Sequence record: KY499642.1
Reading direction: 5' to 3' (one strand)
Length of the DNA stretch: 64,000 bases
A program made the position numbers and the translations under genes. Under the pieces are notes generated by a model. It worked only from the letters and a program-made list of their open reading frames with translations. It was not told the DNA's origin and searched no databases. Positions 1 to 64,000 of the stretch are shown here, in pieces. Numbering within the stretch: the stretch's first letter is position 1; the number at the start of each line of letters is the position of its first letter.

Positions 1-35
1 AGGGAGCTTCGGCTCCCTCATTCATTTATTTTTTT
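1..35 (+). terminator. Intrinsic terminator
   Basis: AGGGAGC-TTCG-GCTCCCT hairpin followed by a T-rich tract; hairpin identical to 44593-44610. Confidence 0.85.
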
Positions 36-66
36 GTCGCGGTAAATCCTTTGGAGGACAAGTCTT

Positions 67-1614
67 ATGCCAAGTTACTTTTTCGAAATACCTGACGTCG
101 GGAGCACTATCCAAAAAGCGGTCACCGATAACGTCACTAAGAATGTTCTTGCCAACATGGGTGTGCCAGAAGCTGACGTCGTGTACGAAGGCGCTGAGTA
201 TGCTGAGCAGTCCCAATCGGGTTCTACCATTGGCGAGAAAAGAAAACAATCCTACGGAAGCTCTGACCGCATCGTAATCTCCGTAGAAGAACAACGCGAC
301 CCGTTATCACGTATTGAACGTGCACCGGGCTATAACCTAGAGGTACCGTTCTTCCATGACACCAATCATGGAGTAAAGCTAATCCCATCTATGGTGAAGT
401 ATGACGTCAACATCACTGTACGTCGCCGTGCTCCATCTAAAGCAGTTATCCAGAACTGGTGTAATGAGATTCAACGTAAGACCGATATGGGTCGTGATAT
501 GTTTGTCACACATGCTGACTTCTACTATCACATTCCAAACCCTGCATTGAATCTGTTGAAGTCTTGTTACGAGACACAGTACTGGGACTTACCGCAACCA
601 CCAGTAACGCTACAAGGATACTTCAAGAAGTTCTTCACTAACAATGTAACGGTAACGAATGCATTGGGTGGTCAAGGCGCTCGTTTTGCGGTACGTGTAT
701 CTGAACAACGCATTATTGGTATCTTTGATACTGAAGGGCCTAAGGAGCGCAAGGGTGATAAGTTTACTGCATGGGAATGTGAGTTTACCTTTAAGTTCAA
801 TTACCACCGTCCTGAGGCTGTAGAGGCAGTATTCCCTATCATCTTAAACAACACGCTTATTGAACGTGAATGGTGGTTAGATAATCTAGCGCCGGGTTTA
901 GTTGATATTGAAGATGCTGGAGTGGGTTCATTCGTAGCCGCAGCAGAACACATTGTGTCGCCACCTTATCTACGACTGCCTGTCTATATCCCTGAGTGTG
1001 ATAAGCCGAACTTGAAAATCCCGTCTGGTAATACAGGGGACATTCAGATTGGTGTGATTCATTTGGAGATGTCTGCAAGTGACACTAAACCGAACTTGCT
1101 GTTTAATTTAGGTGAGTTAGGTAATGAGGTGAAACTGAGTGATGACTTGTTGGATTACATCCGTGAGAGTTATTCAGAAGACCCTAACGGTCGCGACAGC
1201 ATTATTAAGATTTACGTCTTTGAAGATGACTACGTAGTGAATCCAGATAAGATTGCAATTGACCAATCGCTGAACATTTACTACAACAACATCATTCAGG
1301 TGCACAAAATCTATCGAGTGATTATTGTACTGGAACTAGACTGGTCGATTATCACTGACACAGGTTTTGATTTCATCCGTCGTTATCCTGATTTAGTGGA
1401 TACGATTAATGAAGAGTTCCGCCCTATCGTTAACAAGCAATACCCGATTGACAAAGAGCGTGACACTATCCCACCGGGTCACCTTGATGATATCATTAAG
1501 GAGATGGGGCAGTATGACGAACTTGCACACGGTCAGTATGGCGTGGGTGCTAAGTTGCGTGGTATGGTTACAGTGCACAATAACAGCATCATCGCTTACA
1601 GGAGAGATCTATGA
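67..1614 (+). CDS. phiKZ-like virion structural protein
   Basis: 515-aa ORF with GGAGG SD; size and position at the head of a four-gene block recall the phiKZ-like structural module upstream of DnaB/capsid. Confidence 0.55.
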   Translation: MPSYFFEIPDVGSTIQKAVTDNVTKNVLANMGVPEADVVYEGAEYAEQSQSGSTIGEKRKQSYGSSDRIVISVEEQRDPLSRIERAPGYNLEVPFFHDTNHGVKLIPSMVKYDVNITVRRRAPSKAVIQNWCNEIQRKTDMGRDMFVTHADFYYHIPNPALNLLKSCYETQYWDLPQPPVTLQGYFKKFFTNNVTVTNALGGQGARFAVRVSEQRIIGIFDTEGPKERKGDKFTAWECEFTFKFNYHRPEAVEAVFPIILNNTLIEREWWLDNLAPGLVDIEDAGVGSFVAAAEHIVSPPYLRLPVYIPECDKPNLKIPSGNTGDIQIGVIHLEMSASDTKPNLLFNLGELGNEVKLSDDLLDYIRESYSEDPNGRDSIIKIYVFEDDYVVNPDKIAIDQSLNIYYNNIIQVHKIYRVIIVLELDWSIITDTGFDFIRRYPDLVDTINEEFRPIVNKQYPIDKERDTIPPGHLDDIIKEMGQYDELAHGQYGVGAKLRGMVTVHNNSIIAYRRDL

Positions 1615-3014
1615 GTATCGGCGGTAAGAAACGTCGTGTCGAAGAGTCCGTAGCCGAGACAGAAAATGTCGGTTGGGAACAAGACCCGCATAACCCGTTA
1701 AACATTGACGGCGTGGTTGAGAACAAACCCGTCGTTACTAAAGTCCAAGAACGCCGCAGTGTTGTTGACAGTGAGTACACACCAATCACTCACCTCATTC
1801 TACACTCCAGTGGCGATATGTGGACTGTGGACTACTATCGTCAGCTCATCGGTCTTGACGATATGTTACGACCTCTCTCGTTCGATGTAGATATTGCAGA
1901 ACAGAACTACGAACTGATTAAAGGCTTTAAGCTTCGTGTGGATGACCCACTACAGCCTGAACAAGACACTGAAACAAAAGAGTTCAATGTTACAGGCTCT
2001 GGTGCAATCACTCACGGTATCGTGCCAAACACAGGCGACATGTTTGTTGCTGACATTGGTAATGGTAAGGCAGGTCTACTCGCAGTCACAAGCTCTGAGA
2101 AAGCAAGCTACACGAAAGACGCAGCCTACCTCATCCGTTGGGTGCTGGTCAGTGAAATGGATGATGAGAAGTGGGCTAATGAACTAGCACGCAAAGTCTC
2201 TAAGACGCTACACTACGTAGACGAACTGGCAGAGATGTACGATACGCCATTCATGACTGAGTCGGCGTTTAACACGTATGTTAGCCTAGCGCGTCAAGAT
2301 GAGCGTTTAATCGAATACTTCAAAGAGTTGTTCTGGTCTAAGGAAGTACACTCGATTCGAATGGCTGACCAAGATGAGAAAATCTATGATGGTTTCCATG
2401 CACGTTTCTGTCGTGACTTAGGTCTGACTGACGTGCGTCGTCCTATCAAGACTTACAGCTTAGGTCGTCTGGATGATGAAGATGTGAATACGTTGTGGGA
2501 TTTGTTCGATGAGATGGATACGTACCGTATGCCGATGTTACATCGTGACTTCGTCTTGAACATGTCAAAGTCCATGCCGGGTCTTCATGTCATGCGTACT
2601 ATCGCATGGTCGCCTTTTACATGGGCGTTAGTACCTGAGGGTGTGATTGATGATATCGATGGGGAAGTGGAATTCAGAGATGGATTACTGACTCCAGAAG
2701 TAGTATCAAACGGCAAAGGGCCTACGATGCTTCCAGAAGCTCTACGTGCGCGCTTTAACCTCGCAGAGAAGCCTTTGTATGACTTAGTGACGTTTAAGCC
2801 ATATGTGCTTTCTACAGCGTTCTATGATGGTAATCGTGCTGAGATGAATATCTTAGAGCAGATGCTTCACCGTGCTTTATGTAATGAAGTAGTGCCGCCA
2901 GAGGTAGTGGATGTACTGACACGTGAGCTGTTTACAGAACCGCGCCTGTCTATTTATTATTACACACCGTTAATTCTTGTGTTAATTCATTACTGTAAAC
3001 GCGGAGGTATTTAA
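1611..3014 (+). CDS. phiKZ-like virion structural protein (possibly baseplate-associated)
   Basis: 467 aa, ATGA overlap with upstream gene; PNTGDMFVADIG segment typical of phiKZ-like structural proteins from memory. Confidence 0.55.
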   Translation: MSIGGKKRRVEESVAETENVGWEQDPHNPLNIDGVVENKPVVTKVQERRSVVDSEYTPITHLILHSSGDMWTVDYYRQLIGLDDMLRPLSFDVDIAEQNYELIKGFKLRVDDPLQPEQDTETKEFNVTGSGAITHGIVPNTGDMFVADIGNGKAGLLAVTSSEKASYTKDAAYLIRWVLVSEMDDEKWANELARKVSKTLHYVDELAEMYDTPFMTESAFNTYVSLARQDERLIEYFKELFWSKEVHSIRMADQDEKIYDGFHARFCRDLGLTDVRRPIKTYSLGRLDDEDVNTLWDLFDEMDTYRMPMLHRDFVLNMSKSMPGLHVMRTIAWSPFTWALVPEGVIDDIDGEVEFRDGLLTPEVVSNGKGPTMLPEALRARFNLAEKPLYDLVTFKPYVLSTAFYDGNRAEMNILEQMLHRALCNEVVPPEVVDVLTRELFTEPRLSIYYYTPLILVLIHYCKRGGI

Positions 3015-3601
3015 TGGCAAAGGAACGATTCCTGCCAAAGCTGAAAGACCAAACTCCTGCATACAAGTTGTTCCACTGGCCTTACATGTGGATGTATGCA
3101 GAGAACGAAGACTTCGATGAAAACGATACTGAGTTCTTTGGTCGTCTGACTACAGGTAACACTGAGTTCGACATGAAGCTTGCAACGGCAAACAGTGAGC
3201 GTTATATCACTACGGCTAAAGCTGCCGAATTAGCTGGACGTGGGGTAGCAATGTATCTGAACAATCCGAAAGACTCCATTGTTATCTACAACCTCATCTG
3301 TGAGCACCTGCATAAATGGCATGAGCACTTAAGTCGTCCGGGTTCGTTTGGTCGTTATCGTGATGTTCCGTTAACGGGACTGAAAGAGTTTAACGACTTG
3401 GCGCGTAACCTTGCTGTAGTAGGTCGCCGACATGGTCTAGTTGAAAAGATGGACCCATACGAAGAAAACCGTAGACGTCGTGCTATCACATTGGGCTATG
3501 TGCCTGTGTTAGACCTTAAGAGTATGGTTCACTCGGATCAGGTCTATAACGAGATTGCTGCGATGTGTCGCCGTAATCGCAAAGAGAAGAGTCAACGATA
3601 A
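3014..3601 (+). CDS. Conserved phiKZ-like hypothetical protein
   Basis: 195 aa, TAATG coupling, GGAGG SD. Confidence 0.6.
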   Translation: MAKERFLPKLKDQTPAYKLFHWPYMWMYAENEDFDENDTEFFGRLTTGNTEFDMKLATANSERYITTAKAAELAGRGVAMYLNNPKDSIVIYNLICEHLHKWHEHLSRPGSFGRYRDVPLTGLKEFNDLARNLAVVGRRHGLVEKMDPYEENRRRRAITLGYVPVLDLKSMVHSDQVYNEIAAMCRRNRKEKSQR

Positions 3602-4920
3602 TGTCGATAGATGGATTTGATCTGGTGCTTAGGCAGCAGATAGAAGAATGTACGGGACTACCGCAGTCACGCTTTGATGCTGAGATTAGTATCGGGTCAT
3701 ATGTCATCAACCCAATGGCAGTTGTCGCGTTTACTCAGCGTCAGGCATACATGGAGAACATGTTCGAAGAATGTATGCTTAGTGTCGCCATCCAGCCCTC
3801 TGAGTATTCTGAGGGCGTCTTGGTAGGTCATGAGGACATTACTGTCAAATTGATAGAACGTCCTTATGAGGGCGGTACGCCACACGTTAAGATGTTCCGT
3901 GGTATTCTGGTTGATGTGAAAGATGAACAGATGGAAGCCAACCGAGCTGATATCTCAGAGACAGGTCTGCAAGATGCAATGTCTATCTCTATCATCACCT
4001 TCCAGTTAATTTCAGAAGCCGCATACGACTTGCGTTTACGTGAAGTCGCAGGTGGTCAAACTATCTTTGCTAATGCTACAGCACATGACGTGTTGAGATA
4101 CTTCCTAGTGAAGACTCGACTCTATGACCGCTATAGCAATAAGGAAAGTGTAGCAACGATTAACATTGATGAGCTGAAGTCAGACCGAGTGTATCGAGAA
4201 ATCAAACTGCCAGAGGGACATCCGTACTTAGGTATTGCAGACTACCTGCAAGACAACTACGGCATCTTCCCACAAGGTATGGGTTGTTTCCTCAAAGGGC
4301 AGGCGTGGTACGTCTTTGCACCCTTCGGATTGTCTAAAGCATCGACGGATGTCAGACGTCTAATATTGTTCAACGCACCGTCGGCACGTAACCGTTCCCT
4401 TGAGCGTAACTTTAAGGTTGAGGGTAACTCCATTACTGTAATCGCTACAGGTATGTCGAAACACACAAAGACGTCAGATGCCGATGCGCTTAATGGCGGC
4501 ACTGGTGTGCGTTATGCGTCGCTTAGTGCGATAGATGGTGCTGTTTCTACGGCAGACCCTGCTACAGACCCACTGAGAACGCCTCAGGACTACATGACGG
4601 AGTATCGCTCCAGTAACTATGCTAGTCCATACAACAAAACAACAACCGCTAAGGAACGCTTTACAGACAACCCGTTAAAGGCAGCCTCTGAACTGGCAGC
4701 CCGTGGTGGTGACTTGATTACCGTCACGTGGGAGAACGGTGTACTTGATCCTCTGGTTCCGGGAATGCCTGTGAAGTTCTATTACGGCAAAGCTGGTAAG
4801 GTAGAGTTAAGAGAAGGAACGTTAATTAATGCAGAGCGACTATCAACGATTCCACTATCGGGCATCATTGAACCGAGACACCAGTCTATGGTTCAGTTAA
4901 CTGTTTGGTTGAAACGTTAA
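3601..4920 (+). CDS. Virion structural protein, putative baseplate hub-like
   Basis: 439 aa; C-terminal VTWENG...LVPGMPVK resembles hub/late-D C-termini; synteny. Confidence 0.45.
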   Translation: MSIDGFDLVLRQQIEECTGLPQSRFDAEISIGSYVINPMAVVAFTQRQAYMENMFEECMLSVAIQPSEYSEGVLVGHEDITVKLIERPYEGGTPHVKMFRGILVDVKDEQMEANRADISETGLQDAMSISIITFQLISEAAYDLRLREVAGGQTIFANATAHDVLRYFLVKTRLYDRYSNKESVATINIDELKSDRVYREIKLPEGHPYLGIADYLQDNYGIFPQGMGCFLKGQAWYVFAPFGLSKASTDVRRLILFNAPSARNRSLERNFKVEGNSITVIATGMSKHTKTSDADALNGGTGVRYASLSAIDGAVSTADPATDPLRTPQDYMTEYRSSNYASPYNKTTTAKERFTDNPLKAASELAARGGDLITVTWENGVLDPLVPGMPVKFYYGKAGKVELREGTLINAERLSTIPLSGIIEPRHQSMVQLTVWLKR

Positions 4921-4980
4921 TGGTATTTTTTCAGTAGTTGGTATATGGTCTGAACGAATAGAACCAACAAGGGTATTGAA

Positions 4981-5811
4981 ATGGCTAAGAAAAAGCAATC
5001 GGTTGTACTGACAGAACTTGACCTGAATATGTTCAGTGAGCAACTACGTAACAGCATCAATGCATATTTACCAGAAGAGTCACAACTGACTGGTAAAGAA
5101 ATCATTGCAGTTGGTCCGGGTCAGAAACTGTTAGAAGTACGTACTCCAAATCCTGAACTGGGTGATGCAGGCGTATACAACCCTGAGCTTATCGATGAGT
5201 TCAAACATGACCACATCAAGCTTACTGACAAAGACCAGATTAAGCACGTGTGTGGTTACATCACGTTCGCTAAAATCCTGCGTACGGCATTGTCTACGTT
5301 TAGCTGGCAATTCATTGAATGGATGCTGGTTAACTACGGCCCTGCATTTAACGAAGGTGAACTCCAACTCGGTGAAGAGCTATCCGAAGACTTCGTTCTG
5401 GATAACTCAGGTAAGGAAGGCATGATTGGTATCCGTCGTGAGTTCCTAACTCGTTGGGTTGAGAAAGGTGTGGTTTGTAAGGGCGATGTTGCAATTCGTG
5501 AAGAACTGCGTCCTGTTGACCCTGAAGATAAGAAGCGTACTAAGCTACCAATTAACTACCCGATGTTGATTGTTGGTCAGGTAATCTTCTTCAACCAAAC
5601 TGTACCGACTCCGTACATGACCATTGGTCGTGCACATCCTGAAGATGAACTAGCGCCAGTATCTGTTGGTGCGATTATCTACGAAAGCCTAGGCTTAGCA
5701 GAAGTTGATCAGAAAGGTCCAGAAGCGGTATTCACTTATGGTGGTATACATTACCATGCTGACCCTTTAGGCGTACGTGAATTGGAACACGCGAGCAAGT
5801 CGTTCCATTAA
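4981..5811 (+). CDS. Hypothetical protein
   Basis: 276-aa ORF with phage-like codon usage. Confidence 0.7.
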   Translation: MAKKKQSVVLTELDLNMFSEQLRNSINAYLPEESQLTGKEIIAVGPGQKLLEVRTPNPELGDAGVYNPELIDEFKHDHIKLTDKDQIKHVCGYITFAKILRTALSTFSWQFIEWMLVNYGPAFNEGELQLGEELSEDFVLDNSGKEGMIGIRREFLTRWVEKGVVCKGDVAIREELRPVDPEDKKRTKLPINYPMLIVGQVIFFNQTVPTPYMTIGRAHPEDELAPVSVGAIIYESLGLAEVDQKGPEAVFTYGGIHYHADPLGVRELEHASKSFH

Positions 5812-5932
5812 ATATTAACAAAGGTCACTATTATATGTAGATGATGTTCTACGATTGACGTGACTTGGAATTCTCTTGGGTTTGCCACACTTTAAGAGAA
5901 GCTTCCTTTTATTATCTTTAATAGATGTAAAT

Positions 5933-5968
5933 AGCAGTATGGGGGAAATCCCCATACTGTTCTTTTTT
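5933..5968 (+). terminator. Intrinsic terminator
   Basis: AGCAGTATGGGG-GAAA-TCCCCATACTGTT then CTTTTTT. Confidence 0.85.
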
Positions 5969-5992
5969 GTGTCTGTACGTTTTGTGTACAGT

Positions 5993-6024
5993 AAAAAATT
6001 TTACAGATATATATCATCTAAGTG
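5993..6024 (+). promoter_or_regulatory. Phage promoter-like motif, class A (probably early)
   Basis: AAAAAATTTTAC-AGATATATATCAT-CTA-AGTG; 8 copies in window, all intergenic, same orientation. Confidence 0.75.
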
Positions 6025-6060
6025 GAGTTCCAATCAAAACCTTTATAATTGGAGTTAATA

Positions 6061-6519
6061 ATGAGTGACGAAGTTGTAAAAAGAAGTTATCCTGAACGCG
6101 AGTTAACCGTATCTGATATGGTTCGCATTATGGCAACCCTACGTTCATCCGAACTAACCTTACCTGCTATGTTGACTATGACGATTGTCAACGAGAACGC
6201 GTCAGCACGCTTCCCAATGGTTTACGCTGGAGAGATTGAATGCGTCTACCGTTCAATCATCGCGAACAAAGAACATATCTTAAACACGGTGATTGCAGCA
6301 TTGCCAGAGGACACGAACGATTGGTCCTACTCTGCAATCTCACGACACTTACGTGTGTTGGCTAAGAAGGGTTTCCTGAATAGACAACGTGATGGACGTT
6401 ATGTAGGTTACGGGATGACTGACCAAGGCGTAGAACTCTTAGTTAAACTATTTGGCCCACAAATGGAACTAAGTCCGAAAAAGAACAAAGCAAAGAAAAC
6501 TAAGAAAGAGGAGAAGTAA
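6061..6519 (+). CDS. Winged helix-turn-helix (ArsR/MarR-like) DNA-binding protein
   Basis: SYSAISRHLRVLAKKGFLNRQRDGRYVGYGMTDQG matches wHTH recognition helix and wing; start moved to the ATG after the GGAG SD. Confidence 0.75.
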   Translation: MSDEVVKRSYPERELTVSDMVRIMATLRSSELTLPAMLTMTIVNENASARFPMVYAGEIECVYRSIIANKEHILNTVIAALPEDTNDWSYSAISRHLRVLAKKGFLNRQRDGRYVGYGMTDQGVELLVKLFGPQMELSPKKNKAKKTKKEEK

Positions 6520-6520
6520 A

Positions 6521-6961
6521 ATGCTTTACACTGTAAAAGGCGATACCCTATCTAAAACAACTGGTGGCGAAACATTCCACATGCCTGTGAACTTCCTAGC
6601 GCATCTGGAAGACACTCAGGTAACAGGGCAGTACGTTCTGTTAGGTGGTGTGCCTATCGAGAACGTAGTCATCTCTAAGTACGATGAGCGTTGTCAAGAG
6701 CAAGAGACGTACGATGCGTTCGCTAACCAAGTTGCTAACAAGCAACGCAACATGAACGAGTATGTCGTAGTACAAGGTTGTAATGACCTAGACGCATCAG
6801 TGTGTCAGTTATTCGCAGACCAATGTGTTATCCTGCTAGCACGTATGCGTGTGGTGCTAAATAACCGCCGTATGTCTGAAGCTGGTAAATCAATGGAAGT
6901 AGAAAATCTGTACATTGAACTACGCGAAGTGGTAAGAACATGTAAAGCTCTAATCAAATAA
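6521..6961 (+). CDS. Hypothetical protein
   Basis: 146 aa, GAGGAG SD. Confidence 0.75.
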   Translation: MLYTVKGDTLSKTTGGETFHMPVNFLAHLEDTQVTGQYVLLGGVPIENVVISKYDERCQEQETYDAFANQVANKQRNMNEYVVVQGCNDLDASVCQLFADQCVILLARMRVVLNNRRMSEAGKSMEVENLYIELREVVRTCKALIK

Positions 6962-6988
6962 CAACAAACTTTTAATGGGAGATAATAA

Positions 6989-7543
6989 ATGAAATATGTA
7001 CGTGGTTATGTGGTTCGTATGCACGGTCCATTCTTAGCAAAAGAGAAGTTCGAAGGTTTCGTTAAAGAAGTATTCGAGCATGAAGACCATTACATCATCC
7101 AAGGTGTACGTCTGGACAAAGAACAAATCGAACACGTAGCTGAAGTGTCAGTTAAGTCTGAGTCGCTAGATATGCCAGCTCTAGTTGGGGCTGTTAAGCG
7201 TAAGCGTACTCGTAAGGCTAAACAGAAAGAAATCGTTAAGGACGAGCATGACGAACGCTTTGAGTTCATCAAGGGTAAGTGGTCAGGTGTGCTGGCTGAG
7301 GCTCTTAAAGATGCTAAACGCTACAAGCGTATGGTATCTCCAATTATGCTTGAACTTCATGATGAAGCTATCAAGGATATCGAAGAGTCGATGCGATTTG
7401 CAACAGTGGCTGAGAGTCCATCCCAGAAATACGATTGTTGTGAACGACTATTCAGTCAATTCGTTAGTACGATTTATGAAGTTGATAAATCGCCTACAGA
7501 AAAGCAAATGGTAAAACAGTTCGCTAAGACCTTCGGGTCTTAG
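6989..7543 (+). CDS. Hypothetical protein
   Basis: 184 aa, GGGAGATAA SD. Confidence 0.75.
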   Translation: MKYVRGYVVRMHGPFLAKEKFEGFVKEVFEHEDHYIIQGVRLDKEQIEHVAEVSVKSESLDMPALVGAVKRKRTRKAKQKEIVKDEHDERFEFIKGKWSGVLAEALKDAKRYKRMVSPIMLELHDEAIKDIEESMRFATVAESPSQKYDCCERLFSQFVSTIYEVDKSPTEKQMVKQFAKTFGS

Positions 7544-7560
7544 TAGACATAACGGCATAA

Positions 7561-7606
7561 GCAGGTAGTGGATTTCTCCACTACCTGTATGCTCTTATTT
7601 TTTTTT
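7561..7606 (+). terminator. Intrinsic terminator between convergent genes
   Basis: GCAGGTAGTGGA-TTTC-TCCACTACCTGT plus T run; lies between a + gene and dnaB (-). Confidence 0.8.
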
Positions 7607-7610
7607 GTCT

Positions 7611-9137
7611 TTAGAAACCATCTAGACCGAATAGGTCGTCAGTCTCACCTGCAAGCGCGGCTGCGTTTACAGACTTAAGACTCAGGTCAACGTCCAAGTC
7701 AAAGTCCCATGGAAGGATGCCTGTGTCATTGAACTGTAGTACACGGTAGCGGTGTGCCATTGGTGTATCTACAAGCGTACGGTGCTTACCACGCTGTACT
7801 TCCAAGAATGAGTGCTCACCCATCTCAGTAATACCGAAGTACAATTCACCATCTGCTTCGTTATCGACAGTTGTACAACCATCGTAGTAACCTTTACCCG
7901 GAAGTTGACGAACGTACTTAGCAGGGTCAATTGCTTTTAGTTCTTTTGCTTTAGGGGAAAGCTGATGTGGTGCTAGAACTGCACACTTACGTGGCGAAGT
8001 GATGTTACGAACGATACGGTAAAGCTCACGAACATCAGAACCCGTTGCTCCTGTACCCAAACCCGCACGGTTGATTGTACCTAAGTAGTCAGGACGTAGA
8101 ACAACAACATGGTAGCCTAATGACTCGTAGTAAGCGAAACGTTCACGTAGCATAGCCGGAGTAAAGTCTGAGTTAATGTGGCGTTCAAACTTATATGTCC
8201 AACCGCGTTCAGCGAGTTTCTGACAAACGTACTTAGTTGCAGTCTTAGGATCGATGTCTTTAACGTTAGCAGGTTTCTTTTCGAAGTGGTCATGGATAGC
8301 CTTGTATGCAATCGGCATGTTCACTTCCAGTTCGTTCTCAAATGACAAGTCTAGCATCAGTGGCTTCTTGCCCTCAGGAACAAACATGTCAGGGTCATTG
8401 AACAGACCAAGACTTAAGAACGTCATTAGAGAGAACAACGTCTTAGCATTGTGTGGTAGTGCAGGCATTAGCCATAGCTCGCCCGGAACAATACCATCGT
8501 TGATACCCATCATGCGGTTGATGCCTTTCCAACCTGTCTTAAGTGTGGCACCTGCTAATTGCTTCTTGGTGTTCTCGAAGATGTTCTCCATTTCATCTGG
8601 AGTGTCAGTACCAACAGAAGCAACCAGAGTAGAACTTTTACCGTCAAGAGAGTTACGTGTAACTCGCGCTAACTCGTCTGATAATTTGGCAGCAATGTCA
8701 CGAAGGTTTGCGTCGCCTTCACGGTTGATACTATAAGAGGCCGTAGAGATGATCTTTCTTAGCTCTGAGCCGTTAATATAATGTTGCAAATGTGAGATGT
8801 TCGAAGAGATAGCATTCTTGATTTCATTGTCAGTTTCATACTTAACGTCGAACGCCTCTTTGACGCTTTCGTAGAAATGAGTGTCTAGTGAGCAATACAC
8901 GCGTATCTTTTGTAAGACAGTGTGATGGTCAAATTCTAGGTCGCCATTTGCCAAATCAACAACAAGAGTTTTAACTCCAGTTATTGCAGCATGGCCGTCG
9001 CCGTCCGATACGAAGTCGGGTGTGCGAATGTGTGTAGCTGTTTTCTTGATTAGGTTAGCGTAACTACCTTGCTCTCCAAGTTTCTTTTCAAGTAACAACA
9101 AAGTAAGACAGTTAACTAGTGCGATTTTCTCTTCCAT
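7611..9137 (-). CDS. dnaB: DnaB-like replicative helicase (phiKZ gp118-like)
   Basis: LKTGWKGINRM, variant Walker A PALPHNAKT, SFENE catalytic Glu, Walker B LRPDY, HQLS, EADGELY, RGKHR arginine finger; position next to capsid gene. Confidence 0.9.
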   Translation of the reverse strand: MEEKIALVNCLTLLLLEKKLGEQGSYANLIKKTATHIRTPDFVSDGDGHAAITGVKTLVVDLANGDLEFDHHTVLQKIRVYCSLDTHFYESVKEAFDVKYETDNEIKNAISSNISHLQHYINGSELRKIISTASYSINREGDANLRDIAAKLSDELARVTRNSLDGKSSTLVASVGTDTPDEMENIFENTKKQLAGATLKTGWKGINRMMGINDGIVPGELWLMPALPHNAKTLFSLMTFLSLGLFNDPDMFVPEGKKPLMLDLSFENELEVNMPIAYKAIHDHFEKKPANVKDIDPKTATKYVCQKLAERGWTYKFERHINSDFTPAMLRERFAYYESLGYHVVVLRPDYLGTINRAGLGTGATGSDVRELYRIVRNITSPRKCAVLAPHQLSPKAKELKAIDPAKYVRQLPGKGYYDGCTTVDNEADGELYFGITEMGEHSFLEVQRGKHRTLVDTPMAHRYRVLQFNDTGILPWDFDLDVDLSLKSVNAAALAGETDDLFGLDGF

Positions 9138-9156
9138 TATCTCAACCTATTAGGGA

Positions 9157-9729
9157 ATGCTTTATATGGCTAAATTACTATTCGTTCCAGCATGGCTTGC
9201 GGACGACTTGTCTGAAAGTGGACAATCGCTGGAAACGTTAAAGGATGACTTTAAGTCTGCTATAGTATCGAACATTGACGTAATTAATTATCATAAATCC
9301 CAATGGCAATTCTTCAAATTGCTTGCAGGTAAAGAATATTCTGCGGATTGCATGTATTCTATGTACCAGAATGTGTTCATGCATCAACTACCAGATATGC
9401 CGGAAATGGAACTGTTTCTAAAACAGGACGATTCAAAGGCTATTATCTGGGATGATATGGCAGCAGGTTCTGGCACACAAGACCGATTACGTTTCCGTAT
9501 CAAGCCTAGCCTTGACGGTACAGTGATCTATATTATAGGGGAAAATGTAGATCGTGGTCACCCATGCGAAACAGTGTGCGCAGAACCGTACGCAATTGTT
9601 TGTAGCATACTAAAGGAACAACACAACGGTGTCCGTATCGAAGGCAGAGGCTTAGATAAATCCGCTGTGTTTCGTGAGTCCCCATTCCTCGCCCAATTGT
9701 ATGTAAATTTAAACAAGTCATTTTGTTGA
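9157..9729 (+). CDS. Conserved hypothetical protein between dnaB and capsid gene
   Basis: 190 aa (start may be 9166); synteny with phiKZ-like phages. Confidence 0.6.
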   Translation: MLYMAKLLFVPAWLADDLSESGQSLETLKDDFKSAIVSNIDVINYHKSQWQFFKLLAGKEYSADCMYSMYQNVFMHQLPDMPEMELFLKQDDSKAIIWDDMAAGSGTQDRLRFRIKPSLDGTVIYIIGENVDRGHPCETVCAEPYAIVCSILKEQHNGVRIEGRGLDKSAVFRESPFLAQLYVNLNKSFC

Positions 9730-9791
9730 GGCGTCGCTAGCAGCGCTTAAACATGAACACAATACTTAATTAAGTAGAAAGGAAGACCGTA

Positions 9792-12059
9792 ATGGCAAAA
9801 CTAACTAAATTCACGCAGAGCCCTGCGGCTCAGCTGTTTGAACAAATCGGCACTAACCTGCTGGAAACTACTCGTAGCGAAGTATCTGATAAAAAGGCTG
9901 TTGGCTCTGTTGTAGGTTTAGAGAACTACACTGATGCTGCTTCGCATGGCGTACGTGTTCAGACTGAAGGCAAGCTGATCGACAAAATTAAGAACGGTAT
10001 CGCGCAACATGGCGGTCAATTCGGTATCGCTGCGGAAGAGTTCACTCCTGCACAGCTAGAAGCTGGTGCGATGGTTCTGATGGCGGCTGGCGATGCTCAA
10101 GCATACGCTAAAGCAGCAATGTCTGAAAGCTACCCTGCGCTTGAAAGCGGTGACATCGAAGGTCCTGCAATCAACACTGGTGTTGGTGGTGTTATGGACT
10201 ATGGCATGCAAGGTATCTCTCTTGAGTACTTTACTGAGCAGTCACTGGACAAGCACATGGCGGCATCTTTCCGTTTCAACATGCAAGCGGCTCGTCAAGA
10301 CCACTTCTCTGAAACAATCATGCCTACTATCGTAGCTGACCCTACTGAAGCTGGTCTTCTGATCGAAATCAAGAAAACGATGGTTCACCGTGCGGTTCGT
10401 CACGCTATTAAAGACGAAGACAACCGTCCATACAACCGTCGCAACATCCTTGATGGTGCTACTGACCACACTGTACTGGAAGACCAAGCAATCGCTGTTG
10501 TTCCTTACCGTCTGGCTGATGGTTCAAACGCTGACGAGTTCATCTCGGAAGACTTGTACCAACCACGCGAAAAAGAAGTTGGTGACTACTCTGTACCTAC
10601 AGCGCCTCTAGCGTTCGGTAAGAAGCACAACCTTCTGCGTCTATCTGCACACCCTGGTCTAGTTACTTCTGGCGTTCTTGACGAATCAGATGAACTGAAC
10701 GGTCGTGTTGAACTGGGCGAACTGTTCTTCACAGTCGGTAAGAAAGGTGGCAACGCTGCTGACCTTCAGCTACTTCGCATCAAGACTGCTAACCGTGCTC
10801 GCAGCACGTTCAACAAGTCTCAAGAAGGCGACGGCATGGAAATGTCGCTTAACTTCACTGGCGCTACGTTCACTCTATCTGGCGAAACAGTTGACGTCGA
10901 CAACAACGTAATCCTTGCAGCTGACGCTCTGGGTAGCAACGACTACAAACTGAACTTCACAGTTGACGTGAAGAACTCTCTGAACCTGCAAACTGGTCTA
11001 GAGAAGCCAATGGTTTCTGACGTAGAAATTATTGGTCTACAAGACGAAGAAGGCGACAAAGTTGGTCACGAGTCTGGTAAAGGTAAAGTTATCGTTGACG
11101 ATATCGAAATCAAACCAGTAGGCTACACTTACCTGGCTACTCGTTCAAATGCGAACCGCCGTACTAAGGGTCTTCTAATTGACTCTGTAGTTGAACGTGA
11201 GCGTTACAAAATCCAACTTGGTTCTCCACTGACTTCTCGTAAGCCAATTGGTCGTGAAGACAACAGCCAAGCAATCGAAGACCTGATCACTGCTGCACGT
11301 GTTCGTAACTCGAACCAATGTGTGACTAAGATTCTGAACGTTACTGAAGTACTGAAAGAAACTGTTAAGTCTATCGGTAAAGGTAACCAGTACGAAGTTC
11401 CTTCAATCGAAGGTGTTGGTCGTCACTACGTGCGTCCTTGGTACGACGAAGCGAACATCAACGTTAACAACCTTGTGTCTACTCTAGACTCAAAAGACGT
11501 TGACGAAAACTTGACTGCGGTAATCCTAGGTATTATCCGCGAGCAGGTAGTTCGTGCAATCCAAGAGTCTCGCTTCCAGCCTGCTCTTGAAATGCTGTCT
11601 GGTTACACAATGACCAAGCCAAGCGTTATCATCGGTACTGACGTTGTTATCGCTAACTGGATTGAGCGTACAGCTGACAAACGTACTCTGGGCGACCAGT
11701 TCAAGTACGAAGTTGTTACTACTAACGACAACCGTTGGCATGGCCGTATCCAGTGGTTCTTCAAAGTTGGCGAAGGTGAAGGTGGTCTAAACCCACTGAA
11801 CTTCGGTAACCACATCTGGGTACCAGAGCTAATCACAGACACCAACCTAACTCGTAACGAAGGTACTGCGAACGAAGTAACAGTACAACCTCGTAACACT
11901 CACATCGTTAACTGCCCAATCACTGGTGTTGTAAACGTTGAAGGTATCCACGAGTTGATCAACAGCCGTACTCCACAAGCATCTGTTGTCCTTGGACAAC
12001 TGACTACTGGTGGCGACGACGCAGTTGTTGGTGACCTGATTCCTGATGCAGAAGCTTAA
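9792..12059 (+). CDS. Major capsid protein precursor (phiKZ gp120-like)
   Basis: 755 aa, strongly biased codon usage, AARQDHFSETIMPTIV and FGNHIWVPEL segments typical of phiKZ-like capsids; position between dnaB and RNAP subunit; strong terminator downstream. Confidence 0.9.
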   Translation: MAKLTKFTQSPAAQLFEQIGTNLLETTRSEVSDKKAVGSVVGLENYTDAASHGVRVQTEGKLIDKIKNGIAQHGGQFGIAAEEFTPAQLEAGAMVLMAAGDAQAYAKAAMSESYPALESGDIEGPAINTGVGGVMDYGMQGISLEYFTEQSLDKHMAASFRFNMQAARQDHFSETIMPTIVADPTEAGLLIEIKKTMVHRAVRHAIKDEDNRPYNRRNILDGATDHTVLEDQAIAVVPYRLADGSNADEFISEDLYQPREKEVGDYSVPTAPLAFGKKHNLLRLSAHPGLVTSGVLDESDELNGRVELGELFFTVGKKGGNAADLQLLRIKTANRARSTFNKSQEGDGMEMSLNFTGATFTLSGETVDVDNNVILAADALGSNDYKLNFTVDVKNSLNLQTGLEKPMVSDVEIIGLQDEEGDKVGHESGKGKVIVDDIEIKPVGYTYLATRSNANRRTKGLLIDSVVERERYKIQLGSPLTSRKPIGREDNSQAIEDLITAARVRNSNQCVTKILNVTEVLKETVKSIGKGNQYEVPSIEGVGRHYVRPWYDEANINVNNLVSTLDSKDVDENLTAVILGIIREQVVRAIQESRFQPALEMLSGYTMTKPSVIIGTDVVIANWIERTADKRTLGDQFKYEVVTTNDNRWHGRIQWFFKVGEGEGGLNPLNFGNHIWVPELITDTNLTRNEGTANEVTVQPRNTHIVNCPITGVVNVEGIHELINSRTPQASVVLGQLTTGGDDAVVGDLIPDAEA

Positions 12060-12117
12060 TTATTAGGCTGAGTCAGTGTAATAAATAATATCAAGTATTA
12101 AATTACTGATTGAAATA

Positions 12118-12150
12118 GCGGAGAGAGCTTCGGCTCTCCCCGCTTTTTTT
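12118..12150 (+). terminator. Intrinsic terminator after capsid gene
   Basis: GCGGAGAGAGC-TTCG-GCTCTCCCCGC-T7. Confidence 0.9.
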
Positions 12151-12281
12151 GTGTCTCTATATATAGAGGGGATTAGACCAGTCTTTTTTTACGCTCAGGT
12201 GTATGATTTGTATTATCATCTATACGGCTACCATTCAAAAACATCACGGATATATTTTATCTATGTGGAGGTTGACCAAAG

Positions 12282-13349
12282 ATGATAAAACGTTTCGATG
12301 TTGAGCCGGAATCCTGCGAAGCCAGCGCTCTCCGATTACAGCTTTCTACCAAGTTGGGATTTGCCAACAATACAGGTAAGACAGTTTCAGTAATCAGGAG
12401 AGATGGTAGCGTAGATATCATTCCGCCGACTCTGTCTACATTGGGCGACCGTGGTCAGTTTGAAGTGATGTACAGTGTGAATGCAAGTCAGGCAGTTTTG
12501 CAAGACATGCTTACATCCGGATACCTATCAACCACAGAGCGCAAGATATATTCAGAGTTAAAGAAACATGGTACCAAGCTAGGCGGTCAACATGCATTGA
12601 AGTACACCGTACCTGCGGTGGAGCTTGTCGATATGGAAGGCGTCTATCTAGAGTCGCTTGACTTGGTAGTCACGATGAGAAGCCGTGACAATTTACCGAG
12701 ACATCCATATTCTGCATCGACAGGCATGGCAATGATTTCAGGTGACGCGATAGACGATGTATTTACATTCCGTCTAGCGATGGTGAATAAATTTAACACA
12801 GTGGGGGATTTGTTTGTAAAGGTGTGCGGTGCGACTGTTAAGATACCTAGAGTTGTATCAGACACACTACCCGATGGTATTTACGTATCACACGGTATCG
12901 GTAAAGATGTGCGAATGAGACATTTCGCGTTTACAGATGAAGATATACCTTTCGTATTGTATAACACGGAGCGTGAGGCTGAACTCTACGGTGGTGAGTT
13001 AACCGCCGCAATGGAGAAGCTAAATAAGCGTGAACGTGACTTTGATGAGAAGGTAAAGGCATGGGAAGTAGAGAAGCGAGACTTAATTGCTGAACGTGAC
13101 CGTCAACTACATCTAGCCGACATTGACAAACAAATGCTTACTCACGTACTGAATGAGCAGGAGAGAAAACTTGAAAACTTAAAACGACGTGAAGAACACG
13201 AAATTAAGCTACAAGAAACAACAACAAAAAGCCGGGCAGACGAACAGGCTACGGTGCGGAAGAATACTACAGAATGGCTTAAAGTGGTACCGCATATCTT
13301 AGGCACTGTTACGCTAGCGGCAGCAATGTACAACGGTGGGTCCAAATAA
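12282..13349 (+). CDS. Conserved phiKZ-like protein with C-terminal coiled coil
   Basis: 355 aa; E/K/R-rich heptad region and short hydrophobic C-terminus; synteny upstream of RNAP subunit. Confidence 0.65.
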   Translation: MIKRFDVEPESCEASALRLQLSTKLGFANNTGKTVSVIRRDGSVDIIPPTLSTLGDRGQFEVMYSVNASQAVLQDMLTSGYLSTTERKIYSELKKHGTKLGGQHALKYTVPAVELVDMEGVYLESLDLVVTMRSRDNLPRHPYSASTGMAMISGDAIDDVFTFRLAMVNKFNTVGDLFVKVCGATVKIPRVVSDTLPDGIYVSHGIGKDVRMRHFAFTDEDIPFVLYNTEREAELYGGELTAAMEKLNKRERDFDEKVKAWEVEKRDLIAERDRQLHLADIDKQMLTHVLNEQERKLENLKRREEHEIKLQETTTKSRADEQATVRKNTTEWLKVVPHILGTVTLAAAMYNGGSK

Positions 13350-15028
13350 TGTTTAAAGACGCATTCGACTTGATTTATAACAAGCAAGGCGACGAAGAGC
13401 GCATTCCGAAAATTAATCCGTTGATTGGTGAAGGTGTCGCATATCGACAAATGGTTGACCTCCATCTGACCATTCACCAACAATTGAGCACTTTGTTGCG
13501 TAAGGATCGGGAGCCAGACTTACCAGAGGGGTTTGACTACATCGGTTACGAAATCTTAACTCCTGAGGAGGAGTATGAAGAGCGTGGTCGTCGTAAGAAC
13601 AAACAGTCGAATCGTGCAGGGAGCGCATCAGAAGGATTCCAATACTTACCAACTGATACCTACTATGTTCGATTCTCTTTTAGGAATGGTGACAGTGTTA
13701 TTGAACGTAACATGCAAATCCCTTTCCTACGCCGTGGTGGTATCATGCAGATTGTTGGCACTAAATACGCCATCTCTCCTGTAGTGAAAACACGCGGTGT
13801 TTCTGTTACACCTAAAGGCTTCTTTGTATCATTCGATTCAAACCAAGTTAACTTCGAACGTAAATCTCGAAGCTTCCTTGTGAATGGTACATCACGTCAC
13901 TTCTATCTTCCTATATCGAACGACTTGCATCGATACAAGAAGAAAGGTAGCAAAGCATTCAATCCACCTGTAGTGGGCTGGCTGTTTGCTAAGTGGGGTG
14001 TTAAGGAAACCTTTAAACGATACCTTGGCATTGACGCTGAGTTCTACGCTGACGATGATTACCGTCTACGTGAGTTAGATACTGAGCAATATGCTGTATG
14101 TCGTGCACCACTTCCGTACAAAGGTGAAAGACACTCACAGTTTGCAGTAGTTCTTAAGAAAGAGGACTTGTCCAAACATGCTGAGATTTTCATTGGTACG
14201 TTGTTCTACATTGCAATCTTCTACGGTGACCGTATTAATGTGGATGTAATGGATAACGTAACGTTGTGGCGTATTCTCCTTGGCTATTCAGTCCATGGTG
14301 AGGGTGAGTACAATGACCCTAAACATCTCTTCATGATTAACAAGCACTTGACAGAGACAGTTGAGAAATACCTCGACCCAATCTTCCAAGCGCAGTTGTT
14401 GCAAGAAGGTTTAGAGTTCGACGACATCTATGAGTTCTTCTTCTACATCATTGACCTGTATACGAAATCGGGAAATCGTATCTCAGGCTCATTGGCAAAC
14501 ACTTGGGGACGTTACCTAACTTGTGCAGAATACGTACTGGTTGGAATTCGACACAACATCCGTAAGTGTATGTGGGAGTTGAAAGATGCAGCGAAGAACA
14601 CCACAACAGGTGAGTCTGGTTTACCAGTCTCGAAACGACGCATCGAAAGTATCATCAACCGTAAGATTTCAGCAGACATCCTGACGAACATCTCAACGGG
14701 TCACGGTGAAGTTGCACCAATGCAGGTTACGTCCGACAACATGCTAATCGGTGTTACGTCTCGTGCGATTGATGAGACAGATGCTAAGAAGACGTCAGGT
14801 TCAGGTAAGAAAGTGGTAGACCTGAATGACCCGACTAAGCATATCCACGCATCATGGATTGAAGTAGGTTCAGTGGCAAACCTGCCTAAGTCAGCACCAT
14901 TTGGCTTAGCAGTTTTGAACCCATATCTTCAAGTCAATCAATGGGGTAAGATTACGCGCAAAGATAGTAACCGTAAAGTACTGGATACTACACAAGCAGA
15001 CTTACGCCAGAAAGGTCATGTCGTTTAA
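13349..15028 (+). CDS. Non-virion RNA polymerase beta-like subunit, N-terminal part (phiKZ gp123-like)
   Basis: 559 aa; QIPFLRRGGIMQIVGTKYAISPV (rpoB-like 'G.F.I.G..Y.+' region) and HASWIEVGS...PFGLAVLNPY; synteny. Confidence 0.8.
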   Translation: MFKDAFDLIYNKQGDEERIPKINPLIGEGVAYRQMVDLHLTIHQQLSTLLRKDREPDLPEGFDYIGYEILTPEEEYEERGRRKNKQSNRAGSASEGFQYLPTDTYYVRFSFRNGDSVIERNMQIPFLRRGGIMQIVGTKYAISPVVKTRGVSVTPKGFFVSFDSNQVNFERKSRSFLVNGTSRHFYLPISNDLHRYKKKGSKAFNPPVVGWLFAKWGVKETFKRYLGIDAEFYADDDYRLRELDTEQYAVCRAPLPYKGERHSQFAVVLKKEDLSKHAEIFIGTLFYIAIFYGDRINVDVMDNVTLWRILLGYSVHGEGEYNDPKHLFMINKHLTETVEKYLDPIFQAQLLQEGLEFDDIYEFFFYIIDLYTKSGNRISGSLANTWGRYLTCAEYVLVGIRHNIRKCMWELKDAAKNTTTGESGLPVSKRRIESIINRKISADILTNISTGHGEVAPMQVTSDNMLIGVTSRAIDETDAKKTSGSGKKVVDLNDPTKHIHASWIEVGSVANLPKSAPFGLAVLNPYLQVNQWGKITRKDSNRKVLDTTQADLRQKGHVV

Positions 15029-15036
15029 GAACGATT

Positions 15037-15068
15037 GAAAAGACCATTAAGTATATATCATTAAGTTG
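15037..15068 (+). promoter_or_regulatory. Class A promoter-like motif
   Basis: GAAAAGACCATT-AAGTATATATCAT-TAAGTTG. Confidence 0.6.
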
Positions 15069-15112
15069 ATATCACGCACCAATTTAAAGTTTACATCTAT
15101 TAGGAGATAATC

Positions 15113-16975
15113 ATGTCCAACCTTATCGACTCACGCGATTTGAAAGAAGCACTAAAAATGGCGTGCGATTTCTTGGATAACACAAACGACCGTCTAGAAG
15201 AAGACGTTGCAGATATTGTGTTGGCCAATGACGGTCGTAACCGCGATATGGATGATTTCGCGAAGTACTTCGAAACAGCCATTACGTACATTGATTTGTA
15301 CAATCGTGACAAGAACCGTCGCTCTGTATTTGACAGCGACCGCGACATGGAAGAAGCGGTAGGTAAAGCACTTACTCTATCAGTGGGTGCATTTGTAGCA
15401 GCAGATAAGAATCTGTCTGAAGGTCTAAGTGACCGTGACTACGATGACGTAATGGATCATGCTGAGAAGCTTGAGAAGATGGAAGATGCTCTAGAAGACC
15501 TAGAGCGTGAAGCAGAAGACCGTGACCGTCGTGGTTCACGTCGTGGACGTGACCGTGACCGTGATGATCGTCGTAGCTCTCGCCGTGACGACCGTCGTAG
15601 TAGCCGCCGCCGCGACCGTGACACTGGACGTAGCAGTACTCGTACTGATTACCGTCGTGGTCGTGATGATCGTGATGATGAGCGTGAAGAACGTCGCAGC
15701 TCTCGCCGTGACCGTGATGACCGTAAGTCTCGCAATAATCGCGGTTCTAACTACGGACGTAAAGACCCATCTAAGCGTGAAGAGCGTGAAGAACAAGGAG
15801 CGAAGGAAACTATGAACGTAGATCCAAATGAAGTTCTTATCCGCGTACCACGCCGCGTTCCAGTGAAAGAGTCTATTGTTAAACCAGACGCACTTCCTGA
15901 TGAAGCGGCAAGCCGTGTATTTAACCCAAGTACTCATGGTGCATATGCTATTGCAGGTGAGCAAGGTGTGTACCGTGCAGTACTATCTCACGAAGAGGAA
16001 GATAACGTGGAGAACTATGAAGCGCATGAACTTAACCGTTCTCTAGTCGGTCATGACCGTAAAGGTGAACGTATTGTTCCGCTTGCAGACTTCCGTGGTG
16101 TGAAAGACCCATCGGATGATGAAACAGTTGAAGGTGATGCACCACGTGAACCTACCATTGTGTACGGTGAGCAAATCAACTGCGTATCTACAGGTGAGCG
16201 CGTACCAACTCATGTACTAACTGGTGTACTGAACGAAGAAGCAGAATACCAAGTAGTAAACATGAACAAGTACATGCCGTTGACTGTAGTGTCTAGCGTG
16301 TTGGAAATTGTGAACGATGAAATCGGTGAATTAAACTCGATGAAACGTTTCAATGATTTCTACAACTGGATTACCAAAGCACAAGAGAAGAAAGAAGACC
16401 TGACTTCTCGTAACGATCGCTTCGCAATGCTTGGCTGTCTGAACGCATTGACTGAACAACTAACGCTACTAGCGAACAACCTGTTCAGCATCGTGAGCAA
16501 CATCCCAGGCATGGACAACTTCCTTGAAGATTGGCCAAGTGCACAAGCGTGGTTGGTAAACCCAGAGCAAGCTGACGTATACGCTGCATGGCAAGAACTG
16601 GAAGCACCATACCTACGTCATAACTTCGCTGTACTGTCTGAGCAAGAGGTTGCAGAAGCTGCAACTAAAGGTGAACTGACTACATTAGACGTTCAAGGTA
16701 AAGACATTCAGAACCTATGGGTTCGTGCTAAGCAATTCGTTGTCCTAGTTGATGGCGATATCTCTGGTACAATCCAAATGTCTAACCCAGACCTTCCTGC
16801 TAAGGTTGAATACGAACTGACTCCAGACTTCCATACTGCATGTATGACTCTGGTAAATCACCGTAACCGTAACCTGTCTATGGCGAACATTGTTCTTGTA
16901 GACACAGTAGGTTCACAATACTGCATCTTGGCTAACCGAGCTCAAGTACCAGTAATCAAAGTACGCATGCTTTAA
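15113..16975 (+). CDS. Conserved phiKZ-like protein with Arg/Asp/Ser-rich disordered region
   Basis: 620 aa, AGGAGATAA SD; about 80-aa RD/RS tract. Confidence 0.75.
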   Translation: MSNLIDSRDLKEALKMACDFLDNTNDRLEEDVADIVLANDGRNRDMDDFAKYFETAITYIDLYNRDKNRRSVFDSDRDMEEAVGKALTLSVGAFVAADKNLSEGLSDRDYDDVMDHAEKLEKMEDALEDLEREAEDRDRRGSRRGRDRDRDDRRSSRRDDRRSSRRRDRDTGRSSTRTDYRRGRDDRDDEREERRSSRRDRDDRKSRNNRGSNYGRKDPSKREEREEQGAKETMNVDPNEVLIRVPRRVPVKESIVKPDALPDEAASRVFNPSTHGAYAIAGEQGVYRAVLSHEEEDNVENYEAHELNRSLVGHDRKGERIVPLADFRGVKDPSDDETVEGDAPREPTIVYGEQINCVSTGERVPTHVLTGVLNEEAEYQVVNMNKYMPLTVVSSVLEIVNDEIGELNSMKRFNDFYNWITKAQEKKEDLTSRNDRFAMLGCLNALTEQLTLLANNLFSIVSNIPGMDNFLEDWPSAQAWLVNPEQADVYAAWQELEAPYLRHNFAVLSEQEVAEAATKGELTTLDVQGKDIQNLWVRAKQFVVLVDGDISGTIQMSNPDLPAKVEYELTPDFHTACMTLVNHRNRNLSMANIVLVDTVGSQYCILANRAQVPVIKVRML

Positions 16976-16988
16976 GCATAAATAGATA

Positions 16989-17028
16989 GCAGGTAGGGAT
17001 TCGTCCCTACCTGTACTATTCTTTTTTT
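16989..17028 (+). terminator. Intrinsic terminator
   Basis: GCAGGTAGGGA-TTCG-TCCCTACCTGT plus T7. Confidence 0.85.
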
Positions 17029-17044
17029 GGAGATAATAAAAACA

Positions 17045-17830
17045 ATGGCTAACATCAATAACCTAGATATCCAAGCTGCGCGCCTAATGGCTGCTATTCG
17101 TTCCACAGCGCCTTTCTCAGTGCGTGTGCTTGATAATGACACCATTGCATTAGTAGATGGTAAGTCAGCGGAGTATAGCTATACAATGCTTAAACAAAGC
17201 AATGATGGTTCACTGTCTAGGTCAGGTATTTACTACGGTAAACTTACAGACGCTCGTTACCTATCTAAAGTTGCGCCGCTACTATTTAACGGTTACTATA
17301 TAACGGCTGATGGTGTCTATGGCGATTTTGAAGGTGGAACATCACGCATCGTAGATTTTAATAACGTACTGAAGAGTGTGAAACGTCCGCCACATGGCTA
17401 CACTTCAAGTATGATGCTAAATTCAATGTACAACACCTATGGTAAACATGCATCCAATCTATCTGAAATCATCTATGAGTACCGTAATCAAATGACAATG
17501 AACGGTGTATTCATTCGCGATGGTGCAATTACCTTTAACGATCAAACACACACGGCTGTACATGAACTGATTGGCGATGAACATACTGAACAAACTATCT
17601 TAGAAGCAGTAGAGGAATTAGGATGCATTAAGAATCCTCGCGACTATCAGCTCCTTGTAGACACGTTCGTTGATAAGCAATACGTTATATCAGAAGAACA
17701 CAAAAGACACCTTACGCGCGCAATGAACGCGATTATGTACATCATCCGTAGTAGTCTAACCGTAGAGAGTGACGAAATCGTCATCATCCATGGTCATAGA
17801 CTACCAACGAAGATTTTCTTAACGGCATAA
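17045..17830 (+). CDS. Hypothetical protein
   Basis: ORF 17027-17830; start moved to the ATG after GGAGATAA. Confidence 0.7.
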   Translation: MANINNLDIQAARLMAAIRSTAPFSVRVLDNDTIALVDGKSAEYSYTMLKQSNDGSLSRSGIYYGKLTDARYLSKVAPLLFNGYYITADGVYGDFEGGTSRIVDFNNVLKSVKRPPHGYTSSMMLNSMYNTYGKHASNLSEIIYEYRNQMTMNGVFIRDGAITFNDQTHTAVHELIGDEHTEQTILEAVEELGCIKNPRDYQLLVDTFVDKQYVISEEHKRHLTRAMNAIMYIIRSSLTVESDEIVIIHGHRLPTKIFLTA

Positions 17831-17833
17831 ATA

Positions 17834-17869
17834 AGAGAGAGGGCTAAGCCCTCCCTCTTTATTTTTTTT
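17834..17869. terminator. Probable bidirectional terminator
   Basis: AGAGAGAGGGC-TAA-GCCCTCCCTCT plus T run, between convergent genes. Confidence 0.75.
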
Positions 17870-17873
17870 GTGT

Positions 17874-20639
17874 TTACAAGTTGTTTAGGTCAACGTCATC
17901 ATCTTCTTCAACTTCCGCATCTGCATCGGTGTCAGCATCAGCGTCCGCATCCATGTCCATGTCGACATCGTCGCCGCCCATATCGAAGTCAGCATCGCCA
18001 CCTGTATCGGCATCGAAGTCCATGTCAAGGTCATCACCACCCATGTCACCGTCCATACCGTCCATGTCGCCATCCATACCGCCATCGCCGAACTCGTCGC
18101 CTTCCATACCGTCGCCGCCAAAGCCACCATCCATACCTTCTTCTTCAGGCATGTCGATGTTCTTCTTAACTGTTTCCATACGTTGCTTAGAACGTTTCAA
18201 TGCTTGCATCAAGAACGTAGAGATGTTCACTGTATCATCAGCCATAGACTTAACAAAGTCTTGACGCTTATCAGTGTCATCCAACATTTCAATCAGATCA
18301 GGCATTACGCCATTCTTACGGAACCAGTTACGACGTAGGTAGTTAGCAATCATCGCCTTACAAGAACGGATATCGTTTTCGAAGCCAGCCTCAGTTAGGA
18401 AGTCTTCATCCACGAACGCCTCAACGATTTCTTCAATCGCCTTCGACTCAACATCGTACGCATCCATCTGAGATGCCAATAGTGACATATCTGGTGGCGG
18501 TAGAGAAACATCGAAGTTATTGACGAACTCATTCAAGTGGTGTCCTAGTTCACCTTCTTTAAGCTTACGCTCGCCCTGCTCGTAGTAGTTGACAATTTCT
18601 TCAGCAAGCTTAGTCATCAAGATGCCAGAAGAGATTGTGTACGTACGACAGAAGTGTGTAATAAGAGGTGCGAACTTCTCTTGACGTTGACAGGTTTGTT
18701 TAGTCGCAATCAAGTCTTTAGAGAGTACTTGTGTAGCAAACTCAATTGAACCCGGAGACATGATTAAGTCAGGGTCAACTCCAAAACCACGGTAGTTACG
18801 TTTCGCAAGGTCTTCATCGACATCACGGTCAGGCACTTTGTAGTCAGGTGTGTTATCTGAAACACTAATCTTAGTCGATGGGTAGTAATCGTTACCTTCA
18901 ATGTTGAATGAGATACCAGCGTTCGTAAAGTACGCTTCCATATCGTCAATCGAACCAGTAAACGGAATACGACCACCATAGCCTTGCATGATACGGTGTT
19001 GTGCATCATCAATGGTCTTCTCTGGCTCACGGTCTTCTGGAGCCAGTTCAATTGTGTACTGCATGTTACGCGTTGCGTTCAGTACAGACGACTGTAGTGT
19101 AGCGAACATGATTGCAGCACGACCCGCAGTGATGATTTTGTTCTTATCAGTTAAAGAACGGCCAATACCAGCATCCGTGTAGTCAAACGCAAAGTAAGTC
19201 ATTTGCTCAGCAGGTACGTACAGAATCTGAGTTTGCTTCTTAGCCAACGAACGTGCCATCATGATACGGTACACTTCCTGTGGTCGTGTAATCGTAACCG
19301 AGTCACCGTACACACCGTTAGCCAATGCGTTCTTCAGTTTACGGTCAACCAAGTCTGCGTAACAGTCAGTCAGTTTAGCCAACGTCCACTTCTCTTGGTC
19401 AGATTTACCAAAGCCCAAACCTTCCGCAGCATCTTTCATTAACTGAGAAGTAGCGTCGCCACTAATCCATGTCCAAGCCTGAGTAGTATTCATCAAGTCA
19501 TGGCGGTTAACTGGATTACCCAACTTATCTAGCAGAACTAGATAACCAACGTGCATCTTCAAGTCGCCCGGTACGTGTACTGGAATAACTGCTTCAGATG
19601 GCATGTGTTGAACCAACGGGTGACCAACGTTAGGGCGCTTAGCAAACGTAGAGTTTGGTAGCTCTTCAATTGGACGAATGCTGTAAGGACTATCCGAGTA
19701 CATCGTGTTATCGAACTTAGAAAGCTCATCGCCTGTAGAGGTTTCTTTACCACGAACAACGTTCTCTTCATTGATGTTACGGTCAACATGACCTTCAGCC
19801 GCAATAGACGCTTCCTTGTTTTCAAAGACCTTCTTGGCAGCAGCCCATCCGGTATTATATGTGGATGAAAGCTCCTTGCGTGTCAGTGCTCTTTTGACTT
19901 GCGGGATTTTAAGAATGTCAATGTTGTCAGTCAGGTGGATATCACCGTACTTGTCAGCATGCTCTTCTACGCCGATAGTAATCTTAGCGTTTTCAGCTGT
20001 AAGAGGTTTTGACTCTTTGAGCAGACTCTCTAAACCGATAGAGGTAGACTCTTTAGGTTCTTCTGTACTACCTAGGATGTTACGGAAACCGAACTTATCT
20101 TTGAGCCTTTCTTGGATATGTTCGCGTGCAACTCCCTCACGTCCTGAGTTAATCAGCGTGTCAACAGAGCTTTCTGGAATAATCGTGACAGGGTAAGAAC
20201 CTGTCTTAAACATGACATCGTAAAGGATGTCGTACAAGTAGCTAGGCAGCTTGTATTCATCATTAAAGTGATCTGCAACGATTTTTACAAGATCGTTACG
20301 TAGTTCGAAAGGCAGGTCACCAGTACAGTCGTATACCAACGTTGTGGTGATTAAGTCTTTACTTGATAGAATACTGGAGATAGCAACCTGTGCAACCATC
20401 TCTAAATCAGGCAAGACTTCAAATGCGTTGTCCGCATCTTTAGAACGCTGGATGGTGTCACGCATCAGCGGTTGTAACTCGTGCTGTGTAGGTAAGTTAG
20501 TGACGTTATCGTCGCTAGAACGTTTACCTTTTGGAGTCACGAGTTTTGACATGATCGATTGAACTGTTTCGTCGCGTTGAAACACTGAAGAGTGAATCTT
20601 TGACGTAATCAACGATCTGCTATTACGGCTACTTTCCAT
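17874..20639 (-). CDS. Portal protein (phiKZ gp129-like)
   Basis: About 920 aa; LFEVLPDLEM-like N-terminus (AFEVLPDLEMVAQV), TGSYPVTIIPES, HVGYLVLLDKLGNP; acidic D/G/M tail; opposite strand as in phiKZ-like genomes; GAGGA SD before ATG 20639. Confidence 0.85.
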   Translation of the reverse strand: MESSRNSRSLITSKIHSSVFQRDETVQSIMSKLVTPKGKRSSDDNVTNLPTQHELQPLMRDTIQRSKDADNAFEVLPDLEMVAQVAISSILSSKDLITTTLVYDCTGDLPFELRNDLVKIVADHFNDEYKLPSYLYDILYDVMFKTGSYPVTIIPESSVDTLINSGREGVAREHIQERLKDKFGFRNILGSTEEPKESTSIGLESLLKESKPLTAENAKITIGVEEHADKYGDIHLTDNIDILKIPQVKRALTRKELSSTYNTGWAAAKKVFENKEASIAAEGHVDRNINEENVVRGKETSTGDELSKFDNTMYSDSPYSIRPIEELPNSTFAKRPNVGHPLVQHMPSEAVIPVHVPGDLKMHVGYLVLLDKLGNPVNRHDLMNTTQAWTWISGDATSQLMKDAAEGLGFGKSDQEKWTLAKLTDCYADLVDRKLKNALANGVYGDSVTITRPQEVYRIMMARSLAKKQTQILYVPAEQMTYFAFDYTDAGIGRSLTDKNKIITAGRAAIMFATLQSSVLNATRNMQYTIELAPEDREPEKTIDDAQHRIMQGYGGRIPFTGSIDDMEAYFTNAGISFNIEGNDYYPSTKISVSDNTPDYKVPDRDVDEDLAKRNYRGFGVDPDLIMSPGSIEFATQVLSKDLIATKQTCQRQEKFAPLITHFCRTYTISSGILMTKLAEEIVNYYEQGERKLKEGELGHHLNEFVNNFDVSLPPPDMSLLASQMDAYDVESKAIEEIVEAFVDEDFLTEAGFENDIRSCKAMIANYLRRNWFRKNGVMPDLIEMLDDTDKRQDFVKSMADDTVNISTFLMQALKRSKQRMETVKKNIDMPEEEGMDGGFGGDGMEGDEFGDGGMDGDMDGMDGDMGGDDLDMDFDADTGGDADFDMGGDDVDMDMDADADADTDADAEVEEDDDVDLNNL

Positions 20640-20665
20640 TACCAAGTTTCCTCGTGGTGAGTCTC

Positions 20666-22780
20666 ATGAATTATTCATTATACAAAATATTTCTAAACAG
20701 TACGATTGAGCTTGCTCGAACTATGGTCATTAAAGTTGATTGTTTCGGACAAGCAATGAATCGTAAATTGACCGATTACGGTCATGAAGTTCCTGATGAC
20801 CGCCGTGAGTGGCGGTACTATAAACATCTGGCAGGGATGTATCATCATCTTGATGAAGACATCATGATTACATCTCTGGATGATTCGACGGAGATTATCT
20901 TTAACCGTGAAAATTTAAAGCGTCATAAGAAGACGCGTTCGGTATATCTTTACAACAGGAAGTACCCTGACGCACTTAAGGAAAAGTACCCTGAACAAAC
21001 TATCCTTATTAACGGTATCTTACGACCTGTAGATATTGACACCGCTATCAATTCTTCGGACGGTACTGTATTAACTTACAATCAAGATTTGATTGAGAAG
21101 CAAGAGTACCGTTTAATTCCAGAAATTGAACAATTCGTTCGTGGTTTCCTACACCGTTACCAGATGGATAGTCTTCTGGAGGCAGAAGACATGTATGCTG
21201 TAGACCTGGCAAGTAAGCTTTATGCATTCTTACCAGTACGTCTACTTGACATACGAAACAAATACGTTCGTAGTTCGCAGACACATACGTTTCATATCAT
21301 GGCGTTCCTTGCGAGTAATCAGCGACTGGATGAGTTTGCTCCGTATCTAACATACGACCAGATGCTGTTCTTGTATCGTAACATTCTGTACATTGAACAA
21401 CACACTGGCATGCAACACACATTCAACATGCTCGTTGAACATCTGTTGACGTCACGTAACCTACCTATCTATGACTACACGCTAAGACAGCGTGACATGG
21501 ACTTAGAGGCAGGCGAGCTACAACCATACCCTATCTTCGTTAAGAACCAGTTGAACCTAAGAACAGGTTTGTCATCTCGTGACCTCAATGAATGGGAAAT
21601 CGATGACATCCTCTTTAAAGAAGTGCCGCTGGCGTCTGACAACCAAGGGTCGTACGAAGAGTATTTGGTTGAGACTGAAAAGCTAACGTCGCGCAGCTCG
21701 ATTTCAAACATCCCAACTAAACTGTTGGAGGTGTCTGCGATTGACCCTGAAGACGTTGACCCAATTAAACTGATTGATGTGTTAATCAACGAATGGATGC
21801 ATCAGGCAGCTACGGGCATGTACTCTACTCAGATGGAAATTATTAACCCTCTGAATGGTGATACAATCCGTCTTGACCCGAAAGGGATGTTCTTGCTTTA
21901 CATCTACTCTCATGCTGCGGGTTTCCACGGTATTGAGATGAAAGAGATTCCGACATTCATTGCTAAGCAGGTATTGCGTAAGCGTTGGATTGATGAATCG
22001 GAATACTTGAAGATTCTAGAGCACGACCATTTCAATGGATGGGATGATGAGATTGAGTTCTTTACCAATACGCATCCAGTCCAGTTCGTCGAAGCATTGA
22101 CACCTGAAGAGTTCCTAGAGCAAGCTCTAGAACTACTCAAACGTCAACGTGTTCGACATCAGTATGCTTTCCAAGCACACCGTCATACTAACCGTACTGG
22201 CCGACGTGTGATGTACCACTACAACTACATCGATGCTTTCTGCGACTTTAAAGAAGAGTTCATTCAGGACTTTAATGACTTCTTTATGTATATCGCATTA
22301 GACAAAGAGAAGATGTCAGCGGATGCTTGGAAGGACTTAGCCATGCAAGCCTTAGATAAGGCAACCTTGTTTGGCTCAATGAACCGTATCAGTTTGAAAG
22401 AGATTCAAGCGGCTATGGTTCGACTCTTCCGACGTTTAAGTAGTTACACTGTCCAATTTATCGAAGAGATTGTTGGTGGTGAAGCTACAGTTGCAGACCC
22501 ACTCTGTGCTATCTTAGGTGATACATTCGAGGAAGGTGAGGGTGATGGACATACTCGTGACATGACAACTACCGTAGAGAATGTGGATATATTCTCATTT
22601 GGTAGTGCTGACGTTACTAGACCAGTTTCTACTATCGTCAAAGCTGAGTTGATTGAAGATCGTTCGTTCGATATTTATCTACATGTTAAGGCTACTGCTG
22701 ACGAGATGGCTGAAGTACACTTCAATGCTACAAGACCTTCTACAAGCGTACGTGCCTATACGGTGGAGGAGTTGCAGTAA
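20666..22780 (+). CDS. Virion structural protein (baseplate wedge-like)
   Basis: About 704 aa; WRYYKHLAGMYH and SLDDSTEIIF motifs of phiKZ-like structural protein found head-to-head with portal. Confidence 0.65.
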   Translation: MNYSLYKIFLNSTIELARTMVIKVDCFGQAMNRKLTDYGHEVPDDRREWRYYKHLAGMYHHLDEDIMITSLDDSTEIIFNRENLKRHKKTRSVYLYNRKYPDALKEKYPEQTILINGILRPVDIDTAINSSDGTVLTYNQDLIEKQEYRLIPEIEQFVRGFLHRYQMDSLLEAEDMYAVDLASKLYAFLPVRLLDIRNKYVRSSQTHTFHIMAFLASNQRLDEFAPYLTYDQMLFLYRNILYIEQHTGMQHTFNMLVEHLLTSRNLPIYDYTLRQRDMDLEAGELQPYPIFVKNQLNLRTGLSSRDLNEWEIDDILFKEVPLASDNQGSYEEYLVETEKLTSRSSISNIPTKLLEVSAIDPEDVDPIKLIDVLINEWMHQAATGMYSTQMEIINPLNGDTIRLDPKGMFLLYIYSHAAGFHGIEMKEIPTFIAKQVLRKRWIDESEYLKILEHDHFNGWDDEIEFFTNTHPVQFVEALTPEEFLEQALELLKRQRVRHQYAFQAHRHTNRTGRRVMYHYNYIDAFCDFKEEFIQDFNDFFMYIALDKEKMSADAWKDLAMQALDKATLFGSMNRISLKEIQAAMVRLFRRLSSYTVQFIEEIVGGEATVADPLCAILGDTFEEGEGDGHTRDMTTTVENVDIFSFGSADVTRPVSTIVKAELIEDRSFDIYLHVKATADEMAEVHFNATRPSTSVRAYTVEELQ

Positions 22781-22852
22781 TTTATTAAGTAATAGGCGGA
22801 ATCCTATGACGACGGTTAGTACTTCAACTTAATTAAGATCAACGAGGCAAAC

Positions 22853-23341
22853 ATGATTAAACAAGACATGTCCTTGCCGCCTGAAGAATTTCTCCTTAGC
22901 GTAATTAATCATAAGTACGATAAGAACTTCACGTTCAATGACTTTTATTTCGGTGAGCGAAAAGATGTAGACATTTACGGTTGTGAAAGCATGATTTACA
23001 TGCATGCAAATCCAAATGGTCCTTACACAGGTACCATCCGTGCCTACTACAATCGCGTACAGTTGGATGAGTTTCTTGAGGGACAATTCTTAACAGTCGG
23101 TTGGCGTGAGTTTTTTGACACAGACGATTTATTGGGTGAGGTTTTAGCGCAGTTGGGTATCAACCTTGGGCGGGGTGATATTATCAGTGATATCATTGAT
23201 CCAGATGCGCAAACAACAAAGATTCGAATTTCAAACCGATCCATTGCATACCGTGGCTACGTTCCGGTGTTGTTTATGGGTCACCCAAATTCATTGTCGA
23301 GTCGAGTGCAGTCTACTGTACTTAATGGCTTTTCAACATAA
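22853..23341 (+). CDS. Virion fibre/baseplate family protein (N-domain only)
   Basis: 162 aa; YYNRVQL, SIAYRG and C-terminal STVLNGF shared with 28530, 29200 and 39844-43911 genes. Confidence 0.6.
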   Translation: MIKQDMSLPPEEFLLSVINHKYDKNFTFNDFYFGERKDVDIYGCESMIYMHANPNGPYTGTIRAYYNRVQLDEFLEGQFLTVGWREFFDTDDLLGEVLAQLGINLGRGDIISDIIDPDAQTTKIRISNRSIAYRGYVPVLFMGHPNSLSSRVQSTVLNGFST

Positions 23342-23359
23342 ATTTATTAGAGGTGTGCT

Positions 23360-24310
23360 GTGAGTACTGAAACCAAAGCATATGACGGTAAACACGTAAC
23401 AAACGCGTTAGCGGGTCTTTCCCTGCAAACAACTTTGCTTATGGGTCTACCGATGGAGTTTAAACAAAAGTCAACGCTCAATGAGCATTTGGCTATTAAC
23501 CGTGAGATTATTCCAAGCGAAGATTCTCGTCCGGTTATGAAATACCTGTGTCTAGGTAACGGTGGTCACGTAGTTTCGGCTGAAGACAATCTGGCTACTC
23601 CAATCCCTATTGAACACCAACCTACCGATGCTGCCCCATACAACATCATCCCGCTGGTTATGCGTCCTATCGACAAAGACCTAAGTGATGAGTTGCGTGA
23701 GAACTACGCATTGCGTAAGCAGGTGGAATACAGTGGACGACGTTATTGGGCATACTACCTGAAACGTCTAGACTGGCGTGGTATTCGTGTTAAAGAATAC
23801 TACACTAAGGTGCGCGATGGTATTAAGACAGTTTCTGATTTTGAATACTCAGATAAGAACCTGTTCCCAACACCGCCAGAAATGCCGGACTACAACTACG
23901 AAGTTTCCGATCAGGTTACTCCTAACGATGGTGACTACGTACACTCATCTGCGTCTACTCGTATCGAGCTAAACGAATTTGATGTACAAGAGCTGCTTAA
24001 TGTAGCAAGCATCATTTATGGTGACCCTCGTAAAGCAGTGGTTTCAGAGTTCTGTTTGACGTCTGGTGTTGACACTATCGCTACTGGCGAAAGTGCTGTA
24101 GGTTCTCCATTCCAGTACATGGAGTGTATGGGCACACAAATCAGCATCTTCCTGACAACGTTCACTAACATGGCATACCAAAATAAAGGCGTGGCATATA
24201 CACTGGATGTGGGTAACACAGAGCCTATGGTTCTTGCACCGGGTCAAATCCCTAACCAAACTGGTACAGCAGCAGAAGCAGTTCCATCAGTTGGTAACAC
24301 ATTAGTGTAA
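23360..24310 (+). CDS. phiKZ-like virion structural protein
   Basis: 316 aa, GTG start; YLCLGNGGH, IPLVMRP, AYYLKRLD motifs remembered from phiKZ-like baseplate proteins. Confidence 0.65.
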   Translation: MSTETKAYDGKHVTNALAGLSLQTTLLMGLPMEFKQKSTLNEHLAINREIIPSEDSRPVMKYLCLGNGGHVVSAEDNLATPIPIEHQPTDAAPYNIIPLVMRPIDKDLSDELRENYALRKQVEYSGRRYWAYYLKRLDWRGIRVKEYYTKVRDGIKTVSDFEYSDKNLFPTPPEMPDYNYEVSDQVTPNDGDYVHSSASTRIELNEFDVQELLNVASIIYGDPRKAVVSEFCLTSGVDTIATGESAVGSPFQYMECMGTQISIFLTTFTNMAYQNKGVAYTLDVGNTEPMVLAPGQIPNQTGTAAEAVPSVGNTLV

Positions 24311-24320
24311 GGAGTAGTGT

Positions 24321-24971
24321 ATGGAGTTCCCACCGGAAGCTGGACCGGATATCATTCGATTGATTGGTCTTGACCCCGGCACGGATACTCTAGGTGCTGC
24401 CGTCATGGATGTAAACATGGATACGTATGAACCAACGATTGTGTTTGGGGAAACGCACCATGCGTCTAAGGCTGCAAAAGACATTACTTGGAAACAAGAA
24501 ATTCGAGGTGGGCGTGATGTCCGCCTCGAAATGCACCGGAGATATTTGTCCGAGCTGTTTGATTACACTGCCCCTGCGGCAGTAGCGGCAGAATCACCGT
24601 TCCTTAAGTTTGGCCGAGTGACTTCGTTTGAAGCACTGGTAGAATGCTACGCTGTGTTGAGGGATACGTTATGGGATTACAGTCCTAGTATGTATCTAAG
24701 ACGCATCGACCCAATTACTGCTAAGAACTATGTAGGTGTCAGCCATATCGGCACTGACAAAGATGATGTACGAAAAGCGGTGATTGCACTTTATAAAGAT
24801 AAGTGTGCTGAGGGTGTTGACATCATGTCTTTTGATGAACACACAATCGATGCCATCGCTGTGACGCATTGTCTACTACAGAAGTACTTACTCAATGTAG
24901 AAATTGCATCGAGTAAGAAGAAAAAGAAACGTGGCGGTAGACGCCGACGTAAGAAAGGTAAGAAAGGGTAA
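24321..24971 (+). CDS. ruvC: RuvC-like Holliday junction resolvase
   Basis: IGLDPGT, AVAAESPF, K..VG....DKDDV, DEHTIDAIAV carry the RuvC acidic catalytic residues. Confidence 0.85.
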   Translation: MEFPPEAGPDIIRLIGLDPGTDTLGAAVMDVNMDTYEPTIVFGETHHASKAAKDITWKQEIRGGRDVRLEMHRRYLSELFDYTAPAAVAAESPFLKFGRVTSFEALVECYAVLRDTLWDYSPSMYLRRIDPITAKNYVGVSHIGTDKDDVRKAVIALYKDKCAEGVDIMSFDEHTIDAIAVTHCLLQKYLLNVEIASSKKKKKRGGRRRRKKGKKG

Positions 24972-24975
24972 CGCT

Positions 24976-25491
24976 ATGAACATTGGTTCTATTTTGAAAG
25001 CGGCTGGTCGCGGCGTCCTGAAAGAAGTCCCCTTAGGTGGCTTAGTTCTTGACGTAGTGGAAGCTGCTATCGGTGAAGACTTTGACCGTGACAAGACCAC
25101 AGGTCTTGATGTGGAGCGTGCGATTGAAAAGCTCTCTCCTGACCACAAGGTCAAAATCCTGACCAAACAGCTGGATTCAACTGCTCGCGCTATTGAGTCC
25201 CGTACTGAACTGAAGAAGAAGATGGAAGAAGATGGCCCGCAGTCTCGTGCTCGTGCTAAGATTGCAATGCTGATTGCTGTCGTGATTCTGGTTCTGTCTT
25301 GTGGCTTCGGTTTGATGTTAGGTCATGCCTACATCTACAAAGGCATCATGCCGTCACTGGAATCGTTAGTTGTAGTCTTCGCACTACCAGTCATTGCACT
25401 GCTAACGTTTTTCGGTGTGGATACAAAAGCCTTCCAAGGCATTATCGTGGATATCATTTCGCGTGGCCTTATCAAAGGTAAGCTTAAGTAG
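24976..25491 (+). CDS. Holin-like membrane protein (GTA 3TM-holin-like)
   Basis: Amphipathic N-terminus, coiled region, RARAK then two hydrophobic segments ending LLTFFG; basic C-terminus. Confidence 0.55.
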   Translation: MNIGSILKAAGRGVLKEVPLGGLVLDVVEAAIGEDFDRDKTTGLDVERAIEKLSPDHKVKILTKQLDSTARAIESRTELKKKMEEDGPQSRARAKIAMLIAVVILVLSCGFGLMLGHAYIYKGIMPSLESLVVVFALPVIALLTFFGVDTKAFQGIIVDIISRGLIKGKLK

Positions 25492-25500
25492 AGTAAACGT

Positions 25501-25532
25501 ATGGGTGGCTTCGGCCATCCATATCTTTTTTT
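25501..25532 (+). terminator. Intrinsic terminator
   Basis: ATGGGTGGC-TTCG-GCCATCCAT plus T7. Confidence 0.85.
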
Positions 25533-25575
25533 GTCTTTTATTACAGGTATTCGTATTCTTTGTATAATTAGTGTC

Positions 25576-26097
25576 ATGGATAAAACAATGAAACACAAAA
25601 GAATTTCTGATACAGTAGTCGACGTCACTGGGTTGTACTGTAATATGAAGTATCCTGACCGGATGCTACAGTGGAGTTTAAAAGGGCAGTTCTTTCGTAA
25701 GGCGTTATGTTGGTATCTAGAATATCGTTTTACGGCATACGTGCGTAGTCTTACCGATGAGAAGCGTCGTCACCATATGGTGAATCATTGTACGCAATAT
25801 ATCATGCAAGATATCGCAGTACGTCACCGTGACGACCCTACGCAGTTAGTGCGTGCTATATTGACGGCTTTCTTCAACCATGTGGAAGTCTTCCTACGTA
25901 ACCCTGCCATAGATTACTTAGACAAGGAACCGTTAGTGCAATTTACTCAATTGGATATGCCAAGTGATCACCCTTACAAGTTTAAGCTACTTAAACCAAA
26001 AAAAGAAAACCGTACTAAGGTTGACCCATTCGGTTTCCGAGTGTTGGGTAAGAAACATTACTACTTAGCATTGCGCCAAGGAGGCGATGATGAATAA
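25576..26097 (+). CDS. Hypothetical protein
   Basis: ORF start moved past terminator (25576 or 25588). Confidence 0.65.
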   Translation: MDKTMKHKRISDTVVDVTGLYCNMKYPDRMLQWSLKGQFFRKALCWYLEYRFTAYVRSLTDEKRRHHMVNHCTQYIMQDIAVRHRDDPTQLVRAILTAFFNHVEVFLRNPAIDYLDKEPLVQFTQLDMPSDHPYKFKLLKPKKENRTKVDPFGFRVLGKKHYYLALRQGGDDE

Positions 26098-26527
26098 CGT
26101 TCCAGTACATGGTGTGAACATAGACCAGTTATCAGAAGCTGTAGGAATCAGCACAGTGCGTTTATACGACATGATGACAGACATGTTCAAGTCTACCCGT
26201 TTAGACCCGTGTGTGGGCGTTACACGCATCGGAAACAACATCGTCTTCTTCTTTAGTGCTGCAACTGAGCATTATGGTTACAACAACTTCAATGAAGAAC
26301 TGTTGAAGAAGATACGTTTTGCTGAGACGCATTATGTCTGTGGTGCTGAAGCTATCTTCCTAGCAAGTCGTAATGCCATTTACGAGTATGGTGAAGAAAC
26401 GGATAAGTTGGTCGACCTAGAAACACTCAAAGGCCATCTAGAACGCGGTGAAGGGATACTGACTGCGCACGACTTAATCCCATTGACAATGGACTTAATC
26501 AATGACGACGTACGACCAATGTCCTAG
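26087..26527 (+). CDS. Hypothetical protein with possible N-terminal HTH
   Basis: IDQLSEAVGISTVRLYDMM fits the xxxLAxxxGISxxxLY HTH pattern; GGAGG SD. Confidence 0.5.
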   Translation: MMNNVPVHGVNIDQLSEAVGISTVRLYDMMTDMFKSTRLDPCVGVTRIGNNIVFFFSAATEHYGYNNFNEELLKKIRFAETHYVCGAEAIFLASRNAIYEYGEETDKLVDLETLKGHLERGEGILTAHDLIPLTMDLINDDVRPMS

Positions 26528-26855
26528 AGATATTAAAGCGTTAGCAAAGCATCACGGTGTGCTCATAACGCAACTTTCTCAGGAGATATCTAAGGAAATG
26601 CGGTTGTGTAACAAAATGATGTGCATGGATGAGGTCATCACTATGGGGACCTTCTCAGACCCAGAGTTACGCACCGCTATCTTTTATCACGAACTGGCAC
26701 ATATTGAAATGGGTTTAACCAGAGCCTGTACTTATGAAGAAGAACGTGAGGTGTGGCGAGTTGCATTCAAGAACATGCGTCGTTTAGGTTTCCTACCACC
26801 TTACTCCGTCCTTAAGCAATGTATCAAACAACTTTATGAGTACCGCAATGACTAA
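26502..26855 (+). CDS. ImmA/IrrE-like zinc metallopeptidase
   Basis: DIKALAKHHGV N-terminus, R.AIFYHELAH (HExxH) and downstream EEERE third-ligand Glu. Confidence 0.7.
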   Translation: MTTYDQCPRDIKALAKHHGVLITQLSQEISKEMRLCNKMMCMDEVITMGTFSDPELRTAIFYHELAHIEMGLTRACTYEEEREVWRVAFKNMRRLGFLPPYSVLKQCIKQLYEYRND

Positions 26856-27492
26856 TCTGAATATCCCAAAGTGGGCTAAGGAAAACCCACAGACTTTTAA
26901 GTGTCATCTTTCGTCTAAAGCCTTTAACGATATCAACAACGACCTGCGTTGGTATTTTAACCGTTGGGTAATGTGCACTGACGAATGGTGTCATTTCACG
27001 AAGTCTCCTACGGACATCGTGCGTGATGCTATCGTAAACAGCTGTGTACGTGTCGCTACCGATAACTTCTGGAACATTTTGCACTGCAATAAGTCAGACC
27101 TTGCTAAGAAGATTGGTCTACCTATTCTTACTGCACATTCGTTAGATTATGCAGGAGTTGGTCATATCTTAGCGAAGCACTTGATGGATGCTATCCGCCG
27201 TGGTGACATCATCGTACAAGTCAAGTACAAATGGCGTGTCGGTAAGTATGCCTTCTTACCAGAAATCCAATTGGTGCAGAAGGGTTATCCAACGCGTCTA
27301 GATCAAAACCTAGGACGTGCTGTTAAAGTAACGCGTGCGTATCACAACATCAAAGATACGGCTAGCCGTACGAAGTTTAAAGACCTTATCTATAAACATC
27401 GCGACTACTACTACGGTCCTTACACTTCTGCTGAAGAAGAGAAGGAATACGTGGTACCGAAGTACGCACTTGAGTTCTCGGAGAAAAAATGA
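26836..27492 (+). CDS. Hypothetical protein
   Basis: 218-aa ORF overlapping neighbours. Confidence 0.65.
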   Translation: MSTAMTNLNIPKWAKENPQTFKCHLSSKAFNDINNDLRWYFNRWVMCTDEWCHFTKSPTDIVRDAIVNSCVRVATDNFWNILHCNKSDLAKKIGLPILTAHSLDYAGVGHILAKHLMDAIRRGDIIVQVKYKWRVGKYAFLPEIQLVQKGYPTRLDQNLGRAVKVTRAYHNIKDTASRTKFKDLIYKHRDYYYGPYTSAEEEKEYVVPKYALEFSEKK

Positions 27493-27962
27493 GTAGAGTA
27501 ATTGAAATCCGTAATCACTACCTAGCCAAATGGCCAAAGCTTAAGGAGTTCGTCGATGAACGTCCGGGCACTATCTGCTTGGGTATTCAGGTAGATGAAG
27601 ATATCGAAGCGGTAATGTTGGTAGGCGGTAGTCGTATCCATCACATCCATGTGAAGGAAGAGTCTCGTCGTGGTGGGTTTGGTTCGGAGTTGGTAGCTTA
27701 TGCCGTCCGTAACTATTCTAACGGTGAGAAGATGCGTTGCGTCGTTGCACCGAACAACACTGCGGCAGTACGTATGTTCATGAACTGTGACTTTGGCGTC
27801 GTTGGTAAAGACGTGACGTGGGGTGACAATCGTTACGTTATGGAACATGGAATGCAATGGGAATTCAAAGGCGTAGATCCTCTGTTAGAGATGAAGGCCG
27901 AATTTGAAGACATGGCAGACCACCTTTACGTTGTAGAGGCTGCGCCAGTCCGTATTAAGTAA
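27489..27962 (+). CDS. GNAT-family acetyltransferase
   Basis: IHHIHVKEESRRGGFGSEL (acetyl-CoA motif A) and VAPNNTAAVRMF (motif B). Confidence 0.85.
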   Translation: MSRVIEIRNHYLAKWPKLKEFVDERPGTICLGIQVDEDIEAVMLVGGSRIHHIHVKEESRRGGFGSELVAYAVRNYSNGEKMRCVVAPNNTAAVRMFMNCDFGVVGKDVTWGDNRYVMEHGMQWEFKGVDPLLEMKAEFEDMADHLYVVEAAPVRIK

Positions 27963-27971
27963 TTCCCGAAC

Positions 27972-28003
27972 AAAAATCTTTTCAGATATATATCATTCTA
28001 GTG
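27972..28003 (+). promoter_or_regulatory. Class A promoter-like motif
   Basis: AAAAATCTTTTC-AGATATATATCAT-TCT-AGTG. Confidence 0.75.
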
Positions 28004-28040
28004 ATATCAATTGATAAAAGACTTTTAATGGGAGCTTATT

Positions 28041-28262
28041 ATGGAACTTACAACTCGTCTAGAACAAATCGTTGAAGCAATGGTTGAAGCAGCAGAACAA
28101 TCAATCATCCATCCTGAGATGGTGAACGAAATCAGACAGCTTCGAGTCAACGGTTTCAATACTCGTGACCTATTCGGAATCCGTGCACACGAATTCGTAA
28201 ATAACAACTTTGAATCATTACCGCTAGAACAGCGTGTTAACTGGTTCAATAGTTTAGCCTAA
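28041..28262 (+). CDS. Small hypothetical (probably early) protein
   Basis: 73 aa; alone between class A motif and terminator; GGGAG SD. Confidence 0.75.
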   Translation: MELTTRLEQIVEAMVEAAEQSIIHPEMVNEIRQLRVNGFNTRDLFGIRAHEFVNNNFESLPLEQRVNWFNSLA

Positions 28263-28288
28263 CCACTGCTGGCGTTGCTACGCCTTTT

Positions 28289-28317
28289 GAGGAATCTTCG
28301 GATTCCTCTTTTTTTTT
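28289..28317 (+). terminator. Intrinsic terminator
   Basis: GAGGAATC-TTCG-GATTCCTC-T9. Confidence 0.9.
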
Positions 28318-28529
28318 GTCACTGTATTATTTTTTTTGCCATAAACTGATCTTATTATATGCTGAAGTAAGTCGGCGACGATTTTAGATTTTAACTCTAA
28401 AAAAGTTTTTTCGGAGGGAGAAGCCTTGAAAATCAAGGTTCTTCTAAATTAATCGAACAGTACCTCAAACTGTTCATATGTAGAAACGTCTACATCAACC
28501 CTGAACTTTAACACAAAAGGATACTTATC

Positions 28530-29111
28530 ATGGCATATGTTCTTGACATGACTAAGGCGCACAAACAAAGCTTCATCGAGCTGGTGAACTCTGATAACGC
28601 CGCAACTATTCAAACGCCTCTTACTCTGGCTGCTGTTCTTATCAAGAACGAACGCGTTGTAGATAAAGTTGGCGAAGGTATCGACCGTGGTTTCGCGGTT
28701 ACACTTGAAAACGCAGCTTACGCACCTGACACTGTAGAAGTGTTCTGGAACAAAGTTGAACTAGCTGACGTGATGGAGATGATCATCTCTGACACTGGTG
28801 CTAACGACTTCGACTGGTACACACCAGACAACTGGGACGACGCTACGTCTCCAGCTCAAGCAATCGCTGCATTCCAAGCTGCTGCTACTCGTGCTGGCAT
28901 CGACCCTGCTGCAACAATGGAAAACATTGGTGTATCTCGTCGCTTCGACAACACTGAAAACCGTTACTTCCTTGACTTCACTCTAACGTCAATGGTATTC
29001 GACGGTACAGTAACCTTCCGTATGCCACGTCACTTCTCTGAAGAAGTAACAGTGACTAAACTGAACGGTTTCGTCTACAGCCCAATCCAAGCGGCTGACG
29101 TAGTTTACTAA
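28530..29111 (+). CDS. Virion fibre/baseplate family protein (N-domain only)
   Basis: 193 aa; highly expressed codon bias; VFWNKVEL, VTKLNGF. Confidence 0.6.
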   Translation: MAYVLDMTKAHKQSFIELVNSDNAATIQTPLTLAAVLIKNERVVDKVGEGIDRGFAVTLENAAYAPDTVEVFWNKVELADVMEMIISDTGANDFDWYTPDNWDDATSPAQAIAAFQAAATRAGIDPAATMENIGVSRRFDNTENRYFLDFTLTSMVFDGTVTFRMPRHFSEEVTVTKLNGFVYSPIQAADVVY

Positions 29112-29199
29112 TCACTGATTGGTAAAGCTTCCATATAGGGTGGCAACTGCTGCCCTATAAACCTTGAATTCAAAGAACTCCGAAATAAGGATAAACATC

Positions 29200-29724
29200 A
29201 TGGCATATGTTACTGACATGACTAAACGCCCAGTAGAAATGCTTCTGGGTCTTATCAACGCCGACAACAACCTGGGTCTGGTTGAAGCGGATGTTGAAAT
29301 TCTGGCACCACAAACGCAAGCAGCGGATGTTGATGGCCGTAACACAAACGTTCAAATCGACCTTGAAGTTCTTCCATCTGAAGTTCAAGACGACTTCGTA
29401 ACGTTCGAATACGAGCGTATCGACCTGGCTACTCTGTTTGGCGCAATCGCTCCAGAATTCCGCGAAGTTGACGTTCCTCTGAACGAAAACGGCGTTCCAG
29501 CTGTAGCGGCAGACTTCTACGCGGAAATCCTGCGTAAGTTTGGCGTAGCAATGAACGAAACTGATTTCAGCTACGCTCTGAAATCTGCTGGTGTTATCAC
29601 GATTACTGCTGCGGCAGGTAACCTTGCATACATCGGTTCATTCGACATCGCAGTACAAAGCTCTCTTGAGACTCGTGTTGCTACGACTGTACTTAACGGC
29701 TTCACTGCTCCAGCAGCGGCATAA
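29200..29724 (+). CDS. Virion fibre/baseplate family protein, paralogue of 28530
   Basis: Starts MAYVTDMTK vs MAYVLDMTK; YERIDL, LAYIGS, TTVLNGF. Confidence 0.65.
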   Translation: MAYVTDMTKRPVEMLLGLINADNNLGLVEADVEILAPQTQAADVDGRNTNVQIDLEVLPSEVQDDFVTFEYERIDLATLFGAIAPEFREVDVPLNENGVPAVAADFYAEILRKFGVAMNETDFSYALKSAGVITITAAAGNLAYIGSFDIAVQSSLETRVATTVLNGFTAPAAA

Positions 29725-29746
29725 GACGTTAACCCGTCGTCAAAGT

Positions 29747-29782
29747 GAGGAGGTGGCTTCGGCCATCTCCTTATCTTTTTTT
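29747..29782 (+). terminator. Intrinsic terminator
   Basis: GAGGAGGTGGC-TTCG-GCCATCTCCTT plus T7. Confidence 0.85.
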
Positions 29783-29859
29783 GTCTCGATAGAAAATGGT
29801 TAATATTTACGCACAGTGTATTAGATATGTAGGATATAAAACAAACAAAGGAGCCTTAC

Positions 29860-30672
29860 GTGTCGTTAGGAATCACTAGCCTGCATAAAGATGTTATCCC
29901 TGCATTAAGGGAGCAAATGCCTCAGCACTTCTATTTGGAGTGCCCGTCTAATAGCAACGTCCTTATACTTTGGCCTAAGAATCATCGCGCTATGGATGTC
30001 TACGAGTTAGATATCGATAACGCCAACCGTACAATTCTACGTGAGCCAAAGATGCTCACTAAACTACTTCGACGCGCTAGTCGTAAAGCGGAACAGAAAG
30101 CCGTTCATGTTGCGTTTAAAGACTACCGTGTTGTAGACTCATCTCACATTAACAAGTTGCACTCGTTGTTAGAAGCAACGTATTGTCAATCAGAGGTGAG
30201 TGACGTCTTAGGGGATAAGGCACCAATCATTCATGGTACATTGGCGTTGCCAAGTAACTTTGTATTGGCGCACGACTTCAATAAGACAGTAAGAGCTGGT
30301 ACGTTCGATCCTGAATTAGGGATGAAGTACCTTAAAGATAAAATGGAAGTTGAAGCAGACACAAAACTGTGGGAACTGGAGGGTTATCGCTTATATCGTT
30401 CCTTAATGACAATAGATGGTTTCCATAACACGTATGGTAAGTTTATGGTTAACGTCGGCGGGCAATACTTAGACCCTGCGGTCTTGATTGCAAACTGCGC
30501 TACTGTCTGGACAGGTTCGCTTACTGAAACGGTTTACTTGGAGATTGAAGAAGATAGACACCGTGATATCATCTCAACTTCGGAAGGGAAAGTACAATCG
30601 TGCTTGGTAGGTATTCCACGTGAATACTATGAGCGATTACTCACCATTATAAACACGTATATTGAATTCTAA
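29860..30672 (+). CDS. Hypothetical protein
   Basis: 270 aa, GTG start, AAGGAG SD. Confidence 0.7.
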   Translation: MSLGITSLHKDVIPALREQMPQHFYLECPSNSNVLILWPKNHRAMDVYELDIDNANRTILREPKMLTKLLRRASRKAEQKAVHVAFKDYRVVDSSHINKLHSLLEATYCQSEVSDVLGDKAPIIHGTLALPSNFVLAHDFNKTVRAGTFDPELGMKYLKDKMEVEADTKLWELEGYRLYRSLMTIDGFHNTYGKFMVNVGGQYLDPAVLIANCATVWTGSLTETVYLEIEEDRHRDIISTSEGKVQSCLVGIPREYYERLLTIINTYIEF

Positions 30673-30779
30673 TTCAAAGCGTGTACCCATATGCGATGGC
30701 TCCTGACGTTGTTAGGAGGAAAGGGAGCCAAACAAAACTCTTTATTAGTCAGAAAAATAATAAGGCTAGAGTCAACCCA

Positions 30780-30804
30780 ATAATAAATATATATCATCTA
30801 TGTG
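30780..30804 (+). promoter_or_regulatory. Class A promoter-like motif (variant)
   Basis: AATAATA-AATATATATCAT-CTA-TGTG. Confidence 0.55.
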
Positions 30805-30917
30805 AACTATGCATGATGAACATTTGGGTGTGCTATATGACTGTATCTATGAAAAGGTTGTTGGATACTTGACTTTAAAGATACTTACCCTCGCGTAGCG
30901 GGGTGAGGAGAAAGCAT

Positions 30918-32237
30918 ATGTTAGTTATAAACGAAGGTAATTTAAACATTTTTGGTAACGGTATCACGGTACGTCAAGTAGTAGAGCGTTATGAAACAAC
31001 GCTAATCGACCTACCTAAAGATACTATTAAAAGCTTGTTGCGTAATGGGGAATTGACACGTGAGTTCATGCTGAGAAGTTGGATTCATGCAAACCCTGAA
31101 GATGTAGAACAAATGGGCATTGACTTAATGCCTAGAAATGAGCTGTGGGCTATCACTAAGAACCCTAAGCTTGCACGCTTAGCGCTGAAGCATCGTGAGG
31201 TAGTAGAAGCTCTAGGCTCACACACCCTAGGTCGAGCATTCGACCATATCACTCTACCGGAGGCTGATGAGTACGATGTCCAATTGCATGAAGTGATTGG
31301 TAACCCAACGGTTTCAGTAGAAGTTAAACGTTCATTGATACAAAAAGCTTTCCAGTCCGGTGAACTGCCCGTGAAAGACGTTGATGCATTACGCAAGTAC
31401 GTCCACGCAGACATCACCATTGAGCTTGTACGCCAGCTGGAGCAAATCAACTACCCGGAACGTCTCATTGACCCGTCAATGTTAGAACGTCCAGCAATGC
31501 GTCGCTACAACGATTTAAGTAGTCGATTAATGTTGGTTCTGTGTGGCTGCTTTGATGAAGAGTTAGTAGAATGTATGTTGGAAACAGACTTGGCTCAGTT
31601 GTCAGCTGTGGAATACTGCGTATGGTTTAAAGGGCCAACTACTAAAGCTCAAACCGAAGCACTGCTACACAAGCATGGTGAGAATCCTGCTGCGGTGAAA
31701 TATCTGGCGGCCAAGGGTCACTTTGACGATAACACACTAACGGAGATGGTTAAGCGTATCAACAAGTACGGAGATGGGTCAGACATGGTTTCTCTATATG
31801 AGAACAACCACCTGTCTAACGGTCAGCAAAAGACTATTCATAAACAGGTAACACCTTGCGTGCCATTAGGTTCGGTTCGTCGTAGACTATTCGACAGTTA
31901 CATCATCAATGCTACTAAAGCAGAGTTAGATGACTTCTGTCAGACATGGTATCACGATCCTGCTATGATGTTTATGATTACGTCACCTCGCGCGTTCAAG
32001 CGTGCAGGTCTGCATTGCATCAGCCGTATCGACCCAGATGGTGTAACCGCATTTGACATCATCACTAAATGTAGTGGAGAAGAATTCACCGAGCACGAAG
32101 CTGGCATTTTAATGTCGCAGGTTCTAGCCTCACACGACGATGACTTAGTTACTCGTTTCGTATTGATGGTTGGTATTCCTACGAAGATTAAACATGACCT
32201 AGTAAGATGCATCGGAGATTCTCGCCGTGCAGCATAG
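30918..32237 (+). CDS. Hypothetical alpha-helical protein
   Basis: About 439 aa; GAGGAG SD before ATG 30918; Leu-rich helical pattern. Confidence 0.7.
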   Translation: MLVINEGNLNIFGNGITVRQVVERYETTLIDLPKDTIKSLLRNGELTREFMLRSWIHANPEDVEQMGIDLMPRNELWAITKNPKLARLALKHREVVEALGSHTLGRAFDHITLPEADEYDVQLHEVIGNPTVSVEVKRSLIQKAFQSGELPVKDVDALRKYVHADITIELVRQLEQINYPERLIDPSMLERPAMRRYNDLSSRLMLVLCGCFDEELVECMLETDLAQLSAVEYCVWFKGPTTKAQTEALLHKHGENPAAVKYLAAKGHFDDNTLTEMVKRINKYGDGSDMVSLYENNHLSNGQQKTIHKQVTPCVPLGSVRRRLFDSYIINATKAELDDFCQTWYHDPAMMFMITSPRAFKRAGLHCISRIDPDGVTAFDIITKCSGEEFTEHEAGILMSQVLASHDDDLVTRFVLMVGIPTKIKHDLVRCIGDSRRAA

Positions 32238-32256
32238 AAATATTGCAACAGGATAA

Positions 32257-32295
32257 TGAGGGTAGCATGGGCTGCCCTCAGTCCTATTTTTTTTT
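32257..32295 (+). terminator. Intrinsic terminator
   Basis: TGAGGGTAGC-ATGG-GCTGCCCTCA plus T9. Confidence 0.8.
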
Positions 32296-32317
32296 GTCTC
32301 GGCGTAAAGTTCTAGTG

Positions 32318-32348
32318 AAAATTATTTCAGATATATATCATTTTAGTG
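32318..32348 (+). promoter_or_regulatory. Class A promoter-like motif
   Basis: AAAATTATTTC-AGATATATATCAT-TTT-AGTG. Confidence 0.75.
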
Positions 32349-32412
32349 AAGAAAACGAGATAAACTTATTCTTCAATACTTAAACGTAATACTTTTACTT
32401 AGGAGATAACCC

Positions 32413-32943
32413 ATGACTAATTACGTATCAACTCTAAACCAACTAATCAACGAACTAACTGAAGACGGTATCGAAGGTATCAAGTACGATTTACAAGGTG
32501 CTATGAACGACGAGAAGAAAGCAGCACTGTTGGTTAAGTTGGCTGAAGCAATCGATGCTCAGAACGACCTAGTTCAGAATGCACAGCAAGAACTAAACGA
32601 TGAAGTAATCGTTCAGCTTGGTAACGAATCTGATACCGATGGCGCTACACTAGCAAAAGGTGAGATCATCAAAATCACACTGAACATTCTCGACAAACCG
32701 CTGTACTACATCGCAACGCCAAAAGGTATTGCAGTCGCAGAGAAGTGTCGCGGTAAACTGAATATCTTCTACAGCACGCACTGCATGCCAGTAAGCTACG
32801 CAGAGTGGATTGAGCGCAACTGGAACATCAATGTAGAAGACCACCTTGAAACAATCGAGCGTGGTGAAGTCCTTGCAGATAACGTTAAGTCATCTGACGT
32901 AATGCGCAAGGCAATTAAGGAGGCTGTAAGTCTCCAAGACTAA
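32413..32943 (+). CDS. Hypothetical (probably early) protein
   Basis: 176 aa, AGGAGATAA SD. Confidence 0.75.
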   Translation: MTNYVSTLNQLINELTEDGIEGIKYDLQGAMNDEKKAALLVKLAEAIDAQNDLVQNAQQELNDEVIVQLGNESDTDGATLAKGEIIKITLNILDKPLYYIATPKGIAVAEKCRGKLNIFYSTHCMPVSYAEWIERNWNINVEDHLETIERGEVLADNVKSSDVMRKAIKEAVSLQD

Positions 32944-32990
32944 AACTATAAATAAGGGGCGGGCATAGACCTGCCCCTGAGGAGACTTAT

Positions 32991-33227
32991 ATGAACAACG
33001 TACAAACAGTGGCTAAAACTAACGTCATCAAAATCATCAAAGAAGCAAAATACCGTTACGAAAACGATGAGCTAGGCATGGTAGTGTTCTTGGAAGAACG
33101 CGCACGTGAATACGTGAATCGTGCAAATGCATTCACCGATGCATTAATCAAAAAGCTAAACCTACTAATCGCACGTGAACTAGTTCGTGTACGCGAACGT
33201 CTACTTGAAACAACTCTAGGCTTATAA
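32991..33227 (+). CDS. Hypothetical protein
   Basis: 78 aa, GAGGAG SD. Confidence 0.75.
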   Translation: MNNVQTVAKTNVIKIIKEAKYRYENDELGMVVFLEERAREYVNRANAFTDALIKKLNLLIARELVRVRERLLETTLGL

Positions 33228-33237
33228 GGAGATTACC

Positions 33238-33867
33238 ATGAGCATGCCAATTACAAAAGAAACAATCGAAAACATGTACTACAAGTGGTGGTTGGAAATC
33301 TGTAAATCAGTATCACCAGAACAACGTAACCGCATCCGTTGCGCCGTATCAATCATTGAAGCCTACCGTTCAGACTTCATGTACAACCTAATGAATGGCA
33401 TCCATCGTCACGATGTTGTTAAAGAAGGTTACAATGCAAAGGAATGGGAATTCCGCATGAAAGCAAGCTTAGAGCGTGCTATGGCTAACGACAAGAAACG
33501 CGTAGCCGCATTAGCTGCACGTTGCCCTAACCTACTAATCAGTATCGCAGGTGTCATCAATGGCGTACGTCGCGCTACAGATATCCGCAATGCATTCAGC
33601 ACAATCCTACTATTGGATGTGGTTGACAATACAACAATTGGTATGCTTGACAAAGTAGAACTTGAAAACGTTCGCTTCATCCAACAAAGCAAATCAATCT
33701 ACCTACCTCTACGTGAGCCTGAAGTATATTCAGTCATTAAAGAAGTAGAGAAGTTGTTAGCAACAAACAAAGTTCTTAGCGAACGTATTGATAGAGAATA
33801 CGAAAAGCGCCAAAAGTTATTATCCTCAGTACTTGGTATTCAAGTCGAAGTTGAGGAAGCAGCTTAA
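33238..33867 (+). CDS. Hypothetical protein
   Basis: 209 aa, AAGGAG SD. Confidence 0.75.
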   Translation: MSMPITKETIENMYYKWWLEICKSVSPEQRNRIRCAVSIIEAYRSDFMYNLMNGIHRHDVVKEGYNAKEWEFRMKASLERAMANDKKRVAALAARCPNLLISIAGVINGVRRATDIRNAFSTILLLDVVDNTTIGMLDKVELENVRFIQQSKSIYLPLREPEVYSVIKEVEKLLATNKVLSERIDREYEKRQKLLSSVLGIQVEVEEAA

Positions 33868-33898
33868 TGTTAAGATGTATTGCAGTAGTACCCTAATG

Positions 33899-33929
33899 AA
33901 AGAAGCCCGTAGTAAGGCTTCTTTTTTTT
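33899..33929 (+). terminator. Intrinsic terminator
   Basis: AGAAGCC-CGTAGTAA-GGCTTCT plus T run. Confidence 0.75.
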
Positions 33930-33980
33930 GTCTTTATTTTTCACGGAGTTAGAAATGGTCTGTACAGAAAGGTATGTGGG

Positions 33981-34649
33981 GTGGATATGATAGGTGATGT
34001 AGAATTTAGTTTCGCATTAGTGGGTTCAAGAGAAGCCTCTGTATTCGATTGTGAAGCGTTAGAAGAAGCAGCGGTAGAGTTAATGATGTTAGGTGCGAAA
34101 GGAGCATCTGGTGGCGCTCCGGGGCCAGACACTGCATTAACGAATGCTATTCTTAGAATGATGACAGACACAGGAATGGAAGGGTGGAACTTCGGCTCTA
34201 TTCATCTCCCGTGGGATGGATTCAATGACTTGCGTCGTGGGGATATTGGTGGGGCTTGCATCATTAATGATGAGTCCTACATTCGTAAGCTTGCAGAAAC
34301 CATAGGACGTATTGCCCGTGGTGGGTACTTCGGTTTAGGTCGAGGTGGGTGTAGTTTACATTCTCGTAACCCGTATCAAGTATTGGGGTATAACTTAGTT
34401 ACGCCAGTCAATGTGGTGATCACCTCGGCACCGTTCAATAACAGAGGTAAGGTAACTGGTGGGACAGGTACAGCGTGTGCGATAGCTACGGCAATGGAAA
34501 TCCCTGTAATTAACTTACAGAAGCCGCATGGGTTTGAGCAATTAGAATCGCTACTGGAAGGGTTGAAGAATCCGCCTGCTGGATGGAAAGGGAAGATTCG
34601 CATTACACGCGATGAACCTACAAAAGTACAATTAATTGGAGAAGAATAA
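33981..34649 (+). CDS. DprA-like SLOG-superfamily nucleotide-binding protein
   Basis: ALVGSRE, SGGAPGPD, IHLPWDGFN, LHSRNPYQVLG, GGTGTA...IPVINL match the phage DprA/SLOG family. Confidence 0.85.
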   Translation: MDMIGDVEFSFALVGSREASVFDCEALEEAAVELMMLGAKGASGGAPGPDTALTNAILRMMTDTGMEGWNFGSIHLPWDGFNDLRRGDIGGACIINDESYIRKLAETIGRIARGGYFGLGRGGCSLHSRNPYQVLGYNLVTPVNVVITSAPFNNRGKVTGGTGTACAIATAMEIPVINLQKPHGFEQLESLLEGLKNPPAGWKGKIRITRDEPTKVQLIGEE

Positions 34650-35713
34650 TGGCTGTAGTACAACGTGGGCTGTTTGAAGAGCTAGATAACATCTTTGGTC
34701 AATATCGTGATAAGCGTGTTACTGTGCTTCACTCAGGTGGGTTAGATTCGAATATCATTCTTGCTGGACTTTACTTTGCAGGTGCAGATGTTAATGCGGT
34801 ATCCATCCGCGCTAAAGTATTGGCGTCGTCTACAATCGAAGAGCGTACACGTAAGTTATTTATCGAGCGTTTAAAAGAATCAAAAAAGGGTAGGGGTACC
34901 ATTACCTCAGAAACTGTTACCTTTGATGGTAGACTACAAGGTATCCACCGTAATCGCTTCTCGCAAATGTCTATCTGGTTAAACATGTTGCCGATTGTTT
35001 CTCGTGAAAATGATGATGCAGTTATCATCGGATATGTCATGTCAGACCAAGGTAACTCAATGATTGATTACCTCAAGAAGACATGGCGCACACATGCTCC
35101 ATACCTTAAGTGGACGGCGAAGCTGCCATCGCTAGATTTCCCAGTTACACGTTTCGCTAAATCTGAGCTAATCAAATACTTGCAGCATAAGTGTAAAGAA
35201 ACAGGCTTGGATGAAAACATCGTACACATCCATTGGTTCTGTGAATTACAACAGGGTTCGGTCATGAAACGTTGTGAGACACACTGTGAAAGCTGTAAGC
35301 GCGCTAAGAACGAGAACCTCTTTGACTGGGATGTTGCAACTAATATCGAACGCATCTTTAAAAGCCGTTTACACCTGCTTGAGTTCTTAGAGTTGAATCG
35401 TGACAGTGAATCACTGCGCATGAAGAAGCGCGAGGATGGTAGTGTAGATACATACATTGTCGTAAAGGGTACAACAACAGAACGCTTTGTATACAACACA
35501 CCACGTCGTGAGGTTAACTACTACAAAGACCCTGAAGCGTTATCTATGCCTGAAAAGGCGTCCCCTTACGATCACTTCGAACATGCACGTCCTAATCAGT
35601 TCCCTGACCCAGAACACTTCCCTGAGTATTATTTGAAGTCAGATGAAACTATCAAAGCAGAAGAAGTTGCTGCAATGAAAAAGGAAGAAACTCATGAGCT
35701 CGCAGAATCCTAA
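34649..35713 (+). CDS. QueC-like PP-loop ATPase
   Basis: VLHSGGLDS PP-loop, IGY..SD, FP....K, Zn-site WFCE...CETHCESC; TAATG coupling to SLOG gene. Confidence 0.8.
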   Translation: MAVVQRGLFEELDNIFGQYRDKRVTVLHSGGLDSNIILAGLYFAGADVNAVSIRAKVLASSTIEERTRKLFIERLKESKKGRGTITSETVTFDGRLQGIHRNRFSQMSIWLNMLPIVSRENDDAVIIGYVMSDQGNSMIDYLKKTWRTHAPYLKWTAKLPSLDFPVTRFAKSELIKYLQHKCKETGLDENIVHIHWFCELQQGSVMKRCETHCESCKRAKNENLFDWDVATNIERIFKSRLHLLEFLELNRDSESLRMKKREDGSVDTYIVVKGTTTERFVYNTPRREVNYYKDPEALSMPEKASPYDHFEHARPNQFPDPEHFPEYYLKSDETIKAEEVAAMKKEETHELAES

Positions 35714-36206
35714 ATATGTTGAAGAAGTTGCTATCTTCTCAGAAGAAGGTAAGTTGATAAGTAAGCACGTTAAACCGATTGACGAACAGACACTCAACTT
35801 TCTAAAGCAGATTGCTCCGAACAATATCGGTGTGTGGTCAGGTATCCTCATTGGTCGTCAGAACGTTCAGTTCAACGCAATCAATGATAGACTCCTTACT
35901 ACGTTAGTGTCGGCAGCGGCGGCGGGTAAAGACACTATCCTAGTGATGCCAAGATGTCACGGACGACGAACTATGGAACGTGCTGTTGAGAAAGCTCGCG
36001 GTATCACTATCGGCTACGATGCAGATATGGAAAAGCGTGTCCAGCGTATCCTAAACACGACATTAAGTCTTGACCCAATGCCAGACCCATGTAGTGAATA
36101 CTTTGAAGGTGCAGAGTTTGAAAATCGACACACCTTAAAGGTAGAAGCTAATCGCAAGGTTGGTGGTAAACATGCACAGCCATTTTGGCGTAATGGTCGT
36201 TGGTAA
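35694..36206 (+). CDS. Hypothetical protein
   Basis: 170 aa; ILVMPRCHGRR; C-terminal GKHAQPFWRNGRW. Confidence 0.65.
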   Translation: MSSQNPKYVEEVAIFSEEGKLISKHVKPIDEQTLNFLKQIAPNNIGVWSGILIGRQNVQFNAINDRLLTTLVSAAAAGKDTILVMPRCHGRRTMERAVEKARGITIGYDADMEKRVQRILNTTLSLDPMPDPCSEYFEGAEFENRHTLKVEANRKVGGKHAQPFWRNGRW

Positions 36207-36403
36207 TAAGTATGGGTAAAACCGTAAGTATGGAAGGTCGTAAGGTTGGCACTACTAGAGCTAACATCGGTACGATTGGCGAGGTAGAGATAACTGTGGT
36301 GTCTGTGTCAGACCCAAACGCTACAGTACCTAAGTTCCTTCCTAGAGATAAGAGTAGGCGAGGCAAACATGCTAAGCCTTGGTATAAAAGAGAGAGATGG
36401 TAA
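36200..36403 (+). CDS. Small hypothetical protein
   Basis: 67 aa; C-terminal GKHAKPWYKRERW repeats that of the upstream gene. Confidence 0.6.
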   Translation: MVISMGKTVSMEGRKVGTTRANIGTIGEVEITVVSVSDPNATVPKFLPRDKSRRGKHAKPWYKRERW

Positions 36404-36588
36404 TGAAGGGCACAAATGTCTATACCTTAGAAGCGCTGAAAGAAGCGGAGTTCACGACAGTTAACCGTAACAATAAGTGGGTTCCTGCCCGCCCTATAGG
36501 TTTGGGTGGTTTCTGGCATCGCCTACACATGGCGTGGTTAGCATTGACTGGTCAGTGTGACTTGATTCGTTGGCCTGAAGGTCAGTAA
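36397..36588 (+). CDS. Small conserved phage protein
   Basis: WVPARP.G...RL..AW...TG..D...WP.GQ pattern recalled from other phages. Confidence 0.7.
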   Translation: MVMKGTNVYTLEALKEAEFTTVNRNNKWVPARPIGLGGFWHRLHMAWLALTGQCDLIRWPEGQ

Positions 36589-36615
36589 CACTTCTGACGA
36601 TAATAAGGATAAGTA

Positions 36616-37047
36616 ATGTCAGGTACAGAAATATTTTTATCGATGTTAGTTACACAACTGTTTGTATTCGGTCTTTACCGCATCACCCAGTGGCTTAGTC
36701 GACCTCTAAGTCGGGAAGAATACGAACTGTGGACTTCACCGAGTTTACAACGTCTTTACTACGAGCGATTGAAGAAGCAGTTCAACCGTTTACGTGCCAA
36801 GGTGCCAAGACTAGACTCAATCATTGAGCATGACGAAGAGTACCTAGCGATTGCAGAACTCGCTGCAAGTAAGCGTAGCAATCGTAATTTAGCAATCGGT
36901 AGTCACTACATCAACTGCGACCAACCATTACATCAATGGGTTGTATTGAATGTGGATTTACTGCCAAATGAAATTCTAGCCGATGTGTATCATGAGGCTC
37001 GCGTATTAGACCGTGAGTTTGTTGATCAAATCGTCTACAACGTCTAG
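36616..37047 (+). CDS. Membrane-anchored hypothetical protein
   Basis: 143 aa, hydrophobic N-terminus, AAGGA SD. Confidence 0.7.
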   Translation: MSGTEIFLSMLVTQLFVFGLYRITQWLSRPLSREEYELWTSPSLQRLYYERLKKQFNRLRAKVPRLDSIIEHDEEYLAIAELAASKRSNRNLAIGSHYINCDQPLHQWVVLNVDLLPNEILADVYHEARVLDREFVDQIVYNV

Positions 37048-37055
37048 GGGCTAAT

Positions 37056-37424
37056 ATGACCTTAACTGATATCATTGGTGAAAGACGACGTCACCAACAA
37101 ATCGCTAATGATGCTGAAAAGAAAATCATTCAGCAATCGTTAAAGCTCGGCATACGTAATACAAACATCGACAACGTGTATGATTTACTTTCATACCCAT
37201 GGAAGATGGGCGGTAATAAGGTATTGCTGAATTGGAAAGACGAGGACGAAGTATTTGAAGAGCTCGATATGTGTGTTTCCGAATACACTAACGATGGCCC
37301 TGTCTTTATCTTCAGTGTGTGGGATTGTAACATTAGCGGTAATCAAGGCGAAGATGCAATCGTATTATTGAACGGACGTAATCTAATTGGTGAGTTAAAT
37401 GAGCAATCCCGTATTAAACGCTGA
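37056..37424 (+). CDS. Hypothetical protein
   Basis: 122-aa ORF in operon. Confidence 0.7.
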   Translation: MTLTDIIGERRRHQQIANDAEKKIIQQSLKLGIRNTNIDNVYDLLSYPWKMGGNKVLLNWKDEDEVFEELDMCVSEYTNDGPVFIFSVWDCNISGNQGEDAIVLLNGRNLIGELNEQSRIKR

Positions 37425-37656
37425 GTTAGCACGTGCAGCGCTACAGCATGGTGGCGTGGTGTATTGCAACGACACTATAGAAAACAACCGTACTGTGATG
37501 CTGAAAGAAGAGACTACGTTGTGGACTCCAGAAGAGCCAGAAGTACCTGCCTTTACCTTTAAGCTTTATCAGAAACCATTTAGCTTAACTGTGAAAGCGT
37601 GCGACCTAGGTCGATTCACCTACCGTGAAAATGTCCACTATAGTGGTCCAAGCTAA
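37399..37656 (+). CDS. Hypothetical protein
   Basis: 85-aa ORF ending before terminator. Confidence 0.65.
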   Translation: MSNPVLNAELARAALQHGGVVYCNDTIENNRTVMLKEETTLWTPEEPEVPAFTFKLYQKPFSLTVKACDLGRFTYRENVHYSGPS

Positions 37657-37669
37657 TGTAATACAGATT

Positions 37670-37700
37670 GGAGAGCCACGGCTCTCCCTTCTTTTTTTTT
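37670..37700 (+). terminator. Intrinsic terminator
   Basis: GGAGAGC-CACG-GCTCTCC plus T run. Confidence 0.8.
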
Positions 37701-37711
37701 ATTTGCTATTG

Positions 37712-37742
37712 AAAAATTATGGAGACATATATCATATAAGTG
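37712..37742 (+). promoter_or_regulatory. Class A promoter-like motif (variant)
   Basis: AAAAATTATGG-AGACATATATCAT-ATA-AGTG. Confidence 0.7.
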
Positions 37743-37796
37743 AATTAGCGTGCACACACGCAACAGAATTAAATCACTTAATTGGGAGATAACAGC

Positions 37797-38507
37797 ATGA
37801 AATTTATTAACTTAAGCGGCTACCCTTTGCGTAACGAAGACGGTATTCTTATTCCAGTAGATGGTCACGTTAAAGTTCGCGAAGTTGAAATCAATGGCGA
37901 TATGGAATTGACGTATGGCGGTCACGTGAATCCGCAAGACGACACTGTCGTCATCCTACCACCAGAAGCTGACGAGTATAGTGCAACGCCGCCAAACCGC
38001 CACGCATTACCTGATGAAATGACATGGGATGCGAAAGACCGAGTGTTTGATTGTGTGCTCGACATCTACATGGAAACAGAAACTACCGAAGAAGAATTGG
38101 ATGAGATGGAGCGTAATCTGGATTCAGTTATTCAGAACATGCCGCAATTCCAAATCTGGCCAGAGCTAAAAACTGTGTATGGTTCGTCAGTGATTTATTC
38201 AGGTAAGGAAGAAGATAGTCCGAACTTCGCTAAGGATATCTTCGAGAAATGTTTCACTAGTTTCAATACGGCGTATGCTCGCGCCGATGATCGTCTTGAA
38301 GAGTTAACGTACATCTACGGCAGGTCGTTCACGGATTATGCGAGAGTACGTGAAGCATTCAAAGAAAACCTATCTACTGAGCGTTTGGTTACAGCATCTG
38401 TAGATAAAACATACATCGATAAATTCTTCTACAACTTCTTTGGGATTGAAGGGAACATGCCCCGTCCTAAGAACGCATTCCAAGCAAAAGCTAATAAGGA
38501 ACAATAA
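37797..38507 (+). CDS. Hypothetical (probably early) protein
   Basis: Start moved to ATG after GGGAGATAA. Confidence 0.75.
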   Translation: MKFINLSGYPLRNEDGILIPVDGHVKVREVEINGDMELTYGGHVNPQDDTVVILPPEADEYSATPPNRHALPDEMTWDAKDRVFDCVLDIYMETETTEEELDEMERNLDSVIQNMPQFQIWPELKTVYGSSVIYSGKEEDSPNFAKDIFEKCFTSFNTAYARADDRLEELTYIYGRSFTDYARVREAFKENLSTERLVTASVDKTYIDKFFYNFFGIEGNMPRPKNAFQAKANKEQ

Positions 38508-38917
38508 TGGATCAATACGAACTGCCTAATGCAAATGACTTCGAAGTATTTGGACACAATGTACAGGGTGGTCGTTTCGACATCTTCAAGATTGTAGATA
38601 TCGACCGTAAGGCGTGCTACCTATTCAAGGGCTCGTCTACAACCGACTTTGCAAACAAGTGTGACAACCATTACCTCCAAGAGATTGCGTTAACCATCAC
38701 TGATGATGAGTTCCTAACCGCTAAGTCTCGTATGCACTACGCTCTGCCACCAACACTCACTAACCCACACCCGTTCGTAGACTGTGATAACTTCTATGTG
38801 CGAAACATCCTAGCTACCCTACTTATGGCAGCTAAGAATGACGATGATGGTTTAGACAACCTGTTGGAACCTGAGCACAAACCGTTAGCCGACCTAGGCT
38901 TAGATTTGGACATTTAG
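38507..38917 (+). CDS. Hypothetical protein
   Basis: 136 aa, TAATG coupling. Confidence 0.7.
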   Translation: MDQYELPNANDFEVFGHNVQGGRFDIFKIVDIDRKACYLFKGSSTTDFANKCDNHYLQEIALTITDDEFLTAKSRMHYALPPTLTNPHPFVDCDNFYVRNILATLLMAAKNDDDGLDNLLEPEHKPLADLGLDLDI

Positions 38918-38958
38918 TCTATTCTATGTCTAACTAAACCCTGCCAGCGGAGGCTCCT

Positions 38959-39330
38959 ATGTATCAGTACTATTTATATTCGGCAATCATTATTCTCATT
39001 GTTGTAGGCTATTTATGTGTAACAACACCTGTGATTGAATGGTTACAACTACACCTACATCGTCAGAAGCAAGACGTCTTGGTGGATGAAGGCGAAGCGT
39101 TGGATCTTATCGAACGTTTCGGTTATACGCTCCATGAGCAAATGACGCCTTCACCGTTTAGCACTAACCCTGAACCTGTGCTAACGAAATACACTGATAC
39201 ATTAGGCCGAACCGTAATTCACAAAGTCCGTTGGATGGAAGTGCATTACTACTACGTCAATCAACATTGGCTCACCATGCTAGATAAGCTATGGCCTGTT
39301 GAGGACGAGGAGCCTACTAACGAAGCGTAA
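38959..39330 (+). CDS. Membrane-anchored hypothetical protein
   Basis: 123 aa, N-terminal TM segment, GGAGG SD. Confidence 0.7.
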   Translation: MYQYYLYSAIIILIVVGYLCVTTPVIEWLQLHLHRQKQDVLVDEGEALDLIERFGYTLHEQMTPSPFSTNPEPVLTKYTDTLGRTVIHKVRWMEVHYYYVNQHWLTMLDKLWPVEDEEPTNEA

Positions 39331-39340
39331 GGAGGTTGCT

Positions 39341-39685
39341 ATGGCAATCCGAACTATCACACAAGGCTTATTGAATGACATCCAAGAAGTCTCCTTCGAA
39401 GATGGCATTCAGGTCATTACCGTTCGTTTCGACAACGGTATTGATGTAAGCCAAACATGGAAATGGTCTACACTGGTAGATGCAGATGGGAAAGAAACCT
39501 GTGCGCATGAGGTGATGTGGAAACATATCGCTGCCTTGGGACCGGATACATGTTTTGAACTGCTAGGTAAGATGGCCAAGCATGTCGACGGCGTATCGGT
39601 AACACCATTTGATGGAGCCGCATTTGACACCAACGGTGGTACGATGGCTGAAGACCTTCCGGTTAAGCATCCTGAAGAAGAATAA
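39341..39685 (+). CDS. Hypothetical protein homologous to the N-terminal extension of the NudF at 52183
   Basis: AAGGAGG SD; FEDGIQ..RFDNG..Q..W...HEV...PD..F.L..K..K..G aligns with 52183 residues 1-100. Confidence 0.7.
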   Translation: MAIRTITQGLLNDIQEVSFEDGIQVITVRFDNGIDVSQTWKWSTLVDADGKETCAHEVMWKHIAALGPDTCFELLGKMAKHVDGVSVTPFDGAAFDTNGGTMAEDLPVKHPEEE

Positions 39686-39687
39686 TA

Positions 39688-39720
39688 GAAGAGAGAGCTT
39701 CGGCTCTCCCTTCTTTTTTT
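39688..39720 (+). terminator. Intrinsic terminator
   Basis: GAGAGAGC-TTCG-GCTCTCCC-TTCT7. Confidence 0.85.
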
Positions 39721-39843
39721 ATTTGTTTCAATATTTTTTACTCAGCCTCACTATCCCCGTCATACGGAGAATCCTCAATATCAGCAAGGGTTCAGAGGCC
39801 ATAATATGGGTATATTTATCAATGCCTATAAAGGATTCAACAC

Positions 39844-40665
39844 ATGGCCATTACTACTAACTTTAATCAAACTCCAGAAGAGCTCATTCTAGAGTTGTTT
39901 AATGCTGATAATGGTACCGCGTTTACGTCACAAGAGTTAGACATCCTAGACGGTCATAAAGACTTACTAGGTGGTCGTCGTAGTGTTACTGCTAAAATTT
40001 TAGACCTAAGTTTGGTCGACGCAGATATCCCTTACGCAACTTTAACTTTTCAACCAATCGTGATACCAGAGCAGTTTTCACAAATCGAATTAGAGATTCG
40101 AGAAGTGGACTGTTTCGATGAGAACCATGTTGTTCAGTACGACAAGATTATGGCAGAGATTACTCGACGCTATAAAATCTTAGTTGATAATGTTAACTTT
40201 GGGATTAGACAAGACGGCGGCGTCTTCTACTTCTTCGCTACTGAGGCTAACCGTGCCTACACTGGTGAAGTTCCAATCGCGTTAACATTATCGTTCTGGA
40301 CACGTGTGCCGAATCGAGAATTGAGAGGGTTCTATGCTAAAGAGCCACTGGAGTGGGCAATTGAAGACCAGACCGTGTCTGCGTTTACAATGCCTGAAGA
40401 CGGATTAGATATTCAACGTAAGACTTGGTACCAAAACTTTACTGAGATTCGCAACCTCTTAGAAGTTGTGGATGGACGTCTCGTGTACCCAGACCAGTTG
40501 AATACTTACCTTGAGCAATACGGGATTCCACCTATTCCGGCAGATGCGCCAGTGGTTAACCGCATTGTCCGTAATCCAGACGAGAATAGTAAATATTCTC
40601 ACATTCTTAAAACGACGGGTCTACCTGCGAAGGAAACCCATTACCTACACTATTACGGAGCTTAA
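39844..40665 (+). CDS. Virion fibre-type protein (N+C domains)
   Basis: 273 aa; LFNADNG, RAYTGEV, RVPNRELRGF; family shared with neighbours. Confidence 0.6.
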   Translation: MAITTNFNQTPEELILELFNADNGTAFTSQELDILDGHKDLLGGRRSVTAKILDLSLVDADIPYATLTFQPIVIPEQFSQIELEIREVDCFDENHVVQYDKIMAEITRRYKILVDNVNFGIRQDGGVFYFFATEANRAYTGEVPIALTLSFWTRVPNRELRGFYAKEPLEWAIEDQTVSAFTMPEDGLDIQRKTWYQNFTEIRNLLEVVDGRLVYPDQLNTYLEQYGIPPIPADAPVVNRIVRNPDENSKYSHILKTTGLPAKETHYLHYYGA

Positions 40666-40668
40666 TGC

Positions 40669-41535
40669 ATGAGTGCTGTACTATTTTATCAACCGCAGAT
40701 GATCATTGACGCGATTAACTCAGCGAATGGTCTAGCGTTGAAGAACACTGACGTAATGTTGTCAGTTTCAACAAACCAAGAAAACAACTGGTTGGTCGAG
40801 CAAGGCCACGGTAACACTGTATGTCGTGTAGTAGCGACTAAAGAAGGTGATTACGAAGGTGAAACTATCGTAGCTTACGACCGTGTTGACTTGACCATGA
40901 TCAAGAACATGGTAGGTGGCTTCCTAGGTATTCCACAATCGGTGACGACTGTTCACCAAGCACTGCCTTATTTTGCGTCACGCTACGGCATCACGTTCTA
41001 CGCAGATGATATCGTAGACGGCCCTGTAACGTGGACTGAAGGCGTTGGTGCATCATTCCAACTGAAAGCATCACCTGCTTCTTTGATTTACCATGGTGAA
41101 GTAACGTTTGTTTCCTCTATCTTACCGGAAGAGTTAGCGAACATCGTTGTTAATACAGACCTGCCTGAATACCCAGTATTCACACACGCAACTGACAAGT
41201 ACTTTGCAGAAGCGTTAGTGTACGGCGTTAACTTCTCTAACGAACAAGAGCAGCTATCTGCTATGACGACTGAGAACTACGACCCTGCGGCACTGCAACT
41301 TATCTTGAACGCCAATACGTCTATCTCTTGGACTATTGAAGATAACCCAGATGCGATCGGCTGTCTGTTCAACTCACAAATCACGTACAACGGTTTGAAC
41401 TCTGGTGTTGAAATCTCCAACTCAAGCTTCAAGTACCTGATGGTAGTTGAACTACGTAACGATTCGAACGTAGTAGAAGGTTCTCTATTGATCCACTACA
41501 ACGATTACTCGAACGAAGACTCACTTCCACTTTAA
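40669..41535 (+). CDS. Virion fibre-type protein (N+C domains)
   Basis: 288 aa; AINSANG, YDRVDL, SLIYHGEV, ITYNGLN. Confidence 0.65.
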   Translation: MSAVLFYQPQMIIDAINSANGLALKNTDVMLSVSTNQENNWLVEQGHGNTVCRVVATKEGDYEGETIVAYDRVDLTMIKNMVGGFLGIPQSVTTVHQALPYFASRYGITFYADDIVDGPVTWTEGVGASFQLKASPASLIYHGEVTFVSSILPEELANIVVNTDLPEYPVFTHATDKYFAEALVYGVNFSNEQEQLSAMTTENYDPAALQLILNANTSISWTIEDNPDAIGCLFNSQITYNGLNSGVEISNSSFKYLMVVELRNDSNVVEGSLLIHYNDYSNEDSLPL

Positions 41536-41559
41536 TCCTGAGCCGTACAAGGTAGAGAT

Positions 41560-41880
41560 ATGTTAGTACAAGAAACACACCTAAACTACATCCAAGATGT
41601 TGACTTCATGGAAGTGCGTCCACTTATGGTTGACATCGCTGAAGGTACTCGTCCGGTCGCTGACCTAGTCGATTTCCTTTCTCGTGTTACTTCTGACCTT
41701 TGGTCTTCTGAAGCTGGTGAAGTTAGCCTTAAGGGCGCTGAGCTGGTTTACTTCGGTATGAACAAACGTTCGTTCCCAACGAAGCCAATCTTCAACGAAG
41801 TAATGATCATCAAACTTTCTGATGAACACACCATTAAGTTTGCAGGTAAGAAACTTTACTTGATGGTAGGTCGCAAGTAA
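41560..41880 (+). CDS. Stand-alone C-domain of the fibre-type family
   Basis: 106 aa; VDF...L....TS..W...L....LVYFGMN....F..VMIIKL aligns with the C-terminal third of 40669. Confidence 0.6.
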   Translation: MLVQETHLNYIQDVDFMEVRPLMVDIAEGTRPVADLVDFLSRVTSDLWSSEAGEVSLKGAELVYFGMNKRSFPTKPIFNEVMIIKLSDEHTIKFAGKKLYLMVGRK

Positions 41881-41899
41881 GTAATCGTCAGGAGGTATT

Positions 41900-42883
41900 A
41901 TGATTCTTTTTAAATCACCAAACCCGCTTGACGATATCGCTACAATCCTTCGTAATGCAAACCCGGAGACAGCTTCGGGTTTAAATGGTAACAACATTGC
42001 CATTGATAACATTAAGGCTATTGACCCTCTTGCAAATGACGGGTACAATACCGAATGTGAAGTACGAATGGTTGGTATTGATACAGCGGTCGGTCTGATG
42101 CGTGTTCGCTTCAACCGTCTAAAACTGTCTGAAATCATTCCAACTGCGGCAGGTAACCGTGTGCGTGTTGAGATTCCTACGAAACTGAACAAGTACATGA
42201 GCTATCCAGAATTAGCAGACCGAATGAGTAAAGCGTTCGGAACCATGCTAAAGGCAGATGGTTTATACAAAGACTTCACCAACACTAACTCAGTTGCAGT
42301 TAGTAAAGGCTTCACAGCAAACGCGGGTATCAGCATTAACCCTGAGTCACTGCGCTATGAACCGGAAACGTTCTCGTTCGAAGTGTTCGGTCTTGGTATT
42401 GCACTAAGTATCGTTGTGACTACTCCGGGCTGTGTACCGTTCCGTGACGCTAATGGTTTCCCTAAGTATGAACATGCGTACTGGGATGACATCGGCTACG
42501 TTGATGCGGAAGCGAAGCGTTCATGCATCATGACGTTGGGCACATTGGACTTCACCTCTGTGTGGGGTACTGACCCATCTAACGTTATTGTGCCTGGCGA
42601 TAGTGCGGCTGGTGAGAAGGCTTGGAAGTTCACGGATGTCGCGTTTGAGAAGATTAACTTAATCCTCGCAACGAACGGTCTACCTGCACTGCCTGCGAAA
42701 GACTTCGCGGCATGGTACCGTGGTGGTACAGGCGCTTACCAAACGCCTAACTGGACTGAAACTAACTACCATGTCTACATCCGTTATTCACACTTGGATT
42801 ACGACTACAAAGAGGTAGCTAACCTTCATCCAGAAAACGCACCGCATCGTGACAATCTAATTCTACCATACCGTACTGTTTAA
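41900..42883 (+). CDS. Virion fibre-type protein, paralogue of 42895
   Basis: 327 aa; DNIK.IDP..NDG.NT, ESLRY.P, DFTSVWG.DP.NVI, KF.DVAF.KIN shared. Confidence 0.7.
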   Translation: MILFKSPNPLDDIATILRNANPETASGLNGNNIAIDNIKAIDPLANDGYNTECEVRMVGIDTAVGLMRVRFNRLKLSEIIPTAAGNRVRVEIPTKLNKYMSYPELADRMSKAFGTMLKADGLYKDFTNTNSVAVSKGFTANAGISINPESLRYEPETFSFEVFGLGIALSIVVTTPGCVPFRDANGFPKYEHAYWDDIGYVDAEAKRSCIMTLGTLDFTSVWGTDPSNVIVPGDSAAGEKAWKFTDVAFEKINLILATNGLPALPAKDFAAWYRGGTGAYQTPNWTETNYHVYIRYSHLDYDYKEVANLHPENAPHRDNLILPYRTV

Positions 42884-42894
42884 GGAGGTTCGCT

Positions 42895-43911
42895 ATGATG
42901 TTCTTTAAGAAAGCGGACCCTCTTGAGGAGATCGCTGGTATTATCCGTACTGCTAACCCTGGCTTAGCTGACCGTATCAACAAAGATAACGTAGTTGTTG
43001 ATAACATTAAGGTGATTGACCCTGCAACCAATGACGGGTTTAACACTCAGGGTTACGTTCGTGTTCTTGGTGATATGAATGATGTGGTAGGTATCGTTAC
43101 GATTCGTTGGAACCGTATGAACTTGCGCAACATCATTCCATGGAACATGGTTCGTGTTGAAGCACCATCTGAGAAAGGTGTTATCCGCCTAGACAACCTA
43201 GAGAATGTATTCTCTAAAGGTTTGGGTACGAAGATGGAATCAAGTGGTCGTTACAAAGACTACAGCTATCCGACTGCACGTGGTCAAGCAAAAGGTACTG
43301 ACTTGGAATACCGAGTTCGTCCATTAGCTGAATCGTTACGATACACTCCGGATGAGTTCTCGTTCCGTATTTACTGTTTGGGTAGTTCGTTAGATTTCGC
43401 TGTGACCGACGCAGCGTGTTTGCCGTACTACGAAGCAGATGGTCGTTTGTTCATCACTAACCCACAACGTAGTTACTGGAACCCAACGCCGCGTATGCCG
43501 GGAGATACCTGGGTTGATGCGGCAGCTACGTTAGGTATGGTTGATTTTACTTCGGTGTGGGGCGAAGACCCGCGTAACGTTATCATTGAGCATGGCGAGG
43601 TCGATAAACCACGCTACAAGTTCGACGATGTGGCATTCGCTAAGATTAACCAACTGTTAGCCGCGCAAGGATTGCCACCGTTACCCGATCCGTACTTCCA
43701 AACGTATCACTTTCAATGGGCTAACTACCGCGACCGTGGCTGGCGATACTTCTGTACGCCAATCCCACAGACGTTGAATTACTCACTGCGTATTGACCGC
43801 GCGGGGTTACAATACGACTACGCGGCTATCTCAGGTTTGGTATACCCATATGGTCATAGCTACTGGGCACACACTGAGTTGCACTGGTACTTAGGTTACC
43901 AAGTGAAATAA
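42895..43911 (+). CDS. Virion fibre-type protein, paralogue of 41900
   Basis: 338 aa; same shared motifs; aromatic-rich divergent C-terminus. Confidence 0.7.
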   Translation: MMFFKKADPLEEIAGIIRTANPGLADRINKDNVVVDNIKVIDPATNDGFNTQGYVRVLGDMNDVVGIVTIRWNRMNLRNIIPWNMVRVEAPSEKGVIRLDNLENVFSKGLGTKMESSGRYKDYSYPTARGQAKGTDLEYRVRPLAESLRYTPDEFSFRIYCLGSSLDFAVTDAACLPYYEADGRLFITNPQRSYWNPTPRMPGDTWVDAAATLGMVDFTSVWGEDPRNVIIEHGEVDKPRYKFDDVAFAKINQLLAAQGLPPLPDPYFQTYHFQWANYRDRGWRYFCTPIPQTLNYSLRIDRAGLQYDYAAISGLVYPYGHSYWAHTELHWYLGYQVK

Positions 43912-43920
43912 GCATAAGTT

Positions 43921-43955
43921 AGAGAGAGAGAGGGCTTCGGCTCTCTCTCTCTTTT
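43921..43955 (+). terminator. Intrinsic terminator
   Basis: (AG)6GGC-TTCG-GC(TC)5T hairpin plus short T run. Confidence 0.8.
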
Positions 43956-43999
43956 ATGTGTCTTGATGTATTTAAAAATGACGGTTCCTATTATATAGT

Positions 44000-44127
44000 G
44001 AACCAACCGTTTGCTGATAATGTTTAGACGGCATCATCAGCGTTTCGTGACGTAGCGGAGATTAAAAGGTCACTCTCGTATTCTAACTGCCAGACAACGA
44101 GAGACTCCGTTGCGTCACATCTTTTTT
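44000..44127 (+). ncRNA. Candidate structured small RNA or attenuator leader
   Basis: 10-bp hairpin 44013-44041; 14-bp stem 44047-44060/44105-44118 with two G-U pairs enclosing 7-bp stem 44073-79/44097-103; followed by T6. Confidence 0.55.
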
Positions 44128-44148
44128 CTATTTGTTAAGGAAAAGACA

Positions 44149-44421
44149 ATGAACAAACAAACACTAGCAAACTGGCTTTCAGGACCAATCACAAACAAAG
44201 AACTAGACGTGCTCGTTCTAGAGATGGATATGGTTATGCGTCAGCCTGAAACATGCAGCGCGTTGGGAACACTCCGCGAATTAGAGTTCCGTAAGCACGA
44301 CCACGATGGTGATACTGCATTACCAATGTCGTACACTCGTGAAGATGGGACTATCCAAGATAACGAAGTTGCATTCATGTATCCGAACCGTGTGGCGCTG
44401 GTACCAATCCGCAATTATTAA
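44149..44421 (+). CDS. Small hypothetical protein between two structured non-coding regions
   Basis: 90 aa from ATG after AAGGA SD. Confidence 0.7.
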   Translation: MNKQTLANWLSGPITNKELDVLVLEMDMVMRQPETCSALGTLRELEFRKHDHDGDTALPMSYTREDGTIQDNEVAFMYPNRVALVPIRNY

Positions 44422-44424
44422 TTA

Positions 44425-44592
44425 TTCGACTTAGCCTTATATCGGGCCTACGTTTATTGCTATCAAACCCTTGTCTATAGGGGAATCTTGTGAGTAGAGG
44501 CTTACAGAATTCTTCGACGGTGGCCATGTGGAAGAAGATAACAATAACTACCCCAGATGCCTCGACTGGCTAGGTAGATCCAATACGCATTT
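44425..44592 (+). ncRNA. Candidate structured non-coding region or long 3' UTR
   Basis: Four consecutive hairpins, no ORF of 60 aa or more, closed by UUCG terminator. Confidence 0.35.
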
Positions 44593-44617
44593 AGGGAGCT
44601 TCGGCTCCCTCTTTTTT
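44593..44617 (+). terminator. Intrinsic terminator
   Basis: AGGGAGC-TTCG-GCTCCCT-CT6. Confidence 0.9.
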
Positions 44618-44680
44618 ATTTGCCTTAAAAAATACTGACACAGTTATGTTTTGTATTATTAACAAACCGGAGATAGAACA

Positions 44681-45142
44681 ATGAGTTTACTGCGTAAGGG
44701 TATCGTACTCGCACTTAAGAAGAAGATGGTGAAGTTACGTGCCAACCCGTCTAATCTCATCATGCTTTGTGTGCAAGAGAAACTTGCAGATGAAGGTTAT
44801 ACCGCAACCGCCCATGCCGGATTACTGGCAGTCGTTAAAGAAGGTGATGATAAACCTACCTTGACAGTTTTCGAATTGAAAGCATTCCCTGCACTCAACC
44901 ATGAACTGTTCAGCCTAACTACCGAAGTTCGTAAGTATGCAGGGCGCGATGGTAAAGACTGGAGCGCATTCGCAGCACGTGCAAAAATTGTGTTAGAAGT
45001 CCCTAACTACATTCCTACTCGTGATGAGGTGACTGAGTTTGGTTATAAGCATCTGACCAATGAAGGTAATGCTGAAGGTAAGAAGTACAATAACGAAGAC
45101 GTAGTGCAAGCGGTTTACGATAAAGTTATCGCAGAGCTGTAA
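44681..45142 (+). CDS. Hypothetical protein
   Basis: 153 aa, GGAG SD. Confidence 0.75.
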   Translation: MSLLRKGIVLALKKKMVKLRANPSNLIMLCVQEKLADEGYTATAHAGLLAVVKEGDDKPTLTVFELKAFPALNHELFSLTTEVRKYAGRDGKDWSAFAARAKIVLEVPNYIPTRDEVTEFGYKHLTNEGNAEGKKYNNEDVVQAVYDKVIAEL

Positions 45143-45162
45143 TCGCTACTTGGGAGATAATA

Positions 45163-45774
45163 ATGGAAATAACTATCGCTGAGGTAGGATTGGTCATTGC
45201 CGTCATTTACGGTCTATTCGTTACGTTCTTACTCTACCTTAAGGATAAGAAGTATCAGCGTAACCGACTGACGTTGTGTACTGTAAAGAGCGAACTAAGG
45301 TCCTTATTTAAACCATTCAACCTATCACATCCAGATGTTGATGTCCTGAGTGCATTTAGTCATATGTCTGACGGTCGCTTTGTGGCAATGGGTGGTTATG
45401 GGTTAGACATTCGCAGTGTGTTAAAAGACGCGGACATTTGGCTTGACTCACATCTCTACGTTGCGTCGGTGATAGCCGATGATCGTGCAGCGCCTACAGC
45501 GATTGCCTACGGGTATCTCACTGGGGTTAAGACGATGTATGTCGAAGTGTATGTGGTTGACCCATCGATTAAGTATTGGTCAGATGCTAATGAGACTGAT
45601 ATCTTAAGGCGTGTTGCGTCAGCGCTTGAGCTTGACCATATCTACAGTAACTCATTCACAAAAGTGCCTGGCGGCAAACATCCTAAAGAACGCGCAGCAA
45701 ACTTTGCTAAACACGTTATGGACTTACGTCAGAATATCACAACAAACATCAAATACACATTACACAGGGGATAA
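45163..45774 (+). CDS. Membrane-anchored hypothetical protein
   Basis: 203 aa, N-terminal TM, GGGAGATAA SD. Confidence 0.75.
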   Translation: MEITIAEVGLVIAVIYGLFVTFLLYLKDKKYQRNRLTLCTVKSELRSLFKPFNLSHPDVDVLSAFSHMSDGRFVAMGGYGLDIRSVLKDADIWLDSHLYVASVIADDRAAPTAIAYGYLTGVKTMYVEVYVVDPSIKYWSDANETDILRRVASALELDHIYSNSFTKVPGGKHPKERAANFAKHVMDLRQNITTNIKYTLHRG

Positions 45775-45776
45775 GT

Positions 45777-46382
45777 GTGGAATTAACAACATCTGAACAG
45801 CAGCTAATGGCTATCAAAGTACTCGCGGTGGCAATCTGCGTTATCTGTGCACTATTCTGGTTTGTCTTACAAGTGTTGCGTAAACGCCTTGAAGAAGTTA
45901 AAGCAGACCGTGACATATGGCGCGAGCGTTGTCTAGCACATAAGGCAACTATCAATGCTTCAAGCGGTGACCGTATCCGTAAGGATATGGAGGAACGACC
46001 TCGTGTGATAGAGCCGGGTACAGCTACTGTACATAATGCTAGAAAGGCTCAGGACAAGATTAACCAACGTCGCTTTAAAGGTGATGGTGAGAATGGTCGT
46101 AATAAACATGGTCGTTATGGTGAGTCGAATCCTGATCTGGTTGTTGCATCCGCAACCATTGCATCTGGTATGGTGATGGCTGAAGTCATTGATGAGATTG
46201 GTGACATGCTGGAAGGTAGTCAAGATGACGAGCCTAACTTCGATGTTCATCCAATGGGCGTATCTGGTTTAGAAGAATCAGGTACAACTTTCTCAGACTG
46301 GAAATCAGAGCCTGAGTGCGAACCTGTGCAAGAACCAGCAGCGGACTCCTACGCTTCTGATTCCGACAGTTCGTATGACTAA
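45777..46382 (+). CDS. Membrane-anchored protein with acidic Ser/Asp tail
   Basis: 201 aa, TM near N-terminus, low-complexity C-terminus. Confidence 0.7.
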   Translation: MELTTSEQQLMAIKVLAVAICVICALFWFVLQVLRKRLEEVKADRDIWRERCLAHKATINASSGDRIRKDMEERPRVIEPGTATVHNARKAQDKINQRRFKGDGENGRNKHGRYGESNPDLVVASATIASGMVMAEVIDEIGDMLEGSQDDEPNFDVHPMGVSGLEESGTTFSDWKSEPECEPVQEPAADSYASDSDSSYD

Positions 46383-46890
46383 CTTTATGGATAGTATTCC
46401 AGAGGGCATGCATGGCCCTCTTCTTTTTTTATCCTTCGTAGCACTGGTACTTCTTAACACGATAGTTACTCATATGTGGAGAAAGGCACGTAATGCTTAT
46501 TTTGAGTATACCTTGTGGAAGTGTCAGGAAGAAATCTTACGGGATAAGTTAGAGAACAAACGTCTACGTAAAGCGTTCTATGAACGTCGACTAAAGTATG
46601 GTCGGGCAGCAGGTGCGAAGTGTTCTATTGACCCTGAGCATTTAGTTGAAGGTCAAATCGTCTATACGTATCGTACAGACCGTCCCTTTTACGTTACGTC
46701 AGTGCGCGGTCGCTATGGGTTAAACTGTTCAGTGCCGATGGTATGTTATCGTAACATATTCGACACAGACGATGCCGAGTCCGATACTCTCTGGCATCTA
46801 GAAGAGTCAATATTCCTGAAACAGTTTTATACTTACGGTGAGAATATCAATGACTACAACGAACAACAAATCAAATCAATGGCATCCTGA
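46375..46890 (+). CDS. Membrane-anchored protein with possible DUF1653/SH3-like domain
   Basis: TM then GQIVY....PFYVT....PMVCYRN...W....F. Confidence 0.55.
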   Translation: MTNFMDSIPEGMHGPLLFLSFVALVLLNTIVTHMWRKARNAYFEYTLWKCQEEILRDKLENKRLRKAFYERRLKYGRAAGAKCSIDPEHLVEGQIVYTYRTDRPFYVTSVRGRYGLNCSVPMVCYRNIFDTDDAESDTLWHLEESIFLKQFYTYGENINDYNEQQIKSMAS

Positions 46891-47431
46891 CTTTGCTCCG
46901 TCGTTCACTCCAAAAGAGATGATTGACATGGGCATCTTCGAGGGTATCTATACACATGCTATCGAGGGGATTCCAGCAGACTGGTTAAACAGTCCTAAGG
47001 TATTACCTCGTGGAGTTGACCCTGACCCGTCTTTAAACCACTACGGTGTGAAATCAAGACAGAGTCTAAAAGAATGGCAAGAGAAAGGATGGACTACGGA
47101 ACATTCCCCATTAGGTTGGTGGCAATGGTACTGTCTGTACTTCTTAGGTCGTCGCATCCCCGGTGAGGATGAGAAACAAATAGAACGTTGGCGTGGTTTC
47201 ATTTCAAGACATCAAGCGCAAGTAACCAAAGCTTGTCGTTTAGATGACCCTGAGTGTCACCCAAGACAACGTCAAGGGCTTTTGCAGTGGGGTTGGGACT
47301 CTACTACTAAGTTCACTCCGAAACAGCGTGAAGAGAATCTCAAGCGTGTTTCAAAAGCAGCTGGTTGTGAAATCGGCGAGTTCCCGGCAGTGGAACAATA
47401 TGTTGGTAAGCCTAAGTCTTTAGGTTGGTAA
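46850..47431 (+). CDS. Conserved Trp-rich hypothetical protein
   Basis: F.PSFTP.EM...GIFEG.Y, NHYGVKS, GWWQWYC.Y..GRR...D..QI.RW, RQRQGLLQW: widespread phage/bacterial family of unknown function from memory. Confidence 0.75.
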   Translation: MTTTNNKSNQWHPDFAPSFTPKEMIDMGIFEGIYTHAIEGIPADWLNSPKVLPRGVDPDPSLNHYGVKSRQSLKEWQEKGWTTEHSPLGWWQWYCLYFLGRRIPGEDEKQIERWRGFISRHQAQVTKACRLDDPECHPRQRQGLLQWGWDSTTKFTPKQREENLKRVSKAAGCEIGEFPAVEQYVGKPKSLGW

Positions 47432-47455
47432 GTAATTAGAAAAGAGTAAATAAGA

Positions 47456-48811
47456 ATGAAACAATATCTAAATGTAGCGGAAGATATCATTGACAACGGT
47501 ATGGAACAGGAGAACCGTACTGGCGTTAACACACTCTCCGTCTTTGGCCGTGATTTACGAGTTGACCTGCTCGACGGCTTCCCTGCTCCGACTACAAAGA
47601 AAGGTTTCTTCAAAGGTGCTAAAGTTGAACTGACTTGGATGCTAAAAGGTTTGACCAACCTTGAGTTCTTGCATCAACATGGCGTCATGTTCTGGGACCA
47701 ATGGGCTATCAAAGGAGAGCATAAGGTTCTCAAGCCATTGGGTGAACTTAAGACGTCTGCAATGTTGATGGGTAAGTCAGTCAACGAAGACCTGTACAAT
47801 GCTGGTGATATCGAAGCTCTTGAAGCTGAGCTCGGCATGGAAGTAGCGGATGTAGTAGATGACCGTTACGTTGAAATCCCACCTACTTACGAATACGTAC
47901 TCGATGCTGTATGTGAATCATTCGGTTTAGGTAAGGATGACGCTGAGAAGAAGATGATGGAAGTGTTCCATACACACCGTCCTCTACACAGCGGTTTCGG
48001 TATCACTAAGCAAGAAGTGGCTGATGCTAACGCACGTTCTATGAAGCTGCCTGAGAAGGTTCGTCTCAAGACATGTGAAGTTGGTGACCTTGGTCCAGTG
48101 TATGGTCAGATGATCCGTAACTTCCCTAACTCGGATGGTACAACAACTGACCAACTACAGACGTTAGTTGATGGTCTATTGAACAACCCACTATCACGTC
48201 GCCACTTAGTTGACCTGTGGTGTCCTGAGATGCTTCCTGACGAGACTAAGTCTCCTCAAGAGAACGTTGCCTTGGGTAAACAAGCGTTGGCTCCTTGTCA
48301 CATGCTGTGGACGTTTAAAGTATTGAAGGCGAAAGAAGAAGACCGTCGTAAGTACCTTGACCTGAACTACAAGCAGTTCCGTCTTGACCATTTGAAAGAC
48401 TTGGTTGAAGAAGAGATGAAGGTGAAAGGTGGTTCATTGTCACCTGAGCAGGAATACGAAGTCCTACTTAGCTGCGTGCCTGAATATCGTCTGAACCTAC
48501 ATACACAACTTCGTTCAAACGACTGGCCTGCTGGCAACCCTGTGAACTTCATGTTCTACGCGATTCTGTGTGAACTTGCTGCGCATCAGACTGGTTTCAT
48601 TCCGGGCGAGCTGTGGTTAACCGCTACAGATGCGCACGTGTACGTTGACCAGATTGAAGGTATTAAAGAGCAGCTAACTCGTGAACCGTACCCACTTCCA
48701 CGTCTACGTATTAAAGCGAAACGTGCGAACCTCTGGGATTACGAACCGGAAGACTTCGAGTTGGAAGGTTACCAATGTCATGACACAATCAAATTTGCAG
48801 TAGCGAAGTAA
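47456..48811 (+). CDS. thyA: Thymidylate synthase with large insertions
   Basis: NRTG, FP..TTKK, EL.W, FWDQWA, GDLGPVYG, LAPCH (catalytic Cys), RSND, GNPVN, DAHVY. Confidence 0.95.
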   Translation: MKQYLNVAEDIIDNGMEQENRTGVNTLSVFGRDLRVDLLDGFPAPTTKKGFFKGAKVELTWMLKGLTNLEFLHQHGVMFWDQWAIKGEHKVLKPLGELKTSAMLMGKSVNEDLYNAGDIEALEAELGMEVADVVDDRYVEIPPTYEYVLDAVCESFGLGKDDAEKKMMEVFHTHRPLHSGFGITKQEVADANARSMKLPEKVRLKTCEVGDLGPVYGQMIRNFPNSDGTTTDQLQTLVDGLLNNPLSRRHLVDLWCPEMLPDETKSPQENVALGKQALAPCHMLWTFKVLKAKEEDRRKYLDLNYKQFRLDHLKDLVEEEMKVKGGSLSPEQEYEVLLSCVPEYRLNLHTQLRSNDWPAGNPVNFMFYAILCELAAHQTGFIPGELWLTATDAHVYVDQIEGIKEQLTREPYPLPRLRIKAKRANLWDYEPEDFELEGYQCHDTIKFAVAK

Positions 48812-48818
48812 TCTAAGC

Positions 48819-48845
48819 GGTAGGTGTTTCGGCACCTACCCTTTT
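48819..48845 (+). terminator. Probable weak terminator
   Basis: GGTAGGTG-TTTCGG-CACCTACC-CT4. Confidence 0.6.
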
Positions 48846-48859
48846 ATGCAGGGACTATT

Positions 48860-49195
48860 ATGAAAGACGAGTTTAAAACCGCTAGTGATTGGACGTTAGA
48901 CATGGTGCGTAAGAATGGGACTTACGTGGCTGCATTCCTTACATCTAGCTACATCTACTACCATTGGGATCACATGCGTCCTATTTGTACAGATGAAACC
49001 TTTGACCAAATCTGTAAAGAACTCTTAGAGAAGTGGGATGAGATTGAGCACAAACACAAGCATCTTATCAGTAAGGATGACTTGCGTGTGGGTTCAGGCT
49101 TCTCGTTAAAAGAGTCAGACTATCCAAGTATTGTAGCAACGGTTGCATTATCGATGTCGAACCGTCGATTGACTATTCCTGACTGGAGAAGATAA
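48860..49195 (+). CDS. Stand-alone NAD-dependent DNA ligase subdomain Ia (Nlig-Ia)-like protein
   Basis: SYIYYHWDHMRPICTDETFDQICKEL parallels LigA YY..D.P.+SD.EYD.L..EL; no adenylation domain follows. Confidence 0.7.
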   Translation: MKDEFKTASDWTLDMVRKNGTYVAAFLTSSYIYYHWDHMRPICTDETFDQICKELLEKWDEIEHKHKHLISKDDLRVGSGFSLKESDYPSIVATVALSMSNRRLTIPDWRR

Positions 49196-49482
49196 TGAAG
49201 AAATTCAGACTGAACAATGGCGAATGGACAGATAACGTATTACCGTACTGTTTATTTGAGACAGTGAAAGAAGTTAACGAATGTGACCTACGCGCACGTT
49301 CTAAAAAACCAATTCCCGCAGGAGCTCAATTAGAAGACGCTAGGGTATTCCAAAACTATTATGGCGTGTATGTTTCCTGTCGTTACGAGGGCGAACATTA
49401 CAACATCGAAGCAACTGACGTTAAAGCTATCGTCACAGAAGCCGCTGAAGAAGAGATTCGAAAGATGAGGACGGGCTGGTGA
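49195..49482 (+). CDS. Hypothetical protein
   Basis: 95 aa, TAATG coupling. Confidence 0.7.
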   Translation: MKKFRLNNGEWTDNVLPYCLFETVKEVNECDLRARSKKPIPAGAQLEDARVFQNYYGVYVSCRYEGEHYNIEATDVKAIVTEAAEEEIRKMRTGW

Positions 49483-49643
49483 AAAACTTTATGGCATTAA
49501 TTTACATATTCAGATATCAGATAGGAGCATCTGTTGTCGCTTTGCTTTTATATCTCATGTACTTAGTTGTAACTGCATGGGTGGGCAAGCCTAACAGCGT
49601 GTGGATAATCTGTGAAATGTTAAGCATCAATGTATGCAATTAA
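49479..49643 (+). CDS. Small membrane protein (54 aa; absent from ORF track)
   Basis: GTGA overlap with upstream stop, GAGGA SD; MKNFMALIYIFRYQIGASVVALLLYLMYLVVTAWVGKPNSVWIICEMLSINVCN fills the gap exactly. Confidence 0.55.
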   Translation: MKNFMALIYIFRYQIGASVVALLLYLMYLVVTAWVGKPNSVWIICEMLSINVCN

Positions 49644-49655
49644 AAAGGATAACAA

Positions 49656-50420
49656 ATGCAATTCTTTATCTTTGGGTTGAAAATCCCAACTGGCAAACGT
49701 TCAGTAGTAATCAATGCACCACTTAAGTGTGAATCCCTCGGTATCATGATTAATGATGAGATGGTCAAGGACTATGACGTTAAGGGACGTTTGAATCTGT
49801 ACGCTAATCTCATCCACAGTCTAGCCCACCTGTACCAATCTGCAAATGTGATGAACAACGCTCTTGTAGAGAACCTGAAGTCGATTCAGAGCGCTATTGA
49901 AGAGCAGGGCGCGTTACTGGAGCTACGTACTGGCTGGTCAAAGAAAATGGTATCCGCAAGTGACGAGTTGGAACTGGAATTCTTCATTAATGAAGTTGAC
50001 CAATACGGCGTTCCGTTGGATGCAGATGATCCTGATGGATATCTGGTTGCGCGTTATAGCATTGATGACTTCGACATGGTTCCAGTTGCCGTTGAACTTA
50101 AGAAGCATATGACTGCCCAGTCACGTGCAGTAGCTTACGAGCAACTGTTTGGTTTATTGCGTGAACACTCTCCTGAGAAAGAAGAGCGCAATGCATGGTT
50201 CAAACAACTGGAAGGGATTTTCAAGAACGACGAACATCCTATCGTTAAGAACACTTACTGGACGCGTAGCTTTAGTAGCGGTGAATTGAGTGTGGAAATT
50301 ACATTCCGCCCGCTTGAAGATTTAGCAGACCTTTGTGAATTTGAAGGTACGTGCGGTCTGAACATTATGAAAGATGGCGAGAAGTCATTCCTACGTGTAG
50401 AGGAGTTACCGGATGCATGA
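49656..50420 (+). CDS. Hypothetical protein
   Basis: 254 aa, AAGGA SD. Confidence 0.75.
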   Translation: MQFFIFGLKIPTGKRSVVINAPLKCESLGIMINDEMVKDYDVKGRLNLYANLIHSLAHLYQSANVMNNALVENLKSIQSAIEEQGALLELRTGWSKKMVSASDELELEFFINEVDQYGVPLDADDPDGYLVARYSIDDFDMVPVAVELKKHMTAQSRAVAYEQLFGLLREHSPEKEERNAWFKQLEGIFKNDEHPIVKNTYWTRSFSSGELSVEITFRPLEDLADLCEFEGTCGLNIMKDGEKSFLRVEELPDA

Positions 50421-51234
50421 AACACCTAAGGTGACAGAGCTAGGCATTACTCACGTGAATGAATCAAAACCTAACGTTCGCTTATTGGTAGCTGGCACAT
50501 TTGCTAACGCTGCACACTTAGCGGTTGGTCAGAAACGTAAGTACACGGGTGAGCCTTATATCGTACACCCTGCGGAAGTTGTACGTATCCTAGAGCAACA
50601 TGGCATCATCGACGGTACGACTTTAGAAGCGGCATGGTTGCATGATGTAGTGGAAGATACGAAGGTTACTGAAGATGCTATCCTAACACTGTTTGGTATT
50701 GATACGCACTACGTTGTCAAGACTGTAACGATGGAAGAGCATCCTGCTAATGTTGACCGTGCTGCCCGTATGTCGCTAGAACGTGCACGTTGGCGTGCTG
50801 GCGACCATCGTGTTAAGAACGTGAAGTGTGCTGACTTAATCAGTAATGGTCGCTCTATCATTGAACATGACCCAACGTTTGCGGTTGTCTTCATGAACGA
50901 AGTGCGTCTAGCGTTATCTGATCTGTTGGGCGCTAAACCATCGCTGCATGCAGAGCTTAAGAAGATGGTCGATGACTACTTCGATAACATGTTGGCTGAA
51001 CGTATTGGTGCTAAGTACTACCGTACTAAGATTATCAATGACACGTCCGGCGTGTATATGGGTGCAAAAGCAAAAGGTTCAGAGTTACGCATTCGTATCC
51101 GTAAACCATGGGATAAGACTACCTCACAGTTGGGTGACCTATTCCCTAGCAATATGCCGATTACATTAACGGCAGATTGTAGAGTGTATATCGGTGAAAC
51201 TTACCATCCTGAATTAGACGTGGAGCTTTGCTAA
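50413..51234 (+). CDS. SpoT/Mesh1-like HD-domain (p)ppGpp hydrolase
   Basis: AH..VGQKRKYTGEPYIVHP, AAWLHDVVEDT, VKCADLISN. Confidence 0.85.
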   Translation: MHETPKVTELGITHVNESKPNVRLLVAGTFANAAHLAVGQKRKYTGEPYIVHPAEVVRILEQHGIIDGTTLEAAWLHDVVEDTKVTEDAILTLFGIDTHYVVKTVTMEEHPANVDRAARMSLERARWRAGDHRVKNVKCADLISNGRSIIEHDPTFAVVFMNEVRLALSDLLGAKPSLHAELKKMVDDYFDNMLAERIGAKYYRTKIINDTSGVYMGAKAKGSELRIRIRKPWDKTTSQLGDLFPSNMPITLTADCRVYIGETYHPELDVELC

Positions 51235-51620
51235 TGGCATTACTGTTTAGACAACACGTTCCTAACTTCATAAGTGGCGCGGAAAGCAAAGAAGTTGAGT
51301 ATGTTGACTTAGCCCAAATCAAAGAGTTCAGTCACATTAAGAACCTTATGGCTGAGCCTGACTTCCTTGAGCTGGCTAAAACCGAACTCCGCACACCGTT
51401 TGATGATCGCGGTGACTTCTTAATCAGTGCATTCTTTAAAGACTCACATATCGTTGTTGGTTATATACGTGCCAATAATCAAGACGAGATGAAGCAGTTA
51501 AAGATTGTACAGGAAGGTATGGAACTACGTGACTGGGAAGATGCTAAAGCAGAATTAGACCGTCGCCGTGATGAACTAATACCTCGATTTAAAAACAACT
51601 GGGTGAGAGAAGATGGCTAA
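51228..51620 (+). CDS. Conserved phage hypothetical protein
   Basis: RQHVPNFISG.E ... IVVGYI pattern recalled from other phages. Confidence 0.7.
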   Translation: MLMALLFRQHVPNFISGAESKEVEYVDLAQIKEFSHIKNLMAEPDFLELAKTELRTPFDDRGDFLISAFFKDSHIVVGYIRANNQDEMKQLKIVQEGMELRDWEDAKAELDRRRDELIPRFKNNWVREDG

Positions 51621-51861
51621 CCAATACATCGTAACCGAACATAACGTAACACCGGGCACATGTCGTGTAATGGCACAACTGAAACTGTCAGACATGCCTG
51701 GTCGTGACAATGGGCCAACCTACCGCTTAATGAAACAAGTTGGTACGTCTAACTTTGAACTGCGTGAAGATTTTAAAGAAGGTACTATCTTCACCATCAA
51801 AGGTGGTAATCCGGTAATCGCAGGTAAGGTCTACGAGACACTTACACTTCGCGAACAATAA
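51613..51861 (+). CDS. Hypothetical protein
   Basis: 82 aa in operon. Confidence 0.65.
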   Translation: MANQYIVTEHNVTPGTCRVMAQLKLSDMPGRDNGPTYRLMKQVGTSNFELREDFKEGTIFTIKGGNPVIAGKVYETLTLREQ

Positions 51862-51895
51862 CGGGTATAGTGTGAACAATCATAAAGGAGGCAAT

Positions 51896-52186
51896 ATGCA
51901 CAACTTAAATGGTGAGTTTGCTAAGATTACGGAAGTTCGCACTAAAACCTTTTCAGAAGAAGATAACAGTGCAGTAGTTCGTGTGATGGCGCAAACTGGA
52001 AAATGCAAACTGCTGCTTGTTTGGGATTCCTCTGTTACTGTTAAAGACATCCTGAAACACTTTAAAGAGGGGCAGGAAGTATTAATAGACAAAGGGAAGC
52101 CGTGTGATGAAGACGGCAATATCTTACCACATTACCAATGGCGTGTGGTAAAGACCTTGTCTGATGTAAGCGGGGCTAACAAGTGA
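51896..52186 (+). CDS. Hypothetical protein
   Basis: Start moved to ATG after AAGGAGG. Confidence 0.7.
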   Translation: MHNLNGEFAKITEVRTKTFSEEDNSAVVRVMAQTGKCKLLLVWDSSVTVKDILKHFKEGQEVLIDKGKPCDEDGNILPHYQWRVVKTLSDVSGANK

Positions 52187-53082
52187 AAGAATATGGCAAT
52201 CTAGTCAAAATATGTCAGGACGACTTTGATGATGGTGTTCAAGAGCTGGTACTGAAATTCAGTAATGGTGATAGCATCACACAACGCCGTGTATGGCCGG
52301 ATGTAATCTATCGTGACAATGATGGTAATGATAGTCTACATGAAGTGGTCTACTACTCTGACGAGTTTAAAGAGCTTGAGAAAGCAAACCCTGACGCGGC
52401 ATTTGCACTTATCTGTAAATGCAGTAAGCTGATTGAAGGAACCGACATTAAGCCACAAGCGGTGGCTGTTGAAGACTTCATCGGCGGTCAAGTAGAAATC
52501 CGTGACCAACGTGTTTTACATGAACACTGGTTCCAAGTGATTCAGATGAGCTGTCGTCACTCCCTATGGGAAGGCGGTTGGTCTGAGTACAAAGAACATA
52601 CGTTTGTGAAAGGGCGTGAAGGTGTCGCATGTGTGCTCTACGATAAAGACAGTGATGTGATTGTCCTTATTGAAGAGTTCCGCATCGGCGCTGTCTATGA
52701 AGACAGTCCGTGGATGGTAGGGATTCCTACTGGCGGGTTGGAAGAAGGCGAAGATCCAATGGAAGGCGCTCGACGTGAATGTGAAGAAGAGGCAGGGTTA
52801 AAACCTTACCACATGGAACACATGTTGACTTACAAACAGTCTCCGGGTTTCACTACACATACACAGCACCTGTTCTACGGTTTAGTGGATGCAAGCCAAG
52901 CGCCTGAAAAGGTTCAAGGTTTGGACTCCGAGGGTGAGGACATTCGTGTGGAAGTAATTCCTGCACATGAAGTTCGTTACATGCTCGGTAAGAAAGAGTT
53001 CAAGAATGGTACAGCCATTACTGCACTCCAACAATTCCTAATGTTCCATTACGAATCAGCACGTAGTGTTGTAGAAGCTTAA
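52183..53082 (+). CDS. nudF: ADP-ribose pyrophosphatase (NudF) with extra N-terminal domain
   Basis: Nudix box GGLEEGEDPMEGARRECEEEAGL, LIEEFRIG, SPG, GLDSEGEDIRV; about 100-aa N-terminal extension. Confidence 0.85.
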   Translation: MKEYGNLVKICQDDFDDGVQELVLKFSNGDSITQRRVWPDVIYRDNDGNDSLHEVVYYSDEFKELEKANPDAAFALICKCSKLIEGTDIKPQAVAVEDFIGGQVEIRDQRVLHEHWFQVIQMSCRHSLWEGGWSEYKEHTFVKGREGVACVLYDKDSDVIVLIEEFRIGAVYEDSPWMVGIPTGGLEEGEDPMEGARRECEEEAGLKPYHMEHMLTYKQSPGFTTHTQHLFYGLVDASQAPEKVQGLDSEGEDIRVEVIPAHEVRYMLGKKEFKNGTAITALQQFLMFHYESARSVVEA

Positions 53083-53083
53083 G

Positions 53084-53120
53084 AGATGGCGGGCTTCGGC
53101 TCGCTATCTTTTATTTTTTT
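53084..53120 (+). terminator. Intrinsic terminator
   Basis: AGATGGCGGGC-TTCG-GCTCGCTATCT plus T run. Confidence 0.85.
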
Positions 53121-53165
53121 ATGCCGTGAGAGATATAATGTCAACTAACATATAAGGAACTGACA

Positions 53166-53672
53166 ATGATTGGTATGATTGTAGCGCACGATTTAAATCT
53201 TGCTATCGGTAACAAGGGTAAGTTGCTTTGGCATAGTCCTGAAGACTTACAGCACTTTAAAGAAACAACTATGGGTGGTACGTTGGTATTCGGTCGAGAA
53301 ACTGCCGAGTCCATTGGTCGCCCGTTACCGGGTCGCGAGTGTATTGTCCTATCTAAAGATTTTAATTACCAACTCGACGGTTTTACTACCCTAACACCTG
53401 AAACAATCGATCGTTCTTGGTTAGAAAGTATTGCAGGCGGTAGACCGCTTTGGATCTGCGGTGGCGGTACTATCTACGATCAATGCATGGAGATGGTAGA
53501 TAAGGTAGTGGTGTCTGTAGTGCATACTGAAATTGAAGAAGCGGATGCGTATTTCCCACAATACCGTGGATGGTTGGAAACGAGACGGCTACAGAACAGC
53601 GAACCGTTCATACAGTTCGCACCTAATGAAAAGTGTCCTCATCCTATCAGTGTGTTTGAATACGTAGCATAA
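53166..53672 (+). CDS. folA: Dihydrofolate reductase
   Basis: IVAHD.N.AIG.KGKLLWHSPEDLQHFKETT.G...VFGRET.ESIGRPLPGR, ICGGGTIY, EADAYFP. Confidence 0.95.
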   Translation: MIGMIVAHDLNLAIGNKGKLLWHSPEDLQHFKETTMGGTLVFGRETAESIGRPLPGRECIVLSKDFNYQLDGFTTLTPETIDRSWLESIAGGRPLWICGGGTIYDQCMEMVDKVVVSVVHTEIEEADAYFPQYRGWLETRRLQNSEPFIQFAPNEKCPHPISVFEYVA

Positions 53673-53700
53673 ATTCTTTCAGATATATATCATTCTAGTG
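53670..53700 (+). promoter_or_regulatory. Class A promoter-like motif
   Basis: TAAATTCTTTC-AGATATATATCAT-TCT-AGTG. Confidence 0.75.
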
Positions 53701-53734
53701 GAATTCCATTAAAACCTTTATCTGGGAGCTTAAC

Positions 53735-54226
53735 ATGACTAAACCTAACTATGATAAACCTGTAACTATTGAAGAAGCAGTAGAAGCTGTACGTGAAATC
53801 TCCGAACGTGTGTGGAATGAGGTAACTAGTGAACCTGATTTGACAAGCGATGCACTAGACATCAATGCACGTTTTCAAGAGATGATGATGGAGCTTATGG
53901 TTGGTTCGGCTTACGCTGAAATCGACGGCGATAAACTGAAGTCGTTGAATGTTGCAATGATTGTTGGTATTTCTGAAGACACTCGTTTCAAGGATTACTT
54001 AACCGATCGTTTCTCAACGTTACTTCATTGTTATAAAGACAAAATCGTAGCAATCAAATCGTCCATCGTTTTAGGTACAGTAATCACATTTAACGTAAAT
54101 GGTAAGCATGTTAAGTTCGCTATCGATATGTTTGCTGGACACATTTCACAATTAATCTACTTAGGCGATTCTGAAACAATCAGTCAGGTAGAACTTAATA
54201 TCAATGCTGAACTAGGCATTCGATAA
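53735..54226 (+). CDS. Hypothetical (probably early) protein
   Basis: 163 aa, GGGAG SD. Confidence 0.75.
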   Translation: MTKPNYDKPVTIEEAVEAVREISERVWNEVTSEPDLTSDALDINARFQEMMMELMVGSAYAEIDGDKLKSLNVAMIVGISEDTRFKDYLTDRFSTLLHCYKDKIVAIKSSIVLGTVITFNVNGKHVKFAIDMFAGHISQLIYLGDSETISQVELNINAELGIR

Positions 54227-54312
54227 TTAACCAAGACCGTATCATTCGATACGTAACTTTAACAGTTCGGGGAGCAGGTGTTCCCCACCTTTATTCTAGG
54301 AGATAATCACCC

Positions 54313-54936
54313 ATGGCTAAATCAACTAACAAGAAAGCAGCGCGTAAGAAGAAACCTACTACACGTCGTAGCCACCACGCTGACAGCGCAATCGTAAAAG
54401 CGTGTCATAAGGTTCTGAACGATATGTACTTGTCGTTCTCTTCAACGCATAAGGAAATTCATCGCCATGGAATGGACCAGCTTTCACATTTACTGTCTAA
54501 CCGCGAACCTAAGAAAGTTTTCGGTTACGCAACTAAGGGCAAGTCAGACCTATCTATCGGTAGAGAGGCATTGTTAGCCGACCTTAACGAAACGCCACGT
54601 GAATGGCAATACTGGGTTGGTGTCTTTACTGATGATGGTGATGAAATTGCATGTGAGATTGAAGCAGGCAAAATCAAAGACTGTGTGATGGGAGACTTAA
54701 CTCCAATCATGCCGGAATTAACCACAAACGTATTAAATGAAGACGTCATCAACCAAGACCATGTGAAAGGTTGGGCATGGCTAGCGGCACCGTCAATGTA
54801 CTTAGACTTCGCAGGTTCTGACGACTTCACATTGAAAATGTTTATCGACCGTTTCGATATCTTAAACCAAGACCGTCGCGAAGAGATGAAAGTACTCCAC
54901 CGCGTAAAATACACAGAAGAACAGGCAGCAGCATAA
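54313..54936 (+). CDS. Hypothetical protein, paralogue of 63362
   Basis: 207 aa, basic N-terminus; YWVGVF, GWAWLAAPSMYLDF. Confidence 0.75.
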   Translation: MAKSTNKKAARKKKPTTRRSHHADSAIVKACHKVLNDMYLSFSSTHKEIHRHGMDQLSHLLSNREPKKVFGYATKGKSDLSIGREALLADLNETPREWQYWVGVFTDDGDEIACEIEAGKIKDCVMGDLTPIMPELTTNVLNEDVINQDHVKGWAWLAAPSMYLDFAGSDDFTLKMFIDRFDILNQDRREEMKVLHRVKYTEEQAAA

Positions 54937-55193
54937 TGACATACATCGTTTACGGAATCTTACTTGCGTTCTGGGCAGAAGGTTTCCGCACTTTCTTTCT
55001 CACCGACTTTAAACGCACGTGGGAATTCACCAAAGAGTCTACGGAATGGACTGACCGTGGTCTGGGCGCATTTCTCATGTTGGCGATGTTGGTCTACCCA
55101 ATTACATTCACGCTAGTGGTGTGCGCTGCACTACTGCTAGGTGGTCACGGTACATTCGTTGAGGGCTGCAAGAAAGTATGGGGTACGAAGTAA
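54936..55193 (+). CDS. Small membrane protein
   Basis: 85 aa, two hydrophobic segments. Confidence 0.65.
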   Translation: MTYIVYGILLAFWAEGFRTFFLTDFKRTWEFTKESTEWTDRGLGAFLMLAMLVYPITFTLVVCAALLLGGHGTFVEGCKKVWGTK

Positions 55194-55507
55194 AGAAACT
55201 TAGACGAGGGTCATTCCTCGTCTACTTCACTTACTTAAAAGGTAAGAATGGGCCACGTGTTGACTTTATCAAGTACCACATTCGTAGCAATAAGAAGAAT
55301 AATGCACACCGATTCTTTCGTGGTAAGTTTGAAGACATTCTTAAGAAGTATGTCAAGGAAGAACAACCTGCGTTAGGTAAACGCCATAAATGTATTATTC
55401 GTGTTTATGAAACCGATGAGGGTGTTCACGTTAGCGGATTTCCTATCCAGCATCCGGCAGACCCTTGGCCACCAGAACAACTAATCAAATTCCGCACAAT
55501 TTATTAA
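55178..55507 (+). CDS. Basic hypothetical protein
   Basis: 109 aa in operon. Confidence 0.65.
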   Translation: MGYEVKKLRRGSFLVYFTYLKGKNGPRVDFIKYHIRSNKKNNAHRFFRGKFEDILKKYVKEEQPALGKRHKCIIRVYETDEGVHVSGFPIQHPADPWPPEQLIKFRTIY

Positions 55508-55517
55508 GGAGCTAATA

Positions 55518-56060
55518 ATGGCACATTGGACACGCATGGCATTCCGTGCAACGATTGAAGATGCACCTGTGCATGTACGCACGATGTTAGAGATGTTATC
55601 TCGCGGTGAGTGTGAAGCAGCGGTAGCTTATCGTGAAGAGAACAAGCAGTTATTCAAGGATGAGTTCTTTGATGGGATGCGTTGGGATAACTTCCTAAAT
55701 GGAAATCCGGGCATCTATAATGACTGGGATCGTCGTGAGAAAACCATCAGTGCGGATGAGCAAACGTACAAACTGGATGTTGCTTGGACACAACGTTCGG
55801 GCACTGCGGGTATGATTGAATTCATCCGTTGGTTAAAAGAATGGATTGTGGAAGAAGAAGTGGTTATCGGTCTTGCAGTTTGTGACCTAACTGATGACAT
55901 GTTCCGCAAGTTTTGGGTCGAGTCCGACCTACCTGCATCTGGTGTAGTTAATCTAGATTACTGGATTGATGATGAAGATGCAGACGACCTTTATGAATTG
56001 GCTGAGAAGAAAGAAGTGCCAGTTGATCAACCACCACATGGTTTCTACATCGGGAGATAA
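55518..56060 (+). CDS. Conserved phage hypothetical protein
   Basis: 180 aa, AAGGAG SD. Confidence 0.7.
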   Translation: MAHWTRMAFRATIEDAPVHVRTMLEMLSRGECEAAVAYREENKQLFKDEFFDGMRWDNFLNGNPGIYNDWDRREKTISADEQTYKLDVAWTQRSGTAGMIEFIRWLKEWIVEEEVVIGLAVCDLTDDMFRKFWVESDLPASGVVNLDYWIDDEDADDLYELAEKKEVPVDQPPHGFYIGR

Positions 56061-56063
56061 GAA

Positions 56064-56561
56064 ATGACAACTAACGAACAAACTAAATCGGCAACTGAAC
56101 TATTAATCCTAAAAGACTTTGAAGTGAGTCTTCCTGAAGTGTTTGTAGCACAGATGGCTGAACAAAAGACCATCAATGTGTACGCTGCACCACATCAAGG
56201 TAAAAACCTTGGTGCTGCACTTATAGTTAAAGCTATCGGCGGAACTACATTCACAATACTTGAAGAGAATTGTCACATCGATGAGGTGGCTAAACGTTTA
56301 TGGTCTACGGAGCCGGGCGAATATGACAATATGATCATCGATACCTGCATTCAAGGTAGTGCCTTCACATATGAACCATACGCTGAGCGTTCTAGAATGT
56401 TTTTACTCAAGACATGTCAACGTGATGAATCGGTTATTCCGGGCGTGAATGATGTAATTATGTCTATTGATGATAACGTTTTCTTTACATGGCGTAACCG
56501 AGAAACTGGTAAAGTTGAAGTCATCGAGTATGATGTAAACTGTATTCCATCGCTAACATAG
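56064..56561 (+). CDS. Small P-loop-like protein, paralogue of 60704
   Basis: INVYAAPHQGKN (Walker A-like), YDNMIIDTC (Walker B-like). Confidence 0.55.
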   Translation: MTTNEQTKSATELLILKDFEVSLPEVFVAQMAEQKTINVYAAPHQGKNLGAALIVKAIGGTTFTILEENCHIDEVAKRLWSTEPGEYDNMIIDTCIQGSAFTYEPYAERSRMFLLKTCQRDESVIPGVNDVIMSIDDNVFFTWRNRETGKVEVIEYDVNCIPSLT

Positions 56562-56571
56562 GAGTTGTATA

Positions 56572-56889
56572 ATGCTTGAACTGAATATGGACGAACTCAC
56601 TGTAGTTTGTAGACAGAAACCAAACGGTGAAATTGATATTACGTTTTCAGTAATCACTGAAGATGGTGCACAGTGCTTCGCAATAGCGATGGAATTGAAA
56701 GGTGTTGAATCGATTGAGGAGATGGGTGAGTGGTTAATCATGTCAACTGTTGAAGAGATTGACGAGAAATACCCAGATAGCCCTGAAAGTAAAGGTCGTG
56801 GCGTAACTAATGAACAATTGGAAATGTTCGCGTCTAGTGCAATCGTTAACCGCGTCAATGAGATACTCTCAGACGTTAAGGTGCAGTAA
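56572..56889 (+). CDS. Acidic hypothetical protein
   Basis: 105 aa, AGGAG SD. Confidence 0.7.
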   Translation: MLELNMDELTVVCRQKPNGEIDITFSVITEDGAQCFAIAMELKGVESIEEMGEWLIMSTVEEIDEKYPDSPESKGRGVTNEQLEMFASSAIVNRVNEILSDVKVQ

Positions 56890-57671
56890 TGGCTGGCAAC
56901 GATCCATTTGTAATTGACGCTGAAGTAAACATTCAACGTTATGGTGCAATTGAAAAGGTTAAGGCAAAGCTCACTAAAGAAGCCTCAAACCTTGTAGAGA
57001 AGCTACCTGATTACGTATTTGGGCAACAAGACCGCAAACATGAACTGTTCGTGGTATGTCGTCCAGAAGACCATTATGGTCGACCGCATTACATAGGTAA
57101 GGTGTGTGCGTTAGTGGATTCCAGAGACATTCCTAATCACGCACGTATCTTTCTTGACAAGCCAAAGCGTCAACCTACTACGGTAAAGGAAGTGATGCAG
57201 AAGCGTAGTGACATCGGTCGCAAGATATACAACCGTGAGGCGGAGTTGGAGGCATTAAAAGCTGAAGACCGCGAACTTGCTGAGCAGACAGCACGTTTAT
57301 CCCAGAACCCTAATGGGACACCTGAATGGGTGGATGGCGAAATCGTAATTGAGAAAGGCGTGCCTAACTACGCAACGTTCCGCACTGAGTTCTTCAAAGA
57401 CGGTCATGCTGCATTGGCAGTCATCAATGAAAACGGTTGGGACTTAGTCAGCGTGAGACGTTTATACGACTTACATGACTGGTTAATGTGTATCACTATT
57501 GAATTGCCTAGCAGTCTTGCTGGACAAACAGCAGAAGAACAACTCGAAACCTTCCGTGCTGAATTTGAAGAAGCGTGTACTGCGTTAGAAGGTCTGTACG
57601 ATGGTTTATCGTTGCACCGCTGTTGGCAAACACTCAATCTGGGCTTTGAACCAAAAGACCCGTTTAAATAA
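56889..57671 (+). CDS. Hypothetical protein with central coiled coil
   Basis: 260 aa, TAATG coupling. Confidence 0.75.
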   Translation: MAGNDPFVIDAEVNIQRYGAIEKVKAKLTKEASNLVEKLPDYVFGQQDRKHELFVVCRPEDHYGRPHYIGKVCALVDSRDIPNHARIFLDKPKRQPTTVKEVMQKRSDIGRKIYNREAELEALKAEDRELAEQTARLSQNPNGTPEWVDGEIVIEKGVPNYATFRTEFFKDGHAALAVINENGWDLVSVRRLYDLHDWLMCITIELPSSLAGQTAEEQLETFRAEFEEACTALEGLYDGLSLHRCWQTLNLGFEPKDPFK

Positions 57672-57675
57672 TATC

Positions 57676-57704
57676 GAGGGACGTGACGTCCCTCATTCTT
57701 TTTT
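57676..57704 (+). terminator. Intrinsic terminator
   Basis: GAGGGACG-TGA-CGTCCCTC plus T run. Confidence 0.75.
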
Positions 57705-57718
57705 ATTTGGAGATAATC

Positions 57719-59038
57719 ATGAAACTACTTAAAGCAACATTCAATCGTGTTAACCTTACTCAAACTCCTGTTCGTTACCCAATGACGCCGGATGCGAATG
57801 CTGACGTATTCCAGTGTCTGAGTGAGATGCCGCTGCATCAACTTATGCAGGATAACTTTGGTGACATTAACGCTCTTGCAGAGCAGTTCGAAAAGGATGG
57901 TGTGTTCACACATCGTTACGGTGAAATGGAACCAACTGCTATCCCGTCTGTAGAGTTGGGTGTTGTTAATGCATTCGAGTTCTTTGTTGAGGTAATGCCA
58001 GAAACAGTATATTGCAAGCAATCCACCTACATGCATCTGCGTGGTTATGTCGAAGGCGAGCCTAATACACCTGAAGCAAAGTACCATGTTGTTTCAACTA
58101 TGACGTACAAGAAGGCTGCAAATGAAACCGCAATGCATTTGGTTGACAATGCACTATTCTGTCAAGATGTTGACCTTGATGCGCGTGCACTGCGAGCACG
58201 TGATGGTGTGTATGCCTACGAATCTCTACTGGAGGCAGCTGCTCTTGAAATTGATACCATGATAGATACACGCTCTTCATTCCACGTGGGTGTCCAAGCA
58301 TTCGAAGCGACAGAGGTAAGTCGTGCGCATTACTTAGCACGTTTAGTAATGGCAATCCTACAAAGTGAACAACATCCGCAGTGTGATAGCGTATTCGGTG
58401 TAGAAGGCAATCATTCATTGGTGTGTGATTACCTCAACTTCCCTAACATGGCATATCATCCAATCGTTCGCGAATTGCGCACCAAGAGTGGTGCAGCACA
58501 TCGCACGTTATGCCTTGATGATGATACACTGCGTCAACTATTTGATGGTGGATTAAGTGATGGATGTGAGCTGGAATTTAAAGACCTCATTAAGGTTCGT
58601 CCTGTGGCAGATGCTTGGGACCACTCTTTCGATTCTGTAGCAGCCTACACGATCATGCAGTACATGCATGGAGTAGTTGCAAACCTAGGTGTACAAACCC
58701 TGGAACTGGAGATTGATGAGAACGGTCCAGTCCAACCTAAGTACACGGTGATGCCTGAGATGGATAAAGGTGCACACACATATGCTGACATTAATAGTAT
58801 CGGTGAAGACATCTACGAACAGTTCGAATGCGCTCAACGTTCAGTGTTAGCACACATTGACTTTAACGTTAATGGAATTTCTACTGTAGAAGTAACCGTA
58901 GATGGTGGTGAAACTCGCGTCTTTGAATACGCAAGCTTTGCTTCTAGCTACTGCAACCCTCTGGTATCAAGAGACGCACAAAAGCCTCAAGAACTAGCAG
59001 AGATGTACAGAACAATTTGCGAAGTAATCGCACAATAA
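57719..59038 (+). CDS. Hypothetical protein, possibly a diverged paralogue of a phiKZ-like core protein
   Basis: 439 aa from ATG after GGAGATAA; FEFFVEV, LRGYVE, VTVDGGE..VFEYASFASSYCNPLV recall a roughly 500-aa phiKZ-like core hypothetical (memory only). Confidence 0.55.
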   Translation: MKLLKATFNRVNLTQTPVRYPMTPDANADVFQCLSEMPLHQLMQDNFGDINALAEQFEKDGVFTHRYGEMEPTAIPSVELGVVNAFEFFVEVMPETVYCKQSTYMHLRGYVEGEPNTPEAKYHVVSTMTYKKAANETAMHLVDNALFCQDVDLDARALRARDGVYAYESLLEAAALEIDTMIDTRSSFHVGVQAFEATEVSRAHYLARLVMAILQSEQHPQCDSVFGVEGNHSLVCDYLNFPNMAYHPIVRELRTKSGAAHRTLCLDDDTLRQLFDGGLSDGCELEFKDLIKVRPVADAWDHSFDSVAAYTIMQYMHGVVANLGVQTLELEIDENGPVQPKYTVMPEMDKGAHTYADINSIGEDIYEQFECAQRSVLAHIDFNVNGISTVEVTVDGGETRVFEYASFASSYCNPLVSRDAQKPQELAEMYRTICEVIAQ

Positions 59039-59052
59039 CGGAGATAATAAGA

Positions 59053-59721
59053 ATGACAACAGTACTATTCACTAAGGACAAAGTTTTCTGTGACACGCAG
59101 GTTACTCGCTGTAATGATGTGGCGAGTTTGGATTGCATCAAGTTCTTCCCGCTGTCAGATGGCTCTATTGCGTATGGGGCAGGTTCTCTTAGTGAGATTG
59201 TGGCGTCGGTTGCAATGTATGAAGGTATTGATGAAAAGCTACCAATAGAGCAATACATTACAGGTAGCGGTACGACACTAATCATTGTTAAGCCTAGTGG
59301 ATTCATCGACCGTTTTAAACCGAAGAGGAAGCCGCGTCGGGATACAGAGGCGGGCAGTTCTAAACCACGCACTCCAATATTGTTTTGGAAGGGGACAGAG
59401 CCTTACGTTGCAATAGGTAGCGGACGACCACATATCGAAGCACACTACACCTACGTTGACCATAATCCTAAGCGAGCAATGATAAATGCAGCAAAACGTG
59501 ATACAGGTACAGGTGATCGCATCTTTGAGCTACCACGACATTGGGAGAAAGGGGAATCTGTTGAGATTAAGTTCTATGACGGCTTCACACGTCGTGATAA
59601 GTACCGTAAGCCTATAACTATCACACTAGAGTTCCCTAAAGACCCTTCGTGGATTTATGATGCATTGGTCGGCAAACGTGACCTATACCCTATCAACCTT
59701 AAAGAAATAATCGGAGCGTAA
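59053..59721 (+). CDS. HslV/proteasome-beta-like Ntn-hydrolase (Thr protease)
   Basis: With start after GGAGATAA the N-terminus is M-T-T-V; FCDTQVT, IK, YGAG, VAIGSG, A.KRDTGTG match HslV/proteasome motifs. Confidence 0.75.
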   Translation: MTTVLFTKDKVFCDTQVTRCNDVASLDCIKFFPLSDGSIAYGAGSLSEIVASVAMYEGIDEKLPIEQYITGSGTTLIIVKPSGFIDRFKPKRKPRRDTEAGSSKPRTPILFWKGTEPYVAIGSGRPHIEAHYTYVDHNPKRAMINAAKRDTGTGDRIFELPRHWEKGESVEIKFYDGFTRRDKYRKPITITLEFPKDPSWIYDALVGKRDLYPINLKEIIGA

Positions 59722-59722
59722 G

Positions 59723-60562
59723 ATGTTCGACCACAAGCCAACTCAAATCAAAACACCATGGTCACAAGTAAATGAGCTGTTACATGGCGACGGTTTCTAT
59801 CCCGTAGGTCTTTGGCTACTACCTGTGATTAACCATGAACAGGTATATGACTTCTATGCGCATCTAATTGCTTCACAATCACATCTACTGGATGTGTCAG
59901 AACATCCTCGTCGTAATGATGACTTGAAATACACTATCTGTTATATGGATGCCTCGTCGCAATACGCGGGCGCTATGGATGCTAATGTGGCTCAATACAT
60001 CTCGGAACATACAGGTAAGCCTGTGGGTGACTTACCTGTTGACATCATTAACTACAATGAAGAAGCGTTTGGTGCGCGCGGTATTCGCTTTGTTAGTTGG
60101 CGACTATCGCGTTCGAACTCATTAGATGTTGCAGTGACTGGTATCGGCGACGGTTTGTTAAATGGTGGCTGCGATATGCGTATTTGCATCATTGACCGTG
60201 TTGGTTTAGATGAATATCATACTGAAACAGCACGCCGCATGTTACGTACTATCCGACAGTGGGCAGTCCAGAATCAAGTGCTGGTGTTAGTGAGTGCACC
60301 ACTCGACCCGGTACTTGTTCGTTACGACTCAGAGTTTGATGCACCACTTATTGACCGTTTCGAAGATAAGCAAATGGATCGTCTGTATTATCATAAAGCT
60401 ATCACGCAAGAAGCGGATGGTGAGCTGCTAATTGGACATAACGAGAAAGAGCAAGAGCTAGTTATTCGTCGCGGTAAGTTCCGTGGTGACTCTCGCCCTT
60501 ATGGTGAAGAAGTTCGCTTTGATTCATTAGTAGGGGAGTTTCCTGAATGGAACGCGAAGTAA
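59723..60562 (+). CDS. Truncated, degenerate paralogue of the phage DnaB helicase
   Basis: IKTPWSQVNELL..DGFYPVGLWLLP..NH and EADGELLIG...EL.IRRGKFR align with 7611-9137; Walker A Lys and catalytic Glu absent. Confidence 0.8.
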   Translation: MFDHKPTQIKTPWSQVNELLHGDGFYPVGLWLLPVINHEQVYDFYAHLIASQSHLLDVSEHPRRNDDLKYTICYMDASSQYAGAMDANVAQYISEHTGKPVGDLPVDIINYNEEAFGARGIRFVSWRLSRSNSLDVAVTGIGDGLLNGGCDMRICIIDRVGLDEYHTETARRMLRTIRQWAVQNQVLVLVSAPLDPVLVRYDSEFDAPLIDRFEDKQMDRLYYHKAITQEADGELLIGHNEKEQELVIRRGKFRGDSRPYGEEVRFDSLVGEFPEWNAK

Positions 60563-60720
60563 TGCGCTTGTATCTAGGTATTGAACGTAAACCTGAAAAC
60601 AGTACTATGTTACACGTGCATGTAGCTAAGAAACGTACGTCAGGTCCAAAGGTTAAAATCGTGAATGGTCACGCAATTGTGATCAGAGAACAAGGAGCTA
60701 ATAATGAATCCAGCAATTAA
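60547..60720 (+). CDS. 57-aa ORF resembling DnaB C-terminal H4 segment (absent from ORF track)
   Basis: GGGGAG SD; MEREVMRLYLGIERKPENSTMLHVHVAKKRTSGP...; fills gap between neighbours. Confidence 0.5.
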   Translation: MEREVMRLYLGIERKPENSTMLHVHVAKKRTSGPKVKIVNGHAIVIREQGANNESSN

Positions 60721-61210
60721 TGAAGCGTCTAAACGCATAGAGTTACCAGAAGACTTTAAACAGTCGTTAGCGTCTATGTCACATATCCGAGTTATTGGTC
60801 GTGGCAATAGCGGACGCAGCTTACTGGCACATGCCATTGCAAACTGGCTGATTGCGGGTCACAACTTCGTGAACAACGTGTTCATTGAAGACACAATGGG
60901 TAAAGAAGCATATGCCATGTTTAACGAGTCAGATAAGTACGACTTTGTATTGTTCGACAGCTGCATGTTGCGTAACTTCGACTACAACAAAACAAAACGT
61001 TCGGTATGTTGCGAGACACTATCGGTTGGTGTAAACACGGTGAACTGGCCTGCCACAGTAGCTGAGTTTGAAACACTACTGGCAGTTAAACTGGTACCGG
61101 GTTCAGTGTTCGTGTTTAACGATCACCATAACTCAGAGATTCATGTATGGTATCGTGGTTGTGAGCAGGGGCGTTCACACTTCACCTTCAAGAATCCATT
61201 CGTAGCATAA
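60704..61210 (+). CDS. Small degenerate P-loop-like protein, paralogue of 56064
   Basis: IRVIGRGNSGRS (GxxxxGRS), YDFVLFDSC; AAGGAG SD. Confidence 0.6.
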   Translation: MNPAINEASKRIELPEDFKQSLASMSHIRVIGRGNSGRSLLAHAIANWLIAGHNFVNNVFIEDTMGKEAYAMFNESDKYDFVLFDSCMLRNFDYNKTKRSVCCETLSVGVNTVNWPATVAEFETLLAVKLVPGSVFVFNDHHNSEIHVWYRGCEQGRSHFTFKNPFVA

Positions 61211-61218
61211 CAACATAA

Positions 61219-61246
61219 GGGGTAGTTCGCTACCCCATCTTTATTT
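61219..61246 (+). terminator. Probable terminator
   Basis: GGGGTAG-TTCG-CTACCCC then ATCTTTATTT. Confidence 0.7.
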
Positions 61247-61256
61247 GGGAGATAAC

Positions 61257-61886
61257 ATGTACACATTTGAAACAGAACAACAATTTATGAATGACTTGCG
61301 TGACTTTATGGGTGAGTCTGGCTCTTACGACACCGCAATTAAGTTTAATGAAGAGCGTGAAGAGAAGATACCTAAGATACTTGAGATGATCAACTCAGGC
61401 GGTTTCTATGATGTAGAAATCAAACGCATTACCGAGACACTAACCAAAGAACGTCCTGAAGTGATACGTGTACTTCCAAGCGAGTTCATGGTGTCGGGTA
61501 CTAAGTCACACTACAAACCTAAGCTTGCCGATTACAAAGAGCTCGATGCTGAAGCAATTGCACCATACTGGCAATACCGTGGTACATTCAACCATGAGAT
61601 ACGCCACCTTATCGTGAGCGTGCGTGGTTCAGATAATGTCGAAACCAATTACCTGATTGAGAACCCTGACGACATCCCTACCAACACCATCAATCACCGT
61701 ATAGGTGTTAATGGTTTACGCTGGTTGTTTGATAACTTCCGTAATGTGCGTTCAATAACCCGTGAAGATTTCTATCCTATCCATGAGAAGCCTAAAGCGC
61801 CAGCCATTATCTTTAAGGTATCGCGGAGCAAAGGTTTCCCTAATACTGATAAGCTATTCAAGCCGTACTTGATAGTGGTCAAGTAA
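61257..61886 (+). CDS. Hypothetical protein
   Basis: Start moved to ATG after GGGAGATAA. Confidence 0.75.
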   Translation: MYTFETEQQFMNDLRDFMGESGSYDTAIKFNEEREEKIPKILEMINSGGFYDVEIKRITETLTKERPEVIRVLPSEFMVSGTKSHYKPKLADYKELDAEAIAPYWQYRGTFNHEIRHLIVSVRGSDNVETNYLIENPDDIPTNTINHRIGVNGLRWLFDNFRNVRSITREDFYPIHEKPKAPAIIFKVSRSKGFPNTDKLFKPYLIVVK

Positions 61887-61911
61887 TTTAAAGATATATA
61901 TCATTTCAATG
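61885..61911 (+). promoter_or_regulatory. Class A promoter-like motif (variant)
   Basis: AATTTAA-AGATATATATCAT-TTC-AATG. Confidence 0.6.
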
Positions 61912-61916
61912 CATTA

Positions 61917-61944
61917 AGGAGAACTTCGGTTCTCCTATTTTTTT
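61917..61944 (+). terminator. Intrinsic terminator
   Basis: AGGAGAAC-TTCG-GTTCTCCT-AT7. Confidence 0.85.
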
Positions 61945-61982
61945 ATTTGTCTAAGTATGGTTTGTTACTAAAGGAGCTACCG

Positions 61983-62642
61983 ATGGAAAAGAATAACGTT
62001 GTTAATTTGTTCAAGGGTCAGAAGAGTCCTACTGAAGAATTCCGTAACTATGAACGTCAAACGGATGCGGCGATGAACCGTGGTGGGCTGGAAGTGGGTA
62101 TCATCTCAATTGCACGTATGGACTTTCTACACATGAAGTCGCATTACGACCTGTCTGTATACTTACGTCGTCTGGAAATCGCACTACGTTACTTACGTCC
62201 TACGCTTGCGGTGTATGATGTCCCGTTCCCTGAAGCACAATACAACTTCATCATTAACCGTCACGATCAAGAAGTCACCTCTTTCAACATTGTACTCACT
62301 CGTAAGGATTTGCCTGAGCCAATCATCTTGCGTGCCGAGGTGTTGGATAACGGTGTATGGGAAGCAGGTGTATCAAACGAAGCTACGCCCTACCCTATGT
62401 TTGAGAACGATGGATACGAGTCGGTCTATTGGGCAATGTTAAAGTCACAAGACCGCATGGTTAAACTAGGTGTGGCTAAGAAAACCATATCGAGCTACAC
62501 GTTATTGGATTTGGAATACCACCTGTCTGCATACACGTACTTACGTACTGAAGACAACGTTAATGTAACTATTGGAATCATGGGATTGATTGATGAACAT
62601 AAATACACTGAAAGCGAGCACGACGATTCAACACCTGCGTAA
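61983..62642 (+). CDS. Hypothetical protein
   Basis: Start moved to ATG after AAGGAG. Confidence 0.75.
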   Translation: MEKNNVVNLFKGQKSPTEEFRNYERQTDAAMNRGGLEVGIISIARMDFLHMKSHYDLSVYLRRLEIALRYLRPTLAVYDVPFPEAQYNFIINRHDQEVTSFNIVLTRKDLPEPIILRAEVLDNGVWEAGVSNEATPYPMFENDGYESVYWAMLKSQDRMVKLGVAKKTISSYTLLDLEYHLSAYTYLRTEDNVNVTIGIMGLIDEHKYTESEHDDSTPA

Positions 62643-62796
62643 AGGTGATAAGTACACTGTACTTGCAGTGGGTAAAATGGAAGAGCGTGGCGGTAATTGG
62701 GTACCGTCAGTTACGTTTCGTAAAATCAACACCGATGAAGTGTACACACGTGCAGCTTCCCGTGTAGCAATTAAGTTTAAAGTGGTGGAAGGATGA
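62590..62796 (+). CDS. DUF1653-like small SH3-fold protein
   Basis: QHLRKGDKYTVL.VG.ME.....V.F......VYTR matches the YRHYKG..Y.V...A..E...VVY....WVR pattern. Confidence 0.6.
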   Translation: MMNINTLKASTTIQHLRKGDKYTVLAVGKMEERGGNWVPSVTFRKINTDEVYTRAASRVAIKFKVVEG

Positions 62797-63332
62797 AAGA
62801 CTTAGCGTTCTATCAACGTGTTAGTTTCAATGAAGCACAGTGGCAAGAGATTCGTACTATCTGGTATGAACTCTTTGACAAGCATAAAGAACTGATGCAA
62901 GTTAACTTCAGCCATGTTCTGCCAGAGTACAAGGACGAGTTCTTCGAAGAGTCTCAATTGGTTGATTTAAATGGTGAGGTACTTACCGATCCAGATAAAG
63001 TGTACGGTGCTGAGAAAGTAGACTACCATACTGAAACTGACATTTCGGTTTACATTCAGATACATGAATTTAAGCCATATAGAAGTGTACCATTCCGCTT
63101 GTACCGACATATCACGCCGTCGTATGAGGGCGATGAAGAACCTGAGTTCCGCGTGTATAAAGTCCGTAGTCAGTTCTACTCAGTTGTTGCACTAGCATTA
63201 TTAAAGGCTATTGCATGTCGCTGGCCGGGAAGTATTGAAATGATGGATGAAGAAGACGAACTAGAGTTAGACTCTCACGTCTTAAACTACATCAATAAAT
63301 TCGCAAAACAATTTGAAGTACAGGGCGCATAG
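62793..63332 (+). CDS. Conserved phage hypothetical protein
   Basis: 179 aa, ATGA coupling. Confidence 0.7.
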   Translation: MKDLAFYQRVSFNEAQWQEIRTIWYELFDKHKELMQVNFSHVLPEYKDEFFEESQLVDLNGEVLTDPDKVYGAEKVDYHTETDISVYIQIHEFKPYRSVPFRLYRHITPSYEGDEEPEFRVYKVRSQFYSVVALALLKAIACRWPGSIEMMDEEDELELDSHVLNYINKFAKQFEVQGA

Positions 63333-63361
63333 ACGCCCTCCTAATGGGAGATAGTAGTACC

Positions 63362-63886
63362 ATGAGTAAAGGTTTCACTAAGAAGCAAGTAGAACAAGCA
63401 AAGAAAACAGCACTAAACAACATCATCTTTTATGGTTCATCTGCGGTACGTGGCGTTACCTTTGAAGGGTTTGATACAATGGAACGCTTACTTCGACCTA
63501 AGAAGTACGAGCAAGCCGTAGAAGAACTTAAACACGAGTTACGTACTGAGAATCGTCCTTACATGTTTTGGGTGGCTGTGTTCCGTGAAGTTGAAGATGG
63601 TATTGAAATCGATACTTACCAAATCATCCACAAAGAACTTACGGTACCTGAGATCGACCTGTGGCTAAACGACTACATCACTCAGTGTATTCATGAGAAG
63701 AATCCTGAATCGTGTCAGGGTTATGGTTGGGTAGGTACGCCGTGTATGTATTTCGACTTCGATGCCGAAGAAGAAAAGCTGATTAAGCTGTTCGAACAAC
63801 AAGGCGTTTATGACCAAGAGAAGCGCCAACGTATCATTCATCAGTATACTGCGGAACAAATCGCTAAAATGAAAGGAAACATGTAA
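63362..63886 (+). CDS. Hypothetical protein, paralogue of 54313
   Basis: FWVAVF, GYGWVGTPCMYFDF, QYTAEQ; start after GGGAG. Confidence 0.75.
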   Translation: MSKGFTKKQVEQAKKTALNNIIFYGSSAVRGVTFEGFDTMERLLRPKKYEQAVEELKHELRTENRPYMFWVAVFREVEDGIEIDTYQIIHKELTVPEIDLWLNDYITQCIHEKNPESCQGYGWVGTPCMYFDFDAEEEKLIKLFEQQGVYDQEKRQRIIHQYTAEQIAKMKGNM

Positions 63887-64000
63887 TGGAATTTACAGTT
63901 TGTCTAGGTGTCCTGCATGAGCCAAGCCAATTTGGTAATGCAATGACTGAAGAACATGTGGTAGCAATGCAGAAGAAGATTGCAACGCATGGTGGCATTT
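63886..64000 (+). CDS. Partial ORF truncated by window end
   Basis: TAATG coupling; MEFTVCLGVLHEPSQFGNAM... open to the end. Confidence 0.6.
   Translation, partial: MEFTVCLGVLHEPSQFGNAMTEEHVVAMQKKIATHGGI

Follow-up and report, generated by a model that had tools for sequence, protein, structure and literature searches.

A conserved phage module pairs a DprA-type SLOG protein with a QueC-superfamily protein outside the queuosine and DNA-deazaguanine pathways in Vibrio jumbo phage pVa-21

What does a QueC-like enzyme do in a phage without the genes that accompany QueC? The question is raised by two adjacent genes in the phiKZ-like Vibrio jumbo phage pVa-21 (231,998 bp), within the window analysed here (bases 1-64000 of that genome). 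Gene A (pVa21_035; 33981..34649, + strand) encodes a SLOG protein of 220-222 aa, starting either at GTG 33981 or at ATG 33987, the GenBank start. Gene B (pVa21_036; 34649..35713, + strand) encodes a QueC-like protein of 354 aa. Both open reading frames, read from the sequence, have the coordinates given in a first-pass annotation, which had proposed a translationally coupled two-gene module that senses or modifies nucleotides and had pointed to Cap9 and QatC as analogues of B. It was recently shown that making preQ0 is not the only activity of QueC-family enzymes; in bacterial immune systems, two of them, Cap9 and QatC, join a nucleobase to proteins or have been proposed to do so.

The junction between the two genes (34638..34651, + strand) was read directly from the sequence. 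The TAA stop codon of A (34647-34649) gives its final A to the ATG of B, forming TAATG, and a GGAG Shine-Dalgarno sequence within the 3' end of A lies 7 nt 5' of that ATG. The translational coupling is thus real, and the coordinates of A and B also overlap in two relatives (loci L010 and L013). Just 5' of A, the preceding unit is closed by an intrinsic-terminator-like hairpin with a 10-pair stem and a T-run (33898..33933, + strand). This hairpin is kept in six relatives, where both arms vary (GAAGCC/GGCTTC, GAAGTC/GACTTC, GAACC/GGTTC) and the T-run is invariant. Between the terminator and A lies a box, TCTTTATTTTTCACGG (33931..33946, + strand), that is near-invariant across six relatives, the distant L007 and L013 among them, and that may be a promoter or 5'-UTR element. 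A sigma-70 promoter scan upstream of A gave a result at or below chance, and because the box occurs once in the window it was ruled out as a repeated promoter motif. The next terminator-like hairpin and T-run on the + strand, located by consensus scan only, is at 37670..37697, and the transcription unit starting at A likely ends there.

Gene A was confirmed as a single-domain DprA-type SLOG protein, an assignment that holds at the superfamily level. In a PHROG profile search it matched the 'DprA-like' family phrog_768 (E 5.5e-42), and the motifs GSR, SGGAxGxD, RN..Q.LG and GGT..A are invariant or nearly so across 15 homologues. The AlphaFold model (pLDDT 93.6) consists of one 220-aa domain that carries a short beta extension at its C-terminus. 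It matched the SLOG folds of DprA, ShosA, Moco-carrier, ThsA and LOG proteins, with DprA chains at the top: HpDprA was the best match in the PDB (E 1.5e-5, TM 0.48), and the matches to DprA and ShosA ran from E 1.5e-5 to 3.3e-4. Thus, A has in common with DprA/Smf (PDB 4ljk, 5mll, 3uqz, 3maj) and the DprA-like antitoxin ShosA (8zva) a Rossmann-type SLOG core with GSR, SGGAxGxD, RN and GGT. It departs from DprA/Smf in its score, which falls under the cut-offs of Pfam DNA_processg_A (PF02481; 17.9 bits, cut-off 29.6) and of the NCBIfam model TIGR00732 (11.9 bits, cut-off 191), in a TM of only ~0.48, and in domain content, since a model of one 220-aa domain leaves no place for the SAM-like N-terminal and winged-helix C-terminal domains that flank the core of DprA. 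The protein has a mildly acidic pI of 5.3, which is not favourable to DNA binding. A LOG-type phosphoribohydrolase was considered and rejected because the catalytic Glu is missing, the motif PGGxGTxxE reading TGGTGTACAIA in A; LOG was also a weaker structural match (TM 0.38).

The assignment of B to the QueC superfamily is likewise sound at that level. The protein matched the 'QueC-like' profile phrog_1550 over its full length (E 2.6e-52), sharing with it the motifs Q..W, GYVM.D, FP..K and CE..CGxCxSC. Pfam QueC (PF06508) did not match B, either at E <= 1 for the protein or at E <= 10 in a six-frame search of the genome; it matched 61 of the 75 aligned members of the B family at E <= 0.001. 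A profile of this family matched QueC (3bl5, E 5.9e-12), Cap9 (E 6.2e-11) and QatC (E 8.7e-4). The AlphaFold model of B (pLDDT 93.3) gave VIA-align Z scores of 17.0 for Cap9, 16.0 for LarE, 14.7 for QueC (over 178 residues) and 12.4 for QatC, and, for PP-loop enzymes that act on nucleotides, of 14.1 (GMP synthase), 13.0 (YcfA with GTP) and 12.7 (ThiI). The best structural match of the catalytic domain was therefore Cap9 (PDB 9nto chain B, in complex with CdnD; rmsd 2.6 A, 171/181 residues), for which Foldseek gave E 6.7e-7.

The ATP and zinc machinery of this fold is kept in B. Its PP-loop, the ATP pyrophosphatase motif SGGLDS (aa 29-34; 34733..34750, + strand), is invariant or nearly so across 75 family members. 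The four-cysteine QueC-type zinc motif (Cys198-x10-Cys209-x3-Cys213-x2-Cys216; 35240..35296, + strand) has all four cysteines invariant in 75 members (family pattern CE..CGxCxSC), and these align to the zinc motif of QueC and Cap9, although the spacing (x10, x3, x2) is a variant of the QueC pattern C(x)8CxxCxxC. B thus resembles QueC in its SGGxDS loop, in a conserved Lys following the FP motif, and in the C-terminal position of the zinc site. It differs from QueC in its substrate motifs. QueC carries YxQxHxxE, VPxRN and YPDC, which hold the residues essential in the E. coli enzyme (Y35, R99 and Y131; PMC13329287), and none of the three was matched in a profile alignment of B to 3bl5, an alignment of sequence only: YxQxHxxE falls on SIRAK.., the Arg of VPxRN on a family-invariant Gln106, and GYPD on S-M-I-D in the B clade. 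QueC differs further in its queD/queE/folE context and its match to PF06508, and only B has an extra C-terminal domain. B is a long-form member of a phage-specific QueC-superfamily clade in which, judged by these motifs, the pocket is different.

Could B nonetheless be a working 7-cyano-7-deazaguanine synthase, turning host-made CDG into preQ0 for tRNA or DNA modification? Its superfamily membership and its intact PP-loop and zinc site would fit, and Iyer et al. noted that the host might complete the partial deazaguanine gene sets found in jumbo phages (PMC7824862). Against this stand the loss of the motifs that carry the essential QueC residues, the lack of a Pfam QueC match even at E 10, and the rest of the genome. 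Six-frame HMM searches of the complete pVa-21 record and of the relative pVp-JHP1101, in which control genomes gave matches, found no TGT/DpdA that could insert the base, and no PTPS/QueD, GTP cyclohydrolase I (folE), radical-SAM/QueE, Pfam QueC or SMODS/CD-NTase. The lack of queD, queE, folE and dpdA, first remarked for the window, is thereby extended to the whole genome, and B is an orphan throughout its 232 kb. The lack of pathway genes and the loss of the substrate motifs ruled out a canonical QueC or a DNA-deazaguanine pathway, and the earlier view that the pair is not a self-contained system for deazaguanine hypermodification of DNA stands. A preQ0 synthase fed by the host is hardly credible.

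The fold of B raises a second possibility, that of a protein- or peptide-modifying ligase of the Cap9/QatC type, which would join an ATP-activated small carboxylate or a protein carboxyl to a partner encoded alongside. The partner might be A, the variable small ORF found between A and B, or the ORFs 3' of B. In most relatives a 101-aa ORF separates A from B; it is missing in pVa-21, L010 and L013, in which A and B are intact. It had no PHROG or Pfam match, which excludes it as the source of the first 124 positions of the phrog_1550 profile (418 positions), and homology to the small ORFs at the equivalent site in L015 and L014 was ruled out (hhalign probability 0.2). On the other side of the pair, pVa21_037 (35694..36206, + strand; 170 aa) overlaps the 3' end of B by 20 nt and received no assignment from Pfam, PHROG or ESM Atlas. 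Beyond it is a 67-aa ORF that is absent from the GenBank annotation (36200..36403, + strand; TTG start, with ATG 36212 and ATG 36230 as alternatives) and has homologues called in the relatives L002 and L006-L010.

Both ORFs 3' of B were newly seen to end in a common 24-residue tail (...GKH..P[FW][WY]....RW-stop), with the consensus TL.V.AN.KV.GKH..P[FW][WY]....RW-COOH. In pVa21_037 the tail reads TLKVEANRKVGGKHAQPFWRNGRW-stop (36132-36203), and the 67-aa ORF ends ...RGKHAKPWYKRERW-stop. The strict motif occurs twice in the 232-kb genome, both times 3' of B. In the distant phage locus L015, the ORF that separates A from B closes with the same tail, identical to that of pVa21_037 at 13/24 residues (pairwise E 6e-7), so that it marks ORFs beside B in two very diverged clades, at different positions. 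A match of the L015 tail to DUF2986 was too weak to use (E 0.26). One of the tail-bearing small proteins, in a relative, opens with a nearly exact copy of the N-terminus of EF-Tu. Within the available DNA, no tail-bearing ORF was found in L013 or L014, which have the A-B pair.

For a ligase of this type, the closest precedents are instructive on both sides. Cap9 resembles B in its PP-loop, in a zinc motif that opens with 'CE' and in its compact core, and, as the structure with CdnD, it is the nearest match to B. It differs in retaining the CDG-binding motifs Y/FxQ, RN and YxDC (PMC13329287), of which the Tyr and Asp bind CDG (PMC13279940) and which B does not have; in its length (~185 aa without an extra domain, compared with the 129-aa C-terminal domain that B has in addition); and in being a host defence protein beside a CD-NTase with an N-terminal MGGS, whereas no CD-NTase was found in pVa-21 and none of the neighbours has a conserved Met-Gly start. 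QatC (PDB 9y01, 9vlk) is, like B, a QueC-family enzyme with a remodelled pocket and extra domain(s); it lacks the Tyr/Asp pair for CDG, works in tight complex with a protein encoded next to it and still acts on a protein partner (PMC13279940). It is a weaker match to B than Cap9, and no QatC-specific motif from the list in PMC13329287 was observed. Nor did Pfam or PHROG recognise QatA-, QatB- or QatD-type domains in the neighbouring genes.

The main objection to a ligase of this kind comes from the partners. An N-terminal Met-Gly-(Gly/Thr)-Ser on the partner is needed in type IV CBASS and in Qat (PMC13279940), where the partner of QatC carries MGTS, and no conserved N-terminal Met-Gly motif is present in the candidates here: A begins MIGD, MLGK or MIAG, the 101-aa ORF MSVE, MSAN or MTGF, and pVa21_037 MSSQ, and the 67-aa ORF would begin MGKT only from ATG 36212, which is not conserved in L006-L008. 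Membership of type IV CBASS or Qat was rejected for this reason and because the HMM searches found neither a CD-NTase nor a TGT-like Cap10 in the pVa-21 genome, and PADLOC gave only a marginal PP-loop match for B (E 0.019) and none for A. The comparison with Cap9 and QatC made in the first-pass annotation therefore survives for the fold and is weakened for the chemistry, the deazaguanine-recognition residues and the N-terminal Met-Gly partner both being absent. The tight coupling of B to small neighbouring ORFs, and a tail that recurs beside B and nowhere else in the genome, still speak for a ligase; the loci with an A-B pair and no tail-bearing ORF, the absence of the 101-aa ORF where A and B are intact and the lack of precedent in the QueC family for modification of a C-terminal tail speak against it. 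On balance we regard a ligase as unlikely. A more specific version, in which three or four components cooperate and the QueC-like enzyme, aided by the DprA-like SLOG protein, recognises or modifies the 24-residue C-terminal tail of adjacent small proteins, is a long shot. If true, it would mean that phages have a protein- or peptide-tagging chemistry in the QueC family that is directed at a C-terminal tail instead of an N-terminal glycine.

How far the two genes belong together can be judged from their relatives. The direct sequence family of B is that of the phrog_1550 'QueC-like' phage proteins (Cba120 orf028, Vi01, Vibrio phage YC, Ralstonia RSL2/RSF1, Pseudomonas Noxifer), of which we found no experimental study in the literature. 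The branch comprises 420 cluster representatives at E <= 0.001 and is present in 206 of the searched phage genomes, in the main those of Ackermannviridae-type phages infecting Salmonella and Escherichia, together with several jumbo phages. Most phrog_1550 members differ from B in being short forms of 200-280 aa, with neither its C-terminal domain nor a DprA-like neighbour. This domain (aa 226-354; 35324..35710, + strand) is acidic (pI 5.1) and was confidently modelled as three beta-hairpins and a long terminal helix; it has no recognisable fold, with Pfam, PHROG and ESM Atlas giving nothing above chance. Profile matches that extend into it (profile positions 284-343) were obtained only for P0024-P0027, P0037 and P0040, and in all four of these with readable context (P0024-P0027) gene A is nearby.

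In every long-form relative of B with readable context, an A homologue lies no more than 3.5 kb away; the arrangements number five, and the phages are diverged. The order is inverted (B-A) in L014, and unrelated genes are inserted in L015 and L150; the linkage persists through both kinds of change at ~25% identity in B. A-B linkage thus exceeds chance, and a lack of linkage in relatives, which would have refuted the first-pass annotation, was not seen. The unit is not strictly of two genes, the 101-aa ORF of the relatives and the tail-bearing ORFs being linked to it as well. B diverges faster than A (44% and 73% identity, respectively, in L007). An IMG/VR search with an alignment of close relatives gave no match, and a metagenome scan added three further short loci only. 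The pVa-21 group and L013 have flanking genes in common, so part of the A-B linkage is inherited synteny.

It could be argued that all of the adjacency is of this kind, gene order inherited without shared biochemistry, with A a stand-alone DprA-like recombination mediator or single-strand-binding accessory and B independent of it. Iyer et al. (2021) pointed to DprA/Smf copies in jumbo phages of groups 1 and 2, which might serve as additional ssDNA-binding proteins (PMC7824862). In IMG/VR, moreover, none of the 54 other A-like loci has a B partner, the commonest identified neighbours being T4-type (Gp23, scaffold protein, Dda-like helicase), and a clear A-like gene is missing from all 80 short-form B loci (one marginal match, E 0.007). 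A-like and B-like genes are thus mostly apart from each other, so each can work alone. Simple inheritance does not readily accommodate a linkage that outlasts inversion and insertion at such low identity, the TAATG coupling in pVa-21 with coordinate overlap in two relatives, or the co-occurrence of the B C-terminal domain with A, and we consider it quite unlikely as the full explanation.

The neighbourhoods of the relatives also bear on function. In 50 of the 80 short-form loci in IMG/VR the gene is housed in an SNF2 helicase - QueC-like - PolB array; the distance from its stop to the start of PolB is -22 to +61 nt in 38/40 cases, and pairwise identity has a median of 35%. The relatives that provide this replication context are short forms with ~25% identity to B, and a single large phage lineage may account for it. 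Among the long forms, L015 and L150 have a ThyA-like gene directly 3' of B and a NUDIX gene nearby; their other neighbours of B had no informative PHROG match. The Cba120 relative of B sits among topoisomerase, exonuclease and dCMP deaminase genes. A comparable pairing has been described in bacteria: Cluster 4 of the QueC superfamily keeps YGQ(x)6E, has a variant cysteine motif and is found in ~89% of its neighbourhoods with a fusion of PfkB and nucleoside 2-deoxyribosyltransferase (PMC13329287). By description it is a precedent for A-B, pairing a divergent QueC-like enzyme with a Rossmann-type nucleoside-processing protein, and it differs in being bacterial and in having a partner of another family (PF00294-PF05014).

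Nucleus-forming phages face mainly signalling or abortive-infection defences, and the pair might accordingly be read as counter-defence, with the SLOG protein sequestering or sensing a nucleotide of host immunity (a cyclic ADP-ribose isomer, for example), or B consuming a host metabolite such as the CDG needed by type IV CBASS and Qat, or both. The structural matches of A do include the SLOG domain of ThsA with 3'cADPR and the antitoxin ShosA, and one A-like gene (locus L012) adjoins an NAD-dependent ligase gene and a Macro-domain gene. The matches to ThsA are weak (TM 0.38) and come after those to DprA, the residues that would bind CDG are absent from B, the PADLOC results offer nothing firmer, and the genes nearby belong to replication and nucleotide metabolism, not to anti-defence. 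No positive evidence was found for the counter-defence or mimicry that the first-pass annotation had put forward as a possibility, and counter-defence is very unlikely.

The explanation that we tentatively prefer, while giving it somewhat less than an even chance, is that B is an adenylate-forming enzyme with a new substrate that acts with its SLOG partner in DNA or nucleotide metabolism. The translationally coupled A and B would be co-transcribed. B would be an ATP-dependent, adenylate-forming member of the QueC (PF06508) superfamily whose remodelled pocket means that it does not make preQ0. By analogy with the rest of the PP-loop enzymes, its probable reaction is adenylation of a carboxylate, or of a nucleobase carbonyl, in a substrate other than 7-carboxy-7-deazaguanine, and the adenylated substrate would then probably be passed to a nitrogen or sulfur nucleophile. 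A probably supplies or holds a nucleotide or a single-stranded nucleic-acid ligand, and the C-terminal domain of B, present in the forms that travel with A, is likely the docking surface for A in an A-B complex. From the gene contexts we infer that the module would belong to the DNA or nucleotide metabolism of the phage and to none of the queuosine, DNA-deazaguanine and CBASS/Qat-type pathways. The closest structure, Cap9, modifies a protein, which counts against a metabolic role.

Whatever its substrate, the pair is a conserved phage module that belongs to neither the queuosine nor the DNA-deazaguanine pathway. The text of a 2026 survey of PF06508 makes no mention of the phage clade to which B belongs (PMC13329287). 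What is new is a sizeable phage-specific branch of the QueC superfamily with a different pocket, whose short forms sit in replication modules beside PolB, and within it a long-form subclade that has gained a C-terminal domain together with a DprA-type SLOG partner of its own, joined in some phages by small proteins that bear a common tail. The A-B pair is small and easy to express, which makes these proposals testable. If its chemistry were found, it would be a new reaction on the QueC scaffold, and it might bring to light a step of DNA or nucleotide metabolism in phages that has so far been overlooked, or else a protein modification not described before.

Gene A (pVa21_035) runs from 33981 (GTG) or 33987 (ATG) to 34649 on the + strand, and gene B (pVa21_036) from 34649 to 35713 on the same strand. 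Direct reading of the junction (...GGAGAAGAATAATGGCT...) upheld the stop/start overlap proposed in the first-pass annotation: the TAA of A and the ATG of B have one base in common, and a GGAG lies 7 nt upstream of the B start. The genes 3' of B are as tightly packed as A and B, with pVa21_037 overlapping B by 20 nt and a 67-aa ORF (36200-36403, +) overlapping pVa21_037 and overlapped in turn by pVa21_038. This ORF, absent from the KY499642.1 annotation, reaches up to 67 aa from a TTG (alternative ATG starts at 36212 and 36230), and its homologues are called as genes in the related loci L002 and L006-L010. Just upstream of A lies a terminator-like hairpin with a T-run (33898-33933), which is kept in six relatives with both arms changed; the box TCTTTATTTTTCACGG downstream of it is nearly invariant in those six and occurs once in the window. 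The next terminator-like site on the + strand, downstream of A, is at 37670. Given the upstream hairpin and the tight packing downstream, a compact transcription unit thus appears to begin with A.

Over 4 kb around the pair the DNA matches Vibrio phage pVa-21 (KY499642.1) with 100% identity and at unchanged coordinates, which makes the window bases 1-64000 of that 231,998 bp genome. The phage is a phiKZ-like jumbo phage, and the paper describing it does not discuss A or B (PMC6472347). GenBank labels A 'DNA recombination-mediator protein A' and B hypothetical. Taken singly the genes are not new, since each family has a PHROG name and Iyer et al. 2021 drew attention to jumbo-phage copies of DprA/Smf.

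A matched phrog_768 'DprA-like' (E 5.5e-42); it scored 17.9 bits against Pfam DNA_processg_A, under the curated cut-off of 29.6, and was also under that of TIGR00732. The motifs GSR, SGGAxGxD, RN..Q.LG and GGT..A, which we take to be those of the DprA Rossmann core, are invariant or nearly so in 15 A homologues. The AlphaFold model is confident (pLDDT 93.6, pTM 0.91), with H. pylori DprA as its top PDB match (E 1.5e-5, TM 0.48) and DprA-like ShosA, Moco carrier proteins, the ThsA SLOG domain and LOG among the further best matches. These structural matches and the conserved motifs make A a DprA-branch SLOG protein with a single domain, differing from DprA in having no flanking domains and from LOG in having no catalytic Glu. 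Its pI of 5.3 does not argue for DNA binding.

B matched phrog_1550 'QueC-like' (E 2.6e-52), and a Pfam profile search of B itself gave no match. Among 75 aligned members of the B family, 61 matched Pfam QueC at E <= 0.001, and the family profile matched the sequences of QueC structures (3bl5, 5.9e-12; 2pg3, 7.6e-12), Cap9 (6.2e-11) and QatC (8.7e-4). When a profile of nine close B homologues was run against 1.84 billion cluster representatives, no more than 420 proteins reached E <= 0.001; most of the matches listed are 200-280 aa long with SGGxDS and a CE..CGxCxSC cysteine motif, and almost none of those listed has YxDC or Y/FxQx5E. The confident B model (pLDDT 93.3) aligned best in VIA-align with Cap9 (Z 17.0, rmsd 2.6 Å, 171/181 residues), followed by [4Fe-4S] LarE (16.0), QueC (14.7), GMP synthase (14.1), YcfA with GTP (13.0) and QatC (12.4); Cap9 was also the top Foldseek match.

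Libby et al. 2026 (PMC13329287) list five hallmarks of canonical QueC, namely SGGxDS, YxQxHxxE, VPxRN, YPDC and C(x)8CxxCxxC, and give Y35, R99, Y131 and Y189 as essential in the E. coli enzyme. Cap9 recognises the deazaguanine through a YxD motif, whose Tyr and Asp stack against the base and read it; QatC has two Thr in place of that pair (PMC13279940). The PP-loop is intact in B, as is the full set of four cysteines. Alignment of the family profile with QueC, however, puts SIRAK… at the YxQxHxxE segment, the essential Arg on the family-invariant Gln106 (of a Q..W motif) and GYPD on S-M-I-D, so that none of these three QueC features is matched; the family's own conserved positions are E64, Q106, W110, G128-Y129, D133, F164-P165 and K171. 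Judged from this alignment, B retains the ATP-pyrophosphatase and zinc machinery without the deazaguanine pocket. Six-frame HMM searches of the whole pVa-21 and pVp-JHP1101 genomes, each of which matched its control genomes, found no TGT/DpdA, QueD, FolE, radical-SAM/QueE, Pfam QueC or CD-NTase; the initial description of B as an orphan, with no queD, queE, folE or dpdA in the window, is thus borne out genome-wide in pVa-21. Genuine preQ0 synthesis by B, QueC relative though it is, is highly improbable.

Residues 226-354 of B form a separate, confidently modelled domain in which a long helix accompanies three beta-hairpins; it is acidic (pI 5.1), and no informative relative was found for it. 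Only six of the B-profile matches reach into this domain (P0024-P0027, P0037 and P0040), and all four with readable context have A nearby, from which we infer that the domain docks A. The linkage expected of the pair in relatives was indeed seen, an A homologue lying near B in pVp-JHP1101, L006-L010, L013-L015, L150 and L170. The pair as a two-gene module stood only in part: A is coupled directly to B in pVa-21, in L010 (79%) and in L013, a more remote locus whose A is 50% identical, but a 101-aa ORF intervenes in most relatives. This ORF is coupled at both ends in pVp-JHP1101, whose B is 78% identical, as well as in metagenomic L006-L009 (B 44-92%), the closest relative, L009 (92%), included; it lies at L002:4644-4949, L006:4696-5001, L007:1711-2016, L008:4696-5001 and L009:3696-4001. 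It is rich in Trp, Tyr and Gly, has 41 residues invariant in four copies and gave no Pfam or PHROG match. Cleanly missing from pVa-21, L010 and L013, it is therefore polymorphic, and was probably ancestral in the pVa-21 group and lost more than once.

Distant long-form B homologues, which carry the extra domain and are ~25% identical, have A nearby in other arrangements: B then A, inverted, in L014; A, 85-aa ORF, B, ThyA-like, 94-aa ORF, NUDIX in L015; and A, three ORFs, NUDIX, 163-aa ORF, B, ThyA-like in L150 and L170. ThyA-like and NUDIX genes thus stand beside the QueC-like gene in L015 and L150, and both types occur farther along the pVa-21 window: a ThyA-like gene at 47459-48805 (+), a 453-aa ORF in which two segments, ~37 residues apart, match thymidylate synthase (positions 1-166 and 159-265 of the profile), and a NUDIX domain at 52615-52992 (+) inside a 300-aa ORF. 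No clear A-like gene lies within 5 kb of short-form B, which has no such domain, in any of 80 IMG/VR loci; no B-like gene was found at 54 A-like IMG/VR loci; and the B-like genes of YC, 1.244.A, Noxifer, Cba120 and RSF1 have no A-like neighbour. Adjacency of A and B without shared function, which these separate occurrences would allow and the recurrent pairing with long-form B would not predict, is unlikely.

The short-form genes have a setting of their own. In 50 of the 80 loci (L016-L095, e.g. L018, L019 and L067) the array reads c137, SNF2 helicase, (c120), QueC-like, family-B DNA polymerase, c211, c132, with the QueC-like stop falling between -22 and +61 nt of the PolB start in 38/40 cases and a median pairwise identity of only 35% among the QueC-like proteins; the four small conserved ORFs (137, 120, 211 and 132 aa) gave no Pfam or PHROG match. 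The phrog_1550-type family is found in 206 INPHARED records, among them Ackermannviridae (Vi01, Cba120), Ralstonia RSL2/RSF1 and Pseudomonas phages, and in Cba120 the gene sits among topoisomerase, exonuclease and dCMP deaminase genes. Beside such neighbours, counter-defence by nucleotide sponging or metabolite depletion, for which the likeness of A to the ThsA SLOG domain could be cited, seems quite improbable. Where A-like genes occur without B, the neighbours identified most often are of T4 type: Gp23, scaffold protein, Dda-like helicase, an IMPDH/GMP-reductase-like gene and GapR. On T4-like contigs (IMG/VR L114-L118) the DprA-like gene is within a few kb of the IMPDH/GMP-reductase-like gene (9 loci) and of the GapR-like DNA-binding gene (21 loci). 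In one locus (L012:921-3708) an A-like gene and the start of an NAD-dependent DNA ligase gene overlap, and a Macro-domain gene comes next; for some A-family members this arrangement is a hint of a connection with NAD or ADP-ribose.

Small ORFs beside A and B share a conserved 24-residue C-terminal tail. pVa21_037 ends in …TLKVEANRKVGGKHAQPFWRNGRW and the 67-aa ORF in …RGKHAKPWYKRERW (motif GKH..PWY....RW), and the same tails close their homologues downstream of B in L002 and L006-L010. In L015 the 85-aa ORF that separates A from B ends in …TLIVRANNKVKGKHLKPWYISKRW, identical to the 037 tail at 13/24 positions (pairwise E 6e-7), and in L150 and L170 the 163-aa ORF immediately preceding B ends in …SRWGRW. 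Across all six frames of the genome (232 kb) the strict motif occurs only twice, at this locus in both cases, and it was not found in ~140 other loci, nor in the available DNA of L013 and L014. Protein or peptide conjugation of the Cap9/QatC kind, with the tail-bearing ORFs as candidate partners, would suit the fold of B and the placing of the tails, and is nonetheless rather doubtful, B and A being coupled in L013, where the motif was not found. Outside the window, an ORF end at 179089-179160 (-; locus L164) is loosely tail-like (...GGKTKSPFYLSPYKW-stop). A Pfam DUF2986 match to the L015 tail (L015:4913-4972, E 0.26) was too weak to be taken as kinship. The L008 homologue of the 67-aa ORF (L008:6525-6818, +; 97 aa) has at its N-terminus a near-exact EF-Tu copy that takes in the beginning of the P-loop (positions 1-16 of the GTP_EFTU profile, E 0.003); a degenerate repeat of that strand follows, and then the RW tail. 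The ORF may have arisen from a host tuf fragment captured by the phage, or may be an EF-Tu mimic. Only …NIGTIGEVE… of the EF-Tu-like stretch is kept in pVa-21.

The literature searched held no description of the clade's loss of the deazaguanine pocket, of long-form B with its C-terminal domain and dedicated DprA-type partner, of the PolB-adjacent placement of short-form B, or of the shared tail. In PP-loop chemistry, established for QueC, GMP synthase, TilS, ThiI and LarE, a carboxylate or nucleobase carbonyl is adenylated and then attacked by an N or S nucleophile. The best supported of these readings, which we put forward tentatively, is that B may be an adenylate-forming QueC-superfamily enzyme that would adenylate a new substrate, working together with its putative SLOG partner A in DNA or nucleotide metabolism.

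Follow-up and report, generated by a model that had tools for sequence, protein, structure and literature searches.

A domain shared by a small protein and the N-terminus of an ADP-ribose pyrophosphatase in the jumbo Vibrio phage pVa-21, and its possible role as a removable pro-domain

The window, by which we mean the whole 64,000-nucleotide stretch of DNA analyzed, is identical (100%) to bases 1-64000 of KY499642.1, the 231,998 bp record of Vibrio phage pVa-21, with coordinates unchanged. The authors who described pVa-21 considered it distantly phiKZ-like, a jumbo phage with SPN3US, CR5, and SEGD1 as its nearest relatives (PMC6472347), and its genome encodes split RNA polymerases. Two plus-strand genes, for both of which the ORF coordinates agree with those in GenBank, are at issue. 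pVa21_045 (gp045, 39341-39685), annotated as 'hypothetical', encodes 114 aa with a pI of 4.5 and is preceded by an AAGGAGG ribosome site. pVa21_065 (gp065, 52183-53082), annotated as 'ADP-ribose pyrophosphatase', encodes 299 aa; its GTG start overlaps the stop of gp064, and its N-terminus is conserved in relatives. The gap of 12.5 kb from gp045 to gp065 contains a block with the virion structural genes gp046-gp050, while in the relatives of 72% identity (L002-L004) only ~7 kb separate the solo gene from the NudF fusion downstream of it, both within a single plus-strand block.

The preliminary description of this region had proposed that one domain occurs both alone, in gp045, and at the N-terminus of gp065, and this was borne out by BLASTP (31% identity over 101 residues, E 2e-12). 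A control profile, built from seven distant metagenomic solo proteins only and excluding all pVa-21-group sequences, recovered gp065 residues 3-92 (E 7.8e-25) and gp045 (E 2.6e-14) from the roughly 263 pVa-21 ORFs, with no further copy among them at E <= 10. Likewise, in a six-frame search of the whole of KY499642.1 the domain was present at two places only, gp045 and gp065. It is confirmed, then, that residues 1-97 of gp065 (52183-52473, plus strand), as delimited by BLASTP, profile, and AF2 model, share a real domain with gp045, in which the core spans approximately residues 9-91 (39365-39613, plus strand) according to the profile matches and AF2. The similarity extends slightly past the domain and reaches the first NudF strand, in the GG...D..V.H columns. 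Because the alignment with the fusion thus runs beyond the domain, it suggests that gp045 may have arisen by a partial duplication at the 5' end of the fusion gene.

The remainder of gp065, residues 98-299 (52474-53082, plus strand), is a complete, intact predicted ADP-ribose pyrophosphatase of the NudF type. Specifically, residues 145-270 constitute a Nudix domain (Pfam NUDIX, E 1e-15), and phmmer aligned solved ADP-ribose pyrophosphatases to residues 99-295 (9dua, E 9.5e-26; 1g0s, E 3.6e-24), corresponding to chain residues 11-204 of the E. coli enzyme (1g0s) or 18-213, with the N-terminal beta domain involved in dimer swapping included. The Nudix box, G184-L206 (nt 52732-52800, plus strand), fits the pattern G-x5-E-x7-R-E-U-x-E-E-x-G-U, and G184, R198, E199, E202, and E203 were invariant in the alignment of gp065 with canonical NudFs. 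Bacterial NudF (E. coli 1g0s and 1khz) aligns end to end with residues 98-299 and shares the Nudix box and the SPG proline, but gp065 carries 97 additional N-terminal residues. The statement that bacterial NudF has no such extension held up, as four canonical NudFs begin within two residues of the gp065 joint. Because canonical NudFs begin at the joint and the NudF part is complete, residues 1-97 are a true add-on, and nothing but the domain stands in front of the NudF part.

The domain comprises about 85 residues, is acidic (pI 4.2-5.0), and has the core pattern I-x-Q-D-D-Y/F-D-D-G-I/V-Q ... Q-x-W-E-W-P ... H ... G. AlphaFold models of the domain (pLDDT ~85) showed three to five strands that lead into two or three helices and a final strand; in gp065 (AF2), residues 7-86 form three strands, three helices, and one strand. 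In the gp045 AF2 model, pLDDT was ~85 for residues 10-85 and dropped under 50 from residue 89 onward, and the C-terminal tail of 23 residues is predicted to be disordered. Relatives of 72-90% identity share this tail almost unchanged, and it is therefore under selection. Searches with the gp045 model returned no convincing fold match in the PDB by Foldseek (best E 0.15) or with VIA wide (best Z 4.7, a KTSC protein), and only pVa-21's own two proteins from BFVD. Nothing was found by searching the ESM Atlas with the domain, nor did the domain profile match PDB sequences or Pfam scans of 12 members yield a hit, while a fold search with the full-length gp065 model returned Nudix proteins only. A match of the N-domain to PHROG phrog_1185 was set aside, as it probably reflects the membership of pVa-21 itself. 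The family is new, without a counterpart of its own in Pfam, the PDB, or PHROG.

The two genes sit in different surroundings. A promoter-like motif (37700-37745, plus strand; GACATATATCAT core at 37724-37735) lies 58-73 nt ahead of gp042, the first gene of the gp042-gp045 unit, which is closed by an intrinsic terminator (39693-39722, plus strand; GC hairpin and T-run). The motif has 14 copies at no more than one mismatch, seven in the window (6006, 27985, 30786, 32330, 37724, 53682, and 61893) and seven more in the record, all on the plus strand, intergenic or start-proximal, and mostly ~40-60 nt before a start codon; at up to two mismatches the window holds 21 matches versus 6.8 expected. The element, with an approximate consensus GT-AAAAA-n7-CAGATATATATCAT-n3-AGTG, often occurs just after a terminator. 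None of the 14 copies precedes a major structural gene, so that the motif is likely of an early class, and it is plausible from this arrangement that the gp042-gp045 unit is early. A search upstream of the structural genes for a late-promoter motif around TATG gave no flanking consensus.

The neighbors of gp065 encode a thymidylate synthase, an HD-type (HD_4) alarmone enzyme, and DHFR, and are not head genes; an intrinsic terminator with a 15-pair hairpin and T-run (53080-53120, plus strand) follows gp065 directly. Within the same unit, pVa21_061 (50413-51234, plus strand) is annotated as 'GTP pyrophosphokinase / (p)ppGpp synthetase I'; in related contigs, its homologs of 266 aa match Pfam HD_4 only, and a small alarmone hydrolase is a likelier identity for it than a synthetase. 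Another annotation in the region appears too short. Specifically, pVa21_056 in GenBank comprises only the last 49 codons (47282-47431) of a 197-aa open frame (46838-47431, plus strand) and is probably under-called, as the upstream part reads like a real protein. Elsewhere in the record, a second ADP-ribose-related gene, pVa21_133 (118250-118507), encodes an 85-aa macro-like 'Appr-1-p processing' protein; the early-type promoter motif recurs shortly after it in the record, at 118519.

The domain has a narrow range, occurring in a few phiKZ-like jumbo phages only. When 50,697 phage records were searched by tblastn with four family members, pVa-21 and pVp-JHP1101 were the sole carriers; a further phage, pVa-22, is 99% identical to pVa-21 (PMC12685585). 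A word search returned only close relatives, with both the solo and the fused gene present in every one. An exhaustive profile search added three groups: solo proteins of 84-108 aa, which were the commonest; additional Nudix fusions of 283-320 aa (P0009, P0010, P0012, P0013, and P0019); and non-Nudix fusions of 343-371 aa (P0110, P0113, and P0132), in which the other ~250 residues fall into no Pfam or PHROG family. IMG/VR contained one carrier, a 219-kb contig (92% complete) from a jumbo-phage relative, which had a solo copy and in which no NudF was found. Conversely, a phiKZ-like contig (L019) encodes a NudF that is 52% identical to the gp065 core and does not have the domain. The 85-aa gene before this NudF (L019 7725-7982) was considered as a split-off domain and rejected; it looks HicB-antitoxin-like by eye, and a phiKZ_IP-family gene is located two genes off. 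The domain tree was poorly resolved, support being retained only for the gp045 clade and the clade of IP-like fusions.

In the three non-Nudix fusions, the domain is embedded between a leader containing ..L-A-L-E-S/Q.. and a V-S-T-E/G-F (or V-S-M-E/T) motif. The arrays around these genes contain paralogs that share the leaders and motifs of the I-S-T-E/G-F type without the domain, one of which is 42% identical to the C-terminal part of P0113. Because the same leaders occur without the domain, these arrays argue that it is dispensable in leader-bearing paralogs. A connection of the non-Nudix partners to the phiKZ_IP family (PF12699) is suggestive only. A neighboring paralog, L005_393, scored 22 bits against PF12699, below the cut-off of 27, in a phage with phiKZ-type split RNA polymerase; P0110, P0113, and P0132 themselves did not match PF12699, and the profile-profile comparison of leader-bearing paralogs with phiKZ_IP proteins was not significant (hhalign, probability <3%). 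The arrays themselves (L005 9190-18275 and L012 6153-10986) consist of paralogs of 266-393 aa from uncultured phiKZ-like phages. Their leaders contain ..LALESA.. followed by ISTEGF, SQEGF, STENF, or SAESF and look like multi-site prohead-protease propeptides, and two of the array members have C-terminal membrane helices.

A motif of related appearance marks the joint in gp065, where V94-A95-V96-E97 precedes D98-F99 (52462-52479, plus strand) and forms a putative prohead-protease cut site after E97, as judged from alignment, AF2 model, and the published motif. We aligned eight Nudix fusions, from six lineages that are 31-47% identical, with four plain NudFs. All eight fusions had [A/G]-x-E in one column (AVE, AVE, AVE, ALE, GME, AFE, ATE, and ATE), in a linker that is otherwise variable, and the triplet falls directly before the start of the plain NudFs, two residues ahead of the canonical N-termini. 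With flanks, the joint reads VAVE/DF in gp065 and IAVE/SF, VAVE/SF, LALE/SF, LATE/SF, or VATE/EF in relatives; it is degenerate in gp045 (AFD), with AFE in P0004. The F at P2' adds no support for a cut site because it is inherited from NudF. In the full gp065 model, pLDDT fell below 50 only at residues 97-100, that is, at the joint.

Such a sequence corresponds to the specificity of known head proteases. The SPN3US prohead protease gp245 recognizes A-X-E, cleaving on its C-terminal side with a preference for S at P1' and for V or A at P4, and strips N-terminal propeptides of 20-254 residues at sites including AVE-75, ALE-111, ATE-127, and ATE-130 (PMC10052503). In phiKZ, the cut that gp175 makes in gp86 falls at SQE-122 (PMC5694885). 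In pVa-21, gp171 (157606-158391 of the record, beyond the window) is 38% identical to phiKZ gp175 (E 3.4e-36), and UViG G001 likewise gave a match to gp175 (E 5e-34); a search of pVa-21 for the T4 gp21 family (PF03420) gave no match. Near the end of the window, the start of gp085 (63886-64000, the gene continuing to 64317, plus strand) shows a faint, diverged relationship to the head protease (phiKZ gp175, E 0.013). This gene, pVa21_085, is annotated as 'prohead core scaffolding protein' and recalls SPN3US gp117, a diverged protease paralog (PMC5694885).

Comparable motifs occur in virion proteins of pVa-21. The internal head protein gp241, which belongs to phiKZ_IP (PF12699, 221 bits), has IAAE/SF, VGLE/SF, and IAVE/SL within its first 125 residues, the virion protein gp238 has VGTE/SF and IAAE/CF, and the ISLE/YF of the capsid protein aligns to the proven VATE-130/YY site of a Seoulvirus capsid protein. 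A wider form of the motif was found 13 times in the pVa-21 proteome versus 4.5 expected, and nine times versus 2.3 expected within the first 160 residues, an enrichment that is partly circular because the motif was defined from these same examples. The N-terminal carriers were gp065, one 102-aa ORF, the capsid protein, gp235, gp238, and gp241, of which the last four are known or likely virion proteins.

Taken with the position of the motif, these observations lead us to favor, tentatively and at somewhat less than an even chance, a reading in which the shared domain is a portable N-terminal module that serves in gp065 as a putative removable pro-domain. Under this proposal, gp065 would be made as domain, flexible linker, and complete NudF, and this precursor would enter the prohead. 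There, the S80-type prohead protease gp171 would cleave after V-A-V-E97 and free an ADP-ribose pyrophosphatase of normal length, residues 98-299, which would stay in the head and could enter the cell along with the DNA. gp045 would be a diverged stand-alone copy of the module, expressed from the early-looking unit. What the sequences establish is the paralogy, the intact NudF, the conserved joint motif, the protease gene, and the related motifs in head-protein families; packaging and cleavage are inferred, and the domain would act either as a targeting signal or as a co-delivered passenger. The fuller scenario, in which a capsid-loaded pro-enzyme is injected with the DNA and destroys ADP-ribose signals or NAD-breakdown products before phage genes are expressed, is in our estimation rather unlikely. 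Several findings count against the pro-domain reading itself: gp065 lies in a nucleotide-metabolism block, gp045 lies behind an early-looking promoter-like motif, a motif of three residues carries little weight as evidence, the leaders of the array paralogs do without the domain, and the solo proteins, which make up most of the family, have no cargo to deliver. For substrates of such proteases, however, a place among head or late genes is usual but not a strict requirement.

The same findings make a cytoplasmic role a serious rival, because the context of both genes is metabolic and early-looking, even if we consider it somewhat improbable overall. Here the domain would be a partner-binding, oligomerizing, or auto-inhibitory module that stays on NudF, gp045 would bind the same partner or the fused domain, and A-x-E would simply be linker structure. 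The location of gp045 and gp065 in early or metabolic-looking regions, the tail of gp045, which is conserved yet disordered and so resembles a short binding motif, and the prevalence of solo copies all fit this explanation. It leaves unexplained, however, that the sole conserved feature of the linker is a protease motif at the canonical NudF start, and that in other carriers the domain lies between protease-like motifs. Those same signs of cleavage would also serve if the domain were a small effector, such as one inhibiting a host defense or another host protein, that is packaged in a protease-split polyprotein and also made free, early, as gp045. T4 IPI*, a processed and injected anti-restriction protein, is a precedent, the leader-bearing paralogs present the domain as a dispensable insert rather than a targeting signal, and the domain is acidic, small, and fast-evolving, with gp045 in an early-looking unit. 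Nevertheless, no leader precedes the domain in gp065 to direct the protein into the head, and no likeness to known inhibitors or sponges emerged from the fold, PDB-profile, and Pfam searches; we regard an effector as quite unlikely.

The preliminary description had, by Rosetta-stone reasoning, connected the domain to ADP-ribose or NAD metabolism, which it would target or sense, or else had it localize the hydrolase, with gp045 as a possible decoy or sponge. Only localization is retained here, since it fits the putative pro-domain. In favor of a domain that senses or binds ADP-ribose or NAD-derived molecules, with the solo copy acting as a decoy or sponge (e.g., against Thoeris-type signaling), NudF is the most frequent fusion partner (the pVa-21 group, P0009, P0010, P0012, P0013, and P0019), and pVa-21 also has the small macro-domain gene. 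Yet most copies are solo, P0110, P0113, and P0132 are fused to unrelated partners with no nucleotide link, the finding that the preliminary description itself regarded as speaking against its interpretation, the 92%-complete relative has a solo copy and no NudF, and a phiKZ-like NudF has no domain; for these reasons the domain is not tied to ADP-ribose enzymes. Moreover, neither the fold nor the sequence searches linked the domain to nucleotide-binding or sponge proteins, and likeness of the domain to Tad1, Tad2, or macro proteins was absent from the Foldseek PDB, VIA, BFVD, PDB-profile, and Pfam results, which a new binding fold could escape. We therefore consider sensing very unlikely, and gp045 as a sponge found no backing in the searches run. 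Still more remote in our view is a role in directing proteins elsewhere in the infected cell, such as to a phage nucleus or early infection vesicle, which would suit a phiKZ-like phage with split RNA polymerases but would leave the protease-like joints unexplained; moreover, we know of no import signal of such a kind.

The mechanism that we propose, with the domain as a removable pro-domain, is a variation on two established themes, prohead-protease propeptides and capsid-targeted cargo. The N-terminal part of gp065 is akin to the propeptides of SPN3US gp47, gp50, gp53, and gp54 and of phiKZ gp86 in its N-terminal position and length of ~100 residues, as well as in the A/S/G-x-E boundary, the V at P4, the S or D at P1', and the presence of a phage-encoded S80 protease. 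It differs from these in that the cargo is a metabolic enzyme, the gene is outside the head-gene block, and cleavage is a prediction here; moreover, the pro-part, unlike those propeptides, would be a folded, independently occurring domain with a free-standing paralog. The head of T4 carries the ADP-ribosyltransferase Alt and IPI-III, and its prohead protease frees cargo after Glu, so that in Alt, too, an enzyme of ADP-ribose chemistry resides in the head, as is proposed for gp065. Vibrio phage KVP40 reportedly encodes NatV, in which an NMN adenylyltransferase is fused to a Nudix ADPRase. Like gp065, NatV comes from a Vibrio phage and joins an ADPRase to an N-terminal partner, but that partner is a known NAD-salvage enzyme, whereas the partner in gp065 has no detectable family or nucleotide link. 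Finally, the T4 capsid targeting sequence (CTS; cited in PMC5694885) is a peptide of 10-20 residues with L/I-x-E, in contrast to the folded domain of ~85 residues with A at P3 in gp065, and the two bear no sequence relation.

Even without packaging, the analysis defines a new family of acidic domains of ~85 aa, for which the simple Rosetta-stone reading fails. The protein that giant phiKZ-like phages eject into the cell amounts to tens of megadaltons, and to our knowledge an activity is known for almost none of the proteins involved. If the proposed processing of gp065 is true, a metabolic enzyme with a protease-removable pro-domain would provide both a defined head cargo and a candidate loading tag. 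Because many bacterial defenses act through NAD cleavage and ADP-ribose-derived signals, it would also offer a concrete idea of why a phage might pre-load an ADP-ribose hydrolase. Under the fuller scenario of a capsid-loaded pro-enzyme, the domain would lend itself naturally to tagging foreign cargo that is to be loaded into phiKZ-like heads.

Follow-up and report, generated by a model that had tools for sequence, protein, structure and literature searches.

Immediately upstream of the gene gp051 of Vibrio phage pVa-21 lies a real, evolutionarily conserved structured RNA, encoded on the + strand (positions 43998–44127). On balance, its sequence and that of its homologues make it probable that an RNA of about 120–130 nt is released there by an intrinsic terminator of its own, with read-through feeding gp051. 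The RNA is new and belongs to a type known from other giant phages. The stretch of DNA analysed here – 64,000 nucleotides, referred to below as the window – is the initial 64 kb of the pVa-21 genome (KY499642.1), to which positions 43400–44700 are 100% identical, with equal coordinates. pVa-21 is a phiKZ-like jumbo phage of 232 kb that encodes its own multisubunit RNA polymerases, and the RNA region is unannotated in either GenBank record containing it. The main features are as follows.

42895–43911: gp050, one of two tandem paralogues (with gp049).
43921–43954, + strand: terminator of gp050, from the terminator scan and inverted repeats I4/I5; left edge of the cassette.
43967–43999, + strand: conserved promoter-like region, from scan and conservation.
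43998–44012, + strand: presumed 5′ single-stranded leader of the RNA, from the segment table, with a conserved CCAAC.
44013–44041, + strand: hairpin 1, in which a 6-bp basal stem and one mismatch are topped by a conserved UUUAGACGG loop.
44047–44118, + strand: hairpin 2, the terminator hairpin, from fold and covariation.
44064–44096, + strand: near-invariant 33-nt block, from the segment table, running from the internal-loop AAAAGGUC through the 5′ arm of the inner stem to the apical loop.
44119–44134, + strand: terminator tail, made up of a 3-nt spacer, a U6 tract (44122–44127) and the continuation CTATTTG.
44135–44148, + strand: ribosome-binding region of gp051, with AAGGA at 44137–44141 and the ATG following at 44149.
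44149–44421, + strand: gp051, encoding a 90-aa protein and found after every copy of the RNA cassette.

The sequence features that an earlier note on this DNA had picked out all lie where it placed them, and its description of the region as highly structured is borne out by folding. The 129-nt stretch has a minimum free energy of −44.9 kcal/mol (z = −4.76), a value that none of 200 shuffled sequences matched, and folds into exactly two hairpins. Hairpin 1, given in that note as 10 bp long, does form between 44013–44022 and 44032–44041, with nine of the ten positions paired and one A·C mismatch. The basal stem of hairpin 2 has the proposed 14 bp (44047–44060 with 44105–44118), its two non-Watson–Crick positions being U·G and G·U on the + strand, as had been claimed. 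It encloses a 12-nt 5′ internal loop (44061–44072), a 7-bp inner stem of CTCTCGT with ACGAGAG (44073–44079 and 44097–44103), an apical region (44080–44096) and a 1-nt bulge at 44104, while an internal GTCAC (44069–44073) duplicates the last five nucleotides of the 3′ arm of the hairpin.

The RNA matches no Rfam family, and the earlier note had recognised none. A covariance-model search of the whole window against Rfam 15 at gathering thresholds gave no match, and a search of 43850–44250 with E values up to 10 returned only weak matches, which fell on the upstream terminator and not on the + strand of 43998–44127. ARAGORN found no tRNA or tmRNA gene in the window. A small open reading frame inside the element was considered and rejected, none being conserved, and nothing is encoded on the opposite strand. 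Nor does the locus have the make-up of a type III (ToxI-like) toxin–antitoxin system, there being no tandem repeats and no PADLOC match for gp051 and its neighbours. Pairing of the 5′ tail with the loop of hairpin 1 as a pseudoknot was likewise discarded after comparison by eye, its registers differing between lineages.

Stronger evidence for a conserved fold comes from a MAFFT alignment of eight copies (pVa-21 and seven homologues), which represent only about 5–6 independent lineages. Covariation among homologues, which the earlier note had suggested looking for, is found in both hairpins. Across the eight copies, 99.5% of the 192 cells of hairpin 2 and its inner helix are paired, compared with 28–59% when partners are slid, and four pairs of the 14-bp stem have changed on both sides (e.g. 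G–C to A–U, A–U to U–A and G–U to U–A); none of 500 shuffles reached the resulting covariation score. Hairpin 1 has 94% of its cells paired, against 4–43% with partners slid, and three of its six basal pairs have changed on both sides. In 21 cells the pair is G–U or U–G on the + strand and would be an A·C mismatch on the opposite one, so selection is acting on the RNA of the + strand.

Conservation is not confined to the stems. Within the block 44064–44096, only one A/G position and one 1-nt indel vary across the eight copies: the apical region is the same in all of them save for that 1-nt indel, and the internal-loop AAAAGGUC does not vary. The same invariance is seen in the UAGACGG of the hairpin-1 loop. 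In the inner stem, the 5′ arm is invariant and the 3′ arm changes from A to G only, so that the pairs are kept. The 1-nt bulge between the two helices, by comparison, has been seen as A, G, C and U among the copies, showing that positions free of constraint drift. Even between the most divergent copies, the RNA is still 78–83% identical, versus 61–65% for the gp051 coding sequence. The block is presumably a recognition surface for a partner. With about 45 invariant unpaired nucleotides – above a typical base-pairing seed – the pattern looks more like that of a protein-binding or tertiary-folded RNA, a point against the reading favoured here.

Upstream of the RNA, the proposal of a promoter-like motif of its own (TATTATATAGTG at 43989–44000) has held: the region is conserved and bipartite. 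An A-tract or −35-like box, TTTAAA (43971–43976), is separated by a 17-nt spacer from an invariant ATTATATAGT (43990–43999) that includes a −10-like TATAGT (43994–43999). The combination (43971–43999) scores 9/12 in a sigma-70-type scan and falls within its 16–18 nt spacing, as a consensus match only. In the six full-length homologues both boxes are kept, and the sequence between them changes with no change in its length, which is the pattern of a working bipartite promoter; 43967–43999 may well act as one. By analogy with a motif found elsewhere in this phage, the RNA would start at about 43998–44000, or, by the sigma-70 rule, at about 44005–44007.

That other motif is 40 nt long and recurs, unannotated, in 22 copies in pVa-21, all on the + strand, with none in a shuffled genome; nine copies lie in the window.

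5987, 12230, 15031, 27966, 30767, 32311, 37705, 53663 and 61874, + strand: copies of the recurrent 40-nt motif.

It fits the description of early promoters in polymerase-encoding jumbo phages (PMC7598289, PMC11512511) and presumably represents the early or virion polymerase promoter class of pVa-21. The promoter-like region of the RNA has in common with it an A-tract box and a start-proximal TAnAGTGAA box, set 4 nt closer together. That it might be a further member was rejected, since it scores about −27 bits on the 40-nt position weight matrix where members score 26–51 bits, and the motif of the ATTATATAGT region is unique in the 232-kb genome. Two points count against the cassette reading of this region: the motif matches the recurrent phage motif only in part and falls into no other class, and phiKZ-like phages have been reported not to use the host polymerase (PMC7598289).

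The 3′ end has the layout of an intrinsic terminator. The 14-bp basal stem ends at 44118 and is followed by the U6 tract, which is U6–U8 in all eight copies. The genome has 17 copies of a T-run followed by ATTTG, where 0.5 would be expected, and most of them come after a canonical hairpin.

37692, 39714, 44122, 44612, 57699 and 61938: T-run + ATTTG terminators in the window (11 more elsewhere in the genome).

The CTATTTG continuation after the RNA is thus shared with the canonical terminators of pVa-21, and this tail marks the 3′ end of the RNA as a terminator of the phage's own type. Several pVa-21 terminators directly abut the next ribosome-binding site and ATG; this being common, read-through into gp051 is plausible, and the arrangement suggests that read-through is routine in this phage. 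Many of its terminators have a UUCG-type loop. T-run + ATTTG sequence flanks the cassette, and the idea that it is a target-site duplication left by the arrival of the cassette was abandoned because it is the general terminator tail of the phage.

The terminator upstream of the cassette (43921–43954) had been described in the earlier note as that of a fibre operon; the terminator itself is there, and the ‘fibre’ label is not supported. For gp049 and gp050 the matches are to an unnamed PHROG family only, with DUF7941 and a ‘virion structural protein’ family appearing below the cut-off. The two are the last genes of a five-gene block, gp046–gp050 (window 39844–43911), in which they form tandem paralogues of one PHROG family; some relatives have the block and others do not, the site behind the gp045 terminator being the same. 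As for gp051 itself, its protein has no Pfam, PHROG, PADLOC or PDB match, and its AlphaFold model is of low confidence (pLDDT 56.7).

A phage collection yielded one relative only, pVp-JHP1101, about 79% identical over the region, and a query of a large protein collection with gp051 yielded ten relatives (54–94% identity), whose contigs were then examined. Apart from the RNA of pVa-21 itself, one relative phage and metagenome contigs contribute seven distinct copies, each upstream of gp051; the RNA is complete in L002, L115, L116, L129 and L130 and cut at the 5′ contig end in L118 and L127. It is found immediately upstream of gp051 in all eight copies and seen nowhere else, an association that would fit a role in cis too and that is partly built into the sample, since all homologues were reached through gp051.

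Three arrangements are seen. In pVa-21, JHP1101, L115, L116 and L129, gp045 and its terminator are followed by gp046–050, a second terminator, the promoter–RNA–terminator unit and gp051. In L130, L132 and L134, the structural block is missing, and one large deletion has reduced gp045 to a 3′ remnant, which is followed by the terminator, the promoter–RNA–terminator unit and gp051. Finally, in L119 and L121–L126, gp045 and its terminator lead straight to gp051, both the block and the RNA being absent. The RNA is also absent from more distant relatives (L135, L136, L142 and L143). Among relatives, the cassette behaves as an accessory module, which some carry and others do without. Since gp051 of the RNA-less lineages is closer to that of pVa-21 (76–82% identity) than is gp051 of some carriers (54–62%), the simplest history would be a gain within the clade followed by at least one loss, or an exchange by recombination.

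The RNA is single-copy, covariance model R1 finding no paralogue in the whole pVa-21 genome, and it was not found outside this phage clade in the collections searched. A 22-nt invariant pattern had no match in IMG/VR, the JGI metagenomes or 185,579 species genomes, and protein-guided scans of the JGI metagenomes and IMG/VR produced no further carrier; 112 IMG/VR loci brought up by exact 15–16-nt pattern scans were all chance matches by blastn. E. coli genomes gave no match either, a result that is uninformative at that database size.

Taken in order, the events at this locus would run as follows. Positions 43967–44134 would constitute a self-contained promoter–RNA–terminator cassette, in which transcription starts a few bases past the invariant ATTATATAGT box. 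The transcript would begin with a short tail and then fold into hairpin 1 and, after it, hairpin 2; the latter, long and irregular, would together with the U-tract stop the polymerase at about 44125–44128 and so leave a stable RNA of about 120–130 nt, while a read-through fraction runs on into gp051. The released RNA would itself be the functional product, acting in trans, and the loops of 44064–44096 and of hairpin 1 would contact a partner, be it protein or RNA. We prefer a released small RNA to a switch because the conserved nucleotides are part of the terminator hairpin itself and because there are relatives without the element; that close relatives keep gp051 in its absence argues against an indispensable role in cis.

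Searches within the phage for a pairing partner of such an RNA gave nothing above background, a further point against this reading. The best duplexes of four conserved single-stranded segments with the whole pVa-21 genome were at chance level and did not lie at coding-strand start codons. Long-range pairing of the 5′ part of the RNA with gp051 codons 6–12, which appears in minimum-free-energy folds, was rejected as no better than that of random windows or non-cognate pairs; pairing with a second conserved RNA 3′ of gp051 was not significant, and a complementarity between the 5′ arm of the upstream terminator and the apical region is restricted to pVa-21, of low complexity and not conserved. 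A near-copy of the apical loop, consisting of a 10-mer and a 6-mer with one base missing, occurs on the coding strand of an RNA-polymerase subunit gene (L141:15403–15422, pVa-21 215403–215422, outside the window); being in the same sense, it permits no pairing, and it is probably due to chance.

The earlier note had offered a small RNA or a riboswitch/attenuator as the function. What the two have in common, a conserved structured RNA on the + strand, is now established, and a riboswitch of known class is excluded. There remains a cis-acting attenuator, riboswitch-like or protein-dependent, for which the RNA would be the 5′ leader of gp051 and the genes beyond; we hold this to be possible but rather unlikely, and the same low likelihood attaches to its detailed form, in which a ligand or a phage protein bound to the conserved loops decides whether the basal 5 bp of the terminator or an alternative GUGAC/GUC(A/G)C hairpin forms, and thereby sets transcription into gp051. 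The constant position of the RNA directly upstream of gp051 would suit such a device, as would the nucleotide-metabolism gene block downstream, and long invariant loops on covarying stems are the pattern of aptamers and protein-binding leaders. The alternative pairing, also raised in the earlier note, draws on the internal GUCAC that repeats the end of the 3′ arm, and RNAalifold, with the 3′ arm omitted, can form the 5-bp hairpin in all eight copies.

This much of the pairing proposal stands, but both variable positions of the alternative helix change to wobble only and none of its pairs has changed on both sides; with one-sided changes alone, nothing positively supports it. All folds without the terminator are less stable by 12–19 kcal/mol, and they are lineage-specific rather than conserved. 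The conserved loops, moreover, sit inside the terminator hairpin and not upstream of it, and no known riboswitch family matches even with E values up to 10. Relatives keep gp051 and its ribosome-binding region without leader RNA or promoter, and another terminator follows gp051, so attenuator control would reach this one small gene only. A more ambitious version – a new class of structured regulatory RNA of nucleus-forming jumbo vibriophages, whose invariant loops either fold up into a tertiary pocket or offer a phage protein a platform, and in which a metabolite or phage factor switches between the basal terminator helix and the GUGAC/GUCAC hairpin, making it a riboswitch-like or protein-dependent attenuator read by the non-canonical phage RNA polymerase – strikes us as distinctly improbable.

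Two further explanations would deny the RNA any function as such. The cassette could be punctuation, a promoter with a strong terminator or a recombination scar between terminators, as might be expected in a region that is a hotspot of module gain and loss and in a phage whose frequent terminators often abut the start of the next gene. We judge this very improbable: the ordinary terminators of pVa-21 are short GC stems with small loops, and a plain terminator needs neither an invariant 33-nt block nor a second covarying hairpin, nor conservation above that of the neighbouring protein gene. Hardly credible, finally, is an element acting as DNA – a protein-binding site, or a replication or packaging signal using cruciform or single-stranded hairpins – to which the small inverted repeat (CTAT..ATAG) within the invariant ATTATATAGT, unique in the genome, might point, but which is at odds with the tolerance of G–U on the + strand only and with a promoter–RNA–U-tract layout that runs in the same direction as all neighbouring genes.

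Several known systems resemble the cassette. Stand-alone phage small RNA genes with their own promoter and intrinsic terminator exist, for example that of the OOP RNA of lambda. The pVa-21 cassette would be, like OOP, a compact promoter–RNA–terminator unit of about 80–130 nt in a phage genome, with the terminator hairpin being part of the mature RNA; unlike OOP, which is antisense to its target gene, it has nothing encoded opposite and no complementary phage target was found. In bacterial trans-acting small RNAs, the terminator hairpin and U-tail serve as a chaperone-binding module of Hfq or ProQ type. The 3′ hairpin with a U6–8 tail, a U-rich linker between the hairpins and conserved single-stranded stretches recall these RNAs, whereas the invariant part is far longer than a usual seed and includes one helix strand. 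With attenuators and riboswitches built on terminator platforms, the element shares its place as a leader between promoter and gene, an end at an intrinsic terminator, a short alternative pairing and conserved loops; it differs from them in matching no known class, in having its conserved nucleotides inside the terminator hairpin, in an alternative helix that is far weaker and lacks compensatory support, and in being dispensable in close relatives.

The nearest parallel is found in the 5′UTR small RNAs of 201phi2-1 and phiKZ, detected by ONT-cappable-seq (PMC11512511, PMC10914365), which likewise belong to phiKZ-like phages with their own multisubunit RNA polymerases, have a terminator soon after the start and upstream of a coding gene, form units of less than 250 nt and retain their 2D structure among relatives. 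In 201phi2-1, 11 small RNAs have been mapped, eight of them arising by premature termination in a 5′UTR and one being conserved in phiKZ, EL and PA3 (PMC11512511). Premature termination was recognised there by a start site followed within less than 250 nt by a termination site, upstream of a coding sequence (PMC11512511); in pVa-21, the boxes at 43971–43999, the tail at 44122–44127 and the coding sequence at 44149 are laid out in this way, although they are read off the DNA here and the published definition uses mapped ends. The conserved example in those phages precedes a tail protein gene, unlike the pVa-21 RNA, which precedes the 90-aa gp051. The published RNAs rest on transcript mapping, with little covariation, and the pVa-21 RNA on covariation, the two having been compared by description only.

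To our knowledge, the non-coding RNAs of jumbo phages are only beginning to be mapped, and almost none has comparative support. In the pVa-21 RNA two helices clearly covary, the invariant loop block is unusually long, and natural relatives that have the RNA can be set beside others that do not. This makes it a well-defined candidate for studies on the role of such RNAs where a phage uses its own polymerases for transcription inside the phage nucleus. Two GenBank phage records gain a gene that their annotation lacks, and the RNA would constitute a new family.

Some further observations concern the DNA beyond gp051. A second conserved non-coding block (window 44480–44618) separates gp051 from gp052. 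It has a canonical terminator (44593–44616) at its end and is found in all lineages, including those without the cassette RNA. It has no Rfam match, and covariation in its several predicted helices is modest, with 94% of cells paired and both sides changed in two pairs. The block probably represents either a further structured RNA or a 3′UTR of gp051 that is itself structured. On the 3′ side of this second terminator (window 44619–44680), relatives share, ahead of gp052, an A-tract box and, about 11 nt after it, a TATG...TTTGTA box, which possibly represent a further class of promoter.

Follow-up and report, generated by a model that had tools for sequence, protein, structure and literature searches.

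Putative paralogues of a nuclear import factor and of the replicative helicase in a candidate accessory cassette of Vibrio phage pVa-21

Introduction

PicA/Imp1 (phiKZ gp69, PhiPA3 gp63, Goslar gp174), the protein-import factor of the chimallivirus phage nucleus, licenses different cargoes via separate surfaces, and import is species-specific between related phages. The divergent DnaB-type replicative helicase of these phages (divDNAB, PF20307) comprises about 510 aa; neither a helicase loader nor a primase has been identified in chimalliviruses.

HslV (ClpQ) by itself is only weakly active and requires HslU. Phage members of the HslV family (phrog_1040) include ORF1 and ORF116 of the Machinavirus pSal-SNUABM-04 and the proteins of phiEaH2 and SPAsTU; their expected ATPase partner is a chimallivirus HslU/ClpX-like AAA+ protein (phrog_4339; RAY gp116 family, Deimos-Minion gp121, pSal-SNUABM-04 ORF121), of which gp116 of Erwinia phage RAY is nuclear. 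In pSal-SNUABM-04, the genuine HslU-like AAA+ gene ORF121 is found at a distance of five genes from ORF116, the syntenic HslV-like gene; Deimos-Minion encodes the HslU-like AAA+ protein and has no HslV gene within the 45 kb examined. HslV without HslU has also been remarked upon by the authors of related genomes.

Results and Discussion

Layout of the cassette

The window analyzed here, i.e., the whole stretch of 64,000 nucleotides, corresponds with 100% identity to positions 1-64000 of KY499642.1, the genome of Vibrio phage pVa-21, a phiKZ-like, nucleus-forming Vibrio jumbo phage of the Chimalliviridae. An earlier note on this DNA had described five plus-strand genes between two terminators, and both the ORFs and the terminator-like hairpins were found as described. 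The genes are the GenBank CDSs pVa21_075-079, all five labeled "hypothetical"; as the note had supposed, no earlier description treats them as a unit. The features are:

57676-57694, + strand: terminator-like hairpin 5′ of gene A; its stem of 8 bp includes 6 G-C pairs, and a T-run and GGAGATAA come next
57719-59038, + strand: gene A (pVa21_075), 439 aa
59053-59721, + strand: gene B (pVa21_076), 222 aa, M-T-T start
59723-60562, + strand: gene C (pVa21_077), 279 aa
60547-60720, + strand: gene D (pVa21_078), 57 aa
60704-61210, + strand: gene E (pVa21_079), 168 aa, with G32-R-G-N-S-G-R-S39
61219-61236, + strand: terminator-like hairpin 3′ of gene E; next come a T-run, GGGAGATAA and the start codon (ATG) of pVa21_080
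7611-9137, - strand: pVa21_009, divergent DnaB-type replicative helicase outside the cluster, 508 aa (PF20307 divDNAB, E 1.4e-131)

The genes are separated by 14 nt (A/B) and 1 nt (B/C) and overlap by 16 nt (C/D) and 17 nt (D/E). After the stem of either hairpin, a T-run, GGAGATAA and an ATG follow in series, GGAGATAA directly preceding the start codon of gene A on the upstream side. A hairpin scan of the 9-kb region returned 13 sites versus 6.5 expected. Since the upstream hairpin is only ∼25 nt away from the first ATG, there is no space for a promoter 5′ of gene A; the "operon" may be a hairpin-bounded segment within a longer transcript. Its site is a variable region 5′ of the prohead-protease gene.

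Gene A is related to PicA/Imp1

The product of gene A had been left as a 439-aa unknown, and its relation to PicA/Imp1, which shifts the locus into phage-nucleus biology, had been overlooked. Gene A matched phrog_3141 (E 3e-69), the PHROG that also contains PicA/Imp1, and the sole other ORF of the pVa-21 genome matched by an HMM of the A family was pVa21_217 (8e-17; BLASTP with gene A, 4e-10), the canonical PicA/Imp1 copy, which is encoded outside the window. Identity between the two was only about 25-29% in alignable blocks. Aligned by hhalign against PicA sequences (pVa21_217, PhiPA3 063, the phiKZ gp69 orthologue and RAY gp244), the A family scored 96.9% (E 1.9e-10) over 397 columns, which span residues 14-434 of gene A and 24-488 of 538 in PicA. 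These comparisons give good support to gene A as a paralogue of PicA/Imp1 that is complete apart from its tail: the likeness extends over essentially the whole length, but a C-terminal tail of about 50-80 aa is missing. Further differences are that gene A does not adjoin Imp6/nvRNAP genes, is found in some relatives only, and evolves fast. The best score of the A HMM fell on pVa-21's own pVa21_217, and gene A is probably an in-lineage duplicate of it; the figure legend of the PicA paper gives two PicA homologues for pVa-21.

Gene C is a degenerate relative of the replicative helicase

The earlier call of gene C as a degenerate DnaB paralogue gained statistical support. BLASTP of gene C with the helicase pVa21_009 yielded two collinear HSPs (5e-5 and 2e-4), and hhalign of the C-family alignment with a helicase alignment scored 96.2% (E 2.6e-9) over 231 columns, pairing residues 9-256 of C with 205-462 of the helicase. 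When run across the pVa-21 genome, the C HMM matched gene C and the helicase only. It is well supported by these profile matches that gene C is a paralogue of the ATPase (RecA-like) domain of pVa-21's helicase. The duplication would have occurred within the lineage, because, of six chimallivirus helicases, that of pVa-21 itself gave the best score with the C HMM.

The two proteins share a KTxW..N motif at the N terminus, a Walker-B-like Asp, and the C-terminal motifs EADGEL and RGKxR (RGKFR in gene C). Unlike the helicase, gene C lacks the N-terminal domain and linker as well as the N-terminal ∼55 residues of the divDnaB Pfam domain, its Walker-A Lys/Thr is replaced (residues 34-42, PVINHEQVY), and, according to the hhalign columns and the lists of invariant residues, the catalytic Glu and motif H-Q are absent. 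Judged by its motifs, gene C would be unable to bind ATP, which makes it a predicted pseudo-enzyme and not a helicase. The two AlphaFold models obtained were both poor (pLDDT 46.7 and 59.2), and in a Foldseek search with the gene C model, which is of low confidence, the best matches were all RecA, KaiC, RAD51-paralogue or DnaB folds with TM-scores of about 0.3. Impaired regulators of the RecA superfamily (the RAD51 paralogues XRCC2 and XRCC3, KaiC-type proteins) were thus among these matches and may share with gene C a logic in which an active oligomer is capped or modulated by a paralogue that is itself dead or weak; the likeness, drawn from a poor model, is one of fold and logic only, gene C being no closer in sequence than the superfamily and not a member of either group.

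The C-D pair is the constant part of the locus

The C family is very rare, with ∼3 clusters among 1.84 billion (1.84e9) representatives and none found in IMG/VR and JGI metagenomes. Related loci came from a handful of marine or Vibrio-type contigs, a small and phylogenetically narrow sample, in which the genes are arranged as follows (x, an additional gene position):

pVa-21: A-B-C-D-E
L026: B-C-D-E
JHP1101: A-B-C-D-x-E
L027/28: A-B-C-D-x
L018/19: B-C-D-x
L007/8/11: A-C-D
L017: E-like, then C-like

The neighborhood is conserved in part: C and D are linked throughout and form the sole constant pair over these seven related arrangements, but each of A, B and E is present in some and missing from others, independently of the rest. 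A is not needed for C-D, since the L018/19 lineage keeps the pair without A at the locus, and the L007/L008/L011 lineage keeps it without B. The pair also stands out, as does A, by its rate of change. Compared with L018/19, identity was 84% for the flanking g074, 80% for B, 41% for C, 56% for D and 87% for the flanking g084; compared with L007, it was 69% for g074, 37% for A, 50% for C, 31% for D and 80% for g084. A, C and D, therefore, change at two to three times the rate of the genes on either side of the cassette, and this fast divergence relative to their neighbors suggests that they act at a specificity or conflict interface.

Tentatively, and with somewhat less than even confidence, we consider the locus a lineage-specific accessory cassette that was assembled in large part from duplicated, since diverged copies of core genes of the phage itself, and in which C-D acts on the helicase or its partners. 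C-D would act as a pseudo-subunit, binding either the replicative helicase or partners recognizing it, and would cap, load or titrate the helicase instead of unwinding DNA. The RGKxR motif of gene C might be the counterpart of the arginine-finger region that acts in trans in RecA/DnaB-type motors, in which case gene C could contact the ATP site of a neighbor despite the fact that its own is missing. Whether gene C enters the helicase ring is doubtful, because the N-terminal domain and the first ∼55 residues of the Pfam domain are lost; it may be incapable of joining. Gene A could provide the nuclear shell with a further surface that licenses cargo; this cargo might be clade-specific and include the products of neighboring cassette genes.

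The same data bear on a distinctly less probable reading, namely that C-D is a decoy or poison subunit, either soaking up a host defense that senses or targets the replicative helicase or disabling the helicase of a co-infecting relative, with A altering import specificity in phage-phage competition. The patchy, accessory distribution in a hypervariable genome region, the elevated rates of A, C and D, the retention of interface-type motifs in a C that has lost catalysis, and the species specificity of PicA import would all be in line with such a conflict, but a PADLOC search matched no defense or anti-defense family, and fast evolution fits relaxed constraint on young duplicates equally well.

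Gene B is an HslV-type peptidase that may act independently of gene C

For gene B, the earlier assignment to the Ntn-hydrolases was upheld. It matched phrog_1040, "peptidase HslV family" (E 1e-38; JHP1101 orthologue, 4.5e-31), and was the sole match of a phage HslV HMM among all pVa-21 ORFs; hhalign of the gene B alignment against an independent alignment of 40 phage HslV sequences, whose profile reaches HslV in the PDB at 2.5e-13, scored 96.9% (E 1.5e-10). The homology covers the peptidase domain (residues 1-161), including the Met-Thr-Thr N terminus and the invariant phage-HslV columns T2, T3, D14 and K30. GSG 122-124 aligns with G118-S119-G120 of the phage HslV alignment, and GAG 42-44 stands by its invariant G53. 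Gene B is, hence, well supported as a putative HslV/proteasome-β-type N-terminal-threonine (Ntn) peptidase in which none of the catalytic positions is lost. Two features set it apart from the family, a basic insertion (about 20 residues, at ∼89-108) and an extension of 60 aa at the C terminus. It is also very divergent at the sequence level: direct searches of Pfam, NCBIfam and PDB sequences gave no match. The earlier observation that the window contains no HslU holds, and extends to the whole pVa-21 genome, in which the chimallivirus HslU-like AAA+ family was not found at phmmer sensitivity.

It had been proposed that the helicase-fold proteins serve as cap or adaptor of the protease, with B forming HslV-like stacked hexamers and C (together with D and E) assembling into a ring of six-fold symmetry as their cap or gate in HslU's place. 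The parent families of B and C are both hexameric, HslU is undetected, the basic insertion and C-terminal extension of B are lineage-specific and could be a docking surface, and in five of the six lineages with context (pVa-21, JHP1101, L026, L027/28, L018/19) B directly precedes C at the same distance of 1 nt, which is compatible with a functional link, albeit one that is discounted in our preferred reading. The proposal is nevertheless quite improbable. C-D occurs without B in L007/L008/L011, and phage HslV-family genes are widespread, many other chimalliviruses having them without a detectable C family. Without Walker-A Lys and catalytic Glu, C would be unable to power unfolding; it also lacks the N-terminal domain and linker that stabilize DnaB rings. 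In the comparison with L018/19, identity is 80% for B and 41% for C, not the pattern of co-evolving ring partners, and in pSal-SNUABM-04 a genuine AAA+ protein is encoded near the syntenic HslV-like gene. Protease and dead helicase copy are, consequently, not an obligate pair, and the suggestions, also made earlier, that gene C is a helicase regulator or decoy fit the data better.

In the cassette reading preferred here, B would work alone or with the host's HslU, independently of C. A more specific version, that B borrows HslU (ClpY) of the Vibrio host and so redirects or sequesters host proteolysis, its adjacency to C being a historical accident, is unlikely on balance. The intact catalytic columns of B, the dependence of HslV on HslU and the missing phage gene, as in the related genomes mentioned above, speak for it; the divergence of B, its extension and its insertion speak against it, as does the co-occurrence of the syntenic Machinavirus gene with a phage AAA+ gene, which suggests that a phage partner was lost from pVa-21.

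Genes D and E

Gene D is a real, conserved small basic protein. Its motif AK.R...VK.VNGH.I.VR is kept across four lineages in the alignment, family members being 57-65 aa long, and its start overlaps the end of gene C by 16 nt in the window, L002, L007, L018, L026 and L027. Because this overlap recurs in every lineage, C and D are probably translationally coupled. The description of gene D as DnaB-tail-like found no support, its hhalign probability with the helicase tail being 5% and not significant. One might regard the cluster as functionless, decaying debris of gene duplications, considering the lost catalytic motifs of C, the tiny D, the altered P-loop of E and the rarity of the family. 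This is highly improbable, since all five ORFs are intact, as are their orthologues, at identities as low as 25-50%, in as many as six independent lineages; motifs, lengths and the C/D overlap are kept as well.

Gene E had been described as a small P-loop protein. The motif is present (GxxxxGRS at residues 32-39, a Lys-to-Arg P-loop, plus hhhhD), but profile matches, all on the P-loop segment, were sub-threshold (nSTAND3, E 0.027; FtsY, 0.66; mad8, 0.002) and make it weakly P-loop-like, possibly a degenerate P-loop NTPase. Gene E behaves as a mobile accessory gene: it is missing from the L007, L018 and L027 loci, and is 95% identical in JHP1101, where its neighbors are 62-81% identical. In the metagenomic locus L017, an E-like C-terminal fragment (BLASTP 7e-8) lies 5′ of the C-like gene, which is again preceded by the hairpin/T-run/GGAG layout.

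The locus and its borders

The window is identical (100%) to the first 64 kb of the 232-kb genome of Vibrio phage pVa-21 (KY499642.1), a jumbo phage of the phiKZ-like type. The five ORFs that the earlier note had placed between two terminators lie where they were described and coincide with pVa21_075-079, each annotated as "hypothetical"; terminator-like hairpins are indeed present at both borders:

57676-57694, upstream terminator-like hairpin, followed by a T-run, GGAGATAA and ATG
57719-59038, + strand, gene A (439 aa)
59053-59721, + strand, gene B (222 aa)
59723-60562, + strand, gene C (279 aa)
60547-60720, + strand, gene D (57 aa)
60704-61210, + strand, gene E (168 aa)
61219-61236, downstream terminator-like hairpin, followed by a T-run, GGAGATAA and ATG

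The upstream hairpin and the start codon of A are only ~25 nt apart, which leaves no space for a promoter; A to E may therefore be a hairpin-delimited stretch within a longer transcript. The order G+C hairpin, T-run, ATTTGG(G)AG(A/T)TAA, ATG is shared by window positions 57676-57718 and 61219-61256 and by positions 165-208 of a distantly related locus (L017), there upstream of a C-like gene. An 11-mer of this intergenic architecture matched the window six times (2.2 expected; six were reached in 1 of 100 shuffles), and enrichment is not clear.

Searches of Pfam, NCBIfam and PDB with the sequences of all five proteins returned nothing usable beyond a sub-threshold match for E. The gene identities given below are well supported; the functions are inferred. 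The best reading of the locus is an accessory cassette of diverged core-gene duplicates.

Gene A is a second, tail-less PicA/Imp1 homologue

PicA/Imp1 proteins are recognized by puncta at the nuclear periphery and are needed for cargo import. Gene A, for which the earlier note had no assignment, belongs to this family: it matched phrog_3141 with an E-value of 3e-69, and a metagenomic orthologue only 37% identical to it still did so with 3e-19. When an HMM of four A orthologues was run against the whole pVa-21 genome, one further ORF was found, pVa21_217 (522 aa; E 8e-17; 4e-10 in a BLASTP comparison with A), which lies outside the window and is the canonical phrog_3141 member (1.9e-128). By tblastn, pVa21_217 matched 145 chimallivirus genomes, among them PhiPA3 gene 063 and the phiKZ gp069 orthologue of fnug, and annotations tie these matches to phiKZ gp069. 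Alignment of the A family with a four-member PicA alignment (hhalign; 96.9%, E 1.9e-10, 397 columns) paired A 14-434 with PicA 24-488 of 538; thus, the whole core is present in A and the C-terminal tail is absent, A being 439 aa long and the four PicA members 505-557 aa. Nor does gene A have the core-genome position of the family, beside the Imp6 and nvRNAP genes: the syntenic copy, pVa21_217, is the one adjoining the RNAP subunits pVa21_220/221. The A-family profile had no match in PDB, and no relationship of A to the helicase was found. Another ORF of 439 aa, pVa21_031, was tested as a paralogue of A and is not related.

What was known before is the existence of a second PicA copy: one figure legend of the PicA paper gives pVa-21 two PicA homologues, and gene A is the tail-less one. 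In the literature, no description was found of the dead-helicase family presented next, and none of how it is coupled to D or linked to the PicA paralogue.

Gene C is an inactivated copy of the helicase motor and is coupled to D

The earlier note had read C as a degenerate DnaB paralogue, and this is borne out: C has RecA-like ATPase domain homology to the phage's own helicase, with the key motifs lost. That helicase is pVa21_009 (window 7611-9137, minus strand), a divergent DnaB (PF20307, 1.4e-131). BLASTP aligned the two proteins in two collinear segments, and hhalign of a six-member C alignment with the helicase gave 96.2% (E 2.6e-9, 231 columns), pairing C 9-256 with helicase 205-462. Across the pVa-21 genome, the C HMM matched C and pVa21_009 only. 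It scored the pVa-21 helicase higher than five other chimallivirus helicases, a ranking weakly consistent with C having arisen by duplication of the helicase within this lineage.

What C has lost is the ATP-binding and catalytic equipment. The Walker-A residues K232-T233 of the helicase (K232 being invariant in six helicases) are V41-Y42 in C, and none of the six C-family members has Lys in this column. In the hhalign columns, the invariant catalytic Glu (E267) and H391-Q392 have no equivalents either; a Walker-B-like Asp (D158) is kept in five of the six. Homology begins at about helicase residue 199-205; residues 1-198, which take in the N-terminal helical domain, the linker and ~55 residues at the start of the PF20307 match, are without counterpart. 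What C has kept are EADGEL and RGKxR: all six members share RGKxR and the Ala-Asp pair of EADGEL without exception (A231, D232, G251, K252, R254), in alignment with D429, G450, K451 and R453, which are invariant in the helicases. The RGKxR segment would correspond to the trans-acting (arginine-finger) face of RecA/DnaB motors. An AF2 model of C, built from 3-4-sequence alignments, was poor (pLDDT 46.7); its top Foldseek matches were all members of the RecA superfamily (KaiC, RAD51 paralogues and a DnaB-like helicase; TM ~0.3). Judged by sequence, C duplicates the helicase motor of its own phage in a catalytically dead form. In two long proteins, P0010 (1155 aa; E 8e-7) and P0011 (1927 aa; E 4e-6), 7-8 repeated stretches aligned with a short part of the C profile; both were treated as repeat-driven spurious matches.

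D is a real gene. A basic motif is conserved in four lineages, and in all lineages the start of D overlaps the 3' end of C by exactly 16 nt, a constancy that implies translational coupling; C and D probably form a complex. With hhalign, D was placed on helicase residues 435-462, the beta-hairpin/RGKHR segment, at a probability of 5.4% (E 0.007), and on C at 0.5%; BLASTP gave no match. The DnaB-tail likeness that the earlier note had seen in D is not significant at this level.

Gene B is an HslV-type peptidase without a recognizable HslU

B was described in the earlier note as an Ntn-hydrolase starting M-T-T, and profile homology identifies it as HslV-type with the catalytic columns kept. After removal of Met, Thr comes first, at the position of the N-terminal nucleophile; T2 and T3 are invariant both in the relatives of B and in an alignment of phage HslV sequences. 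B matched phrog_1040, "peptidase HslV family" (1e-38; JHP1101 orthologue, 4.5e-31). Because the pVa-21 protein may itself be within phrog_1040, this independent alignment was made from forty diverse relatives of ORF1 of phage pSal-SNUABM-04, several of which have Pfam Proteasome matches or are named HslV subunit in their source. Its profile matched HslV (1m4y, 2.5e-13) and proteasome beta (~1e-11) in PDB, its HMM matched B alone among all pVa-21 ORFs, and hhalign with the B family gave 96.9% (E 1.5e-10, 147 columns, B residues 1-161). D14, K30 and G122-S123-G124 of B aligned with the invariant or near-invariant D14, K30 and G118-S119-G120. In addition, B carries 60 extra residues at its C terminus and, at about residues 89-108, a basic insertion. 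Direct sequence searches of Pfam, NCBIfam and PDB with B gave no match. For the structural check suggested in the earlier note, on the alpha-beta-beta-alpha Ntn fold, the AF2 model, again from 3-4 sequences, was poor (pLDDT 59.2); its best Foldseek match in PDB was the proteasome-like Anbu (E 0.11), which is non-significant, as were the matches to other Ntn hydrolases, and a BFVD search returned B itself and nothing else.

That no HslU is visible in the window can be extended to the whole pVa-21 genome for the HslU/ClpX-like AAA+ family: with Deimos-Minion gp121 and pSal-SNUABM-04 ORF121 as phmmer queries, no pVa-21 ORF matched at E ≤ 1. HslV-family genes without HslU have already been remarked on in related phages. 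In the Machinavirus pSal-SNUABM-04, ORF121 (HslU/ClpX-like AAA+) lies five genes from the HslV-like ORF116, both upstream of the prohead protease and roughly syntenic with B; the two may be a phage-encoded HslVU-like pair. They span L021 18181-22878, and the AAA+ protein is phrog_4339, the family to which RAY's nuclear gp116 is assigned; a second HslV-family gene of this phage is ORF1. RAY gp116 was itself considered as a phage HslV homologue and rejected: Deimos-Minion gp121, taken as its counterpart, is HslU/ClpX-like AAA+, which places gp116 with that family.

Distribution and divergence of the cassette

The part of the genome upstream of the prohead protease is variable, and the cassette lies within it. 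When 50,697 phage genomes were searched by tblastn with A, B, C and E, pVa-21 and pVp-JHP1101 were the only ones to match, for B even at E ≤ 10. The C family is very small and has a narrow distribution: in a set of 1.84 billion representative proteins it forms three real clusters; no relatives of C or B were found in IMG/VR and JGI metagenomes. Searches by phmmer and HMM found no A to E homologues in the syntenic region of Deimos-Minion or in 78 kb around the syntenic zone of Seoulvirus SPLA5c (82-160 kb).

Gene order in the recovered contexts (074, 080 and 082 stand for pVa21_074, pVa21_080, pVa21_082 or their orthologues; x, extra gene after D; L numbers, related, mostly metagenomic loci)
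pVa-21: A-B-C-D-E-080
L026: B-C-D-E-080
JHP1101: A-B-C-D-x-E-080
L027/L028: A-B-C-D-x-082 (E absent)
L018/L019: 074-B-C-D-x (A and E absent)
L007/L008/L011: 074-A-C-D-082 (B and E absent)
L017 (distant; C 25% identical): E-like gene, hairpin, C-like gene

Across these contexts, C-D is the only constant part, and A, B and E vary independently. The protease and helicase-fold genes, which the earlier note had read as a possible module, are not an obligate pair, C-D being found without B in L007, L008 and L011.

Protein identity to pVa-21 of flanking and cassette genes
L018/L019: flanks 074 84%, 084 87%; B 80%, C 41%, D 56%
L007: flanks 074 69%, 084 80%; A 37%, C 50%, D 31%
JHP1101: flanks not available; E 95%, A 62%

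The same note had proposed, as one of several possibilities, that C caps protease B. Distribution, the mismatch in rate between B and C, and the loss of ATP binding in C all oppose this, and the idea of a DnaB-fold ring in the place of HslU is unsupported. B would act as a peptidase in its own right, possibly with the HslU of the host; the orphan HslV peptidases of these phages are best regarded as independent accessory genes.

Gene E and the extra gene

E carries GRGNSGRS, in which the Walker-A Lys is replaced by Arg, and an hhhhD motif (FVLFD). Its P-loop matches are all sub-threshold: nSTAND3 (0.027; 14.6 bits versus a cut-off of 27.2), FtsY (0.66) and mad8 (0.002).

By megablast, the cassette match in pVp-JHP1101 was limited to window 60704-61300 (L002 8001-8597; 92% nucleotide identity), that is, E and the start of pVa21_080. 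At the protein level, E is 95% and the pVa21_080 product 91% identical between the two phages, versus 62-81% for A to D. This looks like a recent exchange of an E-080 module between pVa-21 and JHP1101; the module is missing from L007, L018 and L027, and E would be a mobile add-on.

The extra gene (164-172 aa; no family match) follows D in three lineages, overlapping its 3' end by 35 nt in each (L002 7499-8017, which is JHP1101 gene 081; L018 1737-2231; L027 3619-4113), and is missing in pVa-21. JHP1101 gene 081 was tested as an E paralogue and is not related.

Possible roles

The speed at which A, C and D evolve is in keeping with a place at an interface of specificity or conflict. The role proposed for C-D is that of an ATP-blind pseudo-subunit, which would bind or modulate either the replicative helicase or the factors that recognize it. 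No helicase loader or primase has been identified in chimalliviruses, and C, a copy of the helicase motor that is blind to ATP and whose translation always goes together with that of a mini-protein, is a candidate for modulating their replisome. Alternatively, C-D is a candidate decoy in phage-host or phage-phage conflict or competition; PADLOC gave no credible defence-family match.

PicA/Imp1 is the central known factor for the passage of proteins through the chimallin shell, and A may provide an auxiliary surface for import licensing. Its diverged, tail-less form, known so far from pVa-21, from JHP1101 and from a small number of related metagenomic contigs, offers a natural comparison that could separate the parts of PicA responsible for cargo specificity from those responsible for shell association. 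It is conceivable, if very improbable, that A, C-D and B act jointly at the phage nucleus as a second gate for import or surveillance. The tail-less PicA copy would then bring an ATP-blind helicase-fold ring or cap and an HslV-type peptidase to the shell, where the gate would be linked with either proteolysis or the helicase, as a self-compartmentalized protease or import station with a RecA-fold partner in place of an AAA+ protein.

Surroundings of the cassette

pSal-SNUABM-04 ORF119 matched both pVa21_068 (window 54313-54936) and pVa21_084 (63362-63886) by phmmer. A query with pVa21_084 also matched a fragment at L002 13-648, which precedes the pVa21_071 orthologue as pVa21_068 does. These matches make pVa21_068 and pVa21_084 possible paralogues on either side of the cassette and its variable zone of ~9 kb; the two could serve as recombination anchors. 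Elsewhere in the window, a QueC-like queuosine-pathway protein (pVa21_036, 34649-35713; phrog_1550, 2.6e-52), a (p)ppGpp-synthetase-like protein (pVa21_061, 50413-51234) and an ADP-ribose pyrophosphatase (pVa21_065, 52183-53082) are encoded; the three count as auxiliary or host-takeover genes and have no connection with the cassette.
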